Shown here: in pieces, positions 1-64,000 of the stretch
Layout: each line of letters starts with the position of its first letter
Position numbering within the stretch: position 1 is the stretch's first letter
From: Acinetobacter phage vB_ApiM_fHyAci03
Length of the DNA stretch: 64,000 nt
Sequence record: NC_049438.1
Strand: one strand, 5' to 3'
Notes under the pieces: generated by a model
The model's input: the letters and a program-made list of their open reading frames with translations, nothing else
Told to the model about the DNA's origin: nothing
The model's database searches: none
Translations under genes and position numbers: made by a program

Positions 1-1377
1 CCAAATACTCCTGAAAGTGGCTTAATAGCTAAAATAAATAGCGCTATTACTCAAACTATTGAAAATAAAGGTAAAATTGTCAATATTGAAGCTGAATTAG
101 CTGAAGCAAACCTTTCAGGATTAGAGTCTAAAGTATCAAATATTCGTTCAGAACTAGGTGGGACACCTAACGGCAAAACGATATATTCTAGGCTTAACGC
201 TATAGAAGATAACGAAGTCGAAGTAGATTCACGAATTGATAAAATTAACGAATCTATTGGCCCAGAAAGTGTTACTAAACGAATAGATTCAGTAAACGTT
301 GAAATTTCTGATATCAAAACCGAAATTAGTGGTACTAATGGCATCAAAGCCTCAATATCTAAATTGGATGATACAGTATTCACAAAGGACACAGGACTTG
401 TATCACGTGTGGCTTCTGTTGAAAATACTTCTAACGCGTTGAATTCAACTGTAAATGATCCGGAATCCGGACTGGTCAAAGCGATAGAAAATATATCATC
501 AACAATAGGTTTGAGTGATTCTTCACCTAATACAATTTTAGGGCGCATTAATACACTTGAGCTCAACACTGGCAATACTGCCACAACTGTTCAAGATATG
601 CAAGTAACACTAGGCGATGGTTCGTCTGGATTAGTAGCTGATGTTAATGCATCGTCAAAATCGCTTTATGGTAATGCCGAAGCTGAAGACCCAGTAGATA
701 AAGCAGGCGTAGTGGCTGCAACAAAAACAGTTTACAACGGTTTGAACACCACTAATGCTGCTGTTAAAGGGCTTTATGATAGATTGAAATATTCCGGATT
801 GACGTTCTCTAGTTTATCTGATGCAACATATACTGATAATGCCGAACAAATTTCATCAATACTGAATATGTCTTTAGCTAAATCAGTGAAGGTAAATGCA
901 GGCGTAGCTCTAATATCACAACAAAATGATTTTCAGGATGCGATCAAATCTGATGTTGTTTTAATTAATATTGGCACGTATGATTATGCATTCAATACAG
1001 TTCTTGGTACAATAGCTGATGCAGTAGATGATTTTTCTGGTAGTGCAACATTCTATAGCGAATTGTATTCATTATTGTCTAAAGTTTCTACAGCTACGTC
1101 AAAATCTAGAGTTTTTGTAACAAATGGATATCGCACCACCCAATTCACGAATGGTGTAAAGTATCCTAATAAAAATACTGAAGGGAAGACACTCGAAGAT
1201 TATTCTAAAGCTATTTTAGATGTGGCCTCTATATTCGGAATTCCTGTTATAGATACTAATAACGAATTAGGAATTCATGTAAAGAATTCTGGATTATTTT
1301 TGAACACAACCGGATTTACGGTAGACGGTTCAAAACGATTTGTCAATTTAGTAACAGGCTTCATAAATTCTAAATAA
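1..1377 (+). CDS. wac: Fibritin-like neck whisker protein, 5' end outside the window. Segmented coiled-coil repeats precede a non-foldon C-terminal globular domain.
   Basis: Frame 1 is open from nt 1 with no stop until 1377. It is Ser/Asn/Leu-rich and heptad-like (e.g. ...NIEAELAEANLSGLESKVSNIRSEL...). It sits immediately upstream of gp13, as wac does in T4. The C-terminal ~170 aa do not resemble the T4 foldon. Confidence 0.55.
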   Translation, partial: PNTPESGLIAKINSAITQTIENKGKIVNIEAELAEANLSGLESKVSNIRSELGGTPNGKTIYSRLNAIEDNEVEVDSRIDKINESIGPESVTKRIDSVNVEISDIKTEISGTNGIKASISKLDDTVFTKDTGLVSRVASVENTSNALNSTVNDPESGLVKAIENISSTIGLSDSSPNTILGRINTLELNTGNTATTVQDMQVTLGDGSSGLVADVNASSKSLYGNAEAEDPVDKAGVVAATKTVYNGLNTTNAAVKGLYDRLKYSGLTFSSLSDATYTDNAEQISSILNMSLAKSVKVNAGVALISQQNDFQDAIKSDVVLINIGTYDYAFNTVLGTIADAVDDFSGSATFYSELYSLLSKVSTATSKSRVFVTNGYRTTQFTNGVKYPNKNTEGKTLEDYSKAILDVASIFGIPVIDTNNELGIHVKNSGLFLNTTGFTVDGSKRFVNLVTGFINSK

Positions 1378-1378
1378 T

Positions 1379-1400
1379 TAAAGGCCTTCGGGCCTTTTGA
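1379..1400 (+). terminator. Rho-independent terminator hairpin (AGGCC-TTCG-GGCCTTTT) after wac
   Basis: GC stem with a UUCG-type tetraloop followed by a T-run, read directly from the sequence. Confidence 0.6.
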
Positions 1401-2326
1401 GGTATAAAATGTTTACAGAACCTAAAACACCGAAACAATTAAAAGATCATATTTTGATGCGACTTGGTGCACCAATCATAAAAATTGAAGTCACTGAACA
1501 ACAAATTATGCAGTGTATTCAACGTGCATTAGAATTATATGGCGAATATCATTACAATGGCTTAAATAAAACATTTATGTGGATTTATGTCGGTGATGAT
1601 GAAACATATAAAAATGGAGTCTTTGACTTAAGTAAAGAAAATATTTTTGCAGTGACACAAATTCTTCGGGGAAATACTGGTGCATTATTAACAATGGATG
1701 GATCAGCAACATACCCATGGGTGTCTGATTTTATTCTTGGGCTAGCCGGTGTAAATGGCTGCTCTACTGCTCAGTCATTTGGTCCTAATGCATATGGCGC
1801 TAATCTTAGTTATTATACTTCGGTTATGCAATATTGGACACAATTACAAAATATGTTAAATCCCGTACCAGATTATTGGTTTAACGATGACACTGGACAG
1901 CTTAAACTTTCAGGCAATTTTAAGAAAGGTGATTACTTATTTTTAGAAGTTTGGGTTAAATCATTTGTTGATACTAGTCATTCAGTTGGAACATACGCAG
2001 GATATGGATATGCTCAAGCTGAACAAGACCAGTGGTCATTATCTGACACATATAATAACGCCAATCGTCGAGTAGAAGGATATAGAGCTGGTGAAAATAA
2101 CGGCACTAAACAAGGTGCATTCAACAATCGCTGGGTAAAGGATTATGCTACTGCATTAGTTAAAGAGCTCAATGGTCAAATTTTGGCTAAGCATCAAGGG
2201 ATGCAATTAGCCGGTGGTACCACAGTAGATGGATTGCGCCTTATCGAAGAATCACGAATAGAAAAAGAACGCTTACGTGAAGAATTAGATTTATTAGCAG
2301 CTCCACCTGGAATTTTAATGGGGTAA
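1397..2326 (+). CDS. 13: Neck protein gp13
   Basis: 309 aa, the same length as T4 gp13. Position wac-13-14-15 is conserved. Confidence 0.8.
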
Positions 2327-2329
2327 GAT

Positions 2330-3094
2330 ATGACTACATTCGATAGTAGCTTGTTTGCTAAGCTAGAAGACGGTACAGGATATGATAAAACTAATGTCTC
2401 TGAAGTACTTAACCCATATGTAAATTTCTATCATCATGAAAATACACAAACTCTCCAAGACGTACTTGTTGCAGAAAGCATTCAAATGCGAGGAGTAGAG
2501 TGTTACTATTTGCCATCAGAATTTGTCAATAAGGATGAATTATTTGGCGAGGACCCATCACGAAAATTCAATAAAGCTTGGAAGTTTGCAGCATATCTTG
2601 ACTCGTTTGAAGGATATTCTGGTGGCAACTCATTCTTTAGTAAATTTGGTATGACGGTAAATGACGAAGTTACGATAACAATAAATCCAAATTTATTCAA
2701 ACATCAAGTTAATGGTCAAGAACCAAAGGAAGGAGATTTATTTTATTTTGCTATGGATAAATCGCTCTTTGAGATAACTTGGGTTGAGCCATATAATCCA
2801 TTTTATCAAGTTGGTTCTAATGCTATGCGAAGAATCACTGCACAGAAATTTGTGTATTCAGGTGAAGAGATTAAGCCAGTTCTTCAGTACAATGAAGGCA
2901 TCAATATTCCTGAATTTAGTGAGCTCGATCTTGATCCTGTTCATGCATTAAATGATTTGCATGATATTAAAACTACTCAATATGTTGAAACTGATGCTAT
3001 CAATGACGAAGGCAAAGAAATAATCGAGCCATATGTTGTAGTAAACAATAAAGGTATCATGGGTGGCGGATCTCCATTTGATGACTTCGTGTAA
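2330..3094 (+). CDS. 14: Neck protein gp14
   Basis: 254 aa against T4 gp14 at 256 aa, in the conserved position. Confidence 0.8.
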
Positions 3095-3124
3095 GCATAA
3101 ATACAAATAAAAAGGAGAAGAATT

Positions 3125-3949
3125 TTGTTTGGGTACTGGTACAATTCTTCAATTAGAAGATATTGCGTTTTGATGGGAGATTTATTCTCCCACGTCCAAG
3201 TGATGAGAAAACGTGATAATGGCAAAATTGAACTTATTAAAGTTCCTATCTCATTTTCATCTAAAGAAAGATTTATTGAGAAATTAGACACAGTTACATC
3301 GGTCAATAATGATGGCCCTGTGGCAAAAGTAGAGACTATTCTCCCAAGAATGTGCCTAAATTTAGTTGACATAATTTACAATGGGCAATATAAAACTGCA
3401 CTAACTAATAGAAATGTCAAATCTCCTGCTGGTGGCACCGATATGGTATCGCAATACAATCCAGTGCCAGTAAAATTTTTATTCGAGCTCGGTGTCTACA
3501 CTCGCCATCAAGATGATATGTTTCAAATAATTGAACAGATTTGGCCGTATTTTCAGCCACATTTCTCTACCAAAATGAGAGAACTATTTGGCAATGATAT
3601 TGAATTCGAGCGAAATATTCGTGTAGTTTTACAATCGTTGTCATTTGACAATCAAATTGAAACTGATAAAACTACGCGTAGAAGATTGCAAACTGATTTT
3701 ATTTTTGAAGTCAATGGATGGTTATATCCTCCGGTTGCAGAAATAAAAGGTGAAATTAGAACAATTTATCTCGATCTGTATGCTAATGAAAAGACTCTTG
3801 ACCATGAAGGTGTATTTGAATCGGTGGACACTCAAGTTCGCCCTGTCGATGCGACTATTGATAACTGGAGCGGTACATCAGAGCAAAGTATTTCAGCAGG
3901 AATCCCTATTCCTAAAGCTCCAGAAGAGCCACATTTAAGGAGAAACTAA
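3125..3949 (+). CDS. 15: Tail sheath stabiliser / tail completion protein gp15
   Basis: 274 aa against T4 gp15 at 272 aa. The position fits. AGGAG ribosome-binding site upstream. Confidence 0.8.
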
Positions 3950-4427
3950 TGGATATTATGCAGCAAATCTTAGATTGTACTGATTTGCCTGGCATGGAAG
4001 GAGAGGAATTGGTAGTTTATCAGCCTCTCGTTCTTGAAGAGGTACAAAGTAATCCAACAAATAGGACACCAGATTTAGAATCTGACTATGCAATTGTCAG
4101 AAAAAACTTGCACTTCCAACAGCAAATGTTAATGGATGCAGCTAAAATATTTTTAGAAACTGCAAAAAATGCAGATAGCCCTAGACACATGGAAGTTTTC
4201 TCGACTTTAATGGGTCAAATGACTAGCACAAATAAAGAGATTCTAAAAGTACATAAAGAGATGAAAGACATCACCAATGAATCAGTAACGGCTGCTAAAC
4301 CCAAAGAAACTGGTTCTGTTAACATTGAAACCGCACAGGTTTTTGTAGGTGGCCCTGCAGAAATTATGGAACGTTATGGCGATGCTTTCGAAACTAAAAC
4401 CCGCAACTTAGAAGTGGTAGACGAACA

Positions 4428-4431
<4 letters not shown>
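3949..4431 (+). CDS. 16: Terminase small subunit gp16
   Basis: Near-identical stretches to T4 gp16 as I recall it (…[49 protein letters not shown]…). Confidence 0.9.
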
Positions 4432-6675
<2,244 letters not shown>

Positions 6676-6702
6676 TTGAAAAATAAATAAACAGGAGTCA
6701 AA

Positions 6703-8679
6703 ATGGCTTTACTATCACCTGGTATTGAATTAAAAGAAAATACCACACAAAGTACAGTAGTACAAAATGCCACTGGACGTGCAGCTATGGCTGGTAAGTT
6801 CCAATGGGGTCCTGCATATCAAGTAATTCAAGTAACAAATGAAGTAGAATTAGTAAACCTTTTTGGTCAGCCTAATAACATTACTTCAGAATACTTTATG
6901 TCGGCGGCAAATTTCCTTCAATATGGTAATGACTTACGATTAGTTCGCGTTGTTAATGAAGACGCTGCTAAAAACTCGAGCCCTATTGCAGGCAACGTTA
7001 AATTCACTATTTCTTCTGCAGGTAATAACTATAAAGTTGGCGATAAGATACTAATCAAATACACGTCATCTGAAATCGAATCTAATGCCCGTGTAACATC
7101 AGTTGATGCTGATGGCAAAATCAAAGGCATCTTTATTCCCACTGATAAGATTATTGCATACGCAAAATCAATTGGGCAATATCCTGCTCTAAGTGATGCT
7201 TGGACTGCTGAAGTTGTATCGTCAACTGGTATCCAAGGTGCAATCAATCTAGGATCAATTGAAACTGATTCTGGCATCATTTTGACTGATCCTAATAATG
7301 CATCTGCCAAAATGACTTCTACTAAATTCCAAGAATCGTTAGCAAAATATGGTATGCCTGGTGTTGTTGCGCTTTATCCAGGTGAAACAGGCGACCAACT
7401 AGAAGTAGAAATTGTTTCTAAGGCTGATTATGATAAAGGCTCGCCAGTTTTAAATATCTATCCTTCAGGTGGCACAAGAGCATCTGTAGCTAAAGGTGTA
7501 TTCGGATACGGGCCTCAAACCGATGATCAATATGCGTTTATTGTGCGTCGCAATGGTGAAGTTGTAGAATCATACATCCTTTCTACTAAGGAAGGTGAAA
7601 AAGACATGTACGGTAGCAACATTTTCCTTGATGACTATTTTGCTCGCGGTTCAAGTAACTATATTTTTGCTACATCAACTGGCTTCCCTAAAGGCTTCTC
7701 AGGTATTATTCGCCTTAATGGAGGTTTATCTGCTAATGAAGCTGTAACTGCAGGCGATTTAATGCTTGGTTGGGACAAATTTGCTGATGCAGAAGCATTA
7801 CATGTCAATTTGTTAATTGCCGGATCATGCGCAGGCGAAGATGCGGAAGTTGCTTCTACCGTTCAGAAACATGTAGTTTCTATCGCTGATGAACGTAAAG
7901 ACTGCCTAGTTTTAATTTCACCACCACGTGAGACAATTGTAAATATTGGCTTACCGAATGCAGTTGATAACCTAATTGCGTGGCGTCAAGGTACCGGTGC
8001 TTATGACACTGCAAACATGAACATCAGTTCAACATATGCATTTATTGATGGCAACTACAAATATCAATATGACAAATACAATGATGTTAACCGCTGGGTG
8101 CCATTAGCTGGTGATATCGCTGGATTATGTGCTCGTACTGATGATATTTCTCAACCTTGGATGTCTCCAGCAGGCTATCAACGTGGTCAATTGTTAAATG
8201 TTGTCAAGTTGGCTATCGAACCTCGTAAAGCACAACGCGACCGTATGTATCAAGATGCAATCAATCCAGTTATTGGTGCAAATGGCGGAGACGGATTCGT
8301 GTTGTTTGGTGACAAAACTGCAACAAAAGTTCCTTCACCATTTGACCGTGTAAACGTGCGTAGATTGTTCAATATGCTTAAAAAGAATATTGGGGATTCA
8401 TCTAAGTTCCGCTTATTTGAAATAAACGATGCATTCACACGTAGTTCATTCCGTATGGAAACTTCTCAATATCTTTCAGGCATTCGATCTTTAGGCGGTG
8501 TATATGATTTCCGAGTAGTTTGTAATGAGACTAATAACACACCGGCGGTTATTGATCGAAATGAATTTGTTGCAACATTCTACATCAAACCGGCCCGCAG
8601 CATCAACTTTATTCAATTGAACTTTGTTGCTACTGCAACATCTGCAGATTTTGATGAATTGATTGGCAAACAACAATAA
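6703..8679 (+). CDS. 18: Tail sheath protein gp18
   Basis: 658 aa against T4 gp18 at 659 aa. The N-terminus MALLSPGIELKE is T4-like. Confidence 0.9.
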   Translation: MALLSPGIELKENTTQSTVVQNATGRAAMAGKFQWGPAYQVIQVTNEVELVNLFGQPNNITSEYFMSAANFLQYGNDLRLVRVVNEDAAKNSSPIAGNVKFTISSAGNNYKVGDKILIKYTSSEIESNARVTSVDADGKIKGIFIPTDKIIAYAKSIGQYPALSDAWTAEVVSSTGIQGAINLGSIETDSGIILTDPNNASAKMTSTKFQESLAKYGMPGVVALYPGETGDQLEVEIVSKADYDKGSPVLNIYPSGGTRASVAKGVFGYGPQTDDQYAFIVRRNGEVVESYILSTKEGEKDMYGSNIFLDDYFARGSSNYIFATSTGFPKGFSGIIRLNGGLSANEAVTAGDLMLGWDKFADAEALHVNLLIAGSCAGEDAEVASTVQKHVVSIADERKDCLVLISPPRETIVNIGLPNAVDNLIAWRQGTGAYDTANMNISSTYAFIDGNYKYQYDKYNDVNRWVPLAGDIAGLCARTDDISQPWMSPAGYQRGQLLNVVKLAIEPRKAQRDRMYQDAINPVIGANGGDGFVLFGDKTATKVPSPFDRVNVRRLFNMLKKNIGDSSKFRLFEINDAFTRSSFRMETSQYLSGIRSLGGVYDFRVVCNETNNTPAVIDRNEFVATFYIKPARSINFIQLNFVATATSADFDELIGKQQ

Positions 8680-8684
8680 TAAAC

Positions 8685-8698
8685 GGGCCTTCGGGCCC
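8685..8698 (+). terminator. GC hairpin GGGCC-TTCG-GGCCC after gene 18, with no T-run, so a weak terminator or RNA-stability element
   Basis: Perfect 5-bp GC stem with a UUCG-type tetraloop immediately after the gp18 stop. Confidence 0.4.
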
Positions 8699-8716
8699 TC
8701 AATTTAAGGAAATATA

Positions 8717-9208
8717 ATGGAACTTACAGATTTACTCAGAGCATTTGAATCTGGTGACTTTGCACGTCCTAACTTGTTTGAAGTTGAAATTCCTTTCTTA
8801 GGCAAGAATTTTAGTTTTAAATGTAAAGCAGCTGCTATGCCACCAGCTAACGTCGATAAAATTGCAGTCGGCTTCCAAAACAGAAAGTTGCATGTAGCCG
8901 GCGACAGAACATTTGATGACTGGACGGTAACAATTTACTCAGATGACAAACATCAAACTCGCCAAGACATTTTAGATTGGCAAAATCTATGTCATGGGCA
9001 AGGTGCAGAAATTAGTGGTGCAACCCCAGCCGATTATAAAAAGACTGCAATCATTCGCCAGTTTGGACGAGACGGCAAAACGATCACTAAAGAGTATACA
9101 ATTTATGGTCTATGGCCAACTCTTGTAGGTGAAGTGCAATTAGACTGGGACCAAAACTCGGAAGTAGAAACATTTGAAACTACGTTTGCATTAGATTATT
9201 GGCTATAA
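8717..9208 (+). CDS. 19: Tail tube protein gp19
   Basis: 163 aa, the same as T4 gp19, in the conserved position after 18. Confidence 0.9.
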   Translation: MELTDLLRAFESGDFARPNLFEVEIPFLGKNFSFKCKAAAMPPANVDKIAVGFQNRKLHVAGDRTFDDWTVTIYSDDKHQTRQDILDWQNLCHGQGAEISGATPADYKKTAIIRQFGRDGKTITKEYTIYGLWPTLVGEVQLDWDQNSEVETFETTFALDYWL

Positions 9209-9223
9209 GTGAAATCCGATTGG

Positions 9224-9231
9224 TATAAATA
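9224..9231 (+). promoter_or_regulatory. Late promoter TATAAATA upstream of gene 20, embedded in an 8-bp inverted repeat (TCCGATTG…CAATCGGA)
   Basis: Exact consensus 38 nt upstream of the ATG. The flanking inverted repeat was read directly. Confidence 0.5.
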
Positions 9232-9268
9232 AACTTATATCAATCGGAACCACTCTGTAGGAGGATTT

Positions 9269-10822
9269 ATGCAAGATGTGAACGATTTGAAAATGTTCGC
9301 TTTTTGGCAAAAAGTTGATACCGCAGAATACGATCAAATTATTAACAATAAAGCAGAGTCAATTACTGCTCCAAAATTTGACGATGGTGCTACAGAAATT
9401 GAATCTACCGATGCAGCATACAACGGTGTATTTAGACAACTTTATGGTAATCAAGACCCTAACGTTACATCAACAAAAGAATTAATCAATACTTATCGAA
9501 GTATGCTTAATAATTATGAAGTTGATAATGCGGTTCAAGAAATTGTCTCTGATGCAGTAGTGTATGAAGATGGGTATGATGTTGTATCATTGGACTTAGA
9601 CCAAACAAAATTTTCAGAAAATATTAGAGAGAAAATTTTAGAAGAATTTAACGAAGTTCTCAACATGTTAAAATTCCAACGAAAAGGATCTGATCATTTC
9701 AGGCGTTGGTATGTTGATTCTCGTATATTTTTCCATAAAATCATTAATCCATCTCGTCCTAAAGATGGAATTATTGAACTTAGACGCCTTGACCCTAGAC
9801 AAGTGCAATTTATTCGTGAAATCGAAACTGTTACTGAAAAAGGTGTTAAAGTTGTCAAAGGATATCGTGAATACTTTATCTATGACACACAAAATGATTC
9901 GTATAACTGTGGCGGCCAACATTTTGCAGCAGGGACAAAGGTTAAGATTCCTTACTCTGCAATGGTGTATGCCCATTCAGGATTAACAGATTGTTGCGGC
10001 AAAAATATCATCGGGTATTTGCACAGAGCTGTAAAGCCAGCAAACCAGCTTAAATTGCTTGAAGACGCAATGATGATATATCGTCTTACTCGTGCACCGG
10101 ATCGTCGAGTTTTTTATATCGATACCGGTAATATGCCAGCACGTAAAGCTGCCCAGTATATGCAACACATTATGAATTCTCACCGAAATAGAATTTCATA
10201 TGACGCTTCAACCGGTAAAATTAAAAATCAAGCAAATATGATGGCCTTGACAGAAGATTATTGGTTGCAACGTCGTGATGGTAAAGCTGTAACAGAAGTT
10301 GATACTCTTCCTGGAATGTCTGGGATGAATGAAATGGATGATGTCCTCTATTTCAGAAAGGCATTATACATGGCTTTACGTGTTCCTCTGTCAAGAATTC
10401 CAGATGAACAATCACAAAATGTGTTTGATATGAGCACAGCTATTTCTCGTGACGAGCTTAGATTTGATAAGTTCATAATGGAATTACAACACAAATTTGA
10501 AGAAGTTTTCCTTAATCCTCTCAAAAGCAACTTATTGCTTAAGAGAATCATCGACGAGGATGAGTGGGAGAATGAAATAAATAATATCAAAGTCGTATTC
10601 CACAAAAATTCCTATTTCACTGAAATGAAAGAAATGGAAATTATGGAACGCCGAGTCAATGCGCTGAATTTGGTTGAACCTTATGTTGGAAAATATATTT
10701 CTAATCAAACTGCAATGAAACAATTCTTGCATATGTCAGATGAAGAAATTGCAGCAGAGCGTAAGATTATTGACGAAGAGCTTAAAGATAAAGTATATAA
10801 CCCACCAGAAGAGGAACTATAA
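9269..10822 (+). CDS. 20: Portal vertex protein gp20
   Basis: 517 aa against T4 gp20 at 524 aa. Position follows 19. Confidence 0.9.
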
Positions 10823-11022
10823 TGGATGATATTATCAAAGCCATTGCTTCCAACGACCTAGTAAAATTTAAGCGTTGCTTTAATGAAGCTATGGCAGCAA
10901 AAGTTGGAAACGTTTTGGCAGAAGAAAAATTAAAAATTGCCAAATCAGTCATGATTGAAGGCGAAGATAAAGTCGTTGATGATGAAGATGATGACAATGA
11001 CGACGATGAGGACGAAGAGTAA
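10822..11022 (+). CDS. 67: Prohead core protein gp67 with an acidic C-terminus
   Basis: Small protein ending in a [14 protein letters not shown] acidic tail. ATGA overlap with gp20. T4 order is 20-67-68-21. Confidence 0.7.
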
Positions 11023-11450
11023 TGTTGATTATTGTTGAAAACGAATTAGTTTTTGATAATGTTTCAAATCTTTTACCTGAGGCCCAAGAACGTTTAAATG
11101 GATTTTCAACAATTTTTGAAAAGGATGAAATTGTAAAGATTGTTGAAAATTTAGCAAAAACTGAGCCTGAACTTGCTGTAGCTATTGGTTCTCTCGTTGA
11201 AGATGTTCCTTTAAATGAATTCATGGTCAAACATGTAAGTGCTAAAGGTGAACTAACAAAAACTAAAGATCGTAAAACGCGCGAGCGTAATGCATATCAA
11301 ACAACAGGTTTATCAAAATCTGAACGCCGTCGTATTGCACGCAAGGCAGTCAAAACGAAAAAGGCTAATCCTTCTGAACAAATTCGTACACAAAAGAAAA
11401 TCAAAAGAGCTCGAGCTAAACGCAAGAGCATGTATGGACTTAAACCATGA
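11022..11450 (+). CDS. 68: Prohead core protein gp68
   Basis: 142 aa against T4 gp68 at 141 aa. Basic C-terminus. Position fits. Confidence 0.7.
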
Positions 11451-12094
11451 GCAATGAACCTCAATTGTTAATTGAGCATTGGGGACAGGCATCAGAAATT
11501 AATGATGTTTCAGCTTTTCAACTGGATGAATCAACAGGTAAAGGATTACCTCCTGGACTTTATATTGAAGGAATTTTCCTTCAAGCGAATGTTGTTAATC
11601 GCAACAAACGTTACTACCCAAAGGCTGTTTTAGAAAAAGCCGTTGATAAGTATATTAAAGAACAGGTCAGTACAAATCAAGCATTAGGTGAATTAAATCA
11701 TCCACCTCGTGCTAATGTTGACCCAATGCAAGCCGCTATTATTATCGAAGATATGTGGTGGTCAGGCAATAATGTTATGGGCAGAGCAAGAATTATTGAA
11801 GGCGATCAAGGAGCCGGCGATAAATTAGCTGCCTTGATACGTTCTGGGTGGAAGCCTGGAGTGTCTAGTCGTGGTCTTGGAAGTGTCAAAGATTCTGGGC
11901 GTGGATATAATATAGTCCAAGATGGATTCAGATTGACAGTTGGCGTCGATGTTGTTTGGGGCCCAAGTGCACCAGATGCATGGGTAAAACCTTTAGAGAT
12001 CACAGAAAGCGTAAATGAAGATGCAAATGTAGCACAACCTCAGAACGCTGATTCAGCATTCAAGACGCTTATTAACAACTTGAGTGCATTATAA
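11447..12094 (+). CDS. 21: Prohead core protease gp21
   Basis: 215 aa against T4 gp21 at 212 aa. Position fits. Confidence 0.85.
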
Positions 12095-12097
12095 ATA
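12090..12097 (+). promoter_or_regulatory. Late promoter TATAAATA upstream of gene 22
   Basis: Exact consensus overlapping the gp21 stop, 26 nt upstream of the gp22 ATG. Confidence 0.5.
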
Positions 12098-12123
12098 AAA
12101 TTATATTAAAACAGGAAATCAAA

Positions 12124-12957
12124 ATGCTGAAAGAACAATTACTTAAGGAAGCTCAAGAAATTGAAGTTTCCGTAGAATTAGACGGTATTTTTGAATCAGT
12201 AGAACTTTCTGAAGAAATGCAACAGAATTTTAAAACTGTATTCGAAGCTGCTGTTAAGAAAAATGCCGCAACTTTAGCTGAAGCGCATATTACACAAATC
12301 GCCGAAAAGGCTGATGAACGTGTTAATGAAGCAGTCGAAGAGCGTTCTAAGGCTATCGAAGCTAAACTTGTTGAATGTGCTGATAAATTATTTGAGCATA
12401 CTGCAAAAGAATGGCTTGCTGAAAATAAAGTCCAAGTTGAACGTGGTATCAAGGCAGATTTATTCGAATCAATGTTTGAAGGTCTCAAAGCTTTGGTTGT
12501 AGAACATAATGTTGTTTTACCTGAAGAATCAGTTGATGTTGTAACTGAAATGGAAGAAGAACTCCAAGAACATAAAGAAGAAAATTCAAAATTGTTCAGT
12601 GCCTTAACTGAAGCTCAAGATGAATTAAAAACTTTGAAACGCGAAATTGCCGTAAATGAAGCAACAAGTGAACTTACTGAAAGCCAAAAAGAAAAAGTTC
12701 ATGGCTTAATTGAAGGCCTTGAATACGGCGATGCATTTGAAGCCAAACTACAAGCTATTGTTGAAATGGCAACTACCTCTAAGCAACCCGCTACAATTGT
12801 TGAAAGCACAAGCGACACCAATGAAGCCGAAATAAATAATACTAATAGCGAAGCAGATGGATTAAACTACATTGTGGAAGAGCATAAAGAGCCTGAAACA
12901 TCTCCAGTACCAAATGCAAAAATCAACTCATATGTAGCAGCTGCAAAACGCTTCTAA
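12124..12957 (+). CDS. 22: Prohead scaffolding core protein gp22
   Basis: 277 aa, highly charged Glu/Lys-rich helical protein, in the conserved position. Confidence 0.8.
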   Translation: MLKEQLLKEAQEIEVSVELDGIFESVELSEEMQQNFKTVFEAAVKKNAATLAEAHITQIAEKADERVNEAVEERSKAIEAKLVECADKLFEHTAKEWLAENKVQVERGIKADLFESMFEGLKALVVEHNVVLPEESVDVVTEMEEELQEHKEENSKLFSALTEAQDELKTLKREIAVNEATSELTESQKEKVHGLIEGLEYGDAFEAKLQAIVEMATTSKQPATIVESTSDTNEAEINNTNSEADGLNYIVEEHKEPETSPVPNAKINSYVAAAKRF

Positions 12958-12986
12958 TAAAAAATTATTCATAAAGGTAATAAAAC

Positions 12987-14567
12987 ATGTCTCAATTCAA
13001 ACAAAAAACTAAAGAACAATTAATGGAAACTTGGGGTGATTTGCTCACTGCTGAAGGTTTACCAAAAATTGATGAAAGCCGCCATGTAGTAATGGCTAAA
13101 ATCTTCGAAAACCAAGAAGCGGATTTTGCTACTGGCACTGAATACCGTGATCCTGAAATTGTTAAAGCATTTAGTGGTTTCTTAACCGAAGCAGAAATTG
13201 GTGGTGACCATGGTTATGATGCAACAAATATTGCAGCAGGTCAAACTTCTGGTGCTGTAACTCAAATCGGTCCTGCGATTATGGGTATGGTACGCCGTGC
13301 AATTCCTAACTTGATTGCTTTTGATATTTGTGGTGTACAACCTTTAAATGGTCCTACGGGTCAAATCTTCTCGTTACGTTCAGTGTATGGTAAAGATCCT
13401 CTAGCAGCTGGTGCTAAAGAAGCTTTCCACCCAATGCTATCTCCTGACACAATGCATTCAGGTCAAGGTGCTGCTGAAGCATTTGAAAATGTTAAAGCTG
13501 GTGACACATTAGCAATTGGTGATATTAAACGTCATGACTTTGCTGACACAGGTCGTGTATATATCCAAGCAATTAAAGCAGTAACAGTTGATGCTGATGC
13601 TACTGATGCAGAAAAACTTGATGTAGAAATCAAAAAATTAATGGCCTCAGGTTCAGTTGCTGAAATTGGCGCTGGTATGGCTACATCAGTTGCAGAATTG
13701 CAAGAAGGTTTCAATGGTTCACAAAATAACCCTTGGAACGAAATGGGATTCCGTATCGACAAACAATCAGTTGAAGTTAAATCTCGTCAATTGAAAGCAC
13801 AATACTCAATTGAACTTGCGCAAGATTTAAAAGCTGTACATGGTATGGATGCTGATGCCGAATTAGCAGGTATTCTTGCAACAGAAATTATGCTTGAAAT
13901 CAACCGTGAAATTGTTGATTGGATCAACTTCTCAGCTCAAATCGGTAAAACTGGCTTCACACAAACAAATGGCTCTAAAGCAGGTGTATTTGACTTCCAA
14001 GATCCGATCGATGTAAAAGGTGCACGTTGGGCTGGTGAAGCGTATAAAGCGCTTTTAATCCAAATCGATAAAGAAGCTTCAGAAATTGCTCGTCAAACTG
14101 GACGTGGTATCGGTAACTTCATCATCGCATCTCGTAACGTAGTTATGGCACTTGCACAAGTTGATGAACGTGTCAGCCCTGCTGCTCAAGGTCTTGCTTC
14201 TGGTATGAACTACGACACTACTAAAGCAACATTTGCTGGTGTACTTGGTGGTCGTTACAAAGTGTATATCGATCAATATGCACGTGAAGATTATTTCACA
14301 GTTGGTTTCAAAGGTTCAAGCGAACTTGATGCTGGTATTTACTACAGCCCATACGTTCCATTGACTCCATTACGTGGTTCTGATCCTAAGAATTTCCAAC
14401 CAGTGATGGGCTTCAAAACTCGTTATGCAGTTGGTATCAACCCATTCGCAGATACAGTTGCACAAGCTCCAGCTGGTAACAAGCGTATTAGCAATGGTAT
14501 GCCAACCATCGAAAATTCAGCTGGTAAAAACGGTTACTTCCGTAAAGTCTATGTTAAGGGAATCTAA
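12987..14567 (+). CDS. 23: Major capsid protein gp23
   Basis: 526 aa against T4 gp23 at 521 aa. Shares the YSIELAQDLKA-type motif with the gp24 paralogue. Confidence 0.9.
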   Translation: MSQFKQKTKEQLMETWGDLLTAEGLPKIDESRHVVMAKIFENQEADFATGTEYRDPEIVKAFSGFLTEAEIGGDHGYDATNIAAGQTSGAVTQIGPAIMGMVRRAIPNLIAFDICGVQPLNGPTGQIFSLRSVYGKDPLAAGAKEAFHPMLSPDTMHSGQGAAEAFENVKAGDTLAIGDIKRHDFADTGRVYIQAIKAVTVDADATDAEKLDVEIKKLMASGSVAEIGAGMATSVAELQEGFNGSQNNPWNEMGFRIDKQSVEVKSRQLKAQYSIELAQDLKAVHGMDADAELAGILATEIMLEINREIVDWINFSAQIGKTGFTQTNGSKAGVFDFQDPIDVKGARWAGEAYKALLIQIDKEASEIARQTGRGIGNFIIASRNVVMALAQVDERVSPAAQGLASGMNYDTTKATFAGVLGGRYKVYIDQYAREDYFTVGFKGSSELDAGIYYSPYVPLTPLRGSDPKNFQPVMGFKTRYAVGINPFADTVAQAPAGNKRISNGMPTIENSAGKNGYFRKVYVKGI

Positions 14568-14587
14568 TTCCTTTCCATTCTTTGAAA

Positions 14588-14620
14588 AAGTAAAGGGACT
14601 CATTTGAGTCCCTTTTTTGT
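14588..14620. terminator. Bidirectional rho-independent terminator (AAGGGACTC-ATT-GAGTCCCTTTTTT) between gene 23 and the convergent minus-strand ORF
   Basis: 9-bp stem flanked by an A-run and a T-run. Confidence 0.7.
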
Positions 14621-16030
14621 TTTGTATAATATGTTACCACAGTCCCATATTCTCCGTAAACCGTTTGCATAGCAATTTTCAGATTCAGATAGTTCTTCAT
14701 CAAATATTTCTAACTTGTCTTTAAGGACATGCTTCATGTAACCTGAACGATGTTTGAGTTCTCCATCAACAATATAAAAATATCCAGGCTTTGTTACTCC
14801 GACTTTCTCCATTCCCATTTGTTCATATACATTTCCGAAACTCCAGCGTCGATTTGCATATGAAATCAAATTCATTCCTTTAAGAAGTTTTGATGCACCG
14901 CCAACTACACAGGTATATTTTTTAGAACATAGTCTCAATAGTTCCATGTCATATCCTTTATTAAATCGTGGCTTGCCAAACGTTGCAACTTGAACAAGTT
15001 CGCCGTTATAGAACAGACCTTTAGCTGATGCCGCACCACATTTGCCTTGTAGATGGTTCTCTTCACAAAATTCATGCGCTATTGAAACAGAGATATCTCT
15101 AATGTCACATTTTCGAGCATAGATTGATTTTGATTTGCCCAATTTGTGTGAAATGACTGATTTCCAAATTTCACGTTTGATTGGATTTCGCCATTCATTT
15201 TCAAAAATGTGCAATAAGTGGATACCTTGCTTTTCACATTCTTCGGTTTTTGAAATGTGAGAATTTCTAATGTGTTTATCGTCAGCAGAATCTCCTGAAC
15301 TATGCCAGAAAATACCATTGTACTCTATTGCGAGCTTATGCGAAGGAATATACAGATCTAATTCTCTTGGAGGTATTATGTCTCTTCTATTAATATCCAC
15401 TGTAGCGCCTAGGCTTGTTATAAATTCATATAGTTCATCTTCTGCAATTGATCTACTTTTGGTACGAACACCATGATCAAGAGAAATCCTATACATGAAT
15501 GTATAATGGCACCCAATAATTTTAACCAAATCATCAAACCCATGTGTCTCATACATTTTAGTGAATTGGGCTTTATCATATACCCAATCTGGTATATGAT
15601 CTCTGCTTGGTTTTCTCGCCTTTATGGATTTGATGCCTTCTTTGGTGGTCCCGACATCACCATAACGTTCTCTGCGAGTATCCCAAACCTTTTGATGATA
15701 GTCATTTCGTCCTTTGAGAGCTGAAGAGATTTTCTTTGTCCTTGCCTCAACATCAGTGTTGCTTACTTTCTTTTGCTTGACTTCAGGATCGTTAGCCGAA
15801 CATTTTCTACTACAATACAATGATCCAATGGGTGCTGGATTAGAGCATACTTTACATTTAGGCAGTTCTGTTAGACCTAGCATTGCTAGTTTCATAACCG
15901 TGCTATCATCAAGACTGGCGTCGTACGCTGAACGATCAAACTTATCTGGATTATTCTGCACTAATTTCCGCCAGTTTGGGTTTAGTTTGCCCTTTGCATT
16001 CTTAAAAAAATCTATGTCTATCATCATCAT
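14600..16030 (-). CDS. Putative free-standing homing endonuclease-like protein, with a Zn-finger and a Vsr/PD-(D/E)XK-like core
   Basis: 476-aa ORF antisense to the late cluster, between 23 and 24. Cys4 cluster KCKVCSN…CSRKC. Vsr-like block ELDLYIPSHKLAIEYNGIFWHS. C-terminal YARKC…NHLQG block reminiscent of phage homing-endonuclease families. Confidence 0.4.
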   Translation of the reverse strand: MMMIDIDFFKNAKGKLNPNWRKLVQNNPDKFDRSAYDASLDDSTVMKLAMLGLTELPKCKVCSNPAPIGSLYCSRKCSANDPEVKQKKVSNTDVEARTKKISSALKGRNDYHQKVWDTRRERYGDVGTTKEGIKSIKARKPSRDHIPDWVYDKAQFTKMYETHGFDDLVKIIGCHYTFMYRISLDHGVRTKSRSIAEDELYEFITSLGATVDINRRDIIPPRELDLYIPSHKLAIEYNGIFWHSSGDSADDKHIRNSHISKTEECEKQGIHLLHIFENEWRNPIKREIWKSVISHKLGKSKSIYARKCDIRDISVSIAHEFCEENHLQGKCGAASAKGLFYNGELVQVATFGKPRFNKGYDMELLRLCSKKYTCVVGGASKLLKGMNLISYANRRWSFGNVYEQMGMEKVGVTKPGYFYIVDGELKHRSGYMKHVLKDKLEIFDEELSESENCYANGLRRIWDCGNILYKTKKGLK

Positions 16031-16072
16031 CCACTCAATAGAAGTGTATAGGTATAATTATATATCATCGCA

Positions 16073-16080
16073 TATAAATA
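16073..16080 (+). promoter_or_regulatory. Late promoter TATAAATA upstream of gene 24
   Basis: Exact consensus 31 nt upstream of the gp24 ATG. Confidence 0.5.
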
Positions 16081-16111
16081 GTAAATATACGCGTATAAAA
16101 GGAACCAATTT

Positions 16112-17383
16112 ATGAATCAAAAACATATTGATAAACTTATGATTGAATCTGTTCAATCTTCTGATAGCTTAATTGACAAGCCAGCATTATTAGGACTAAC
16201 ACGAGCTACAACAAATTTAGTCTATCATGACTTAGTTGCAACTCAATACACTGATAAGCCTATCGCTGCTCTATTTGGTGTAAAGTACCTTAATCCAAAT
16301 AAAGAATTAACATTCGTTACTGGCGCAACCTATGGCGGTGCTTACGGAGAAAAAGAACGTGCATCTATGGTAGAAGCAACCATTGGTATGACTCCATTAA
16401 AAGGCACCGAATTTAAGCACAATAATATTGTATACAAAGTACTAGTTGACGATCCATTTGCAGGCATTACTGAAACAGAATTAGATGACATTATCGCAGA
16501 AGCAATCATTCTATCAACGATTAGACTCGCATCTGAAGCGGCAGAAACATCAAAATTTGAAGCAGAAGATTCATCAATTTCTGATTCTCGGTTTGAGATC
16601 AATCGTTGGCAGGCTAATGTCAAGTCTCGTAAGTTAAAAACTGAATTGTCAGTTGAGCTTGCACAAGATTTAGAAGCCGCAGGTTTTGATACTGCCGAGT
16701 TGTTAGAAGATCTATTAGCTACACAAATGGCAGAAGAAATTAACAAAGACATCATGCAGTCGTTGATTACTGTTTCACGTAGATTCAAAATTGATGGTGC
16801 AGAAAATGCTATCCTAGATTTATCTGCAGTAGGAAGTTCAGTCGATCAAGCTCGTAATTTATATCGCTATGTATGTGAAATGAATGCGAATATTCAAAAA
16901 ACTACTGCATATAGCGCTACATTTGTACTTGCTTCTGCTCGTGTTGCGGCTCTATTATGTTCGTCTGGATGGGTTAAAGCAAATGCAGATGAAACACCAG
17001 ATGCATCGATGGGTGTCCTTAAAAATGGTCTTGCACTATATTCAGATAACAACAGTCCAGTAGATTATATTATTGTTGGTGTAAAATCATCATTTGGCGA
17101 ACAAGAAAATGTTGGGTCATTATTTTACGCTCCATATGTTGAAGGACGTCCCGAAGGCTCTGATCCGACCGACCATGTCGGTGCATACAAGGTCATTAAT
17201 GATCCGAATAGTTTGCAACCAAAAATCATGTTACTTATTCGATATGCGTTATCTGTGAACCCTTATACGGTCGGACTCACTGATGCACAGGCAAAAGTTG
17301 TTGATTCTACAAATTTAGATAACTTCGCGGGTCAAAGTGATATGTCGATCATACTCGGTGTCAAATTGCCAAAATTAAAGTAA
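16112..17383 (+). CDS. 24: Capsid vertex protein gp24
   Basis: 423 aa against T4 gp24 at 427 aa. Paralogous to gp23 (ELSVELAQDLEA). Confidence 0.85.
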   Translation: MNQKHIDKLMIESVQSSDSLIDKPALLGLTRATTNLVYHDLVATQYTDKPIAALFGVKYLNPNKELTFVTGATYGGAYGEKERASMVEATIGMTPLKGTEFKHNNIVYKVLVDDPFAGITETELDDIIAEAIILSTIRLASEAAETSKFEAEDSSISDSRFEINRWQANVKSRKLKTELSVELAQDLEAAGFDTAELLEDLLATQMAEEINKDIMQSLITVSRRFKIDGAENAILDLSAVGSSVDQARNLYRYVCEMNANIQKTTAYSATFVLASARVAALLCSSGWVKANADETPDASMGVLKNGLALYSDNNSPVDYIIVGVKSSFGEQENVGSLFYAPYVEGRPEGSDPTDHVGAYKVINDPNSLQPKIMLLIRYALSVNPYTVGLTDAQAKVVDSTNLDNFAGQSDMSIILGVKLPKLK

Positions 17384-17409
17384 CATTTCTACTGAGATAA
17401 ATTACACAC

Positions 17410-17440
17410 AAAAAGGGAGCCAAATGGCTCCCTTTTTGTT
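17410..17440. terminator. Bidirectional terminator (AAAAAGGGAGCC-AAAT-GGCTCCCTTTTTG) between the convergent gp24 and hoc
   Basis: 8-bp GC-rich stem with flanking A-run and T-run. Confidence 0.7.
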
Positions 17441-18526
17441 TTAATATATGATTCCGGCATCCAATGCAGAACGATGAACAATACGTCCATGTCTAGATTC
17501 TTGGACATCCACTTCCGGGAAATCTTTAATCATTTTAGCTAAAGTTAACAAATGATAGTAGTATGGATTATCTTCCGGAGGTTGTTTCCAATCACCACCA
17601 GTTTTTGTAATCTTTTCAATTTCATCCATTACCCACCAACCAGCCCAAATATATGCAGAATTACGATGTGGAAGAGGATGGACATATTGTCGTTTATCTT
17701 CAGGTATAACGATTTCTTTTTCTGCAACATTAACCGATGTACTTTTCTTAACAGTGAACGGCAAATAATTTGCATGTGTTGCAGTTAATGTACATTCATG
17801 GTTAACTGTACCAACGCTTGAAGCCGTTACATTAATTTTTGCTGTTGTCTCTCCAGTATTCCAAGCGTAAGCATAAGTAACACCAGCTGGGCCGCCTGAG
17901 GCAATAGCATCAACAGAATAAACATCACCAACTTTAACATCAGAACTATCCGCCAACACGTTAAAATTGACACCAGTCATTGCAGTTTTATTAACTGTGA
18001 TTGTTAATTCATTCGAATCAATAATCTTATCAGTATAATCAGTTGCTTTGACTGTGATCTTACATGTAAGCTTTACTGGTCCAGGAGCAGTTGGTGTTTT
18101 AGTTGTAGTTGCAGTAGTCGAACCATCCGACCAAAGATATGTTATTGTTGCGCCAGCTGGTTGACCTGCAACAGTTGCTGTTGCTGTATAAGATTCACCA
18201 AAATTAATAGTAGGTTTCGATGTAGCAATAGAACCGGTAGTAGTCTGGGTAATTTTAGTTACAGTTAAGTTCGTTGTTGCCGTTTTAACATCATCGGCTT
18301 CGCCTTCGACTTTAGTTGTCGATGTAACTTTAATTACATTTGTGCCTACCTTTGTAGTTACATAGTCTAACGTATTAGTTGTTGAAGTTTGAGCAACTCC
18401 ATCGACTTCCCATTTATATTCAACAGTCGAACCTTCTGGCGCACCAGTAACAGTTGCAGTAAACTTTTGAGTTTTCCCTTTTTCGACAGAAGGGTTAACT
18501 GGGGATATTTGTAATGTTGTTGCCAT
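17441..18526 (-). CDS. hoc: Highly immunogenic outer capsid protein Hoc, with three Ig-like domains
   Basis: 361 aa against T4 Hoc at 376 aa. Three repeats of the type …TGAPEGSTVEYKW…, …GQPAGATITYLW…, …GGPAGVTYAYAW…, consistent with Ig-like BIG domains. Position after 24 matches T4. Confidence 0.7.
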   Translation of the reverse strand: MATTLQISPVNPSVEKGKTQKFTATVTGAPEGSTVEYKWEVDGVAQTSTTNTLDYVTTKVGTNVIKVTSTTKVEGEADDVKTATTNLTVTKITQTTTGSIATSKPTINFGESYTATATVAGQPAGATITYLWSDGSTTATTTKTPTAPGPVKLTCKITVKATDYTDKIIDSNELTITVNKTAMTGVNFNVLADSSDVKVGDVYSVDAIASGGPAGVTYAYAWNTGETTAKINVTASSVGTVNHECTLTATHANYLPFTVKKSTSVNVAEKEIVIPEDKRQYVHPLPHRNSAYIWAGWWVMDEIEKITKTGGDWKQPPEDNPYYYHLLTLAKMIKDFPEVDVQESRHGRIVHRSALDAGIIY

Positions 18527-18535
18527 TAGTTGTCC

Positions 18536-19246
18536 TTAGCTTAAAGTCACAAAACTTGAATTTCGTGTTTCACGAATACGGACAGAGCCGTCACGATTGA
18601 TGTAATAAATTAAACTTTTCAGTACATCTAATCCATGGTAATGCGGGAAAGCATTTGGGTTAGATTTCCAGTCAGGATTTTGTGTGATCCATTCATAGAT
18701 CCACCATGGTAGTGTGTAATATCCTGGCGCAGGACCAATGAGTTCAAATGCAGGTTTAAAATTATCCGGCAAAACTGATTTTGGCGATTCAATATCTTGA
18801 GGCACAATTTCCGCTGAAAGCTTAATTTCTTGTACAGGTGTTATAGGTTTAATAACAACATCGGCTACAACTTTTTCACCAAGCTCACCAGTTTCAGTTC
18901 GAACATCGATAATTTTAAAATCTTCAACCACAGGTGAATCAATTAACAATTTTTGTGCTTGTTCTTTGACTTCATCAAAAACTAGTTTGCCATCTGAGCT
19001 ATCAGCCGCAGTGATCAAATCATTGATTGTCAAGCCTTCATTTTCTTCAGGCAGTGGCTCATTAGCCAATTCAGCGAGTCCGGCTTTAATATCAGCTACA
19101 ATTGAATCAAACGATTTTGTCTTTTTAATTCTGATGCCAAACGTTGCTGCGTATTCTGCTAACTTCTCTTTGGCAAGACGCTTGTCTTCAACTGAAATTT
19201 GCTCTAACTCTTTTATATAATCATGATCTAACATGTATTTCTCCAA
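18536..19246 (-). CDS. inh: Putative Inh (inhibitor of prohead protease), assigned by position
   Basis: 236 aa against T4 Inh at 226 aa. Sits between hoc and uvsW as in T4. Acidic protein. No motif-level confirmation. Confidence 0.45.
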   Translation of the reverse strand: MEKYMLDHDYIKELEQISVEDKRLAKEKLAEYAATFGIRIKKTKSFDSIVADIKAGLAELANEPLPEENEGLTINDLITAADSSDGKLVFDEVKEQAQKLLIDSPVVEDFKIIDVRTETGELGEKVVADVVIKPITPVQEIKLSAEIVPQDIESPKSVLPDNFKPAFELIGPAPGYYTLPWWIYEWITQNPDWKSNPNAFPHYHGLDVLKSLIYYINRDGSVRIRETRNSSFVTLS

Positions 19247-19264
19247 TATGGGATTAATTTATTT

Positions 19265-19272
19265 TATTTATA
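19265..19272 (-). promoter_or_regulatory. Late promoter (TATAAATA on the minus strand) for inh and hoc
   Basis: Exact reverse-complement consensus 19 nt upstream of the inh start. Confidence 0.5.
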
Positions 19273-19278
19273 CTTGCG

Positions 19279-19286
19279 TATAAATA
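19279..19286 (+). promoter_or_regulatory. Late promoter TATAAATA upstream of uvsW
   Basis: Exact consensus 30 nt upstream of the uvsW ATG. Divergent partner of the minus-strand promoter 7 nt away. Confidence 0.5.
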
Positions 19287-19315
19287 TCTTTATACTAAAG
19301 CTTAGGTAAAGAATC

Positions 19316-20830
19316 ATGAGTGACATCAACGTAATGTTTTACGATTATAGCCACATCAAGATCAGTACCCAGCAGTCGATATTCAGAGAACTAAGAGATT
19401 ACTTCTCATTTTATGTGGATGGATATCAGTTTTCGCCTAAATATGTTTATGGTACTTGGGATGGAAGATTAAAGATGCTTGGAACTGATGGCTTGCTACC
19501 ATTTGGCCTTTTAGGACAAGTAGTAAAATTTGCGCAGAATAATATGCTATCAATTGCTATCCATCCAGATGTTTCAGCTAAAACTGAAATGACACGTGAC
19601 GCCTTCAATGATTGGATTAGTTCTAAGACGTATTATTCTGGCTCAGAAGAAATCTTCCCATATTGGTATCAACTCAATGCAGTATATGAAGCCATTGTTA
19701 ACAAGCGCAGAATTTTGAATTTGCCTACATCAGCCGGTAAATCGTTAATTCAAGCCTTATTGTCAAAATATGTCATAGAAACATCAGATCGTTCAGTTTT
19801 AATTTTAGTGCCAACAACTTCTCTTGTAACTCAGATGAAAGATGATTTTGTTGATTATCGATTGTTTGAAGAAGATGAGATTGCAGAAGTTCGTTCAGGC
19901 AAGCGCCAAAAGCATGAACGAATTGTTATTTCTACATGGCAATCAGCTATCAAAAAGCCAAAGGAATGGTTCAATCAATTCAATATGTTATTGTGTGATG
20001 AAATGCATTTAGCCATTGGCAAATCTATTTCAGAAATCATTAACAAATTAAACTACTGTGAATTCAAAATAGGCTTGTCTGGATCACTACGTGATGGCAA
20101 AGCCAATTTAATGCAGTATATTGGATTGTTTGGTGAAATCTATAGCCCAGTTAGCACAAAGGACTTAATGAATGATGGACAAGTTTCACAACTTCGAATT
20201 AACGCGTTATTCTTGAAATACCCAGAAACAGTTTCAAATGCAATGGCTAAACATGACTATGCAACAGAAGTTAAGTTCATTACAAACTTAGCCAAACGAA
20301 CACAATGGATTTCAAATCTATCATTACGACTTGCAAATAGATCAGAAAATGTTTTTGTCATGTTTAAAAATATTGAGCACGGTAAAGCGATTTATGACAG
20401 CATAAAATCTAGTGGTCATGAACATGTGTATTATGTTTCAGGTGAAGTTAGTTCAGATGAACGAACACATTTGAAGAAAATGGCTGAAGAACACACAGGT
20501 GTAATCATCATTGCTTCATACGGAGTTTTCTCTACAGGTATTTCCGTTAGAAATCTACATCATGTCATTTTAGCTCACGGAGTAAAATCAAAGGTTATAG
20601 TCCTGCAGACAATCGGGCGTGTTTTGCGAAAACATTCTAGCAAAAAGGTTGCACAGATTTGGGATCTAATTGATGATATGTCTATTACTGTCGAACGAGA
20701 CGGAGCAAAACAACGTAAAAATGTTAATTATTTGTTGAAACACGGTATAGACCGTGTTGAACGGTATGCTGCAGAGCAATTTGACTATATTATGAAGGAC
20801 GTTTACTTTTTAGAGAATAACCGCTCATGA
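19316..20830 (+). CDS. uvsW: UvsW DNA/RNA helicase (SF2, DExH)
   Basis: 504 aa against T4 UvsW at 503 aa. Walker A LPTSAGKS and a DExH box (LLCDEMH). Confidence 0.85.
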   Translation: MSDINVMFYDYSHIKISTQQSIFRELRDYFSFYVDGYQFSPKYVYGTWDGRLKMLGTDGLLPFGLLGQVVKFAQNNMLSIAIHPDVSAKTEMTRDAFNDWISSKTYYSGSEEIFPYWYQLNAVYEAIVNKRRILNLPTSAGKSLIQALLSKYVIETSDRSVLILVPTTSLVTQMKDDFVDYRLFEEDEIAEVRSGKRQKHERIVISTWQSAIKKPKEWFNQFNMLLCDEMHLAIGKSISEIINKLNYCEFKIGLSGSLRDGKANLMQYIGLFGEIYSPVSTKDLMNDGQVSQLRINALFLKYPETVSNAMAKHDYATEVKFITNLAKRTQWISNLSLRLANRSENVFVMFKNIEHGKAIYDSIKSSGHEHVYYVSGEVSSDERTHLKKMAEEHTGVIIIASYGVFSTGISVRNLHHVILAHGVKSKVIVLQTIGRVLRKHSSKKVAQIWDLIDDMSITVERDGAKQRKNVNYLLKHGIDRVERYAAEQFDYIMKDVYFLENNRS

Positions 20831-21621
20831 ATTACAAAAGAATATACGATGAACTTATTAATAATGCGCTAAATCGTGCTAGTGTCAAATCTAAAGCTGC
20901 TCCTGGAGAATTAGAAACGCATCACATCGTGCCTAAATGCATTGGCGGCACTAATGATACTACGAATTTAGTTAATCTTACCACCAGAGAGCATATTATC
21001 GCGCATCTTTTGCTTGCTAAAATTCATGGCGGGAAATTAGTACGAGCCGCCATGGCAATGCATATGGGGCGCCCTTTATATAAATCGTCACGAGGCTTGG
21101 CAGCAATACGAAGTGAGTTTTCAAAACAACGAAAGGAACAAATGAAGGGAAATACATTTGGCTCTTATGTTTGGACACCTGAACGCAAAAATATACACAA
21201 ACAAGCGATGAGCTTGGTAGGGTATACTGATGCTAAACGTAAAGCTCTAGAGAAAGCGTGGGCTAAAAATACCGGGTCCAAGCAAACACCTGAAAGTAAT
21301 TTTAAGCGTTCAAATAGTATGAAATTATTAGGGTTTGTCCCGGTTAAAGCAGGAGACTTTAAGACTTGTTCTAATGCTGGCAAAGCCAATAAAGGTGTCA
21401 AGAAATCATTTAGGTCTGAGTCACATAGTGAAAATTGGAAACGGTCATTTAAACAAAGGTACCCTATTTGGGAGTATGAAGACCAGATACGAGAAATATG
21501 GTACGCCCATGATAAACCTAAAGTAGCAACTTTAAGAAAGATCGCTACGGCTAAAGGCATACCAGAAGGACACCTCGGTAAAATGTGTGCTAACTTTTTT
21601 AAACAAGATGGGACCAAATAG
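20827..21621 (+). CDS. HNH homing endonuclease (free-standing)
   Basis: HNH motif HHIVPKCIGGTNDTTNLVNLTTREHIIAH. ATGA-coupled to the uvsW stop. Basic C-terminal region. Occupies the uvsW.1/uvsY slot. Confidence 0.75.
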   Translation: MNYKRIYDELINNALNRASVKSKAAPGELETHHIVPKCIGGTNDTTNLVNLTTREHIIAHLLLAKIHGGKLVRAAMAMHMGRPLYKSSRGLAAIRSEFSKQRKEQMKGNTFGSYVWTPERKNIHKQAMSLVGYTDAKRKALEKAWAKNTGSKQTPESNFKRSNSMKLLGFVPVKAGDFKTCSNAGKANKGVKKSFRSESHSENWKRSFKQRYPIWEYEDQIREIWYAHDKPKVATLRKIATAKGIPEGHLGKMCANFFKQDGTK

Positions 21622-21630
21622 GTCCCTTTG
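21608..21630 (+). terminator. Hairpin GGGACC-AAATA-GGTCCC followed by TTTG
   Basis: 6-bp GC stem overlapping the end of the HNH ORF, with a short T-run. Confidence 0.4.
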
Positions 21631-21635
21631 TGCTA

Positions 21636-21905
21636 TCAATAATTTTCGTCACAGTCTTCACACATTTTGCGATCAGCTATTTCATTGTAGACACGAATTT
21701 CAACTCGTCGCCAATGATCACACTCTTCACAACAAAACACACGAGTTTCTAAGTTGTCAATAAAGATGACTGAATGCTTTAGATTCGGATCTAAATTCAT
21801 TTCGATCAAATTTTTCTCTAGCGCATTACCCCAAGTTTCTTCTAAACCGTCTAGGCGTTCTGCTAGCCCATCCATTTGGATATCGTCTGGTTGCTCAAAT
21901 TTCAT
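21636..21905 (-). CDS. Hypothetical protein with a C-terminal Cys4 zinc ribbon
   Basis: 89 aa. CCEECDHW…CEDCDENY at the C-terminus. Confidence 0.4.
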   Translation of the reverse strand: MKFEQPDDIQMDGLAERLDGLEETWGNALEKNLIEMNLDPNLKHSVIFIDNLETRVFCCEECDHWRRVEIRVYNEIADRKMCEDCDENY

Positions 21906-22167
21906 AAGGCTTACTCCAAAATGTTAAAAATCTATTGCGCATTTCATCATCGCATAAGTTGAAAATAATCAAACAAATCGAATCATGGTCTTCTTCATCA
22001 AAAAACTTGACTAGGCCTGTCATAGATTTTTTAGATCCATCAGAAAATGCTAAACATTTTCCATCTTTATTGCGCAGTATTATTTCTTGGCACCAGTTAT
22101 GCACCTCAAGTTTAAATATTTTGCCATTAGCGTTTATTGTTACAATAGATGTAGGTAAAGTAACCAT
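21895..22167 (-). CDS. Hypothetical protein
   Basis: 90-aa ORF with tight, overlapping spacing to its neighbours. Confidence 0.35.
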   Translation of the reverse strand: MVTLPTSIVTINANGKIFKLEVHNWCQEIILRNKDGKCLAFSDGSKKSMTGLVKFFDEEDHDSICLIIFNLCDDEMRNRFLTFWSKPYEI

Positions 22168-22484
22168 TATTTGTACTCCTTTTCATCTACATAAAATTCG
22201 ATGAATTTGTCGACATCCTTGGATGTTGCGTATGCTGTTACAACCCCACGTTCAAAGTCAAAACTTTTAACTAATAAACGTTCATGCCATGGATCAACTG
22301 CCCAACCAAATGGATATTTACGATACGGACAAACATAATGGACATTACATTCTTCAACGCCATTGAACATTAAACCAGGAGATCCAACAAATTGAACTAC
22401 CCATCGTTCAGATGTGTTACGTACAGTAGGCGTATCGCATGTTAATTTAGTAGTTTCAGCGCGAAATGAATTAACTTTGCCCAT
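22167..22484 (-). CDS. Hypothetical protein
   Basis: 105-aa ORF. ATGA-type coupling to the downstream ORF. Confidence 0.4.
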   Translation of the reverse strand: MGKVNSFRAETTKLTCDTPTVRNTSERWVVQFVGSPGLMFNGVEECNVHYVCPYRKYPFGWAVDPWHERLLVKSFDFERGVVTAYATSKDVDKFIEFYVDEKEYK

Positions 22485-22559
22485 GATATTTTACTCATAT
22501 CGTTTAATATGTATGCATTATATACCACAAAAGGACCATAGTAAATAGTCCTTTGTAGA

Positions 22560-22727
22560 TTATTTTAGCTTTTTATCAGTGTACTTGCAACAAGGTACAA
22601 AATGAGAAATATAAACTCCTTGTTCATGACATGGACATCCACATTTTTTAATAATCTCATTCTGCTGTGCTGTTAGCACAGGTTTCCCAATTTTAAGAAT
22701 TTTGTTTAGTACTTTTACTAATTTCAT
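22560..22727 (-). CDS. Small Cys-rich hypothetical protein (55 aa)
   Basis: Translated by hand as MKLVKVLNKILKIGKPVLTAQQNEIIKKCGCPCHEQGVYISHFVPCCKYTDKKLK. ATGA overlap with the upstream small ORF. Below the ORF-track length cut-off. Confidence 0.3.
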   Translation of the reverse strand: MKLVKVLNKILKIGKPVLTAQQNEIIKKCGCPCHEQGVYISHFVPCCKYTDKKLK

Positions 22728-22891
22728 AACAATAACTCTGTTTCTAATAGCATGTCACCATTAGATTCTAGAACTGGCAAATCTTGAATGTGCTGCAAGC
22801 AGTGTCCAGGATGGACAGGTCCTTGATCAGTCTCAACTACCAATGCTTCATCAATCGGCATCTTACATACCGAACATATACGTGTTTCCAT
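22724..22891 (-). CDS. Small Cys/His-rich hypothetical protein (55 aa)
   Basis: Translated by hand as METRICSVCKMPIDEALVVETDQGPVHPGHCLQHIQDLPVLESNGDMLLETELLL, with CxxC…HxxHC. Below the ORF-track cut-off. Confidence 0.3.
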   Translation of the reverse strand: METRICSVCKMPIDEALVVETDQGPVHPGHCLQHIQDLPVLESNGDMLLETELLL

Positions 22892-22952
22892 TATTATTCT
22901 CCAAATGTGTATAGATGTATTTATAGATCTTTGAACAGCTGATATATCAGAT

Positions 22953-23042
22953 ACATCTAAACCATCAGTCCCCTATCTTCTCCGACCGAATAGATATAAT
23001 TAGAGCGGTGAACCGGTAGAACCATTATACCATCAAAATTTT
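22953..23042. repeat. Copy A of a ~90-bp dispersed intergenic element. The core ATATAATTAGAGCGGTGAACCGGTAGAACCATTATA-N-CATCAAAATTTT is shared with 54146..54235.
   Basis: A 36-nt block is identical in both copies, then one mismatch, then 12 identical nt. The upstream ~40 nt are about 75% identical and include ACATCTAAA and CCGACC. Confidence 0.8.
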
Positions 23043-23096
23043 ATAAAGCAAATGTGTGCTTATACATAAGGCGTTCAACAGATCAAATTTTGATCA

Positions 23097-23495
23097 TCAC
23101 TGATGTCTAGCGCCACTAAGTTGTAGCTTTAGTTGTTCAAGTGTATCCGGGTTATCTAAGATGCTAAACATAACAGTTACAATAATAGCATTATTATCAT
23201 ATTGTGCTTGCACTGTCACGCCTAGCCTAACAATTCTTGGCTCATATGCACGAATAGCTGATGTTATGCTTTTTTCTACTGTACTAACTGTAAGTGGAGA
23301 CATGTTTTCAAATAAAGCATCGCCAATTTCACAGCCGAATTCTGGGTCAAATGGACGAGAGCCTTTAGGTGTTGTAATAATTCCTAAAAGAGAATTTTTA
23401 ACTGCACGTGCGCCAACAGATGCAGCTACATCCTTATTCCATGCACGTGCCATTTCAGGTGATATGTCTGTATACATATCATTAATATTTTGCAT
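23097..23495 (-). CDS. 25: Baseplate wedge protein gp25
   Basis: 132 aa, identical in length to T4 gp25. Conserved position before 26. Confidence 0.8.
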   Translation of the reverse strand: MQNINDMYTDISPEMARAWNKDVAASVGARAVKNSLLGIITTPKGSRPFDPEFGCEIGDALFENMSPLTVSTVEKSITSAIRAYEPRIVRLGVTVQAQYDNNAIIVTVMFSILDNPDTLEQLKLQLSGARHQ

Positions 23496-24139
23496 TATAG
23501 CACCTCAACAAATTCTTTAAAGCCTTTTATAATATGTACATGAGACTTGCCACACTTAGGACATTTGATTGGCACAACCAGCACAGGTTGTGGAGCTAAT
23601 AAAAATGATTTGATATAATTAATATCATCTTCAGTTATTGCATTGTATAGATCTTCTAATTCAAGCTCATTTAAATCTTCTACATAAATTCGTTCATCAC
23701 CTACATAAATCGATTCTATAGATTTTGCAATCATTAATGGCACATTGTCGTCATCCCAGAGTTCAGGCCATCTAAATGCCACTTTAAACTTTTTGAATGG
23801 ATACAATGTCTCGAGATTACTATTGCCGTAATCTATCTGTGCTTTAGAGACATCTAACTCTACATCATGTACATGCCCGCATTCACATGTATATTCTTGT
23901 GTGACCTTTCCAAAATGTTCGCTATTTGCGATTAAATTGATTAGAACTAATTCGGCATCATGTTTCGGTAAATTCATGAGCCCGGTACACTTCTCAATGA
24001 TTGACGAGTATACCTTCTTCATATTATCGGAGATTGTCGAATCTTTAGAAATTATAAGGCTTGTATAATCTCTCAATGAATATGATTTACATTCTACAAC
24101 GCTAGAGCCTAACTTAACATTGAATTTCTTTTCAAACAT
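23495..24139 (-). CDS. 26: Baseplate hub subunit gp26
   Basis: 214 aa against T4 gp26 at 208 aa. Cys/His cluster (CECGHVH…CPKCGKSHVH). Position fits. Confidence 0.6.
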   Translation of the reverse strand: MFEKKFNVKLGSSVVECKSYSLRDYTSLIISKDSTISDNMKKVYSSIIEKCTGLMNLPKHDAELVLINLIANSEHFGKVTQEYTCECGHVHDVELDVSKAQIDYGNSNLETLYPFKKFKVAFRWPELWDDDNVPLMIAKSIESIYVGDERIYVEDLNELELEDLYNAITEDDINYIKSFLLAPQPVLVVPIKCPKCGKSHVHIIKGFKEFVEVL

Positions 24140-24172
24140 AATTTAGTAGCCTACTAAAAGTTTTATTAAGAG

Positions 24173-24184
24173 TATTTATAAATA
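24173..24184. promoter_or_regulatory. Palindromic bidirectional late promoter TATTTATAAATA, giving TATAAATA on both strands for gene 26 (minus) and gene 51 (plus)
   Basis: The 12-mer is its own reverse complement. It lies 34 nt from the gp26 start and 23 nt from the gp51 start. Confidence 0.55.
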
Positions 24185-24206
24185 TTTTTAATAAAAGGAG
24201 GCTTAT

Positions 24207-24962
24207 ATGGCTAATATTATAAGATGTAGACTTCCTGACGGTATTCATCGGTTTAAGCCCTTTACAGTAGCTGACTATAGAGATTTCTTACTTATCAGAA
24301 ATGATATGATTTCTAAAACTGATTCAGAGCAAGAAGAACTTGTTAGCGAATTGGCAGCAGATTATTTTAATGAATACCCTAAGACATGGCAACAATATTT
24401 GTTCTTAAACGTTTTCACTGGATCTGTAGGTAAAACAAAGGTGCCAATTGTGTTTCAATGTCCTACTTGTGGCAAATCTCAAAAGCGTTTGTTTAATATT
24501 GCTCAGGATGATTTAGTTGCTCCAAAAATACAACTAAATGATGAAACAGAACTGTCATTCAAATTTCCTGATGAGATTTACACTGATTCTGCACTATTGG
24601 CCCTAGACAACATTGAAAGTGTATCACACAAAGGGGCTGAATACCTTTGGCAAGATTTAGATAAAGAAACACAAGACAATATAATCGAGATGCTGGACTT
24701 TGAGAAGTTTGAGATGCTTGTTAAAAAATTAAAGCCTATTCATTTTGAAATGAATATAAGCTGCTGTGAAAAGCATACAATTGTATTTGAAGACTTAGCA
24801 TCTATTTTCAAATTGTTAATTAATCCAGACGAAGTATTTCCATTTTATGAAATTAACAACATTCTGATTAAAAATAACTATGATTGGAATTCTATCATGG
24901 CGATGCTTCCAGCTGAACGCAGTATAGCACTGTCAATGATAGAAAGGGATAGCAAAAGATGA
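24207..24962 (+). CDS. 51: Baseplate hub assembly catalyst gp51
   Basis: 251 aa against T4 gp51 at 249 aa. Zn-ribbon-like CPTCGKSQKR. AGGAGG ribosome-binding site. Position 26/51/27. Confidence 0.6.
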   Translation: MANIIRCRLPDGIHRFKPFTVADYRDFLLIRNDMISKTDSEQEELVSELAADYFNEYPKTWQQYLFLNVFTGSVGKTKVPIVFQCPTCGKSQKRLFNIAQDDLVAPKIQLNDETELSFKFPDEIYTDSALLALDNIESVSHKGAEYLWQDLDKETQDNIIEMLDFEKFEMLVKKLKPIHFEMNISCCEKHTIVFEDLASIFKLLINPDEVFPFYEINNILIKNNYDWNSIMAMLPAERSIALSMIERDSKR

Positions 24963-26542
24963 CACAACAAAGACCAGGGTATCCTAACGTCAGTATCAAG
25001 CTATATGAAGATTATGACGCATGGAAAGAAAATAGATTTATTGAACTTGCAGCAACATTTACTACACTTACTCTTCGTGATAGCTTGTATGGCACAAATG
25101 AAGGCATTCTTCAATTTTATGATTCAAAAAATTTACACGCCAAATTAAATGGCGAACAAATAATTCAAATATCACTTTCGAATGCAAACTCCAAGGATGT
25201 AATTACACGCATCTATGGATGTAATGACACATCAGTTTCAGTTGATGAAAAGGGCGATAATATTCTTGCATTCAACCTCCGTCCTTTACACACGGTAGAA
25301 AATGTTAAATTCAGCCGTGCATTCTTTGCTAATGCAACAGAATCTATTGAAACTATGATAAAGTCAATCTACAACAATAAAGCACAGCTTGCGCCTAAAG
25401 TTAAAGGATTGAATGTTTATGTTCCTCGTGTAGCATGGGTAAACACAATTGAAGATTATTTTGAATATGTTAGAGAAGTTGGCTTATCTGTTGAATCAGA
25501 AACACATGCATTCGTTTGGGAAGATTTTACCGGCATCAATATTTCGGATTACAAATTCATGATTGATCAGAAACCAAGAGTAATGGTAGTTGGTGATCCC
25601 GCACAAATTGGATCATATATCTCCAATATGAAAGAGCAATTGGCATATGACTTTACTTGGCTCGCTAAAACAAATCGAAATGTACGAAACCCATTAGAGA
25701 ATGTGACAGTGTATAGCCATTCATTCAACGACAAAGAAATTCAAAGAATTTCAATAGGCGAAGGCACTAACTCTGTTGTCGTATCTAGATCTGGCGGCTA
25801 TTCTGAAATGACATATCGCAATGGATACGAAGAAGCATTTAGATTGCTTACTATGGCTCAATATGATGGTTATGCCACATGTAAAGTTATTGGTGACTTT
25901 ACGCTGACACCATTGCAGAAAGTGATTTTCGGTGACAAAAAGGGACAATTCAAAACTGAATTTTATATTGATGAAGTAATTCATGTCATCACAAACAATT
26001 CATCTGAAACTCATTTATACTTGTTCACAAATGGTAAAGATCTTGTGCCAGTAAACATCGAAAAAATTAAAAATGAGATTGAGACCATTACACCACCATC
26101 AGATACAGTTCAACCTGAAGCATCAGCCGACAGGAAAGGTGCACAATGGGATCTTGATAAGTTATCAGAAGTAGTTTTGAAGAATGCACAAGGAAGAAAA
26201 TCTACGGGTGAATGTGCATTGTATGTTCGTAAAGCGTTACAAGCAGCGCAATTACAAAGTTTCTTCGCTGGTGGACTGGGTAATGCAAATGAAATGCCAT
26301 CACGTCTAACACAGATGGGATGGATCGCAGTAGGCCAAAACGTTAAAAATGTCAAGAAAGGCGACATTGCAGTGTTCCAACGAACTAATACACGCCTTGG
26401 ACAGAAATATGGTCATATTTGTATTTTTACCGGATCACAGTGGGTATCAGACTTTATCCAATCTAGTGTACAACCTAACAGAAATGATAATTTAACCTAT
26501 ACAGTATATAGAGCCCGTTATGGGTATAGTGCAGGAGCATAA
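24959..26542 (+). CDS. 27: Baseplate hub subunit gp27 with a C-terminal CHAP-like cysteine peptidase domain
   Basis: The N-terminal ~380 aa are close to T4 gp27 as I recall it (QRPGYPN.S.KL….AWK.NRF.ELAAT.TTLT.RDSLYG.NEG.LQFYDSKN; …SEMTYRNGYEEA.RL.TMAQYDGYA…THLY.FTN). An extra ~150 aa carries TGECALYV…GDIAVFQ…GHICIFTG, the Cys…His signature of CHAP/NlpC-type peptidoglycan hydrolases. Confidence 0.8.
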   Translation: MTQQRPGYPNVSIKLYEDYDAWKENRFIELAATFTTLTLRDSLYGTNEGILQFYDSKNLHAKLNGEQIIQISLSNANSKDVITRIYGCNDTSVSVDEKGDNILAFNLRPLHTVENVKFSRAFFANATESIETMIKSIYNNKAQLAPKVKGLNVYVPRVAWVNTIEDYFEYVREVGLSVESETHAFVWEDFTGINISDYKFMIDQKPRVMVVGDPAQIGSYISNMKEQLAYDFTWLAKTNRNVRNPLENVTVYSHSFNDKEIQRISIGEGTNSVVVSRSGGYSEMTYRNGYEEAFRLLTMAQYDGYATCKVIGDFTLTPLQKVIFGDKKGQFKTEFYIDEVIHVITNNSSETHLYLFTNGKDLVPVNIEKIKNEIETITPPSDTVQPEASADRKGAQWDLDKLSEVVLKNAQGRKSTGECALYVRKALQAAQLQSFFAGGLGNANEMPSRLTQMGWIAVGQNVKNVKKGDIAVFQRTNTRLGQKYGHICIFTGSQWVSDFIQSSVQPNRNDNLTYTVYRARYGYSAGA

Positions 26543-26543
26543 A

Positions 26544-27092
26544 ATGGGAAATGTAAAATTAGAATTAGAGCCAAAGTCTAAAGTGATTGAAGTTAATGGC
26601 AAAACTATCAAAGTCCCAAAACTTGGACTTAAACATAGACTATTGATGAAAGAAGGTATTAGCCATGAAGATGCAATGAAGGTGCTCCTAAACTATATTC
26701 AACCTAATTTATCATTAGCTGAAAGAGATTTATTGACACTTCACTTATTAGAATATAATGGTAGAATTCGTTCGCAAGTTAAAGCTGGTGAATTCTTGTA
26801 TGACATAAACAACGCATACATATGTCAACAATTAAAATTTAATTATGAAGATTATGAATTTAAATTCAGATCTCCGACAATGGAACTTATGAAAGGCCCA
26901 TTAGACATTCTTTTGAAAGAGTGTTGTGTAAGTGTCAAGAAATCAGGTGAAAAAATTCCTGTACCGGATTTCATGGATATGCCAGCATTTGTCTACAGAT
27001 GGGCAGATATGATAACAAATACTGTTGCCATTGATGGTCCATTTGGGCAAATCAGAGGCTTGTATAAAGTAGTGGAGTTATTCAGTGAATAA
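26544..27092 (+). CDS. 28: Baseplate hub distal subunit gp28
   Basis: About 182 aa against T4 gp28 at 177 aa. The start is taken at the ATG right after the gp27 stop (GGAGCATAAAATG) rather than the overlapping in-frame ATG at 26520. Confidence 0.65.
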   Translation: MGNVKLELEPKSKVIEVNGKTIKVPKLGLKHRLLMKEGISHEDAMKVLLNYIQPNLSLAERDLLTLHLLEYNGRIRSQVKAGEFLYDINNAYICQQLKFNYEDYEFKFRSPTMELMKGPLDILLKECCVSVKKSGEKIPVPDFMDMPAFVYRWADMITNTVAIDGPFGQIRGLYKVVELFSE

Positions 27093-28809
27093 TACATTTT
27101 CATCATCTAAACCTGCATCTGAGCAAACTACACTTAGACGCCCTCCAAAGCCAATAGCCGAAGAAGCTCCAGCAAATGATGAAGTTTTTGATGCAGGCCC
27201 AGAAGGAGCAAAAGAAGAAACATTAAGTAGTATCGATACTAATACGCAGGAACAAGTTGGCATACAACGACAACAACTTGGCGCAGCCAATCTTTCGCTA
27301 GGCATACAAGACCTTCAAAATCAAAAGCTAGAAGAAATATCTGCTTCTACATCTGAGATCTCGTCTAAGCTTAGTGCGCTAAGCGATAAACTAAAGCAAA
27401 AGTATGAAGCCGCTGCACCAGTAAGTGAAGCACCTATTCAAAATGCCGATTCAACATCAGAGATTCTTGCCAATAAACTTAATGCTAAAGATTCTTCTGC
27501 GCAGGCGCCTGAGCCGGTAAAAATAGTTCCCGATGAGAAGAAACCATCTGAAGATTTATTATCTAAACCTTCAGAGGTTAAAGGTGCGCCAGACAATACA
27601 GCATCAATGATAGTTGGTGCTGTAAAGGGAGTCCAAGGTGCTATAACTGCTGGATTCAAAAGGACCACTAGCATCGCAGATAAAATTTCTGGGATGTTGC
27701 TAAAGTATACAGTTACCCAAGCTGTTCAAGCAGCTAAACTCGCATTAGCCGTATTTGCTATTATTTTTGCAATTGACATGTTGAAAATTGCATGGCAGGT
27801 TTGGGGTGACAAAATCATGGCAAAGTTTGAAGAATGGAGCCAAACGTTCGGAAAATGGTGGGACAATTTTAAACAATGGTCATCATATTTCTCTGACATG
27901 AAAAATTCATTCGAAGGCATGAAAGGCGACTTAATGGGCATCCGAAATGCATGGGAATCTGGTGATTGGCCGGCACTTGCATCTGCAATAGGAACTGCAT
28001 TTATAGATGGCATCAAAACACTTAGTGGTATGTTAGATCGTGTAATTACAAAACTTGTTGCTACGCTATTAGACAAATTAGGCTTTAGTAAAGCAGCCAA
28101 GGCAATAGAAGCTGAAGGTCTTCAAAACTATCAAAACATGACTAACAATAGATTGTCCCCAGAAAATCAAAGGAAACTTGCAGAAGAGCAAATTAGGCGT
28201 GAAGAGAAAGATGGGCTTACTCCTACTCAACGAGGCAAAACATCATTCTTACCGGATTCATGGCGTAAGAATCTTGGCTTAATTTCTGCCGATGAATATA
28301 ACCAAATCCAAGCAGAGAAAAAGGACCAAAACGCAAGAAGAGGCTTAAGTCACGAAGATAATGTTAAAGCAGTAGCTGCTACAAATGAAGCACGCGAAGC
28401 TATAGCTCGCTTCAAAAATATTGCGGATAATGTTAATCCTAATAACCCTGCACAAGTCGCAGAAGCAGATAAATACAAAAAGGAAGCACAACAATACATC
28501 AATAGTCCTGGCCTGGCATTGGTTCCAACAGTAAAAGCTGAATTACAGAATCAATTAGATAGCTATAAGCCTAAGAACAATGTAAAGGCATCTGTTCAGC
28601 CGGACAAGTCAACACCATCTAAAGATACACAATTAGTGCAAAATATTAAAGTTGCAGAAGCAAATAAAGTTTCTAGATCTGCTGCACAAGCTTCAACAAC
28701 TGCAAATATTAATACTAATATTGTTAAAACTAATAAGAGTTATAACGTGCAAAGTCCTATAACTGGAACTCGTGCGCCAGGTGTATTTAAGGCTACTTCA
28801 GTTAATTAA
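27085..28809 (+). CDS. 29: Baseplate hub / tail length determining protein gp29
   Basis: 574 aa against T4 gp29 at 590 aa. Low-complexity Ala/Gln/Lys-rich N-terminal half. Position after 28. Confidence 0.75.
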   Translation: MNNTFSSSKPASEQTTLRRPPKPIAEEAPANDEVFDAGPEGAKEETLSSIDTNTQEQVGIQRQQLGAANLSLGIQDLQNQKLEEISASTSEISSKLSALSDKLKQKYEAAAPVSEAPIQNADSTSEILANKLNAKDSSAQAPEPVKIVPDEKKPSEDLLSKPSEVKGAPDNTASMIVGAVKGVQGAITAGFKRTTSIADKISGMLLKYTVTQAVQAAKLALAVFAIIFAIDMLKIAWQVWGDKIMAKFEEWSQTFGKWWDNFKQWSSYFSDMKNSFEGMKGDLMGIRNAWESGDWPALASAIGTAFIDGIKTLSGMLDRVITKLVATLLDKLGFSKAAKAIEAEGLQNYQNMTNNRLSPENQRKLAEEQIRREEKDGLTPTQRGKTSFLPDSWRKNLGLISADEYNQIQAEKKDQNARRGLSHEDNVKAVAATNEAREAIARFKNIADNVNPNNPAQVAEADKYKKEAQQYINSPGLALVPTVKAELQNQLDSYKPKNNVKASVQPDKSTPSKDTQLVQNIKVAEANKVSRSAAQASTTANINTNIVKTNKSYNVQSPITGTRAPGVFKATSVN

Positions 28810-28818
28810 GGAATTAAA

Positions 28819-29910
28819 ATGAATTTTAAAGAACTAGACGATGATTTCTTAGCAAAGGCTGGCTCAATTATATCTGCTGGCCAGAGCCAAAAATCCAAAG
28901 AAACGCAAGTAAAAACCTTGACCGCTCAGTATCCTGCTGAGCGTGCTTCAGGATACGATAGTACCGGAGATTCAAGAGAATTTGACCAACTCTATCAAAA
29001 TGGCTTGCTTTTTACTGCATATGAATATTCATCTAGAACAACACCTAACTTACGTGATATGCGTACTACTATGCAAAAATCATACAAGTTATTAAATGCT
29101 ATAGATAAAATCACGTCAGCAGTCAAAAGTGTCAAAGGCGGTTTAACGTCAGCACAAAAAGATATGACAAAAAAGCCAGTTGCCAATATATTGCTGCCTA
29201 GATCAAAGAGTGATTCAGATGTAACAAGTCATAAGTTTAATGACGTAGGTGAATCATTATTAACTCGTGGCAACAACACCATTACAGGTGTCCTAAGTAA
29301 TATGGCATCTACTGCAGTGTTTGGCGCAATAGAATCTGTGACACAGGGTGTTATGGCTGACCATGGTGAACAAATTTATAACACTGCTCGTTCTATGTAC
29401 GCTGGCGCTGATAATAGAACTAAAATTTATACATGGGAATTTACACCAAGAACACCAGATGATTTAAATCAAATCTTAAAAATTTATGAGATTTTCAATT
29501 TCTTTTCATATGGCGTCACTGGTAACTCACAATTTGCCAAAGATGTTAAAAAGCACATTGATGATTGGTATAAAAATACTATTATTAATAAAGTAAATGA
29601 AGAAGTTGGCGCAAAAACCCAGAAAACATTTATGGAATCTGTCACATCATTTTTGTCAAATGTCATTACAGTTTCTAACCCTACTGTATGGTTCATCCAG
29701 AACTTTGGCACACAATCAAAATATGATGGGTTGGCTGACATTTTTGGGCCTGCTCAAATTCAAAGTATTCGTTTCGATAAAGCGCCTGATGGAAATTTTA
29801 ACGGTCTTGCAATTGCTCCAAATATGCCATCAACATTTGTTCTTGAAGTAACATTTAGAGAAATTTTGACGCAAAATAGAGCATCTATTTATGGAGAAGA
29901 TGTACTATGA
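28819..29910 (+). CDS. 48: Baseplate tail tube cap gp48
   Basis: 363 aa against T4 gp48 at 364 aa. Position fits. Confidence 0.8.
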   Translation: MNFKELDDDFLAKAGSIISAGQSQKSKETQVKTLTAQYPAERASGYDSTGDSREFDQLYQNGLLFTAYEYSSRTTPNLRDMRTTMQKSYKLLNAIDKITSAVKSVKGGLTSAQKDMTKKPVANILLPRSKSDSDVTSHKFNDVGESLLTRGNNTITGVLSNMASTAVFGAIESVTQGVMADHGEQIYNTARSMYAGADNRTKIYTWEFTPRTPDDLNQILKIYEIFNFFSYGVTGNSQFAKDVKKHIDDWYKNTIINKVNEEVGAKTQKTFMESVTSFLSNVITVSNPTVWFIQNFGTQSKYDGLADIFGPAQIQSIRFDKAPDGNFNGLAIAPNMPSTFVLEVTFREILTQNRASIYGEDVL

Positions 29911-30785
29911 AGAATACTGCTATTGCGTTAACATTAGATGAATTTAATAGCCAAATCGCTAATAAAGATTTTCAACGCACAAATATGTTCTCTATGCATT
30001 TTGCGACTAGACCTTCTTCAAAATCACAAGAGTACATTGGGCAACTATCACGCAAAATTGATGATAGCATTGCTTCAACATTAGATGCCTTAGGAGTAAC
30101 TAATGAAAATATCCAAAATGCAATTTCAACTATAGTTACAATTGGAACTCAAAAAGTAGTTAGAAAGGCTGGTGTAACAAAGGTCTTGATGGGTGCAATG
30201 ACAAATAGGGTGGTGCAATCATTACTCGGTGAACTCAAAGTCGGCACCTATCTTTTAGAATATTTTGATTTAGCCTTTCCAACATCAGGATTGTTAGTAC
30301 AATCATGTAAAATTCCGGATAACCATCTTAACTATGAGATGGACCGACAACATAATGCACCTAGTGTAAAAATTACGGGACGTGATTATGAGCCTCTTGT
30401 AATTACATTTAGAATGGATGCCGAATCAGCTAATTATCGTGCAATGATGGATTGGGTAAATGCAGTAGAAGATCCTATTACTGGGCTCCGAGGCTTGCCT
30501 ATTGATGTTGAGGCAGACATTCAAATCAATTTGCATGGACGTAATGGTTATCCACACACCGCATATATATTCTCTGGATGTATCCCTATGGTAGTCGGTG
30601 GTCCGCAGTTGTCATATGAAGACAATAACCAAATTACCACATTTGACGTTACATATGCATATCGTTCGGTCCAAGTAGGTGCAGTAGGATTAAACGAGGC
30701 AAAAGAGTGGATGGAAAATTCTGCTATTGGCATAGGAAAAGGCCAATTTGACCCTACTATGAATTTTACTTCAAGATTGTCATAA
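29907..30785 (+). CDS. 54: Baseplate tail tube initiator gp54
   Basis: 292 aa against T4 gp54 at 320 aa. ATGA-coupled to gp48. Confidence 0.75.
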   Translation: MKNTAIALTLDEFNSQIANKDFQRTNMFSMHFATRPSSKSQEYIGQLSRKIDDSIASTLDALGVTNENIQNAISTIVTIGTQKVVRKAGVTKVLMGAMTNRVVQSLLGELKVGTYLLEYFDLAFPTSGLLVQSCKIPDNHLNYEMDRQHNAPSVKITGRDYEPLVITFRMDAESANYRAMMDWVNAVEDPITGLRGLPIDVEADIQINLHGRNGYPHTAYIFSGCIPMVVGGPQLSYEDNNQITTFDVTYAYRSVQVGAVGLNEAKEWMENSAIGIGKGQFDPTMNFTSRLS

Positions 30786-30808
30786 ATAAAATCATTAGGA
30801 GAATACTT

Positions 30809-32890
30809 ATGTTAGAAACATTAACAGAAGCACAATTAAATGAAGTGCTTGAAACTGAAGGCAATAATTATGATGTGGTAGATTTGATGCCTAAAGCCAA
30901 AACACCGCAAATGTTTTTGCTAAAAGGTGATGGCATTGACAATTTAGTTGTTCGTTTAATGGCACAAAAGGAAGGCGGTGATACACTACGCAATCTTATG
31001 CCTAATGATAAAAATGTTGTAGTGTTTATCATGACACTAAATGATAAAGGTAACTTAGCTGAACTTAAAGGCGGTCTTGGCGCTAATCCACTTAAAGCAC
31101 TTACTACAATTTTTGATACTGTTTATAGCGCAATCAAGCCATCTGTGGTAGAAACTGTTATGTTCAGATTCCCTGCAAAGAAAATGGCAGGTCAAGAACG
31201 CGGTATACGACGTGTATTGGAACGCCTTATTCAGGTACGCGGTAAAAATCGTTTTGTAGTTTTATCTGAAATGGCAAGCTTCTCTGCCAAATATTCATAC
31301 GTAGTTGCGCATAAACGAAATTTAGAATTGACCGACATCCCTGGTGCATCAATTGACACTGAGCGTTATAAGAAAGTTGATACTAAGGTCGGTGAAGTGT
31401 ATATTGACAATGAAACAGGTAAAGACGTATCAAAGGCAGAAGCTATTGCACAGGCTGTTTCTACTGCAGCTAGTAAATTAACTACACAATCAGTTATCGC
31501 AAAGTCTAAAATCAGCCGCCGTGAAGCAATGGCAGCGATGTATTCATCAAGTGAATTTAGTGGCAAACCTGACGCACGTCGCCAAAAATATGATGATAGC
31601 CATGCAGTTGTGCCGGCAACAGGCAATAAAACTCTCATTCAACAAAACATTAACAATATTGATCTAAAGAGCATTGGTCAAACGCTGATGGAGTACGAGC
31701 ATGCAACATGGGAAGATGAAACAAAATCAAGAATTGCTATTACTCCAATAAGAAATATTGTTGTTCCGATGATCAATGATGTATTCGGTCACAGATCTAC
31801 GAGCAAAGAAGGCAAAGCAATGGCTTCTAATATCATTAGAGGCATTGGTACCATCATTGCTGATGCTAACCCTAAAGATTTGCAGTCAATGATGGTAAAA
31901 ATTTCAGAATTCATCTCGACTACAAGTTTTGGTGAACTTGACAAAACTGGGAGAATTAACTTCACTAGAGGTATAATTTTTGGATTGTTAAATGGACCAA
32001 TTGGTGGCAGAATACGTATTGCATATGAAGATGATGAGGCTGAACATAAGATTCGTCGTCAATACACTGAAGATCAGGTTGAGGCCATTAAAGCCTATAC
32101 AGGTTCAGATTTTTCTGACATTAATGGATTCCTTATTGGACACTATGGCACATACCCAGGCCTAGAAGAAACTATTGCACATTTAGATGAAGCATTCAAA
32201 AATGGGACCACTCTAGAACGCGGAACAATATTATACCGCGGTCAAAGTGTTAAGTATGGCCAAATGAAATCAATTATGGATACAAAAATGATGTATTTTA
32301 GAAATTTTGTATCTACATCGTTATATCCAGTGATTTATGGTGGATTCGCAAATGCAGTTGCAAATATTGAACCTACTGCACAAGATCAAACCCATTTCAC
32401 ATCTGCAGATTTATCAAAATCTACATCATATACAGGTGATGCACATGATGCGATGAATGCTGGTACAATCGAAGATTCCAATTATAGCGTATCAGTAGCT
32501 ATGGTGATCAAAGGAGCTGATAAAATCAACGTTATCGTTCCTGGCAATATGTCTTCATATCCAAACGAATGCGAAGTAATTTTACCTCGCGGCACAATAC
32601 TTAAAATTAATAAAGTTGTTGGAGAATCATTTGACTTTGGAGACTCTAATAACTCTATGCTAATGGAAACAACAGTAGTTGGTCCTGATCAGATCGATGA
32701 AAATACAGAAATGTATGATGGTGACCTATTTTTAAGTGAAGGGCGATTAGAAGTCATAAAACCAAGTATTGGCGCATTTTATAATAATGAAGTTATAAAT
32801 GAAGCCGTTATCCCTAATAATGATGATGCAACATCCATATTATTATCATTGATTGATTTTACTGGTATGCCGCAAAAGTTCATTGATTAA
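30809..32890 (+). CDS. alt: Alt-like ADP-ribosyltransferase (packaged host-modifying enzyme)
   Basis: 693 aa against T4 Alt at 682 aa, positioned after 54. ART R-S-E triad YRGQ…FVSTSLYP…ECEVILPRG. Confidence 0.8.
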   Translation: MLETLTEAQLNEVLETEGNNYDVVDLMPKAKTPQMFLLKGDGIDNLVVRLMAQKEGGDTLRNLMPNDKNVVVFIMTLNDKGNLAELKGGLGANPLKALTTIFDTVYSAIKPSVVETVMFRFPAKKMAGQERGIRRVLERLIQVRGKNRFVVLSEMASFSAKYSYVVAHKRNLELTDIPGASIDTERYKKVDTKVGEVYIDNETGKDVSKAEAIAQAVSTAASKLTTQSVIAKSKISRREAMAAMYSSSEFSGKPDARRQKYDDSHAVVPATGNKTLIQQNINNIDLKSIGQTLMEYEHATWEDETKSRIAITPIRNIVVPMINDVFGHRSTSKEGKAMASNIIRGIGTIIADANPKDLQSMMVKISEFISTTSFGELDKTGRINFTRGIIFGLLNGPIGGRIRIAYEDDEAEHKIRRQYTEDQVEAIKAYTGSDFSDINGFLIGHYGTYPGLEETIAHLDEAFKNGTTLERGTILYRGQSVKYGQMKSIMDTKMMYFRNFVSTSLYPVIYGGFANAVANIEPTAQDQTHFTSADLSKSTSYTGDAHDAMNAGTIEDSNYSVSVAMVIKGADKINVIVPGNMSSYPNECEVILPRGTILKINKVVGESFDFGDSNNSMLMETTVVGPDQIDENTEMYDGDLFLSEGRLEVIKPSIGAFYNNEVINEAVIPNNDDATSILLSLIDFTGMPQKFID

Positions 32891-32892
32891 AC

Positions 32893-32925
32893 CGCAAAAA
32901 GGAGCCATTTGGCTCCTTTTGTGTT
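32893..32925. terminator. Bidirectional terminator (AAAAAGGAGCC-ATTT-GGCTCCTTTTG) between alt and the convergent gene 30
   Basis: 7-bp GC stem with flanking A-run and T-run. Closely related in sequence to the terminator at 17410. Confidence 0.7.
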
Positions 32926-33107
32926 ATAACGTGTGTGCTATTCGATTAACTTCAATACCATTAACATTTTCATATGTTATTAGACCATCTATAAACTTAT
33001 CACGTTTAAATGTGCTGTCAAAATTAATCAGCGTCGTAGATGTAGATATTGCTACTTCTTGTCCTATGCATATTTTGCTATGAATTTCTAAAAGAACTTG
33101 GTACATG

Positions 33108-34598
33108 TTATACCTCGATCACGTTTAATGCTTCAGGGAACATGTCTTCAAGAGTATTAGTTTCATCTTTATCTCGACGAAGACATTCGATTACTGGCAA
33201 GAATAATGATACATATTCAGTACGTCCTTCGGCAGCAATCCATCCATTACACTTGATAGATACTACAGTACCAATAAGATCATCTTGTTCTAACCAAAGT
33301 TTACTACGATTTAATTCGTCTAATTGATCATATGGAATAGGAATCCATTCACCTTTAACTTTGACCGCATTTGTATCGGTGAATCCAGAACCACATTTAA
33401 CGCGAATTAAATTATCATCAGATCGCAAGAATACTGCACCAAGTTTAGTTGGGTCTTTGCTATGTTCCTGAACTGATACTACACGAAGATCAATGATAAT
33501 TTCTTCTTTAAATTTGACCTGATTTTTAGAACGTTTGTTTTCCCAAAGTGCAAAAGTATTTTTAAGAATGATGCCTTCGAGTCCTTGCTCAACATATTTT
33601 TTATAGATCGCTTTAGCTTCATCCAGGTTGTGTACAAGTGTGGATTCAATAAGAAGAACACGATTTGAATGTTTTAGAATTGAAGTTAAATCAGCAAAAC
33701 GTTCAGTGTACTTTTTACTAGTTTGTCCATCATAAACCACGTTTAATGGAACTAAATCCCAGACTTGGAAACTTAATGTTTCAGCTTCTTGTTTAGAAAT
33801 AGTACCTTTAAGAGATTTATTTGCAAGCCCATTTGATTCGGAACGAAGTACAACATTTTTCTGGTCGACTTTAAAATCCTCATCAACTTCTTGTGCATCG
33901 CCAAACAAGTCTTCAAGGTCAACTTTATTTTTGACTGGACGACTAACTGCAACTAATTCACCATCAACCATTACAGGGCCATGTTCTTGGCGATACGAAC
34001 GAGTTGCTGCAATTAATTCTCGAGCAATATTATCTAAACCTTTATATTCATTACCTGCACGACTTAAGAATTTTACATCTTCAATGTTATCACCACGAAT
34101 TTCAGCGAAGCATCGGGCACCATCAGCTTTAAGTTGGGCAATTGCAGGAAATTTAATGAAACTTAAAGCCTTTTCACTCATCGATGATGCCAACATTTGT
34201 GGTTGTGATGGAATTAAACCTTTCCATACTTTATTAGCAATTGTTGCTGATGCACCACATTCAAGATCACGTTTAATAATACGACAAACAACTTCAGAAT
34301 CTTCAGGTTGGAGTGCTGAAAGTTTTTGTGATAATGCGCCAATCGCAGTATTGCCAGTAAGTACACGAGTCGCTAGATCACGTTCTAAAAATTCTAAAAC
34401 CGAATCTAATTCAACGTCTACCAATTTGCGAGAATTGTCATAGTCTGGAATTTTTTTGATGCCATATTGCAAACGAGGATGATATGCCATACGATACACA
34501 TTTTTAAGTGTTTCATTATCGGCATTTGCCTTTAAGATTGCAAGTTTTTCGTTTGTTGAATCTGTCGATTCGATTGCTTTTAAAATATCTAAAATCAT
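33108..34598 (-). CDS. 30: DNA ligase gp30 (ATP-dependent)
   Basis: 496 aa against T4 gp30 at 487 aa. Adenylation motif KADGARC. Confidence 0.85.
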   Translation of the reverse strand: MILDILKAIESTDSTNEKLAILKANADNETLKNVYRMAYHPRLQYGIKKIPDYDNSRKLVDVELDSVLEFLERDLATRVLTGNTAIGALSQKLSALQPEDSEVVCRIIKRDLECGASATIANKVWKGLIPSQPQMLASSMSEKALSFIKFPAIAQLKADGARCFAEIRGDNIEDVKFLSRAGNEYKGLDNIARELIAATRSYRQEHGPVMVDGELVAVSRPVKNKVDLEDLFGDAQEVDEDFKVDQKNVVLRSESNGLANKSLKGTISKQEAETLSFQVWDLVPLNVVYDGQTSKKYTERFADLTSILKHSNRVLLIESTLVHNLDEAKAIYKKYVEQGLEGIILKNTFALWENKRSKNQVKFKEEIIIDLRVVSVQEHSKDPTKLGAVFLRSDDNLIRVKCGSGFTDTNAVKVKGEWIPIPYDQLDELNRSKLWLEQDDLIGTVVSIKCNGWIAAEGRTEYVSLFLPVIECLRRDKDETNTLEDMFPEALNVIEV

Positions 34599-34628
34599 AG
34601 GATACTCCAGTTTATAGAGACTATTATA

Positions 34629-35288
34629 TCACACTTCATCAGAAATTAAAACTGAATTTGGCAAAATATGTGCTAAATAGTGTAAACGAACTTCATGCAA
34701 ATCCTCAACTTGGATATGGTCAAACTTTGGACGAGGGCGTGGACCTCTACATAAATGATAGCGTGGAATTGAATCATCAATTGATGCACAGGCGTCAAGA
34801 TTTTCTGCTAAGTCATCGATAAACATCACTGCATTGTATTGTTCAATTGCTTTACATAAGATTCCGCGTTTTGATTCTCCTGGACCACAAACAAGAATAT
34901 CTTTGAAAGCACCTGGAAATAATGCGTTGAGATTGAATGCACGATTCATGATTGTTTCTTTGTCTGTACCAAGAGCAGTTACTGCAACGAAATCCCAGTG
35001 TTGTTTCATTTCGTTGATCATTTCTAATGCATCATCATAAGGCGCAAGATACTTAATAAATTTGGACTTGTTGTAGTCCTTTAAAAATGTCATTGAAACT
35101 TCACGACTCATGCCAAATAGTTCTTCTGGGCTAATGAAAGCTTCATCTATCATCATATCAAGTGCACGTTGAGCTGGGATGTTATGCTTTGCCATATAAT
35201 ATGGCAGCCCGGATTGCCATTTAACACATACGCCATCAACATCAATTAATACCACTGGGCGTTTAGATTCATCACGATTAAAATTCAT
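34629..35288 (-). CDS. HAD-superfamily 5'(3')-deoxyribonucleotidase-like protein (NT5C-like)
   Basis: N-terminal VLIDVDGVCVKW, the DxDG(V/T) motif of HAD/NT5C-family nucleotidases. Later FIDD acidic motif. Confidence 0.5.
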   Translation of the reverse strand: MNFNRDESKRPVVLIDVDGVCVKWQSGLPYYMAKHNIPAQRALDMMIDEAFISPEELFGMSREVSMTFLKDYNKSKFIKYLAPYDDALEMINEMKQHWDFVAVTALGTDKETIMNRAFNLNALFPGAFKDILVCGPGESKRGILCKAIEQYNAVMFIDDLAENLDACASIDDSIPRYHLCRGPRPRPKFDHIQVEDLHEVRLHYLAHILPNSVLISDEV

Positions 35289-35289
35289 T

Positions 35290-35772
35290 TCATTTGCCTG
35301 AATAAGTAAGTTCTAGATAAGGAGTGTATTCATCACGAATCCTGTTCAGAATTCCGATAAATTCTGCTTCGGTAAGAATAGTATCAAATGGATCTGATTT
35401 CCCAATTGAATGTTTTAAAGTTTTGCCAATAGTTTTGTACAAAGCTTCTTGGTAGTTTACATTTTGCGCAAAACAATGCATGTATGCTTTGTACAATAGT
35501 TCTTGATAAAATTCCGAGTGCCTATCAAATGGTTTACCTTGCCAATATAATGTTTGATTCTTAATTGCGCAATCACGACCTGCTTTCTTCGCAGGAATTC
35601 CATGCATTGCAAAGATTTCTTTTTGGCGTTCAGGATTGCTCTCTCGTAATCCCTGCAAGAACCCTTCAGTTGAACCAAAGAACATATCATCCATTATAAA
35701 AGGATTTTGTGTTAAGTTGCTGAGTTGTCCTGCTGGACCAGGCAATCTAAAGTATATATCTACAATATCCAT
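35290..35772 (-). CDS. NADAR (YbiA-like) domain protein, a candidate ADP-ribose N-glycosidase
   Basis: 160 aa. Pattern F.STEGFLQGLR…EI…IPAKKAGR…W…Y..LL.KAYM.CF.QN parallels the YbiA/NADAR signature F.SAEH.FQA.KF…EI…A..LGR…W. Recalled from memory and not verified. Confidence 0.4.
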   Translation of the reverse strand: MDIVDIYFRLPGPAGQLSNLTQNPFIMDDMFFGSTEGFLQGLRESNPERQKEIFAMHGIPAKKAGRDCAIKNQTLYWQGKPFDRHSEFYQELLYKAYMHCFAQNVNYQEALYKTIGKTLKHSIGKSDPFDTILTEAEFIGILNRIRDEYTPYLELTYSGK

Positions 35773-35837
35773 AACAATCTCATGTTATTTTGATAGATTA
35801 ATTATACCACATATCGAGGAGGATGTAAACACCACAA

Positions 35838-35862
35838 AGGGCACAATGTGCCCTTTTTATTT
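35838..35862. terminator. Bidirectional terminator (AAAGGGCACA-ATG-TGCCCTTTTT)
   Basis: 8-bp stem with T-run, between minus-strand ORFs. Confidence 0.6.
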
Positions 35863-36097
35863 AAAGCTCCGTATGAATTTTATTATCAATTTCTTGGACT
35901 TTTGCAAGTAAATGAGAAACTAAAATACCGATATCTGTATAAACTCGTTTCTCATTAGGAGTTTTTACCGTTTTTTGCTCTTGACTAACATCTCGCAAAA
36001 ATGATTCAATCGATTTTCTAAGATTTGCACTTTTGCTAACTAAAGTAGATTCATTTAATTGTTCTGATTCTACTACAATTTGTTTAAATGATTTCAT
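35861..36097 (-). CDS. Hypothetical protein (30.x region)
   Basis: 78-aa ORF, ATGA-coupled to the upstream ORF. Confidence 0.35.
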   Translation of the reverse strand: MKSFKQIVVESEQLNESTLVSKSANLRKSIESFLRDVSQEQKTVKTPNEKRVYTDIGILVSHLLAKVQEIDNKIHTEL

Positions 36098-36417
36098 TAT
36101 AATGATCCAATGTATGTTGCTGATTGTTCTGGGATATGAATTGATACCCAGAGTTTACGATATAATTCTACTGATTCAAAATGTACTTCATTTGCATTTT
36201 CTTTGTGTGCATACTGAAATAATTCAGGATCATTGCGTAAAATAAAACTTCCTTCTAATTCAGAGCCGTCTGAAATAATAACAGTTTCACCTGGTTGGCG
36301 TGTTTGATTCATTTCAACAAACACATAATCCTTTGGCCCTAATTTTCTAGGCGTCTCAAGAGTAGTGTTATAGCCTGCATCTTGGCTATCTTCTTTAATT
36401 TGTTGATATGTTTTCAT
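36097..36417 (-). CDS. Hypothetical protein (30.x region)
   Basis: 106-aa ORF. Confidence 0.4.
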   Translation of the reverse strand: MKTYQQIKEDSQDAGYNTTLETPRKLGPKDYVFVEMNQTRQPGETVIISDGSELEGSFILRNDPELFQYAHKENANEVHFESVELYRKLWVSIHIPEQSATYIGSL

Positions 36418-36426
36418 TTGGCTTCC

Positions 36427-36699
36427 TTATTTTAACGTTACCACTAAACGCCGAACTTCTTTGTTTGCACGCGAGCATAAGGGCTTAGCGTACTTAATCG
36501 AATCAATTTGATTGATAGATTCTAATAAGCGTTTTTGTGCAGGGTTGAGATGATTGAACCGATCTAAAATGGCTTTTGCTGCACCTAAGATGTCAAGCTC
36601 TGTGCCATAATTTTCATGTCCTTTATTCCAGGCTTCTCGTTGAATCATCAATATTTTTCTGATGTCCATGTTTTTCTCGTTTATTAATAATGTTAACAA
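36427..36699 (-). CDS. Hypothetical protein (30.9-like position)
   Basis: 90-aa ORF preceded by a minus-strand TATAAATA at about 36729..36736. Confidence 0.4.
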   Translation of the reverse strand: MLTLLINEKNMDIRKILMIQREAWNKGHENYGTELDILGAAKAILDRFNHLNPAQKRLLESINQIDSIKYAKPLCSRANKEVRRLVVTLK

Positions 36700-36712
36700 T
36701 ATTTATAAACGC

Positions 36713-36740
36713 GAATGGCATGCTTAGCATGCCATTTTTA
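36713..36740 (-). terminator. Terminator hairpin (AATGGCATGC-TTA-GCATGCCATTTTT) after gene 31, overlapping a minus-strand late-promoter TATAAATA
   Basis: 10-bp stem plus T-run on the plus strand and A-run upstream. Its reverse complement contains GTTTATAAATAT. Confidence 0.55.
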
Positions 36741-36745
36741 ATGAA

Positions 36746-37075
36746 TTAAAGATTTTTATATACACACGCAATATTACTAAAGTGTGTAGTTATATACTTG
36801 TCATCGCGATCTTTAGCTTCGCAAATACCTGCAACAACATCAGGATGAGGTACATTTAATTTTTCGCCTAATGGAAATGGCGTCTTGTCACCAATTTCAA
36901 ATAATCCAAATGGAACTGTAGGCCCAATAGCAAAGATTTCACACATATTAGGGATTTCACTTTCTTGCTTTGGAGGCAAAATAATACCTGATGCAGTTTT
37001 TTGTGCTGCACCTGCAGATTTAGCGACAGCTTTAAGAATTACATTACTTCCGAGTGCTACGATTTGTCCAGCCAT
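36746..37075 (-). CDS. 31: Co-chaperonin gp31 (GroES-like, capsid folding)
   Basis: 109 aa against T4 gp31 at 111 aa. The C-terminus …THFSNIACVYKNL matches the T4 …CHYKAIPCLYK pattern. Confidence 0.8.
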   Translation of the reverse strand: MAGQIVALGSNVILKAVAKSAGAAQKTASGIILPPKQESEIPNMCEIFAIGPTVPFGLFEIGDKTPFPLGEKLNVPHPDVVAGICEAKDRDDKYITTHFSNIACVYKNL

Positions 37076-37416
37076 TAGATTGTTTCCTCTTCAAGATTAA
37101 TTTGAGCATGTTTTAATAACGTATTGATATTTATACCATCGATGCCAATCAAGTTGTCCAATTTGAATGAGCGCCAACCAGAGGATGTTTTATCGAATAC
37201 TGAAATTGCTTCAACACTCGTACGGGATGAGGGTTTGTACCCGTAGCATTCAGAACCTAATTCTTCCGTAAGAACTGCAGAATCTAGTGTACCTTGCAAT
37301 ACTCGAATATCACCATTGACCTTTTGAAAAACGATTTCATGTGTACCAGAACGAAGCAATGTTGATAAGTAAGAATGAAGTTTTGTATAACCGTGTTTAG
37401 TTAAATTTAAACTCAT
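37075..37416 (-). CDS. Hypothetical protein (rIII/31.1-31.2 position)
   Basis: 113-aa ORF between gp31 and cd. Larger than T4 rIII (82 aa), so identity uncertain. Confidence 0.35.
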   Translation of the reverse strand: MSLNLTKHGYTKLHSYLSTLLRSGTHEIVFQKVNGDIRVLQGTLDSAVLTEELGSECYGYKPSSRTSVEAISVFDKTSSGWRSFKLDNLIGIDGININTLLKHAQINLEEETI

Positions 37417-37964
37417 TGTTCAACTCCATAGTTAGTAATATTTGACCAATCGAGATTTTTTAACGATTGTTTGTTGATTTGAAATACATTGATTCCTGCC
37501 GCTTCGAGAATTTTTTCCCAGCCTGGCAAGTTTCTATCATATGTCTCTGAGTAGACCAATTGTTTAATGCCACTATTGGCAATAGCTTTTGCGCAATCTG
37601 GACACGGGCTAAGAGTGACGTACATTGTAGCACCGTCAATCGACGTGCCATTTTTTGCTGCATATAATATTGCATTAAGTTCTGCATGGATTTCATTAAC
37701 TTTGGACCATTCTGAGTGAGCGTTCCGACATTCGGCTTTGAGAAGTACTTTGTTGATGTGTGGAGGTTTCGGATTGTATTGGTTAATTGTCCATCCTTCT
37801 TGTTCGGCATGATCACAGCAATTTACTCCTCCGGCTGGTGAACCGTTATACCCAGTTGAAATAATACGTCCATTTTTGGCAATAACTGCGCCAACCTTCC
37901 AAGACATACATTTTGATTCTTGTGAAACTAAATATGCGATTTGCATAAACGTAGATGATTTCAT
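37413..37964 (-). CDS. cd: dCMP deaminase
   Basis: 183 aa against T4 Cd at 193 aa. Zinc-binding deaminase motifs HAE(LN) and PCPDC. Confidence 0.85.
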   Translation of the reverse strand: MKSSTFMQIAYLVSQESKCMSWKVGAVIAKNGRIISTGYNGSPAGGVNCCDHAEQEGWTINQYNPKPPHINKVLLKAECRNAHSEWSKVNEIHAELNAILYAAKNGTSIDGATMYVTLSPCPDCAKAIANSGIKQLVYSETYDRNLPGWEKILEAAGINVFQINKQSLKNLDWSNITNYGVEQ

Positions 37965-37971
37965 TTCATTA

Positions 37972-38046
37972 CCTCATAGAATAAGGCTATTATATTTCAA
38001 ATAGCCTCATAGAATAAGGCTATTATATTTCAAATAGCCTTATAGC
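37972..38046. repeat. Tandem 33-bp repeat (2.2 copies) of CCTCATAGAATAAGGCTATTATATTTCAAATAG. Each unit carries an 8-bp-stem hairpin (AAGGCTAT…ATAGCCTT).
   Basis: Read directly. Located between the cd start and the end of the next minus-strand ORF. Confidence 0.8.
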
Positions 38047-38047
38047 T

Positions 38048-38362
38048 TCATCCAATACACAAATAACGAGAATTACGTGTTTCGACTAATGTGAATTCAC
38101 TGTCGATAGATGAAACTGATTTAACTATTGATGTACGAATCATGTCGCCATCATCAAAGCGTTCATGTTTATCAAAGAAGATTCGACCGCCAAACGAGAA
38201 GCCAGGCACAACCAAGATTAAGCCAGTACAGTCATGCTCTTTAATGAATTTTTCAGCACGCCCATCAGCTTTAAGTAAATCGATCATTTCATCGACACTT
38301 GATTTAGAAGGCACTTGGTTTAAGGTAACATCAATTGCTTTTAATTTTTGATAAAGGTTCAT
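38048..38362 (-). CDS. Hypothetical protein (cd.x / pseT.x region)
   Basis: 104-aa ORF. Confidence 0.4.
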   Translation of the reverse strand: MNLYQKLKAIDVTLNQVPSKSSVDEMIDLLKADGRAEKFIKEHDCTGLILVVPGFSFGGRIFFDKHERFDDGDMIRTSIVKSVSSIDSEFTLVETRNSRYLCIG

Positions 38363-38886
38363 TGTATTTCCTCAACGTGGTGTACGTAATATTGTCCAGC
38401 AGAAGCTACAAGAAACTTCTTGATTGCTTCTACTGCTGAAGTTGCATAAAATTCATCTTGTGGTGGATATTTTAGTTTAGTGTCATGAGTGTACCAAATT
38501 TGGTATTTTTTAATATATCCAAAATGAATTAAAGCATCACGATTATATTTGCCAAATGTGCCTTCCATTAGCTTATCTGCAGTAACCCATTCCACTAAAC
38601 CTGTTTCAGATTCAGCTAAAGGCTGATAAGGTTTCATGCTTGATGGAATTGCATGAAATGTGCTAACTTCAAATTCACCATCAATTGCAATGTATGGGTC
38701 ACTTAAATCAAGAACTGTAGGCCAGATGCCGGTCTCTTCAAGGCATTCACGTTTAGCACCTTCAACAATTGTTTCGCCTAAATTGACTTTACCGCCTGGT
38801 AAACCAAAATCAGTTAGGTCATCTTTGCGACTTACTGCAAGGAATTTTCCATTATTTTCAATAAGTACACATGCTGCATAACGCAT
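38359..38886 (-). CDS. Nudix hydrolase
   Basis: Nudix box GGKVNLGETIVEGAKRECLEETGI (Gx5Ex7REUxEExGU). The start was moved to the ATG at 38886, 1 nt after the pseT stop and with a GGAG ribosome-binding site. The longer track ORF overlaps pseT by 200 nt. Confidence 0.75.
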   Translation of the reverse strand: MRYAACVLIENNGKFLAVSRKDDLTDFGLPGGKVNLGETIVEGAKRECLEETGIWPTVLDLSDPYIAIDGEFEVSTFHAIPSSMKPYQPLAESETGLVEWVTADKLMEGTFGKYNRDALIHFGYIKKYQIWYTHDTKLKYPPQDEFYATSAVEAIKKFLVASAGQYYVHHVEEIQ

Positions 38887-38887
38887 A

Positions 38888-39820
38888 TCAAAACTCTCCG
38901 AAGTTAACTTGACAACAATTGACACCAATTCGTCGCCATAACTCACAGACTCTGTCGCGATCGTCAAAGGCGCATTCAACGTTATAGTTGTCCGCAATAT
39001 GAGTCCAGAAGATTTCTTCCTTAGTGACATCATCTTTGCGTCGATCATCATGAGCTCGCATATATAAATTGTCCCATGGGATAGCATTATACGACAACCA
39101 ATCCGCAGTCATGTTATAGTACTTTAGATTATCATCTTTAGTACCAGAGTTACGTCCGGATACACACAAAATTTTGTACCCATTTTGTTTGTACATTTTA
39201 AGAATATTGACCACGAATTCTACTGGAGTATCTTTATCGAGTTTCCAGTATGCAAATGCATCACGATGATCGTTATTAGCTAATGTGCCATCAAGATCAA
39301 AAATGACTGCCTTTGGTAATTCAGGATTTGGCACATATTGACGGTGCTTTCCTAAGTACTTTTGCATACGTAAATACATGTCACGAAGTACTGGTTTTGG
39401 AACGGCTTTGTTGCCACGCGTCAAATTACGTTTTTCGAGTTCTACCCATGGCACATCAAATGGCATTTCTTCATATGTGATTTTGCCATCATGGTGCTCT
39501 TGTTCTTTAATCAAGAAATTATAAATTGACTTGCGTGTTGATTCATTCAGGTTTGTATCTGCGATAATGATACGATCTGTAACTTTGTCAGCTAATGCAA
39601 GTTTTAAAGTGTGCATTAAGGATTGAGTTACTAATGCTTCGTTTTCACGAGAGTATTTGTATTTGCCACCAAATAGTAATGCTCGCATATCATCACGTGT
39701 TAATGTGATAGTTTTATTACCCTTTCGAGACTTTTCGACTTGTTCTAGGGCCCAAGTAGATTTGCCAGAGCCAGGTGCTCCTACTGTAAGAATTACTTTC
39801 TTATCCATCATTTGCTCCAT
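38888..39820 (-). CDS. pseT: Polynucleotide 5'-kinase/3'-phosphatase PseT (Pnk)
   Basis: 310 aa against T4 PseT at 301 aa. P-loop VILTVGAPGSGKSTWA, phosphatase motif AVIFDLDGTLA, and a C-terminus (…EEIFW.HIA…DDR..V.E.WRRIGV.C.QV..G.F) matching T4 as I recall it. Confidence 0.9.
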   Translation of the reverse strand: MEQMMDKKVILTVGAPGSGKSTWALEQVEKSRKGNKTITLTRDDMRALLFGGKYKYSRENEALVTQSLMHTLKLALADKVTDRIIIADTNLNESTRKSIYNFLIKEQEHHDGKITYEEMPFDVPWVELEKRNLTRGNKAVPKPVLRDMYLRMQKYLGKHRQYVPNPELPKAVIFDLDGTLANNDHRDAFAYWKLDKDTPVEFVVNILKMYKQNGYKILCVSGRNSGTKDDNLKYYNMTADWLSYNAIPWDNLYMRAHDDRRKDDVTKEEIFWTHIADNYNVECAFDDRDRVCELWRRIGVNCCQVNFGEF

Positions 39821-40107
39821 TCAATACATAAAAGGCCTCGAGAAAGGTATGCAGAATACCCAAGTGCTTGAAGTTGTCGTGTAACTTCATTTTGAACATC
39901 GAGAGGAGTGTTTTGTGATATTTCAGGAATGTTTTTTGATGCACAAACAATCACATTGTAATTGCAAACAGATTCACCCTGTCGAGCACGAAATTCTATA
40001 CACTTATCGATATTTTCCATGGTTAACGCAGCAAGCTTTTTGAGTTCTGCTTCTTTAGCCACCAGTGCAGCATTTGTTACAGCTTTGCGTTCTTTGGCGG
40101 TAATCAT
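39808..40107 (-). CDS. Hypothetical protein (pseT.1 position)
   Basis: 99-aa ORF. Confidence 0.4.
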   Translation of the reverse strand: MITAKERKAVTNAALVAKEAELKKLAALTMENIDKCIEFRARQGESVCNYNVIVCASKNIPEISQNTPLDVQNEVTRQLQALGYSAYLSRGLLCIEWSK

Positions 40108-40188
40108 TTTGATTTCCTCATTTGATGATGTGATAATTATATCACAAACTATTGCTCATGTAAAACTTTCTTGCGAAATTAATTGATG

Positions 40189-40509
40189 TTACCATGACAC
40201 TTTGATCTGGCGATATTCTTCATCTATTTGGATTTCATAACCATCCATATCAAACTTTTTGAGGAAATATGAACGACGTTTTGCAGATAGTTCACGTTGT
40301 TTATCTGTGAGTTCGGTTAGACTTTCAACCGTTTCAAAAACATACTCAGGTAAAGCAGATTCCTTTATGATTGAATAGCTCTTACCGTTGTAAGCATCGG
40401 TGTAAATACACTCTTTAATCAACTCGTAGTAATCATGATTCACAATAGAGTATAAATTAACTGGGTCCCAATACGAGTCACGAAGAGCTCGAATTTCAGC
40501 AATTTTCAT
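40189..40509 (-). CDS. Hypothetical protein
   Basis: 106-aa ORF. Confidence 0.4.
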   Translation of the reverse strand: MKIAEIRALRDSYWDPVNLYSIVNHDYYELIKECIYTDAYNGKSYSIIKESALPEYVFETVESLTELTDKQRELSAKRRSYFLKKFDMDGYEIQIDEEYRQIKVSW

Positions 40510-40703
40510 TATTTAGTTCTCATACAGTTGTATTTTGCTTTTGATACAAACCGAACAGTATTTTCTTCTTTAAACTGTTCACCTGCAACCTGACACATTT
40601 GAATAGATTTAAATCCTTCGATTCGTGTGACTACCTTGTCATCAGTGAACCAGCCGAATGTGGTCAATACTAAAACTAATGTGTACATATCAGTTACCTG
40701 CAA
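40509..40703 (-). CDS. Hypothetical protein
   Basis: 64-aa ORF tightly packed against its neighbours. Confidence 0.3.
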   Translation of the reverse strand: MQVTDMYTLVLVLTTFGWFTDDKVVTRIEGFKSIQMCQVAGEQFKEENTVRFVSKAKYNCMRTK

Positions 40704-41226
40704 GTAATTCGATTAATTGAGCGGCTTCTTCAAGATCAAGATTGTTAAATAGTGCATGGCGTGGTGAAGTTGACTGGCGAGCTTCTCGTTCAGCGAGTTG
40801 AACAATTTCGTCAAACGTTAAATCTTTATGTGTTACCCCAAGGCGAATTTTAGGAGTTGCTCCACAAATAATATAGAACTTTGACCCGTTTAAATGAACA
40901 TTAGGCTGTGTTTCATTGATGAACACATGTGCATTCTTAAGGCGGTCTTCAAAGAAGCGTTTAGTTTCACGAATGTTATCATTCAGCATTAATGAGTCAT
41001 GGAATTTTTTACGTTCCTTTTTATCGGCTAGAGCTTGACGTTTCAGGACCTCTTTACGCAAGTCTGAAAAATAACCAACTCGTTTACCATTTTTCAGCAC
41101 ACTGCACCAGTCTTTGTCATCTCCAAACATTTCAACCAAAACTTCTGGCGTTAATGTGTGTACTGTATGTTTCATAATATTCTCCTCATATGCGATATTT
41201 GATATGACTATTATACCAATAGTCAT
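40690..41226 (-). CDS. Hypothetical protein at the position of T4 alc
   Basis: 178 aa against T4 Alc at 167 aa. Assignment is by synteny only (pseT … alc … rnlA). Confidence 0.3.
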   Translation of the reverse strand: MTIGIIVISNIAYEENIMKHTVHTLTPEVLVEMFGDDKDWCSVLKNGKRVGYFSDLRKEVLKRQALADKKERKKFHDSLMLNDNIRETKRFFEDRLKNAHVFINETQPNVHLNGSKFYIICGATPKIRLGVTHKDLTFDEIVQLAEREARQSTSPRHALFNNLDLEEAAQLIELLAGN

Positions 41227-41238
41227 ATCAATTGTAAA

Positions 41239-41514
41239 CTACTTTATCCAAAAATTTATTGCAATTTTCTCAAAGCCATTAAACTTCAAATTTTTGCATT
41301 GGCGTATGATTGGCAACGGATTTTTAATACGATTGAGTTCATTTGAAACTCTATAAAATTCCATCGTCTTGCAAAAGACCTCATATTTGAGCTTTCTGAT
41401 AAGTGCACGTTGCCTATTTACTCGCTTCATATAAAAGATTAATGCAACAACAAGTAGTATTACTAGGCCAAGCATATTAATTACCTGAGAACTCTGGGAC
41501 TTTGAATCGATCAC
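41239..41514 (-). CDS. Hypothetical small membrane protein
   Basis: 91 aa with one hydrophobic helix (MLGLVILLVVALIFY). Confidence 0.35.
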   Translation of the reverse strand: MIDSKSQSSQVINMLGLVILLVVALIFYMKRVNRQRALIRKLKYEVFCKTMEFYRVSNELNRIKNPLPIIRQCKNLKFNGFEKIAINFWIK

Positions 41515-42623
41515 AGTTCTTTAAAAAACACTTTATTGATCTCTTTAACTAGATCATCTTGTGACATGTTACCACCAAATTGTTGCATAGAGATTCCAAA
41601 TAATTCAGGCTTAGCTAGTGATTGGAAATATGCTTGAGATGTGATTGCATAGGTTTTACGATCTGAGCCCGCATGAATTTTATTAAATGAATTAAGTTCC
41701 TGCAATGACTCGCGTAAGTAATCAAAGAAGATTTTCTCATATGCCTCTATTTTATTTCGAGAGTAATCGTCTTCAAATAATGATTTCAAATCATCTGAAC
41801 CACCATCGACAATTACTGCAAATAAGTCTTTATCATTATTGATGGTATCCTTTACACGATGTAGATTAGAGTACCAAGCAGTCTTGAGCTTGAATGTCAA
41901 TCCATCTTCCATCACGAATACATAACCTTCAATGTCTTCTGATGCACGAATCTCTTCTACCATCACTGAACGATCGACTGTATCTGATAAAGGAAAGCTT
42001 TCAACGACATAACGACGAAGAACTGGATCACGAATCAATTCACTGTATGGCACATATTCGCCGGTTTCATTATTTCGTACATTGAGCAAGATGAGTGCAC
42101 GTTCAGGATATGCAATAACAATACGGTTGCCAGGTGAAACATACTCAAAGTTGCAAGTGAAGCCTTCATTTGCTAGCTCAAGACAACGATTATGTAAATC
42201 AACATGGTCAATGTTGGATAATAACATTTGAGCTTCAATTGCTTGTGTAGAGAAAATCGATGTCTTAGATTTAGTACGTAAATATCCTTTGTCAACATAT
42301 GTAGAGATTAATGAACCATCAGCTTTGACCATGCCGTATGCAATTTTGTTTAAATCTAAGTTCTGAGTAAATGGGGTTTCATCTAAATTAAAGAACTTCT
42401 GCATTGGCCGTGCCATAATGCAGACCGGTTTGTCGCCATCCATTTCGAACATTATACCACGACACTCTAAAGCATCATCTTGTAACCAATCGGTGTATGA
42501 CGCATAGTTGTATGAAAAAATACGGACTTGAGTACCCATATTAGTAGTAAAATCTTTGTAAAAAAATTTTGAGAAATCATTTGGGTCTACTAACGCCATA
42601 AGATTTTCGAAAAGTTGTTCCAT
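41511..42623 (-). CDS. rnlA: RNA ligase 1 (gp63, RnlA)
   Basis: 370 aa against T4 RnlA at 374 aa. Matches T4 as I recall it (FSYNYASY.DWL.DDALECRGIMFEMDG.KPV). Adenylation lysine motif KADGSL. Confidence 0.85.
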   Translation of the reverse strand: MEQLFENLMALVDPNDFSKFFYKDFTTNMGTQVRIFSYNYASYTDWLQDDALECRGIMFEMDGDKPVCIMARPMQKFFNLDETPFTQNLDLNKIAYGMVKADGSLISTYVDKGYLRTKSKTSIFSTQAIEAQMLLSNIDHVDLHNRCLELANEGFTCNFEYVSPGNRIVIAYPERALILLNVRNNETGEYVPYSELIRDPVLRRYVVESFPLSDTVDRSVMVEEIRASEDIEGYVFVMEDGLTFKLKTAWYSNLHRVKDTINNDKDLFAVIVDGGSDDLKSLFEDDYSRNKIEAYEKIFFDYLRESLQELNSFNKIHAGSDRKTYAITSQAYFQSLAKPELFGISMQQFGGNMSQDDLVKEINKVFFKEL

Positions 42624-42821
42624 GGTAATCTCCTAATTTATAGAATTCATTATAAACAACAATTGTTATAGCACATTCTGTTGTAAGTGGCGAGCCACGT
42701 TTCTGTTTTCTTTAGACAAAAAGAAAGGAGCATATCAGCTCCTCAAAATCCATCAGCATCATCAGTCAGACTGGTCCGGTCCCCGGACCAGATAACCAAC
42801 GTTAATAACAAATAACGTTGT

Positions 42822-42829
42822 TATTTATA
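42822..42829 (-). promoter_or_regulatory. Possible minus-strand late promoter (TATAAATA) about 200 nt upstream of rnlA
   Basis: Plus-strand TATTTATA. The distance to the start codon is longer than usual. Confidence 0.25.
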
Positions 42830-42929
42830 ACTTTTTTTCGATTGACTTCCAAATCGAATCTCAAATATCAATAACTTATAAAGGTTCGGTTACAAAAATA
42901 TCTAAAAAATTGTAACCGAATTTTAATAA

Positions 42930-44081
42930 TTATTTACGTTTTGGCAAATACTTATCACGGAATTGAGCAATAACATTATCATCAACATCATTGTCAATTT
43001 GAGAGATTAAGTATGAACTTAATTCTGCTTCTTGTTTAGCAACTTGAACTGAAGAAGCTTTTAAGTATTTGTTGATCCATGGAAGTGGGTGCCGTTTAGG
43101 GCGTTCAATTGGGCATGTTAAACCGACGTTATTCATTGATGGTACTAATTGATAATCAATGAAGTCCCAAACTAATTCAACTGTCAAGCCATCTGGGCAT
43201 CCATTACGATAAACATACTGAGCCCAAGCACGTTCTTGTGCACGAACTTCCATGAATAATTCTTCGGCTTCTTCTTTACATTCAAGCGCAATTTCACGCC
43301 ATTCTGTGCCATCGATGCCTTTATTCATTTGTTGAAGAATATATCGTGTACCTTGATGGTGCAAGTTTTCATCTCGTGCAATGAACTGCATGATTTTCAT
43401 GTTACCTTCCATGATTTTCATATTTTCAAAGAAGTTCCATGTAGAGATGAATGAAACATAGAAACGAATAGCTTCTAAAGCATTAATTGCATGTAAACAC
43501 ATATACAATGCTTTTTTAACTTCACGTAATTGTTCTTTGGTTTCGACACCACGAATTTTATCAGCTTGATATAAAATTACTAATTCATGCAATTTATCAT
43601 ATCGTTCACAAATCGCTGTAGCACGAGCCATAATTTCTTTATTAGCAACAACACCGTCAAAGATTTTAGAAGGATCAGAGTACAAATTACGAATAATATG
43701 AGTATATGAACGAGAGTGAATTGTTTCACTGAATGTCCATGTCATAATCCATGTTTCTAATGCAACATCAGAACATATTGATGCTAAAACAATCGCAGGT
43801 GCTCTTCCTTGTACCGAATCCATAAGGATTTGATAACCTAAATTGTTTGTAAAGATTTCTTGCAGGTAACCTCTGCCAGTCTCCCAGAGTTTATCAAATT
43901 GCGCTTTGTCAGTGGTTAGATTTACCTCTTCAGGGCGCCAGAAAAATGAGAGTTGCTTTGTGGTTAGCTCTTCAAATTTTTCATGTTTAACTTCTTCGTA
44001 ACGTGCTACGCCAGTGTCTTCGCCAAAGAACATCGGCTGAATCATATGATTTGCTAATTGGTTAAAAACAGTATTGCTCAT
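42930..44081 (-). CDS. nrdB: Ribonucleotide reductase small subunit NrdB (class Ia), intron-less
   Basis: 383 aa. Conserved EAIRFYVSF and FIARDE.LH di-iron motifs. The ORF is continuous, so it lacks the group I intron of T4 nrdB. Confidence 0.85.
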   Translation of the reverse strand: MSNTVFNQLANHMIQPMFFGEDTGVARYEEVKHEKFEELTTKQLSFFWRPEEVNLTTDKAQFDKLWETGRGYLQEIFTNNLGYQILMDSVQGRAPAIVLASICSDVALETWIMTWTFSETIHSRSYTHIIRNLYSDPSKIFDGVVANKEIMARATAICERYDKLHELVILYQADKIRGVETKEQLREVKKALYMCLHAINALEAIRFYVSFISTWNFFENMKIMEGNMKIMQFIARDENLHHQGTRYILQQMNKGIDGTEWREIALECKEEAEELFMEVRAQERAWAQYVYRNGCPDGLTVELVWDFIDYQLVPSMNNVGLTCPIERPKRHPLPWINKYLKASSVQVAKQEAELSSYLISQIDNDVDDNVIAQFRDKYLPKRK

Positions 44082-44140
44082 TTAAAATTCCTTGAATATG
44101 TGGACCTCGTAAGAGGTCCAGGTTAATATCATATCACAAA

Positions 44141-46552
44141 TTATAGTTTGCAAGCATCACAATCGGCTTGAGATGCATCGTCAGCACCAGAACCATCATC
44201 AGTGTTGTGATAGTACATATTCTTGTTACCGTAGTAGAAACAGAATAACATATCGTCCATCATTTGTGACATAGGAACTTTAGCATTTTTATAGCTATTA
44301 GGTGCATAATAAGTATTGATAGAAATAGCTTGGTCAGTCCATTTCTGTTCAATAGCCATTTGAGTTAAATAGCCTTTGTTGCCATGAGTAGCAGCAGATT
44401 GCCATGCAAAGTCATAGAATAATTGATTAACTTCATAGTTAGGAACTACTTGGTTAAATGAACCATCTTTTGACTGTTTGTATGAGACAGGTTTTAATGG
44501 CTTCTCAACGCCATTTGTTGAGTTAGATACTTGAGATGACGATTCACAAGGCATTTGAGCTGACAATGTAACGTTTCGCATGCCGAATTTTTTGAGATCA
44601 ACTCGTAATGCTTCCCAGTCAAGAACATAAACCGGAGCTACTAGCTCATCAACATTTTTACAGTACCAATCAATAGGCAATTCACCACGCCCATATCTTG
44701 TTTTCCAAAGCTGTGGCGAAGGGCCTTTTTCTTTGGCTAACTCAATTGATGCTTTGATTAGAGCATATTGTAAGCGTTCAAACAATTCATGCGTAAGTTC
44801 ATTGCCATCTTCATATGAAGCTGCATTTGAAGCTAACCATGCTGCGTAGTTTGTAACACCGATACCTAGTGAACGATATTCTTTTGCCTTAAGTGCATTT
44901 TTATGTGGATAGTCTTGATAGTCTAGCAAGTTATCAAGAGCACGTACCATTACCATGCCGATACGATTGATTTCATCTTGATTTTTCCAATCAAAATTGT
45001 CAAGTACCCATGCACTTAATGTACATAAAGCAATTTCACCAAGATCTTCTTCAACATTAAAAGCATATTCATTTTCAGTTGGTATGTAATCATCCGAAAC
45101 ACGTTTGAATAGATTTTCAACTGTAGGCAATACAACTCGGTTAGTGCCATAAGTTTCAATAAACTTAATGATGTCTCCTTTCGCTACTGCCAAACGTTGC
45201 TCTTTATATGTTCCTAAAGCAACAGTATGTAGAGCAATTTCTGCACAAAGGTTTGACATCTTAACTGGAGCGATGCTACGAATCCACGGTCCAAAGTTGT
45301 TTATATTGTCTACATGTGAAGGATATAAACGAGCGGTGTTTGCACGTTCAGTCATGAATAAGCCCATGAACAATTCAGATGCTTTGATACGTTTTTTGCG
45401 AACTGATGGATCTTTTTCTAGATTTTCATAAAGTTCGCGGAAAAGTTCTTCATCTCTGAAATATGCATCATATAGTTTGCCATCTAATATATCCGGGCTA
45501 AACAATGTAACATAATCATTAAGCAAATAACGTTCAATCATCAAATTGTTGATTTGAATGCCATAGTCCATGTGGCGAATACGATTCTCTTCGATACCCT
45601 TGTTGTTCTTAAGAACCATAAGGTTTTCGCATTCTAAGTGCCAAATAGGCCAGTATGCGGTAGCAGACCCTTTACGAATACCTCCTTGAGAACATGAATG
45701 GACCGCTGCATTCTTGAGTTTCCAGAATGGTGTAACGCCGGTATGTTTGACTTCGCCTGGACCGATTTTAGAACCTTCAGCTCGAATTGCACCACCGCCG
45801 ATACCAATGCCAGCACGTTTAGAAACATACTTAACAATGGCAGATGTACTTTCAGTAATTGAATCTAAGCTATCACCTGTTTCAATCAATACACATGAAC
45901 TAAATTGGCGTGTAGGAGTACGAACACCTGCAAGGATAGGAGTCGGCAAACTAATTTGTTTGAGTGATGCGGCATCATAAAAATCTTTGATGTATTGCAA
46001 ACGTACAGAAGGCTTTTCTTCTTGGTGCAAACACATCCCGATGAGCATATAAACAAATTGTGGAGTTTCATAGATTTTGCCGGATGAACGATCTTTTACA
46101 AGATACTTGTCTTTCATCTGCATTGTACCGGCATACGTGAAATTAAAGTCACGATCATGATCAATCATTGCATTTAATTGTTCATATTCAACTCGAGAAT
46201 ATTTTGACAATAATTCTTGATCGTATACACCAGAATCAATTTTACTTACAACATGTTCATACAAGTGAGGTGGATCAAATTGCCCATAAACCTCTTTGCG
46301 TAACCCAAACATTGCAAGATTAGAAGCAACATATTGATAATCAGATTCTTCAATTTGAATAGAATCTGCTGCAACTTTTACGATAGCCCGTTGGATTTCG
46401 GATGTAGTCATCCCGTCTTTAAAGAATGGTTGGCAGCGCTCGTATAATTCATACGGGTTGATTTGAGTACCTTCACATGACCATTCCAAAACTTGGATAA
46501 TTTTGGCTTGATCGAATTCTTGTGCAATACCACTTGATTTGATAACTTTCAT
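44141..46552 (-). CDS. nrdA: Ribonucleotide reductase large subunit NrdA (class Ia)
   Basis: 803 aa. N-terminal ATP-cone and a C-terminal CDACKL redox cysteine pair. About 50 aa longer than T4 NrdA. Confidence 0.85.
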   Translation of the reverse strand: MKVIKSSGIAQEFDQAKIIQVLEWSCEGTQINPYELYERCQPFFKDGMTTSEIQRAIVKVAADSIQIEESDYQYVASNLAMFGLRKEVYGQFDPPHLYEHVVSKIDSGVYDQELLSKYSRVEYEQLNAMIDHDRDFNFTYAGTMQMKDKYLVKDRSSGKIYETPQFVYMLIGMCLHQEEKPSVRLQYIKDFYDAASLKQISLPTPILAGVRTPTRQFSSCVLIETGDSLDSITESTSAIVKYVSKRAGIGIGGGAIRAEGSKIGPGEVKHTGVTPFWKLKNAAVHSCSQGGIRKGSATAYWPIWHLECENLMVLKNNKGIEENRIRHMDYGIQINNLMIERYLLNDYVTLFSPDILDGKLYDAYFRDEELFRELYENLEKDPSVRKKRIKASELFMGLFMTERANTARLYPSHVDNINNFGPWIRSIAPVKMSNLCAEIALHTVALGTYKEQRLAVAKGDIIKFIETYGTNRVVLPTVENLFKRVSDDYIPTENEYAFNVEEDLGEIALCTLSAWVLDNFDWKNQDEINRIGMVMVRALDNLLDYQDYPHKNALKAKEYRSLGIGVTNYAAWLASNAASYEDGNELTHELFERLQYALIKASIELAKEKGPSPQLWKTRYGRGELPIDWYCKNVDELVAPVYVLDWEALRVDLKKFGMRNVTLSAQMPCESSSQVSNSTNGVEKPLKPVSYKQSKDGSFNQVVPNYEVNQLFYDFAWQSAATHGNKGYLTQMAIEQKWTDQAISINTYYAPNSYKNAKVPMSQMMDDMLFCFYYGNKNMYYHNTDDGSGADDASQADCDACKL

Positions 46553-46878
46553 AAATCCTCTATACTAAATTCATCTTTAAACAATTTGTTGACTATCGTC
46601 GCAATGTAATCACCATGACACGGTTTTGGCTTACAAGTGCATCCTAATCGCTGTCCTCTTAAAACTTCTAAGTGGTTACGAGTTATTTTACCACTTCGTA
46701 TTTGATTAGCAAAATATTCTTTGAACAACGGGATTGCTTGATCGCCATACTCTTTTGCTGAGTAGGGATTTCCCCAGATTGTGCCTCTTGCTATATTAAC
46801 ATCATACTCGGATGAATATTTATTAACAACTCTACAGACTTCGGAGCTTCTCCAAAGTCTGGCTTCATCAGAAATCAT
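46549..46878 (-). CDS. Conserved hypothetical protein (DUF4326-like, nrdA.1/.2 position)
   Basis: 109 aa with GNPY…GCTCKPKPCHGD, which resembles the DUF4326 signature from memory. Confidence 0.4.
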   Translation of the reverse strand: MISDEARLWRSSEVCRVVNKYSSEYDVNIARGTIWGNPYSAKEYGDQAIPLFKEYFANQIRSGKITRNHLEVLRGQRLGCTCKPKPCHGDYIATIVNKLFKDEFSIEDL

Positions 46879-47039
46879 TTCATTTTATCTCTGGCTTCAG
46901 TGAACTCAATCAAGAAATAAACTGATGCAGCTACGAAAAACCCAACAAGTGCTAAAGTGTTACTTCCGTGAGTTGCGATGTATACTAATGCAGCTATTGC
47001 TCCTGCAATAGGGAGTCCTAAAAACCAGAACTCACTCAT
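46875..47039 (-). CDS. Hypothetical small membrane protein
   Basis: Hydrophobic two-helix peptide (FWFLGLPIAGAIAALVYI…LALVGFFVAASVYFLI). The start was chosen at an internal ATG that avoids overlap with td. A longer start at 47135 is possible. Confidence 0.3.
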   Translation of the reverse strand: MSEFWFLGLPIAGAIAALVYIATHGSNTLALVGFFVAASVYFLIEFTEARDKMK

Positions 47040-47055
47040 TGCAAGAAATAAAGCT

Positions 47056-48003
47056 TTAAACTGCCATAGGTGCTTTAATTGCTTCATGATGTTTATATCC
47101 AATAAGATTAAAGTCTTGAACTGTAGCAGTTTCAAAATCCTTTAATGTTTTAAGATTTGGGTTGATCGTAAGAATTGGCAATGGATATTCATCACGAGCT
47201 AATTGTTCTTTAACTTGCTCTATATGATTTTTGTAAATGTGAACATCGCCAAATTGCCCTGTCAAATATCGTGGAGTTTTTCCAAGAATTTGTCCAAGAA
47301 TACGCAATAGAGTTGCATATGATGCAATATTAAATGGGCAACCCAAGAAGATGTCGAGACTTCTCTGCGTCCAGATCATATCAATATAATCACCTGAAAT
47401 ATTGATTTGGAACCCAACATGACAAGGCGGCAAAATGGGTTTATCGATATCATATTCTTCAGTGTCAGATTTAACATCATGTTCCCAAATTAACTGTGGG
47501 TTCCATGCATAAACTAACAAACGACGAGAACCAGGATTTGTTTGGGCTTCTTTGATCATTTCAGCGAGCTGATCGACTTTAGGCAAGTTATGGCAATATG
47601 TGCCACCAAAATCTTGCTCAACATAAACACCATTTAGCCCATAACGACGCCATTGAGTTCCATAAATGAGGCCACAATATCCATCTTTATACCCAAGTTG
47701 CTTGCCTTGAACATTGTAGTTGTCGTCCCAAATAGTTTTCTTTTCGGTGTTGAATCGATTTTCTTCACCATGTGTCAATGCACGAAGATCATTGAGATTA
47801 TCTGAACCGCGAATAAACCAAAGTAATTCTGCGATCATGGCTTTAAATGCAAGCTTTTTAGTTGTAACCGCCGGAAATCCTTTACGCATGTCAAATTTAA
47901 TTTGTTCGCCAAACAAAGCTATAGTACCGACGCCTGTTCGTTCATTTGTAACTTCTTCGCCTTCATCAAGGACTTTTTGCAATAAATCGTGATATGCCTT
48001 CAT
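47056..48003 (-). CDS. td: Thymidylate synthase Td, intron-less
   Basis: 315 aa. Catalytic PPCH motif (ILPPCHVGFQ). Continuous ORF, so no group I intron. Confidence 0.85.
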   Translation of the reverse strand: MKAYHDLLQKVLDEGEEVTNERTGVGTIALFGEQIKFDMRKGFPAVTTKKLAFKAMIAELLWFIRGSDNLNDLRALTHGEENRFNTEKKTIWDDNYNVQGKQLGYKDGYCGLIYGTQWRRYGLNGVYVEQDFGGTYCHNLPKVDQLAEMIKEAQTNPGSRRLLVYAWNPQLIWEHDVKSDTEEYDIDKPILPPCHVGFQINISGDYIDMIWTQRSLDIFLGCPFNIASYATLLRILGQILGKTPRYLTGQFGDVHIYKNHIEQVKEQLARDEYPLPILTINPNLKTLKDFETATVQDFNLIGYKHHEAIKAPMAV

Positions 48004-48043
48004 ATGATCTCCTTCCTAATATGTCAATTATATACTAGAACGC

Positions 48044-48280
48044 TTATAAGCATTCTAGCAGGTCTAAACCATTTATAAGTGATGTTTGATTGATCACTGC
48101 TTGATCCATCGTAGACATATTAGTTACAATGTACCACGGTGTTGTAGATTTGTATGGATGCTTGCCGACCTTGTGTGAGATTTTAATTTGATCTCCTCGT
48201 CGAACATCTTCGAAAAATTTAGCTTTGGTTTTACGCTTAATTTTAACTACCGTAATAGTTTTGCTTAATTCAAAATCCAT
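48044..48280 (-). CDS. Hypothetical protein
   Basis: 78-aa basic ORF between td and frd. Confidence 0.35.
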   Translation of the reverse strand: MDFELSKTITVVKIKRKTKAKFFEDVRRGDQIKISHKVGKHPYKSTTPWYIVTNMSTMDQAVINQTSLINGLDLLECL

Positions 48281-48816
48281 GGCGTTAGCTCATTGTTAAT
48301 TAATACATTTTCGGTAATTGAAGTTGTTTCATCAATTCGATACCAATGACGTTCTACTTGTTCGCCATAGTACCAAATATCGTTGATGAATTCTTCATCC
48401 AGTGTTTGTGTTACTTCTGTACCTTGCATACGATCGTATGAAATATCTGTATGAATAATTCGTGAAGCATATGGGATAGCCTGTTTAAGCAATGCAACTC
48501 CACCAATCACTGAGTAATGTTGCTCGCTATTTTTCCAGAGCTCTAGTTCTTCCTCTAGATTGTCAGGTGACACATAATAGTCGGCCAATGATCCATTTTT
48601 GCATTTAGGCAAAGGGCGTGTGTTATCACTAACAACAATGTGCTTACGATCTGGCAGTGGAGCACGTAATGATTGGAACGTCTTTGCTCCCATGACTAAC
48701 GTAGTGCCTAGTGTTCGTGCTTTAAAATTTTTAAAGTCTTGAGTAATGCGTGGCCATGGCATCCCATCATGAGAACCAAATTCATTTCGAGCGTGAGCAA
48801 ATACTAATTGAATCAT
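48265..48816 (-). CDS. frd: Dihydrofolate reductase Frd
   Basis: 183 aa against T4 Frd at 193 aa. DHFR N-terminal pattern MIQLVFAHARNEFGSHDGMPWP…LGTTLVMGAKTF. Confidence 0.8.
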   Translation of the reverse strand: MIQLVFAHARNEFGSHDGMPWPRITQDFKNFKARTLGTTLVMGAKTFQSLRAPLPDRKHIVVSDNTRPLPKCKNGSLADYYVSPDNLEEELELWKNSEQHYSVIGGVALLKQAIPYASRIIHTDISYDRMQGTEVTQTLDEEFINDIWYYGEQVERHWYRIDETTSITENVLINNELTPWILN

Positions 48817-48819
48817 TTT

Positions 48820-49131
48820 TTACATATCCACTAAAGTGATGTATCCACGTTTCTCTTCGATATGAGAAAAGAAACACCATACCAAATCGCTAATAGGACA
48901 ATCTTCGATATGGTAATACTCATTAGTTGCCATATCGACAATAGCTATAACGTCAGCTTTGCCAAAGTTCTCTTCAACTTCTACAATTTTGAATTTTGCG
49001 CCTGGCTTAAAAATTGGCATGCGTTCACAGATTTCTGGGTTGCCTTTAATTTTAGTCCAGGCTTCAGTGACTTCGTAAATATTTCCGACTTCAATCATTA
49101 GAGGAACTTCCGAGATAAGTGTACATGGCAT
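48820..49131 (-). CDS. Hypothetical protein (frd.1 position)
   Basis: 103-aa ORF. Confidence 0.4.
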   Translation of the reverse strand: MPCTLISEVPLMIEVGNIYEVTEAWTKIKGNPEICERMPIFKPGAKFKIVEVEENFGKADVIAIVDMATNEYYHIEDCPISDLVWCFFSHIEEKRGYITLVDM

Positions 49132-49454
49132 GGAGTCAAATTCGATCCACGTTTCTTTATGATGACTTTAGCATACTTTTCACTAAATTCACATGTGGTG
49201 TATTCACAAGAATATTTCTTGTTAAAATCATGTCCTTTAATTTTTGGGAACATTTTAATGCACCATAAAACTTTCAAAGACTTAGGCACTAACTTCAATA
49301 AAATAAATTTGCGAATTACGCCATGATTAAGTGCTAATTGGAATTCTTCGAACCATTTAACACAGTCTTCGTACAATTCATCTTTAACGGATGGAAGTGC
49401 AGTAGGGCGCATTGTCGTGATTGCATCATTAATAGCTTTTTCGTGTTCGTTCAT
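49098..49454 (-). CDS. Hypothetical protein (frd.2 position)
   Basis: 118-aa ORF. Confidence 0.4.
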   Translation of the reverse strand: MNEHEKAINDAITTMRPTALPSVKDELYEDCVKWFEEFQLALNHGVIRKFILLKLVPKSLKVLWCIKMFPKIKGHDFNKKYSCEYTTCEFSEKYAKVIIKKRGSNLTPCHVHLSRKFL

Positions 49455-49840
49455 GATAATTCCTTCATATTCAAGTTGATAAAACTATTATAACATGTTT
49501 GAAGTTCTTTGTAAACTAAATTGTCAAAATCTTTTAATAAATTTTCGACCTTAAATTTTGCTACAACTTGTATGATGTGCAAGGGCTGTTTAGAACGCCG
49601 AAGCATCAACTCATGATTTGACACTCTACTAAATGCCCACAAATCATTTAATGATCTATCACATGCTACAACGTCATATACTACTAGATAATCATATCTC
49701 CCTGGAGCAAACTTAGAATTATTAAACATGCCATCTGCAACACGTTTTAAGAAATCTAAATTATCGGTGAACCATTTAAAATTACCGCGCCAAGCGAGTG
49801 GAAACTCAGGTGTCACTGCATCAAATTCTTCTTTGCACAT
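49451..49840 (-). CDS. Hypothetical protein (frd.3 position)
   Basis: The start was set at an internal ATG (MCKEEF…) to avoid a 70-nt overlap with the upstream ORF. The track ORF extends to 49915. Confidence 0.35.
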   Translation of the reverse strand: MCKEEFDAVTPEFPLAWRGNFKWFTDNLDFLKRVADGMFNNSKFAPGRYDYLVVYDVVACDRSLNDLWAFSRVSNHELMLRRSKQPLHIIQVVAKFKVENLLKDFDNLVYKELQTCYNSFINLNMKELS

Positions 49841-49844
49841 TAAT

Positions 49845-50447
49845 CTATACAGACGCACGATGATGCTCCATGAAAAATTCATATGATAATTTAAGGATAC
49901 GTTTCCATGTTTCACGCGGTTGGTGAGTTTCTTCCAAGTGATCAGTTACCTTACGAGTATAGTGTCTATATATTTCATACAAATCAGAATCTTCAGGGTT
50001 AAACTGTGATATCTCCATGATAGTCCAAAGAATTGTCAACAAATCTTCAGGACGTTGCCAACGCATATAATATGTTGTGTCGTTCTTGCCTATCCATGCA
50101 ATGATTTGATTTGATGGATCAAATCCTACTTGAAACAATGACATTTCAGTTAAGAAAATCATTTTAGTAAGAATCATATGTGATTCTACTTTGTAAAAAT
50201 TTCGATTTGAGTCAAGGCGACTAACAAACCATTCAAGGCCCGCCCAATGAGTATCATTATTAAGCCAATCTAATTTTACAGGCGCAACACGATCAATTAA
50301 TGGGTCTTCGCGTAATGCGGCTCGAAGTGCACGCTTGTCTTCGATTTTAATCAATTTTGGTTCAAATAACTTAGCCATTTCAATATTCTCTTGAGTATAA
50401 GTCATATTATAACAAAAATTTTTAATTGTGTAAATAGCGTGCAACAA
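49845..50447 (-). CDS. Hypothetical protein
   Basis: 200-aa ORF immediately downstream of gene 32. Confidence 0.45.
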   Translation of the reverse strand: MLHAIYTIKNFCYNMTYTQENIEMAKLFEPKLIKIEDKRALRAALREDPLIDRVAPVKLDWLNNDTHWAGLEWFVSRLDSNRNFYKVESHMILTKMIFLTEMSLFQVGFDPSNQIIAWIGKNDTTYYMRWQRPEDLLTILWTIMEISQFNPEDSDLYEIYRHYTRKVTDHLEETHQPRETWKRILKLSYEFFMEHHRASV

Positions 50448-50451
50448 AAAA

Positions 50452-50485
50452 GAGAGCCGAAGCTCTCTTAATTTATTTGTTTGAA
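50452..50485 (-). terminator. Rho-independent terminator after gene 32 (minus strand reads AGAGAGC-TTCG-GCTCTCTTTTTTG)
   Basis: 7-bp stem with UUCG loop, plus a T-run on the transcribed minus strand. Confidence 0.65.
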
Positions 50486-51412
50486 TTAAAGGCCATTTAA
50501 TAAGTCATTTAATTCTGGATCTTCTGCTTTTACTTCAGACTGAACTGGTTCAGGAGCAGCCTGTGAAGTTGTATCGGTTGCAGCATATTGAGCCATTTGT
50601 TTTTCAAAATCGGCAAGTTCATTTGCTACTGCATCAGCATTTTTAGAAGCTTCAGCGGCTGCACCACCAAGAGCTGCTGTACCCATTACACGATTGAATG
50701 ATTCTAAGTTCTTTTCAAAACTGTTGAATTTATCTTTTGCAATGATTGAATCAATATCGAACATGTCTTCAATCAATTTTGCTTGATAAGCTTCATCATC
50801 AATGTTAGGAATAGGCGATTGTTTTTGGAACTTACAGTCATCATAGTTACTGAAGCCTGATACTTTCTTCACTTTCATAATGAAGTTAGCACCATCGTAA
50901 GGACAAGTAACATCAACTGGAATTTCGCCAATATCGGTATCGACTTCAACCATAGAATTGATTTTATCCATGATTTTTTGTCCGAAACGATATTTGAATA
51001 CTTTACCTTCATTTTCTGGGTGGGCTGGGTCTTTAATAACTAAGATATTAGACCAGAAAGAAGATTTACGTTTAAGTTTACCGTACAACGCATTGTCAGT
51101 GTTGTACAAATCATTTTCACTGATGTATTTACATACTGGACATTCATCGAATTTGCCATGTGTAGAAGTACAATTTTCGATGTACCATTTTGAACCGATT
51201 TTGAAGCCATGATTAATCAATTTGACAAATGGCATAGATTCAGGAGTTTTACCAGGCAAGAAACGAATTACTGCAGAACCATTGCCGGCGGTGTCGAGAG
51301 TTAATTTCCATTCACGACCATCTGCTTCATTAAAACTAGAACCACCTTTAAGTTCTTGTAATTGAGCAGCTAATTGAGATGGGTCACGACGAGTAAACAT
51401 TGCAGTTGACAT
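50486..51412 (-). CDS. 32: Single-stranded DNA-binding protein gp32
   Basis: 308 aa against T4 gp32 at 301 aa. Matches T4 as I recall it (…AGNG.AVIRFLP…NHGFK…KWYIE.C.STHG…NILV.KDPA.PENEGKVFKYRFG.KI.DKIN.M…TCP..GANF..KVK.VSGFSNYD). Acidic C-terminus. Confidence 0.9.
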   Translation of the reverse strand: MSTAMFTRRDPSQLAAQLQELKGGSSFNEADGREWKLTLDTAGNGSAVIRFLPGKTPESMPFVKLINHGFKIGSKWYIENCTSTHGKFDECPVCKYISENDLYNTDNALYGKLKRKSSFWSNILVIKDPAHPENEGKVFKYRFGQKIMDKINSMVEVDTDIGEIPVDVTCPYDGANFIMKVKKVSGFSNYDDCKFQKQSPIPNIDDEAYQAKLIEDMFDIDSIIAKDKFNSFEKNLESFNRVMGTAALGGAAAEASKNADAVANELADFEKQMAQYAATDTTSQAAPEPVQSEVKAEDPELNDLLNGL

Positions 51413-51541
51413 ATATTTTCCTTAAGATTAACAGTTGGCGATGTACCGTGTTTATTAAACTCTTATAAATTGTACACCTAAAATATAAGAGAGATTAACT
51501 TATATCAAATGATTTAAAGCAATTGATATAATTATTTATAC

Positions 51542-52192
51542 TCAAAATTTTGCAGCCTTTATTGCTGATATAAACTTCGCCTTACATTCATCTGAAGACA
51601 CAATGAAAATTTTTCTGTATGCTTTGAGGCGCACAGAATATGATGACCAGATGATGTTGTCATGTTTGTCGTGTTCCTCAATTATATTGAGGAAGCTATC
51701 AAGCATAACAAAGGTTTCAAAAGAAATAATTCCACTTTGAAGGAGTTTAAAAATATATGAAGATTGGATAGATTCATTATAAACAAAAATATCATTAAGC
51801 GTCTTCACATTTACCTTTTGTGAAAAATAATAAATGTTCTTGACGTCATCTTCATAACGTGTCATAACTGTTCGCAATCGAGCAAGATACGTTTTGTAAA
51901 AATTGACTGCATCGGAATCACTGATTTCTCCAATCCAAGCATCTTGGTTAGCTACTAAGTTACTTATGAAGATCAGACACAATTCCTTCAAAGTGAATTT
52001 TTCAGACAATTTCTCAAAAAAGAACTTGTCTTTCCTCTTGGTGTATGATGCATCAGAAACTTTCATACGCCAATTGGATTTAATTACACAACGTCTGCCA
52101 TTAAAATGGTTTTTCAGCTGGAGGTACAAGTTATATACGCTCTTTGCATCAATGCGAATGTTATTGTTTGGAGGCAACAACAACTTAACCAT
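51542..52192 (-). CDS. 59: Helicase loader gp59
   Basis: 216 aa against T4 gp59 at 217 aa. Matches T4 as I recall it (…KSVY.LYL…KYNW.M.VSDA.Y.KR.DK.FF.KLSEK..LKEL.LIFISNLVANQDAWIG.ISD.DA..FY…). Confidence 0.85.
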   Translation of the reverse strand: MVKLLLPPNNNIRIDAKSVYNLYLQLKNHFNGRRCVIKSNWRMKVSDASYTKRKDKFFFEKLSEKFTLKELCLIFISNLVANQDAWIGEISDSDAVNFYKTYLARLRTVMTRYEDDVKNIYYFSQKVNVKTLNDIFVYNESIQSSYIFKLLQSGIISFETFVMLDSFLNIIEEHDKHDNIIWSSYSVRLKAYRKIFIVSSDECKAKFISAIKAAKF

Positions 52193-52484
52193 ATAAGAAA
52201 TCTAATGTAGAGTACGTGTTTTGTTTAGCTATAGAAGGCTTTAACATGTTGTCTTCTAATGCCTCAGTCTTAAGGCGTTCAATAATAGTTTCAGGAATAT
52301 ACTTAGCAAACTGATTTTCAGGAATGCTTCGCTCTTCCATCCACCATGTTACTGCTTCAAGATATGTTAAACATTCAGTTCTAACAAGCTCTGCAATTTC
52401 ATGAGCAGTAGTTTGTTTGTCATAGGCTGCGGCAGATTTCTGTTGAAGAACATCCACTAATTCATTATTTTCTAAAGACTGCAT
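52185..52484 (-). CDS. 33: Putative late-transcription co-activator gp33, assigned by position
   Basis: 99 aa against T4 gp33 at 112 aa. Order 32-59-33-dsbA-rnh is conserved. Confidence 0.45.
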   Translation of the reverse strand: MQSLENNELVDVLQQKSAAAYDKQTTAHEIAELVRTECLTYLEAVTWWMEERSIPENQFAKYIPETIIERLKTEALEDNMLKPSIAKQNTYSTLDFLYG

Positions 52485-52731
52485 CGTACTTCTCTAATAA
52501 TTCTTCGTTTTCTGATTCAAGTTTTTCGCGTTCATCTTTGTGGAAGATTCGAAGCATTTGATTAAAATCTTTACCAGATACGCCGAGTTCTTCACATGCT
52601 GTTTTACGAATTTCACGAATGGCTTCATTTGCACCTTCGATGATTGCTTTATGATCCGAACACTGTTTAATGCAGTGTTTTAACTGTTCGCCGTGAATAG
52701 CTGCATTAAATTCAACTTTCTCTTTAGCCAT
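52465..52731 (-). CDS. dsbA: Putative dsDNA-binding late-transcription protein DsbA, assigned by position
   Basis: 88 aa against T4 DsbA at 89 aa. Charged helical protein. Confidence 0.45.
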   Translation of the reverse strand: MAKEKVEFNAAIHGEQLKHCIKQCSDHKAIIEGANEAIREIRKTACEELGVSGKDFNQMLRIFHKDEREKLESENEELLEKYDAVFRK

Positions 52732-52789
52732 TTCAATTACCTCTTAAGTATTTGGTATGAGTATATTTTAATATAAGAAACATAAAGCA

Positions 52790-53020
52790 TTAAACTTTAT
52801 GTTTCATTTCCATTTCTTGGCGGTGGCGACAGACATCAGGTGCTCTGCCATAAGGCGCGTCTTTAAAATGCTGGTACATGTCTTCCATAATAGGAAAATC
52901 ACGAGACATCCACTGGGTGTACTCATTAAAGTACGCACGATGTATCCACGCTCGTTTTAATTCATCTTCTAGGACCCACCAAGCAAAGCCATAGAATAAT
53001 TTCTTAACAAATTTTTTCAT
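52790..53020 (-). CDS. Hypothetical protein
   Basis: 76-aa ORF between dsbA and rnh. Confidence 0.35.
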   Translation of the reverse strand: MKKFVKKLFYGFAWWVLEDELKRAWIHRAYFNEYTQWMSRDFPIMEDMYQHFKDAPYGRAPDVCRHRQEMEMKHKV

Positions 53021-53027
53021 GTTTATC

Positions 53028-54110
53028 TCAGAACCCGTTAAGGTCCTTTAGCAATTTTGTCAATTGATTTTTGACAAGATATGGATAGATTTTGCCGCGA
53101 GGAGCAGGTTTGTATTCTTTATAATGATTGATGATAGATTCACGAATATCGTCTCGAATATAATCAAAATCGATTAAAATACGATTACGTTTGAAACGAT
53201 GGAATTGCAAATCTGCGATTTGCTTTGCCATTGCCATGGCATCAGTTCTATATTGTTCAAGAATTTCACCATCTTCATCTTCAATTTGAACACCTTGGAG
53301 TTTGAGTAATTTGTGACATTCAGCCACACCTGTTTTTTTATTTTTAGCCTTTTTCATGATTTCTTCGGTTAAAGCTTCATAAACTTCATCATCTGATTTG
53401 CCGACTAATTTTGTAACAAATGCTGCCGTTGTAGATGGAGTGCGTTCGTCTTCTTCATAATTTAACCAGAAGTCGCCACGAACTTTGATAGATGCTACAC
53501 AGTCTTTGCGATCGCCTTTGAGAACTTTTGTTAAACAATCTTCTTGTGGCGAGCCAGTTTTGACTTTAACAAATTTTTTCTGAATAGGAGAATATTGATC
53601 TACGTCTTCAAGTTTATGTAACTGTGTAAAGTCGCCATCTGATGAAATGATACGAACTTTATATCCTTGTTTTGATAAATAAGATGACAAGACTGCAATA
53701 CAATCATCGGCCTCACAATGACGAACATCAACTACAACCCAAGGCATGTTGTCTTTAAGTTCTTGAATTACAATACCAAGTGCATTGAAATAACCATCCC
53801 AGTCAAATGATTCTGCTTCCTTAGCTGCGTCACGTGCTATCGCACGGTTTCGTTTGTAATAATCTTCTTCTTGACGACGCCAATAGCCATAACGTGCATT
53901 ATCAATAGCGATAATAACATGGTCATACCCGTCAGATTTAAATTTCAGTGCATTATGTTTAATTGTCGACAAAACTAACTGTCGAACAATTGGAACAGTG
54001 AACTTCATACCTGGTTCATATGTAACTGCCACAGTGGCTAAAGCGATTTGTGACAAATCGATAAGTAAAGCACCTGGCTTATCCTCACCGTAAAAATGGT
54101 CTAAACTCAT
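53028..54110 (-). CDS. rnh: RNase H / 5'-3' flap exonuclease (Rnh), with a ~50-aa insertion relative to T4
   Basis: Matches T4 as I recall it (…IDFSQIAL…YWRR…ADD.IAVL…ISSDGDFTQLHK…KILKGD.KD.VAS.KVR.DFW…ERTPS…LIDFDYI…PPRGKIY.Y.VK…). The start was set at the MSLDHF… ATG at 54110, which aligns with the T4 N-terminus. Confidence 0.85.
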   Translation of the reverse strand: MSLDHFYGEDKPGALLIDLSQIALATVAVTYEPGMKFTVPIVRQLVLSTIKHNALKFKSDGYDHVIIAIDNARYGYWRRQEEDYYKRNRAIARDAAKEAESFDWDGYFNALGIVIQELKDNMPWVVVDVRHCEADDCIAVLSSYLSKQGYKVRIISSDGDFTQLHKLEDVDQYSPIQKKFVKVKTGSPQEDCLTKVLKGDRKDCVASIKVRGDFWLNYEEDERTPSTTAAFVTKLVGKSDDEVYEALTEEIMKKAKNKKTGVAECHKLLKLQGVQIEDEDGEILEQYRTDAMAMAKQIADLQFHRFKRNRILIDFDYIRDDIRESIINHYKEYKPAPRGKIYPYLVKNQLTKLLKDLNGF

Positions 54111-54145
54111 ACTACTATCCTTCTGATAAATCAAATACATCTAAT

Positions 54146-54235
54146 ACATCTAAAACATTCAAATTCAGTCTATTCCGACCAAAGAAATATAATTAGAGCG
54201 GTGAACCGGTAGAACCATTATAACATCAAAATTTT
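54146..54235. repeat. Copy B of the ~90-bp dispersed intergenic element (partner at 22953..23042). It also carries a 9-bp tandem duplication ATACATCTA x2.
   Basis: 49-nt core with one mismatch relative to copy A. Lies in the divergent rnh / gene 34 intergenic region. Confidence 0.8.
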
Positions 54236-54254
54236 GAGTTGTAAATGTTGCTTT

Positions 54255-54262
54255 AATTCAAG
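54255..54262 (+). promoter_or_regulatory. Possible MotA-box (TTGCTTTA) middle-promoter element upstream of gene 34
   Basis: TTGCTTTA, then a 12-nt spacer, then the A/T-rich -10 candidate TAATAAAT. Weak. Confidence 0.2.
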
Positions 54263-54335
54263 TGTTTAATAAATATACATAGAATCCAGAGCTCAGCTTT
54301 TAATAAATATATGATAAGATAACAAAGGAAATCGC

Positions 54336-57300
54336 ATGTCTGAAGTAAAAACAAGTTTCCGTGCGTCATACGGTCTAGACGCGGCTGGTGAGAAAGTAAT
54401 TAATGTTGCAAAGGCTGACAAAACTGTCATGACCGATGGTGTCAACGTCGAATATCTCATTCAGGAAAATACGACCCAACAATATGACCCAGAGCGTGCC
54501 TATGAAAAAGGATTCATTATAGAATTTAATGATCGTCTCTGGATTGCAGAACAAGACATCCCTAAACCTGCAGGTAGCTTCAATGAAGGGTACTGGCGCC
54601 CAGTACGTACAGACCCAAAGTGGAAGCCTATCGATTCTGGTAAATATCAGTTACATGTTGGTGATTATATCACTGTAGATACGCGTGCAGGATTAGCTGT
54701 AGAACTAACATTACCTACTAATCCTATACCGCAGGAAGGCGATACAATTGTTGTAAAGGATGTCGGCGGGCAACCAGGTTACACATCGGTGTTAGTCTTT
54801 GCACCTGTGCAGTCAATTATTGACAAAGGCGTAAGTATTCCACAAAAACGAATGACTATTCCATTTTCTGAATGGACATTTGTATACACAAAGAGCCAAT
54901 GGTCATTATATGATGGCGTAGAAGCTCCAGTAGCAAGAACTGTTACTACATCTGGTCCTACTCAAATCCAATCAGGCGATACGATTCTTAGAAACTATGA
55001 TAAAGTAGCTCCTATTGTATTGACTTTTCCTAAATTTGCCAACAATGGCGACATAATTCATTTTGTAGGCATGAATGAAAATACAGTGCCTTATTATCAC
55101 TTAGAGCTTAATGCATTTGATAGCAATACAAGTATTGGTTCTCCGGGTAAGTCATCGCAAATTTTCTATCGTTCGCTAAGCGGGTATTTCATTTTTAATA
55201 GCTTGACTTCAACTTGGTATTTGTACGATTCAGATATGACAAATCGTCTTAGAACTGTTAGTACTGATACTGAGATTTTCCCGAATGAAACTGTAGCAGT
55301 AGTAGGCAAAGATAATACCACTACACAGACTATTAAATTGACATTGCCACAAAACGTGCAACCTGGCGACCAGGTAACAATTTCATTAAATTATATTAGA
55401 AAGGGACAAACTGTTAACATCGTGCCTAAAGGCACCGATATGATTTTAACAAATCAAAATCTAACTCAGTTCCCTAAACGCTCAAGTTATCCACCTGCTG
55501 CCAATTGGGTTAACACTAATTTATTGTCATATAACGGTTCAAATGACTACCCGCCAGTATTAACATTTGCATACATTGATATGGGGCCTATCAAACAATG
55601 GCTGATGGTAAGTTGTTTGCCTGTATTAGAGCGTGTTGATCCGTCAACAGATGATACTCGTACTCGTTTAGGTGTTATTGCTTTAGCAAATCAATCTCAA
55701 GCAAACTTAGACAAAGAAAATATTTCGGTTACTGCAAATCCATTAGCACGAGAAGTCGCTATCACGCCGGAAACTCTTGCCAATAGGACCGCTTTGGACA
55801 GCCGTCGTGGAATCGCAAGAATCGCAAAACAAGAAGAAGTAAACTTAACTACAGATGATGCTGCATTAGCATATGATACTATTGTTACGCCTAAGACTCT
55901 TAATGGCAAAAAGGCTACAGAAACGATGGTAGGTTTGGCAGAAATTGCTACTCAAGCCGAAACCAATAGCAACACTGACGATTCTCGTATCATCACTTCT
56001 AAGAAATTAGATGGACGACGCGCAACACCTGCTTTAGCCGGAGTCGCTAAACTTGTTGCTACAGGTGGCACTGCGCCTGTTAAAGGAGGTACAAATACGC
56101 GTGATACTGCTGGAACTGGCATTTATAATCATGCAGACTTTGAGAACATTGTTACACCTAAAACATTGAGAGAATATTATTCTACAGAAATGGCATTAGG
56201 TACAGTGTATCTTGCAAATTCTGCTGAAGTTATTTCTGGTGCAGCTACATTAGCTAAATATCCATTAGCAGTAACTCCTGAAACTTTGCACACTAAGACC
56301 GCTACCGATGAGCGTATAGGCTTTTCACAAGTGGCTAAACAAGCCGAAGTTGATGCTGGAACAGATTATTTTAAATTTGTTACACCGAAAACTTTAGCAG
56401 GAAGAATTGCACGAGAAGACTTAGCAGGTATCGCAAAATTAGCAACCCAAGGCGAATTTGACGCTGGTACAGCTGGATTAATTTCAGGTCCAGATAAAAT
56501 TAAGACATTTTTCTCTCGCGCTGAAAGAACTATTGTCAATAATGCTGAAGGTTTAACACAATCTGGTAGCATTTGGACCGGGTTAAAGTTGAATATTCTT
56601 GCACCATCCGAGACCCAACGTGGTACAGCAAGATATGCTACGCAAGATGAAACAGATAAAGGTGTTGATGCCACAACAATTGTGACTCCTGCAAAATTAC
56701 ATGCTAAGAAAGCCACTACAGATGCAGAAGGTATTGTCAGAATGGCAAATACTGCTGAGACGGTAGATGGTACTGCATATAATTTAGCAGTATCGCCTGG
56801 CAATCTAAAATATGTTGTACAATCAGAATTGACATGGGAGGCCACACCTGAACGTAGAGGTTTCATTAAACTTTCTACGGGTTCGACAACATGGCAAGGC
56901 AACACAGTTGATGGTAATGCAAATATCGACATTGAAACTCAATTTAACAAAAATGGTATGGCTGTTTCGCCGTATGAGTTCAACCGTGTTTTAAGGAACT
57001 ATTTACCTATTGGCGCAAAAGCAGTTGATTCTGATAAATTAGATGGATTGGATTCATCACAGTTTATTCGTAGAGACATTGCCCAAGTTGTTAATGGCGC
57101 ATTAACACTGACACAGCCTACAACTGCAACATACATTACTGCTTCTAATGATGTATCAGTCCAAGCTCTTTTATCTGCTAATCAGATTAACGTACGAAAA
57201 TCTGGAACTCCTGATGATACGTCTGTTACAAAGAACGCTGGTATAAATTTGTATGGCGCTCCACAATCTGCTACAGGACGTCCGACCTATGGTATTCATT

Positions 57301-58280
57301 TTTCTAGTACCGGTGGCACAGACCCTAATGGGATACATGGCTATGGCGGCGGGACTTGGGGTACGTATTTTGCTCAAAGCATCTCTAGCGCAGCTGAACA
57401 ACGTGCATGGTACTTCCAGCAGATTTTTAACGGTGCAGTTAAAAACGTTGGCTCTATCACAGCGCAAGGCGATGTTTGGTTTGATGGTGTTATTAACAGT
57501 GATAAAACATTCAGACTTAAAAATAGCGTCATAGCTGAAAAGGATTCAGGCGATAATCTAATTTTCGGTACGACTGATCAGCAAATGTACCTTCGTTCTA
57601 AAGCAGCAGATATAAAGGTTCAAGAAGTAGTTGGTGGAACTTCTTATCAAGTTATTACATCTAAAAACTTTGTTGATGAAGGTAACAAAACTTATGTGAG
57701 AAAGACTGGCGATTCAATGACTGGGCGCCTCAATATTTCTCAACCTATAACTGCTACTATCAACCAATCTGCTGCGACACCAAATGCAGTTCCAAATGCC
57801 AGCAATTTTGGTACATGGACTATTGATATAACTGATCCTGCAATATATAATACTATGCGCCCATATGTTGTTGGAGTAAATGCAATCAATAAAGAGACAA
57901 GTGAAGTCTTGCCTTGGTTTGATAAGTACGAGGAGTTTAATGGGCCTGGTACATTGTCACAATTTGGATCTTCTGCTAGTAATGGTTCTGGTACATACCA
58001 AATCTGGGCGCCACGTCCGCCAGCAGATAAAGCGAATTTACCTGGGCATATTGCTGGCACAATGTGGACAAGACAGTGGAATCCTATTACAAATAAATGG
58101 GATGGCTGGGGCAGAGTATTCACAAATAACCATCCACCATTGCCTACAGACATTGGCGCTATGAGCAATAATGGTTCAGTTTTTGATTCTATGAGAATTA
58201 GAGATTGGATTCAAGTAGGTAATTTGAGAATTTATGCAGACCCATCTACAAAAACCGTTCGTTTTGATTGGATTGAATAA
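54336..58280 (+). CDS. 34: Long tail fibre proximal subunit gp34
   Basis: 1314 aa against T4 gp34 at 1289 aa. The N-terminus MSEVKTSFRASYGLDAAGEKVINVA…VNVEYLIQENT is T4-like. Confidence 0.9.
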   Translation: MSEVKTSFRASYGLDAAGEKVINVAKADKTVMTDGVNVEYLIQENTTQQYDPERAYEKGFIIEFNDRLWIAEQDIPKPAGSFNEGYWRPVRTDPKWKPIDSGKYQLHVGDYITVDTRAGLAVELTLPTNPIPQEGDTIVVKDVGGQPGYTSVLVFAPVQSIIDKGVSIPQKRMTIPFSEWTFVYTKSQWSLYDGVEAPVARTVTTSGPTQIQSGDTILRNYDKVAPIVLTFPKFANNGDIIHFVGMNENTVPYYHLELNAFDSNTSIGSPGKSSQIFYRSLSGYFIFNSLTSTWYLYDSDMTNRLRTVSTDTEIFPNETVAVVGKDNTTTQTIKLTLPQNVQPGDQVTISLNYIRKGQTVNIVPKGTDMILTNQNLTQFPKRSSYPPAANWVNTNLLSYNGSNDYPPVLTFAYIDMGPIKQWLMVSCLPVLERVDPSTDDTRTRLGVIALANQSQANLDKENISVTANPLAREVAITPETLANRTALDSRRGIARIAKQEEVNLTTDDAALAYDTIVTPKTLNGKKATETMVGLAEIATQAETNSNTDDSRIITSKKLDGRRATPALAGVAKLVATGGTAPVKGGTNTRDTAGTGIYNHADFENIVTPKTLREYYSTEMALGTVYLANSAEVISGAATLAKYPLAVTPETLHTKTATDERIGFSQVAKQAEVDAGTDYFKFVTPKTLAGRIAREDLAGIAKLATQGEFDAGTAGLISGPDKIKTFFSRAERTIVNNAEGLTQSGSIWTGLKLNILAPSETQRGTARYATQDETDKGVDATTIVTPAKLHAKKATTDAEGIVRMANTAETVDGTAYNLAVSPGNLKYVVQSELTWEATPERRGFIKLSTGSTTWQGNTVDGNANIDIETQFNKNGMAVSPYEFNRVLRNYLPIGAKAVDSDKLDGLDSSQFIRRDIAQVVNGALTLTQPTTATYITASNDVSVQALLSANQINVRKSGTPDDTSVTKNAGINLYGAPQSATGRPTYGIHFSSTGGTDPNGIHGYGGGTWGTYFAQSISSAAEQRAWYFQQIFNGAVKNVGSITAQGDVWFDGVINSDKTFRLKNSVIAEKDSGDNLIFGTTDQQMYLRSKAADIKVQEVVGGTSYQVITSKNFVDEGNKTYVRKTGDSMTGRLNISQPITATINQSAATPNAVPNASNFGTWTIDITDPAIYNTMRPYVVGVNAINKETSEVLPWFDKYEEFNGPGTLSQFGSSASNGSGTYQIWAPRPPADKANLPGHIAGTMWTRQWNPITNKWDGWGRVFTNNHPPLPTDIGAMSNNGSVFDSMRIRDWIQVGNLRIYADPSTKTVRFDWIE

Positions 58281-58289
58281 GGAGATAAT

Positions 58290-59420
58290 ATGGCAACTGC
58301 TACCTTTATGGCAGCATTCAATAAAGGCGTCGTAGAAAGCGACGTCTTTTCTGAAACAGATTCTGTCACATATAAATTAGATGTTGCTGGTGCCACAAAT
58401 TTTTCTGGGGCGCCATATCTAAAACGAAATGACATTAACATTGCAGGTACTGTTACTGATGGACTAAATCTAAGGGGAGTCAATAATCCAACCGACACAG
58501 GTGAAGTAAAATCATTTGTTTTGACTTCAACCGATTCGTCGGCCAATAGCTCCTTTATTCAATATATGAATACAGTAACGCACAAACTTATTGTTATTTT
58601 CTCTGGTAAAAATTTGCGTTCAACGCCTGCAGTTGATGCATGGTTTGCTTCTGTGGGCTCAGTGAATTGGCCGGGCTCATTTTTATGCAATAACTATTCT
58701 GCTGGTTATGTTGGATTTTATAATCCATCGATCAGGAAAATCGTTGCAGAAGCAATGATAACTTCTGATGGTGTTGAAAAAGGTTATGCAAATTATATTG
58801 CAGTGTATGACACATTTGATGACATCGGATCTTTAGGATTTCCATCTAGAGTAATATACGATACTGCTACATATGCGGCTAGCACCGGGTATGAATATAA
58901 ACGGTTTCCTACAGACAGTATAACAAATAAATTGTCTGATTACGGACTTCGACAAGGTTCAAATATTATGCTTCAAGCCGATTTAGTCCACTCTTCGCAA
59001 ATGGCTTCTGCAGGAATGAAAACTCGGATCAACTTACGTTGGCTTCAAGGAAGCACGATTAAAGATTCGAGCACTATACTTGAATCTGACGGAGTCAATT
59101 GGGTTAATAAAACTGCATATAGCAAAGTGCCAGCAGGTGCAGATGGATTTACTGTCGTTGTTTCTAGATTTCCAAGGAATGACACATTATCAGGAAATTC
59201 AATGGTACGAAATGTGGTTATGAGTGAAATAACTCGTGATGGAAGCAAATCGGGCTCTAACGCCGCAGTTGGTGTCAATGGTATTAAGGCCGGAGAATTC
59301 AAAGAAGCTCAAGTAGCCAATCATTTGATGGATCTTAAAATGGATGTTGATGCATTCAATAACATTGTGCCAGTTGTTGGTATCAAAGAAGGCGATTCCG
59401 GGACTCCACCACCGCCATGA
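58290..59420 (+). CDS. 35: Long tail fibre hinge connector gp35
   Basis: 376 aa against T4 gp35 at 372 aa. Position 34-35-36-37. Confidence 0.8.
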   Translation: MATATFMAAFNKGVVESDVFSETDSVTYKLDVAGATNFSGAPYLKRNDINIAGTVTDGLNLRGVNNPTDTGEVKSFVLTSTDSSANSSFIQYMNTVTHKLIVIFSGKNLRSTPAVDAWFASVGSVNWPGSFLCNNYSAGYVGFYNPSIRKIVAEAMITSDGVEKGYANYIAVYDTFDDIGSLGFPSRVIYDTATYAASTGYEYKRFPTDSITNKLSDYGLRQGSNIMLQADLVHSSQMASAGMKTRINLRWLQGSTIKDSSTILESDGVNWVNKTAYSKVPAGADGFTVVVSRFPRNDTLSGNSMVRNVVMSEITRDGSKSGSNAAVGVNGIKAGEFKEAQVANHLMDLKMDVDAFNNIVPVVGIKEGDSGTPPPP

Positions 59421-59423
59421 GTT

Positions 59424-59444
59424 AAGGACCGCAAGGTCCTTTTC
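59424..59444 (+). terminator. Terminator hairpin (AGGACC-GCAA-GGTCCTTTT) after gene 35
   Basis: 6-bp GC stem plus T-run, followed 4 nt later by a late promoter. Confidence 0.55.
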
Positions 59445-59447
59445 GCG

Positions 59448-59455
59448 TATAAATA
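59448..59455 (+). promoter_or_regulatory. Late promoter TATAAATA upstream of gene 36
   Basis: Exact consensus 20 nt upstream of the gp36 ATG at 59476. Confidence 0.5.
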
Positions 59456-59475
59456 TTGAAATAAGAGGACATACT

Positions 59476-60189
59476 ATGGCAGATTTAAAGGCCGGAACAA
59501 CTATTGGGGGTACACTTGTTTGGACTCAAGGTAACTTCCCGTTGTTCCCTACAGGCGACACACTTTTATACAAAACATACAAAGTCTATTCAGAAAAAGA
59601 TAAACCTCAAGCTATTGACAACGATTTTGTGTCAAAGGCCCAAGGAGGTACTTATAACTCGACAGTCGGTTTTAATAAAAATATTGTTTTACGAGCTGCC
59701 GGCGGCACATCAGGCAATTTGACATCTATTAATCTTTATGGAGACCTTGGCGATGGTGCTATGCCAACATATGGTTTTTATGTCGGAAGTACGGTTGATG
59801 CGTCAAACGGTAAACACGGCTCCGTGGTAGGTAACTGGGCGGTCTATAACGTTGCTACAAATGGCGGCTGGATTTTCAGAACACAAACAAAGAATGTTGC
59901 GTCTATTAATACTGAAGGAATCGGCTCATTTAATGCGGTTAATGTGGATTTGCAACCTACTGTAGACTCCCATGTTACTCGTAAAGATTATGTTGATCGC
60001 TTAATAAATACCGTTACGGATAACGCAAATAGTAAAGTTTCTAAGACAAATCCTAATGGCGATACAATGGTAGGCCCATTAACTGCTCCAAACTTTATTT
60101 CAACAAAGGTCGCTACTGCGCCAGCACAAGTTCCTCAATTAGGACAAGTTGTTCAACGGGGCGTAATTCTAGATTATGGAACATTTTAA
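59476..60189 (+). CDS. 36: Long tail fibre distal connector gp36
   Basis: The start was set at MADLKAGTTIGG, which matches T4 gp36 MADLKVGSTTGG. The track ORF from 59344 overlaps gp35. About 237 aa against T4 at 221 aa. Confidence 0.85.
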   Translation: MADLKAGTTIGGTLVWTQGNFPLFPTGDTLLYKTYKVYSEKDKPQAIDNDFVSKAQGGTYNSTVGFNKNIVLRAAGGTSGNLTSINLYGDLGDGAMPTYGFYVGSTVDASNGKHGSVVGNWAVYNVATNGGWIFRTQTKNVASINTEGIGSFNAVNVDLQPTVDSHVTRKDYVDRLINTVTDNANSKVSKTNPNGDTMVGPLTAPNFISTKVATAPAQVPQLGQVVQRGVILDYGTF

Positions 60190-60201
60190 GGAAATTATCA
60201 G

Positions 60202-63200
60202 ATGGCATTAGATCCAAATATTAACAGAATTAAATTTTTACGATCTTCTACTGCTGGAGCTAAACCTACTACTGCAGCGATTCAACCAGGCGAAATTGCT
60301 ATCAATTTGGCAGATAGAACTCTTTACTCAACCGATGGTAATGCTATTATTGATATCGGTTTTGGTTTGGGTGGAAGTGTCAATGGGCCAATAAATGCAA
60401 CAGGACAAATCAGTACCAATGACTTTTTATATTCAAAGTACGGATTTTCTGTAAATTCAGAAACTGCAGATGGCCGCGGTATTTCTCTTTACGGAAATGG
60501 ATATACCGCATCAAACGGTCTGCCGTCATACGGTCTTGCGATGGCTGCTACAAGTAAATATGGTACATTTGGTGCTGTGTCAGGTTCGCACGCAACTTAC
60601 CTTACTACAAACTCAGGTACTGACCGTGGTTGGATTTTTAACTATAACGGAACTACCAATGTAGCTTCAATTTCGGGAACTGGCATTGCGACATTTGCTC
60701 GTGTAGATGCTCCGTTAAACGGTAATGCTAATACAGCAACTAAACTTCAATCAGCTAGAAACATTAATGGCGTGTTGTTTGACGGCACATCGGATATTAA
60801 TACACCAGCTATAACTGACGTCGTTTCATTTGATAATAGAACTGTTAAACCTTCTGATGTTAGAAATAAAGCCATGGGTGTTTATTTTACTTCAAAAGCA
60901 GGTTTAAATGGCGCGGCTGATACCAATTATGGTGATTTTTTATCTCTAAGCACTTATCAAGATGGCACTGGAGGAAAGGTAAACGGTTTATATTTCAATA
61001 AATTATCTCGAGAAATATTACATTACCAGACAGATTTAAATTCAAATTCGTGGGGAACTCCGAAAACGATTGCGTATACAGATAGTTCTATTACCGGCAA
61101 TGCTGCATCAGCAACACGCTTACAGACAGCAAGAACTATCAATGGTACTGCATTTGATGGTACTGCGAATATCAATGTCAATGCTACATATTCGGAATTT
61201 ATTCCTGATGGTGCGAATTTAAATGATTATAAAACTCCAGGGCTATATTATTGTCCTACTGATGCTGGTGCAGCGACTCAATTAAATTTACCGTTTAGTA
61301 ATGCGTATTCGTTGTTTGTTGAGAGACATGCTGGAATTAAACAGACTATTACCCAATATGCGACAAATAAAACTTTTATTCGTAAATTTTATAATGGTTA
61401 TTGGGATAATTGGCGTCAATTAGCTTTCTTAGACCCAAGTGATCAGAAATTTACAGAAAATATCACTTTGGAAAAAGCTTCTTCTGACGTAGCAATCAAC
61501 ATTAAAACTACTACTGATAATACTTCTGAACTTGTTTTAAGCAATAGAAATAAAACAGCGTCTGTAAGTCTTGTATCAGACGGTACTTTTTTATTATGGG
61601 ATTCAAATAGACAAACATCATTCATGTCATTTACACCAAATGGTGTACAATCGACATTAAATTCTAAGTTGTTGATTAATACTCCAGCATCGCTAAATGT
61701 TACAGGCGGAGAAACATTTGCTGTTACGGGTGGAGAAAGTTCTCCAATCAGATTTAAAATTAACCGCGGTGGGGCAATCACTACTAACTCGCCTGTTACT
61801 GGTGTTTCTTCTATTCCCCATGCTATATCATTTAACTGGTATAATACAGAATGGCAAATAGGTAACGTTCGTGATGGTTCTACCGGTACCGTTGGTTTTG
61901 GTATTACTAAATTCAACGATACGTTAGTATGGCGCCATGATGGTAATACTATGACCAACTACGGTAATATTAGTAATACGGGTTCGATCAGTACACAAGG
62001 AGATATTTCATCTAATGGTAACTTGCGTACTGCAGGTTCGATCAGTACACAAGGAGATATTTCATCTAATGGTAACTTAACTACCGCAGGTTCAATCAGC
62101 GGAGATAGTTTAATCACTAGAACTGGTCGTATCGGTGCGCCAACATCTACGTATCACTATCTCGATATCGGTAGAGATGGTACAGATATTACTACGGTCG
62201 GTCAATATGGGGGTGCATTTAGAGTTGTTGATACAGCTATCGGCAAAAATACATTCAGCGTTGACCAAAATACAGCTATTTTCGCTGGAAGAATTGTCAC
62301 AAAGCCTGGTGCATTTTATCAAAATATAACAGACTTGGGTAATTCTACTGCAGCTATTACAGTTCCAGTTGTGACGGCTCCACAAAATACTACAGGATAT
62401 GTTCCGTTCATTCATGGATCAGTTCAAACGAATGGCCATGGTTATAGAACTAACGTATCTATTGGTGCTTTTAGAGGTTCTAATACTTGGTCAGCTTCAG
62501 GTGCTTATATTGCTATCGGAGGAAACGATAACCATACGACAGAAGATTTTAGATTTATGTCTGGTGGTTATATTGGAACAAGTAGCGGCACATTGAATAT
62601 TTTAGGCACTTTGGTTGCACCTACAGTAAATAGTAATACTTTTAATGTTGATGCCATCAACAGCACATCTGTAAATGTGGCTTCCAATATTTATTTTTCT
62701 ACTGCTTTTGGCATAAACGGAATCTACAATGGTAATGGCGATGGAGCTACTTTAGCTACTGCTAACTTAGATATCAGAGCGCATTACGGTTTGGGTATTC
62801 TTGATAACTTGGGTAATCGCAATATTGTCTTTAATTCAAGAACTGGTGAAATTGGAACAAGAGGCGTACAGATTTACTTAGGTAACACTACAAGTGCGGA
62901 AACTAGATTATTAACAAATGATAGTCATTTGCAGTTTCTTAAATCAGGCGGCCAAGCTAAAGGTATTGCTACTGGTGGCGTGTTAACTTCAGATTCGTAC
63001 GCTGATTTTAATAAGGTTCCGACAAATGGCATCTACTCAAAAGGTGATATTAAAACTGCCGTATGGATGTATGCATCTAAATTCACCGGTCCTACTGGAT
63101 CAGGTGATGGTATGTTTGACGGTAATGCCAATACAGCAACTCGTTTGCAAACTGCAAGATCTTTCCAAATTACTGGTGGCATCACAACAAATGCAGTATC

Positions 63201-63981
63201 ATTTGACGGGCAACAAAACGTTACATTGACTGCATCTAACGTCGATGGTTCAAAAGTTACAGGCAAAGTTCCTGCAGCCGCACAAGCAGATAATGCAACA
63301 AATGCTACTAAGGCAAACACATTAGATATTGCAGGGCAAAAGGAGGCCAAATTAGTTGCGACTTGGACTGGTGGAGTTTATGTTGGATATTCACAGACAG
63401 CAAAATATTATTCACCTACTCAAATTCAGATTGAACTTAGCTCGGGTACAGTAGTACAAGATCGAATTTCCCAAATTAAAGTAGGATCTTTATTACACGG
63501 TGTGTTTGCTGGTTCTACCGGGTGGTCTAATGGATTGTCTACCGGAAGAATAGTACAAGTAACAACTAATCGAGTATCCGGTGTTATTGATGCTATTGTT
63601 GAAATTCCTCATTCTATTTCCCGGGGTAATGTGACTTCGTTTAATGTTTTAGCTGTGACATATAACTCATCTAATTGTAGTTTTATTGGTAATATTGCAG
63701 CATACGCCAAACAAGACCTAGGAGCAAATTCAGGTTGGTCTTGGTTATTACGTACATCTACTGCTATAAACAATCCATCTGTATCAATAAGTACCTCTGG
63801 TGATACTGCAAATATAGATGCTCGCCTTGATTTAGGTTGGTTCTTATCAGGTAAAAATCCAACAGCTGGTTCTGCAACTATGATTAACTCGAACACATGT
63901 AATTTTATTGTGTCAGATAATAATAATGATACGGCATCAAGTTGTGGTTATATATCAATACAAATTTGGGATGTTGTATAA
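60202..63981 (+). CDS. 37: Long tail fibre distal subunit gp37 (receptor-binding fibre)
   Basis: 1259 aa. N-terminus (…RIKFLRSSTAGAKP…GEIAINLADRTLY…) parallels T4 gp37 (…QFKRSKIAGTRP…GELAINLKDRTIF…). Gly/Ser/Thr/Asn-rich beta-fibre composition. The C-terminal region differs from the T4 His-box type. Confidence 0.85.
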   Translation: MALDPNINRIKFLRSSTAGAKPTTAAIQPGEIAINLADRTLYSTDGNAIIDIGFGLGGSVNGPINATGQISTNDFLYSKYGFSVNSETADGRGISLYGNGYTASNGLPSYGLAMAATSKYGTFGAVSGSHATYLTTNSGTDRGWIFNYNGTTNVASISGTGIATFARVDAPLNGNANTATKLQSARNINGVLFDGTSDINTPAITDVVSFDNRTVKPSDVRNKAMGVYFTSKAGLNGAADTNYGDFLSLSTYQDGTGGKVNGLYFNKLSREILHYQTDLNSNSWGTPKTIAYTDSSITGNAASATRLQTARTINGTAFDGTANINVNATYSEFIPDGANLNDYKTPGLYYCPTDAGAATQLNLPFSNAYSLFVERHAGIKQTITQYATNKTFIRKFYNGYWDNWRQLAFLDPSDQKFTENITLEKASSDVAINIKTTTDNTSELVLSNRNKTASVSLVSDGTFLLWDSNRQTSFMSFTPNGVQSTLNSKLLINTPASLNVTGGETFAVTGGESSPIRFKINRGGAITTNSPVTGVSSIPHAISFNWYNTEWQIGNVRDGSTGTVGFGITKFNDTLVWRHDGNTMTNYGNISNTGSISTQGDISSNGNLRTAGSISTQGDISSNGNLTTAGSISGDSLITRTGRIGAPTSTYHYLDIGRDGTDITTVGQYGGAFRVVDTAIGKNTFSVDQNTAIFAGRIVTKPGAFYQNITDLGNSTAAITVPVVTAPQNTTGYVPFIHGSVQTNGHGYRTNVSIGAFRGSNTWSASGAYIAIGGNDNHTTEDFRFMSGGYIGTSSGTLNILGTLVAPTVNSNTFNVDAINSTSVNVASNIYFSTAFGINGIYNGNGDGATLATANLDIRAHYGLGILDNLGNRNIVFNSRTGEIGTRGVQIYLGNTTSAETRLLTNDSHLQFLKSGGQAKGIATGGVLTSDSYADFNKVPTNGIYSKGDIKTAVWMYASKFTGPTGSGDGMFDGNANTATRLQTARSFQITGGITTNAVSFDGQQNVTLTASNVDGSKVTGKVPAAAQADNATNATKANTLDIAGQKEAKLVATWTGGVYVGYSQTAKYYSPTQIQIELSSGTVVQDRISQIKVGSLLHGVFAGSTGWSNGLSTGRIVQVTTNRVSGVIDAIVEIPHSISRGNVTSFNVLAVTYNSSNCSFIGNIAAYAKQDLGANSGWSWLLRTSTAINNPSVSISTSGDTANIDARLDLGWFLSGKNPTAGSATMINSNTCNFIVSDNNNDTASSCGYISIQIWDVV
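61981..62106 (+). repeat. 54-nt (18-aa) in-frame tandem repeat (2.3 copies) within gp37, encoding GSISTQGDISSNGNL(R/T)TA
   Basis: The two full units differ at about 5 nt. Read directly. Confidence 0.8.
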
Positions 63982-64000
63982 TTCAAAACACCGAAAACAG

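Follow-up and report, generated by a model that had tools for sequence, protein, structure and literature searches.

The closest known counterparts of the element reported here are the replication origins of phage T4, of which there are about five early in infection (Kreuzer and Brister review, PMC3016281). According to this review, a stretch of about 100 bp is required at oriF and oriG, comprising a middle promoter and a downstream unwinding element, and the minimal origin is the promoter with about 50 bp downstream of it. The transcript made at oriF or oriG forms an R-loop which primes the leading strand. The unwinding element is A+T-rich and not sequence-specific, and the T4 origins have no common sequence motif; strand switches are found near oriE, oriF and oriG but not near oriA and oriC (PMC3016281). 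In the T4 record, oriF is placed at 115,321, at the junction of gene 25 and uvsY. This junction holds the uvsY middle promoter, which is also oriF, with the uvsY transcript serving as primer RNA. In the same record oriA and oriF are primed by gene transcripts, and the primer RNAs of oriE and oriG are antisense to the overlapping late genes 5 and 34. Transcription-primed origins are also represented by ColE1, with its RNA II, and by the primary origin of T7. The ColE1 case is likewise cited in the T4 review (PMC3016281). A different kind of described element are the PeSL and PmSL cassettes (Arbiol 2010; Comeau 2014, PMC4122927), in which a stem-loop stands 5' of an early or middle promoter, as it does in our element. 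PeSLs are numerous, lie in hyperplastic regions beside indels, are co-oriented with genes and end in SD and start codon (PMC4122927).

The present analysis concerns an intergenic element in a window of 64,000 nucleotides, the whole stretch of DNA studied, from Acinetobacter phage vB_ApiM_fHyAci03 (NC_049438.1). The window belongs to a Lazarusvirus: it shares 97-99% identity with Acinetobacter T4-like phages of that genus such as KARL-1 and Berthold. An earlier note on this DNA had described the element as a conserved non-coding repeat of two copies. Its interpretation is changed by a family of five copies, by their even spacing and by their descent from the uvsY promoter, that is, from oriF.

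The element and its predicted promoter

The two copies in the window are 31,193 bp apart, in agreement with the 31 kb given before. Both contain the 36-nt core ATATAATTAGAGCGGTGAACCGGTAGAACCATTATA, exact at 22994-23029 and at 54187-54222 and in both cases on the plus strand; the core still has 2 matches in the window when up to three mismatches are allowed, and 0 in 100 dinucleotide shuffles. The single mismatch reported after the core (C at 23030, A at 54223) and the CATCAAAATTTT which follows it in both copies were found as described, and so was the identity of the left flank, which over 41 nt is about 70-75% between copy 1 and copy 2, with two gaps. The length of about 90 bp was too short, for the homology covers about 145 bp, roughly 22951-23095. 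The first copy and its neighbours are composed as follows.

22951..23095, minus strand: repeat unit copy 1, in the gap between gp25 and uvsY.-2 (profile match 23072..22972, 95.5 bits)
23097..23495, minus strand: gp25 baseplate wedge gene, 5' neighbour of copy 1 (annotation from relatives)
23081..23095, no strand assigned: AT-rich palindrome GATCAAAATTTGATC, just past the gp25 stop codon, with similar sequence in most other copies
23042..23064, minus strand: imperfect hairpin TATAAGCA-cacatt-TGCTTTATA
23050..23044, minus strand: MotA-box-like TGCTTTA, the 3' arm of the hairpin, 14 nt 5' of the -10
23024..23032, minus strand: extended -10 TGGTATAAT, its TGnTATAAT being invariant in the ten Berthold and AbTZA1 copies
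23000..23023, minus strand: invariant block GGTTCTACCGGTTCACCGCTCTAA with two direct GGTTC repeats
22972..22999, minus strand: remaining conserved leader TTATATCTATTCGGTCGGAGAAGATAG
22951..22965, minus strand: uvsY start remnant ATGGTTTAGATGTAT, which aligns with ATGAATTTAGATCAAT of phage Ac42
22724..22891, minus strand: uvsY.-2-like ORF (DUF2685), the first gene 3' of the copy 1 promoter

The second copy is syntenic with the copies at 150.1 kb in Berthold and 65.9 kb in AbTZA1. The 9-bp tandem repetition reported for it is present, with three units.

54126..54264, minus strand: repeat unit copy 2, in the divergent gap between rnh and gene 34 (profile match 54264..54166, 84.8 bits)
54240..54245, minus strand: -35 hexamer TTTACA, 17 nt 5' of the -10 (promoter scan)
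54217..54225, minus strand: extended -10 TGTTATAAT
54193..54216, minus strand: invariant block GGTTCTACCGGTTCACCGCTCTAA
54126..54157, no strand assigned: three 9-bp tandem units, ATACATCTA on the plus and TAGATGTAT on the minus strand
53028..54110, minus strand: rnh (RNase H), 3' of the copy 2 promoter
54336-58280, plus strand: gene 34, on the other side of the gap

We aligned ten copies, the five of Berthold and the five of the Hadassahvirus AbTZA1. On the minus strand their consensus is TG(T/G)TATAAT followed by the invariant GGTTCTAC(C)GGTTCACCGCTCTAA. The mismatch mentioned above is the free n of TGn in this extended -10, and transcription is predicted, from the distance to the -10, to start near the A at 23017. 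The invariant block of 24 nt is G+C-rich and is identical in the ten copies except for a 1-nt deletion in three of AbTZA1. Its two GGTTC cores are 8-9 nt apart, and the sub-motif CGGTGAACCG, taken earlier for a palindrome, is better seen as part of these two direct repeats. Beyond the block lie an A+T-rich stretch, CGGTCGGAGAAGATAG and then the motif TTAGATGT, with about 25 nt of leader predicted to be unstructured directly downstream of the block. When the two genera are compared, conservation is highest (87%) in the 50-nt bin which begins at the -10, against 58-83% in the neighbouring bins, coding sequence included, or about 75% for the surroundings taken together; conservation covers the -10 and some 45 nt of predicted transcript. 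The predicted leader folds no better than its shuffles (z from -0.4 to +0.75), its consensus being a 3-bp hairpin, and the best Rfam matches have E > 2, far below the gathering scores. A small-RNA locus was one of the functions suggested before; a small RNA of the structured type is not supported, and a structured RNA or riboswitch was rejected on the same two results. An unstructured leader is compatible with hybrid formation.

What kind of promoter might this be? A TGCTTTA box is present in four of the five copies, with N14 between it and the -10, and it is overlapped by a hairpin, GTAAAGCA-loop-TGCTTTAC, which is also seen at the srd, gp43 and gene 2/3 copies. The rnh copy is the only one with TTTACA-N17-TGnTATAAT, the TTTACA replacing the TGCTTTA box. 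On the minus strand of copy 2 a sigma-70 scan matched 11 of 12 positions plus the TG extension, and the -35 of the rnh copy is conserved in AbTZA1; the other four of the five copies have no -35. The ordinary early promoters of the phage have the form TTTACA-N17-TGnTATAAT-(a/g)gtcctATCAAAt, with ATCAAAT after the -10 and often a dyad flanking it. Of the earlier description as an extended early-promoter-like element, the promoter-like part stands, with TGnTATAAT in 10/10 copies, but the element is unlike these early promoters, and judged by its motifs the reading as an ordinary early promoter is not supported. The other middle-type promoters of the phage have GCTTTA-N12, and genes for MotA and AsiA are present in the genome. 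Since the box of the element is 14 nt from the -10 and not 12, MotA dependence is uncertain.

The TATAAT noticed earlier in the core on the plus strand is not kept in the sister genus, and the conserved one is that of the minus strand. A plus-strand promoter at the left end (ATATAAT) was rejected, all five AbTZA1 copies having ATAAATTT there. That the element is non-coding was borne out: a conserved ORF is absent and the copies differ by indels. A coding region was likewise discarded as a candidate, the small ORFs annotated over the element in some records not being shared.

Five loci and their spacing

The count of two copies holds for the window and not for complete genomes, in which a search for further copies gave five loci each, in Lazarusvirus as in Hadassahvirus. 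The core was found in 50 database records, all of them Acinetobacter phages of these two genera (one is named Tegunavirus), and BLAST placed it five times in 45 records and six times in 5. Of the six-place records, which include AC4 and AB-Navy-v2, two were resolved, KARL-1 and Maestro. The sixth copy of KARL-1 is the same locus at both record ends, an assembly overlap, and that of Maestro is a tandem duplication of the -15..+44 block within one locus. The profile HMM built from ten copies found exactly five per genome and two in the window (95 and 85 bits), where the next best score was 8 bits; nothing else exceeded 11 bits.

In Berthold the copies have the following positions, neighbours and orientations.

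15.9 kb, inverted: srd and a Tk.4-like gene
47.7 kb, orientation as in the window: inside the split DNA polymerase region
79.7 kb, inverted: genes 3 and 2
118.6 kb, orientation as in the window: gp25 and uvsY.-2
150.1 kb, orientation as in the window: rnh and 34

The five copies of AbTZA1 lie at the same gene junctions as those of Berthold and are oriented alike with respect to the genes, and this applies equally to the five loci of Maestro. Comparison with relatives, in other words, places the element in two genera at the same loci and in the same orientations. At three of the loci the predicted promoter is in sense, facing uvsY.-2, rnh and, before gp43B (the second polymerase half), a group of small ORFs. 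At the other two it is antisense, against gene 2 (the gene 2/3 locus) and against Tk.4 (the srd locus), and there the predicted transcript meets the G+C-rich palindromes or terminators of convergent gene transcripts after 100-150 nt. This mixture of sense and antisense is conserved in both genera, which argues that the functional unit is the promoter with its leader and not the expression of what lies downstream. Three copies are no more than 2 kb from points of transcription divergence and skew minima, and two are inside the long early region. The GC skew itself tracks the transcription strand and is weakly informative as origin evidence.

The distances between neighbouring copies are 31.8, 31.9, 38.9, 31.6 and 31.7 kb in Berthold, 36.2, 29.7, 31.9, 38.3 and 32.2 kb in AbTZA1, and 34.1, 32.1, 40.6, 32.0 and 30.4 kb in Maestro. 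For five random points on a circular map, the probability of a minimum gap at least as large as the observed one is 7e-6 in Berthold and 1.9e-4 in AbTZA1; in Berthold it stays at 5e-6 to 2e-5 when sites are drawn from TGnTATAAT, TATAAT or non-ORF positions only. This even spacing is the strongest single clue to the nature of the element, for ordinary promoters have no reason to split a chromosome into fifths. An evenly spaced repeat whose sites are fixed across 50 genomes requires an explanation even if the origin idea is wrong.

The copies also change together. The five AbTZA1 copies are set off as a group from the five of Berthold by changes at identical positions (AAATTT versus TAATTA), and the leader variant at the srd locus of KARL-1 is that of Berthold's polymerase locus. 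Gene conversion between copies would be the simplest cause of such concerted changes and, because of it, identity within a genome is not by itself evidence of selection. Evidence of selection comes from the five loci, which have kept their places in 50 genomes. The proposal of a recombination hotspot agrees with this concerted evolution, but recombination would here be a consequence of the repeats and is not a demonstrated function.

Descent from the uvsY promoter region

In phage Ac42 uvsY is present, with one homologous copy of the element directly 5' of it. The 25-uvsY gap of Ac42 aligned to copy 1 with a score of 76, compared with 25 ± 3.9 for shuffles (z = 13), and the homology is full-length, running through the post-gene-25 palindrome, the box, TATAAT, GGTTCACCaGGTTC, GGGAAGATAG and the first uvsY codons. 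The position of the palindrome past gp25 is occupied by GATCAAAAAATGATC in Ac42 and by GATCAATTTCCGATC in phage ZZ1, and the counterpart of the invariant block in Ac42 is TATAATtGGTTCACCaGGTTC. The ATGAATTTAGATCAAT of Ac42 encodes the first codons of UvsY (MNLDQL). Because the alignment passes through the Ac42 uvsY start codon, we regard the TTAGATGT motif, which recurs in all copies and is expanded at copy 2, as a remnant of the uvsY start. This homology shows descent of the family from the gp25-uvsY intergenic region. Ac42 has the element once only, and none at rnh/34. In phage 133 there is a plain T4-like uvsY promoter and there are no GGTTC repeats.

UvsY and UvsX were not detectable in Berthold and AbTZA1, and Petrov et al. 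(PMC2993671) list both genes in their core/quasicore table. With uvsY gone and its remnant kept in all five copies, the function retained is something other than UvsY expression. The promoter and leader have thus outlived uvsY and been multiplied. Could the loss of uvsY have been the cause of this amplification? ZZ1 has no uvsY at the locus, yet it has one diverged copy, and the G+C-rich block there is unrelated; the ZZ1 paper states that uvsX and uvsY are not common to all five Acinetobacter T4-likes. Loss of uvsY as a sufficient cause is contradicted by this single copy of ZZ1, and the idea that amplification compensates for the loss of UvsX and UvsY, attractive as it is, is weakened by it.

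Copy 1 is like oriF, or ori(uvsY), in its place downstream of gene 25 and in its direction, and TGCTTCA-N13-tggTATAAT of T4 oriF corresponds to TGCTTTA-N14-tggTATAAT in the window. Exact synteny with a T4 origin applies to copy 1 only; the other four copies are at least 2-5 kb from their T4 equivalents (oriG, oriE, oriA).

Candidate origins and competing readings

We think it most likely that the copies serve as replication origins and not as ordinary gene promoters. To the specific proposal, that the five are paralogous transcription-primed origins derived from the oriF region, we assign a probability of roughly 45%. Host RNA polymerase would start at the promoter of the element, the transcript would remain hybridised to the template as an R-loop through its G+C-rich, unstructured 5' end, and the displaced strand with the GGTTC repeats could be the entry point for the helicase-primase. 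We infer each of transcription, R-loop formation, priming and origin activity from homology of position and architecture with T4, together with the spacing. Likeness to T4 extends to several features. Our element shares its build with oriF and its sibling oriG, also called ori(34): a Mot-box-like sequence and a TATAAT separated by 13 nt (T4 oriF) or 14 nt (here), followed by about 50 bp, roughly 100 bp in all; its constrained stretch, -10 to about +45, compares in length with the minimal origin of T4. T4 origins have sense or antisense promoters, as the Acinetobacter family does, and where T4 has about five origins with three at divergence points, the Acinetobacter family has five members with three near skew minima. 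The proposal also shares with origins of the ColE1 and T7 type a transcript serving as primer and the lack of a dedicated initiator protein.

There are differences too. Origin activity was demonstrated for the T4 origins and is proposed for the Acinetobacter element. T4 origins have little or no sequence in common and the five considered here are near-identical paralogues; their near-even spacing and the absence of uvsY also set them apart from T4. The unwinding element of T4 is A+T-rich and sequence-independent, whereas here the downstream part is G+C-rich and conserved in sequence. Nearest-neighbour stability around +12 is -1.36 kcal/mol per step, compared with a genome mean of -1.27, i.e. 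the duplex is more stable there, and the window at +37 is average (-1.21). A low-stability zone of 50 bp was not found 3' of the promoter, where an A+T stretch of 14-16 nt was seen. ColE1 RNA II is long and highly structured, in contrast to the short and unstructured leader of the element, and ColE1 and T7 replicons have one origin each and not five.

It may be asked whether the conserved part acts as RNA. It could belong to a multicopy module for a short non-coding or leader RNA which works through its unstructured 5' 45 nt, as an antisense or trans-acting seed, a protein platform or a stability element, with five copies raising the dose. The conserved part is indeed predicted transcribed sequence, the leader is predicted to be single-stranded, a discrete short RNA would result from the hairpins or terminators met about 100-150 nt on at the antisense loci, and the block duplicated in Maestro is exactly -15..+44. 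We nevertheless think such a module unlikely: it belongs to no Rfam family and has neither a conserved fold nor covariation, it is no more complementary to other parts of the phage genome than expected by chance, and its invariant 16-mer occurs on either strand in 0 Acinetobacter representative genomes, so that a perfect host target is lacking. An RNA function also leaves the even spacing unexplained. The 16-mer had 35 matches, 0 of them in Acinetobacter; in IMG/VR we found AbTZA1, Kimel and four chance matches in G+C-rich coding DNA, and the JGI metagenomes gave no match.

The stem-loop just 5' of a Mot-box-like promoter recalls the nt-1 PmSLs, and like PeSLs and PmSLs the element is repeated within the genome and is a likely substrate for homologous exchange. 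It could then be a promoter/terminator cassette of this kind, spread by illegitimate recombination and gene conversion, whose only task would be to initiate transcription and to shield adjacent units from one another, with an even spacing that is due to chance. The concerted evolution of the copies, with a KARL-1 locus that has the leader variant of another locus, fits this reading, and so do the three copies in front of genes. We hold it to be quite unlikely. There are only five copies here, at fixed core positions in 50 genomes, and the two antisense copies would be useless as such cassettes, yet they are conserved across genera; the conserved leader of 45 nt has no working start codon, only the dead uvsY start, and spacing of this regularity would arise by chance with a probability of about 1e-5.

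The two GGTTC direct repeats are separated by about one helical turn and straddle the predicted start site; kept in Ac42 despite changed surroundings, they might also bind a phage or host protein, be it an operator-type regulator, an initiator, or an organiser or marker of the chromosome at regular intervals. The even spacing would suit a role on the scale of the chromosome, and the changes between AbTZA1 and Berthold lie just downstream, as co-evolution with one partner predicts, but these concerted changes are equally explained by gene conversion. In AbTZA1 the distance between the repeats is 1 nt different in three copies of five, and the block of ZZ1 at the same place is unrelated, though G+C-rich, and we rate a protein-binding site as improbable. 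IHF or DnaA boxes were looked for by eye only and were rejected, a near-IHF match in the spacer not being conserved in AbTZA1.

Other candidates were dismissed outright: a mobile or miniature transposable element (no terminal inverted repeats or target duplications, and identical sites in the genomes examined), a late promoter serving gene 34 or gene 3 (the AATAAATA motifs 5' of gene 34 are not part of the element, and TATAATTA is not conserved), a host mimic or target (185,579 species genomes gave 0 matches to the 23-mer) and antisense targets within the phage (chance level).

If the lineage copied its oriF-type origin to five sequence-identical, evenly spaced sites, which in this full form we think unlikely, it would provide the first T4-type multi-origin system with one defined sequence common to all origins, and the conserved G+C-rich GGTTC block would define what a T4-type R-loop origin needs. 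Amplification might then offset a weak recombination-dependent replication. In the literature searched on these phages, a search of limited range, the element is not described. Five near-identical, evenly spaced copies of the oriF region would make it testable what defines a T4 origin, with one short sequence at five loci, and ZZ1 and Ac42, with one copy each, offer a natural comparison. Lazarusvirus and Hadassahvirus are T4-like phages in A. baumannii therapy, and their replication starts would be useful for engineering. A last likeness concerns oriE of T4, which has a cluster of evenly spaced 12-nt repeats (PMC3016281): oriE and our element both have short direct repeats at a putative origin, which here are the two 5-nt GGTTC cores.

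Copies of the element and their surroundings

The oriF-like promoter-leader repeat has been rearranged in Maestro at the gene 2/3 locus, one of its five loci. The block duplicated there, head to tail, begins exactly at the TG of the extended -10 and ends at leader position +44; beside it, a gene for a MobC-like homing endonuclease has been inserted.

Maestro record 80,166-80,324 (L073): gene 2/3 locus with the duplicated block

We also observed that some element copies are followed by a G+C-rich hairpin pair, GCTGCTGCGCAGC and GGCGCnnnGCGCC, in all cases outside the window. These hairpins are read as terminators of convergent gene transcripts. Since pieces of the hairpin module are present at other element copies, the module probably belonged to the ancestral repeat unit.

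Berthold 15,960-16,000 and 47,650-47,700: hairpin pair
AbTZA1 36,136-36,169: hairpin pair
Maestro 80,376-80,405: hairpin pair

Two database genomes, KARL-1 and AbTZA1, have a record that starts inside a copy of the element, and in KARL-1 about 115 bp of it is present at both record ends. The most likely cause is that assembly went wrong at a repeat. As a result copy counts are inflated, and one AbTZA1 copy is split.

KARL-1 L030 1-120 and L031 845-961: record ends at an element copy
AbTZA1 L016 1-91: record start within an element copy

Gene loss and insertion near uvsY

In these T4-like phages the interval between gene 25 and uvsY.-2 lacks uvsY, of which a decayed start codon region is the sole remnant. 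Across the full genome, neither Berthold (L001-L004) nor AbTZA1 (L016-L019) gave a tblastn match to UvsX or UvsY; the annotation has a DprA-like recombination-mediator gene instead. Phages of this group do not usually lose the T4 recombinase pair.

Window 22892-22965: interval without uvsY
ZZ1 L068 4798-5020: interval without uvsY

The segment separating uvsW from the small ORFs that follow uvsY.-2 holds an ORF whose product has an HNH endonuclease motif. Compared with Berthold, in which window positions 20800 and 21610 adjoin, this ORF is an insert of some 810 bp, and it is probably a free-standing homing endonuclease.

Window 20827-21621, plus strand: HNH ORF, 264 aa

Early promoters and late-promoter-like motifs

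Gene 34 is preceded by two AATAAATA motifs, similar to TATAAATA, the late promoter of T4, with A at the first position. The consensus for late promoters in this phage group may be represented by these motifs.

Window 54266-54273 and 54303-54310, plus strand: AATAAATA

Ordinary early promoters of the form TTTACA-N17-TGnTATAAT frequently have an inverted repeat on both sides of the -10 in these phages, for example gatatgactattggTATAATagtcatatc. The arms vary in sequence among promoters and their complementarity is preserved. A dyad of at least 6 nt occurs in 14 of 44 Berthold promoters of this form, against 2.6 expected from shuffles (shuffle maximum 8).

Window 41215, minus strand: -10 of an early promoter with the flanking dyad
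Berthold 5629, 25679, 32924, 48475 and 136603: early promoters with the flanking dyad
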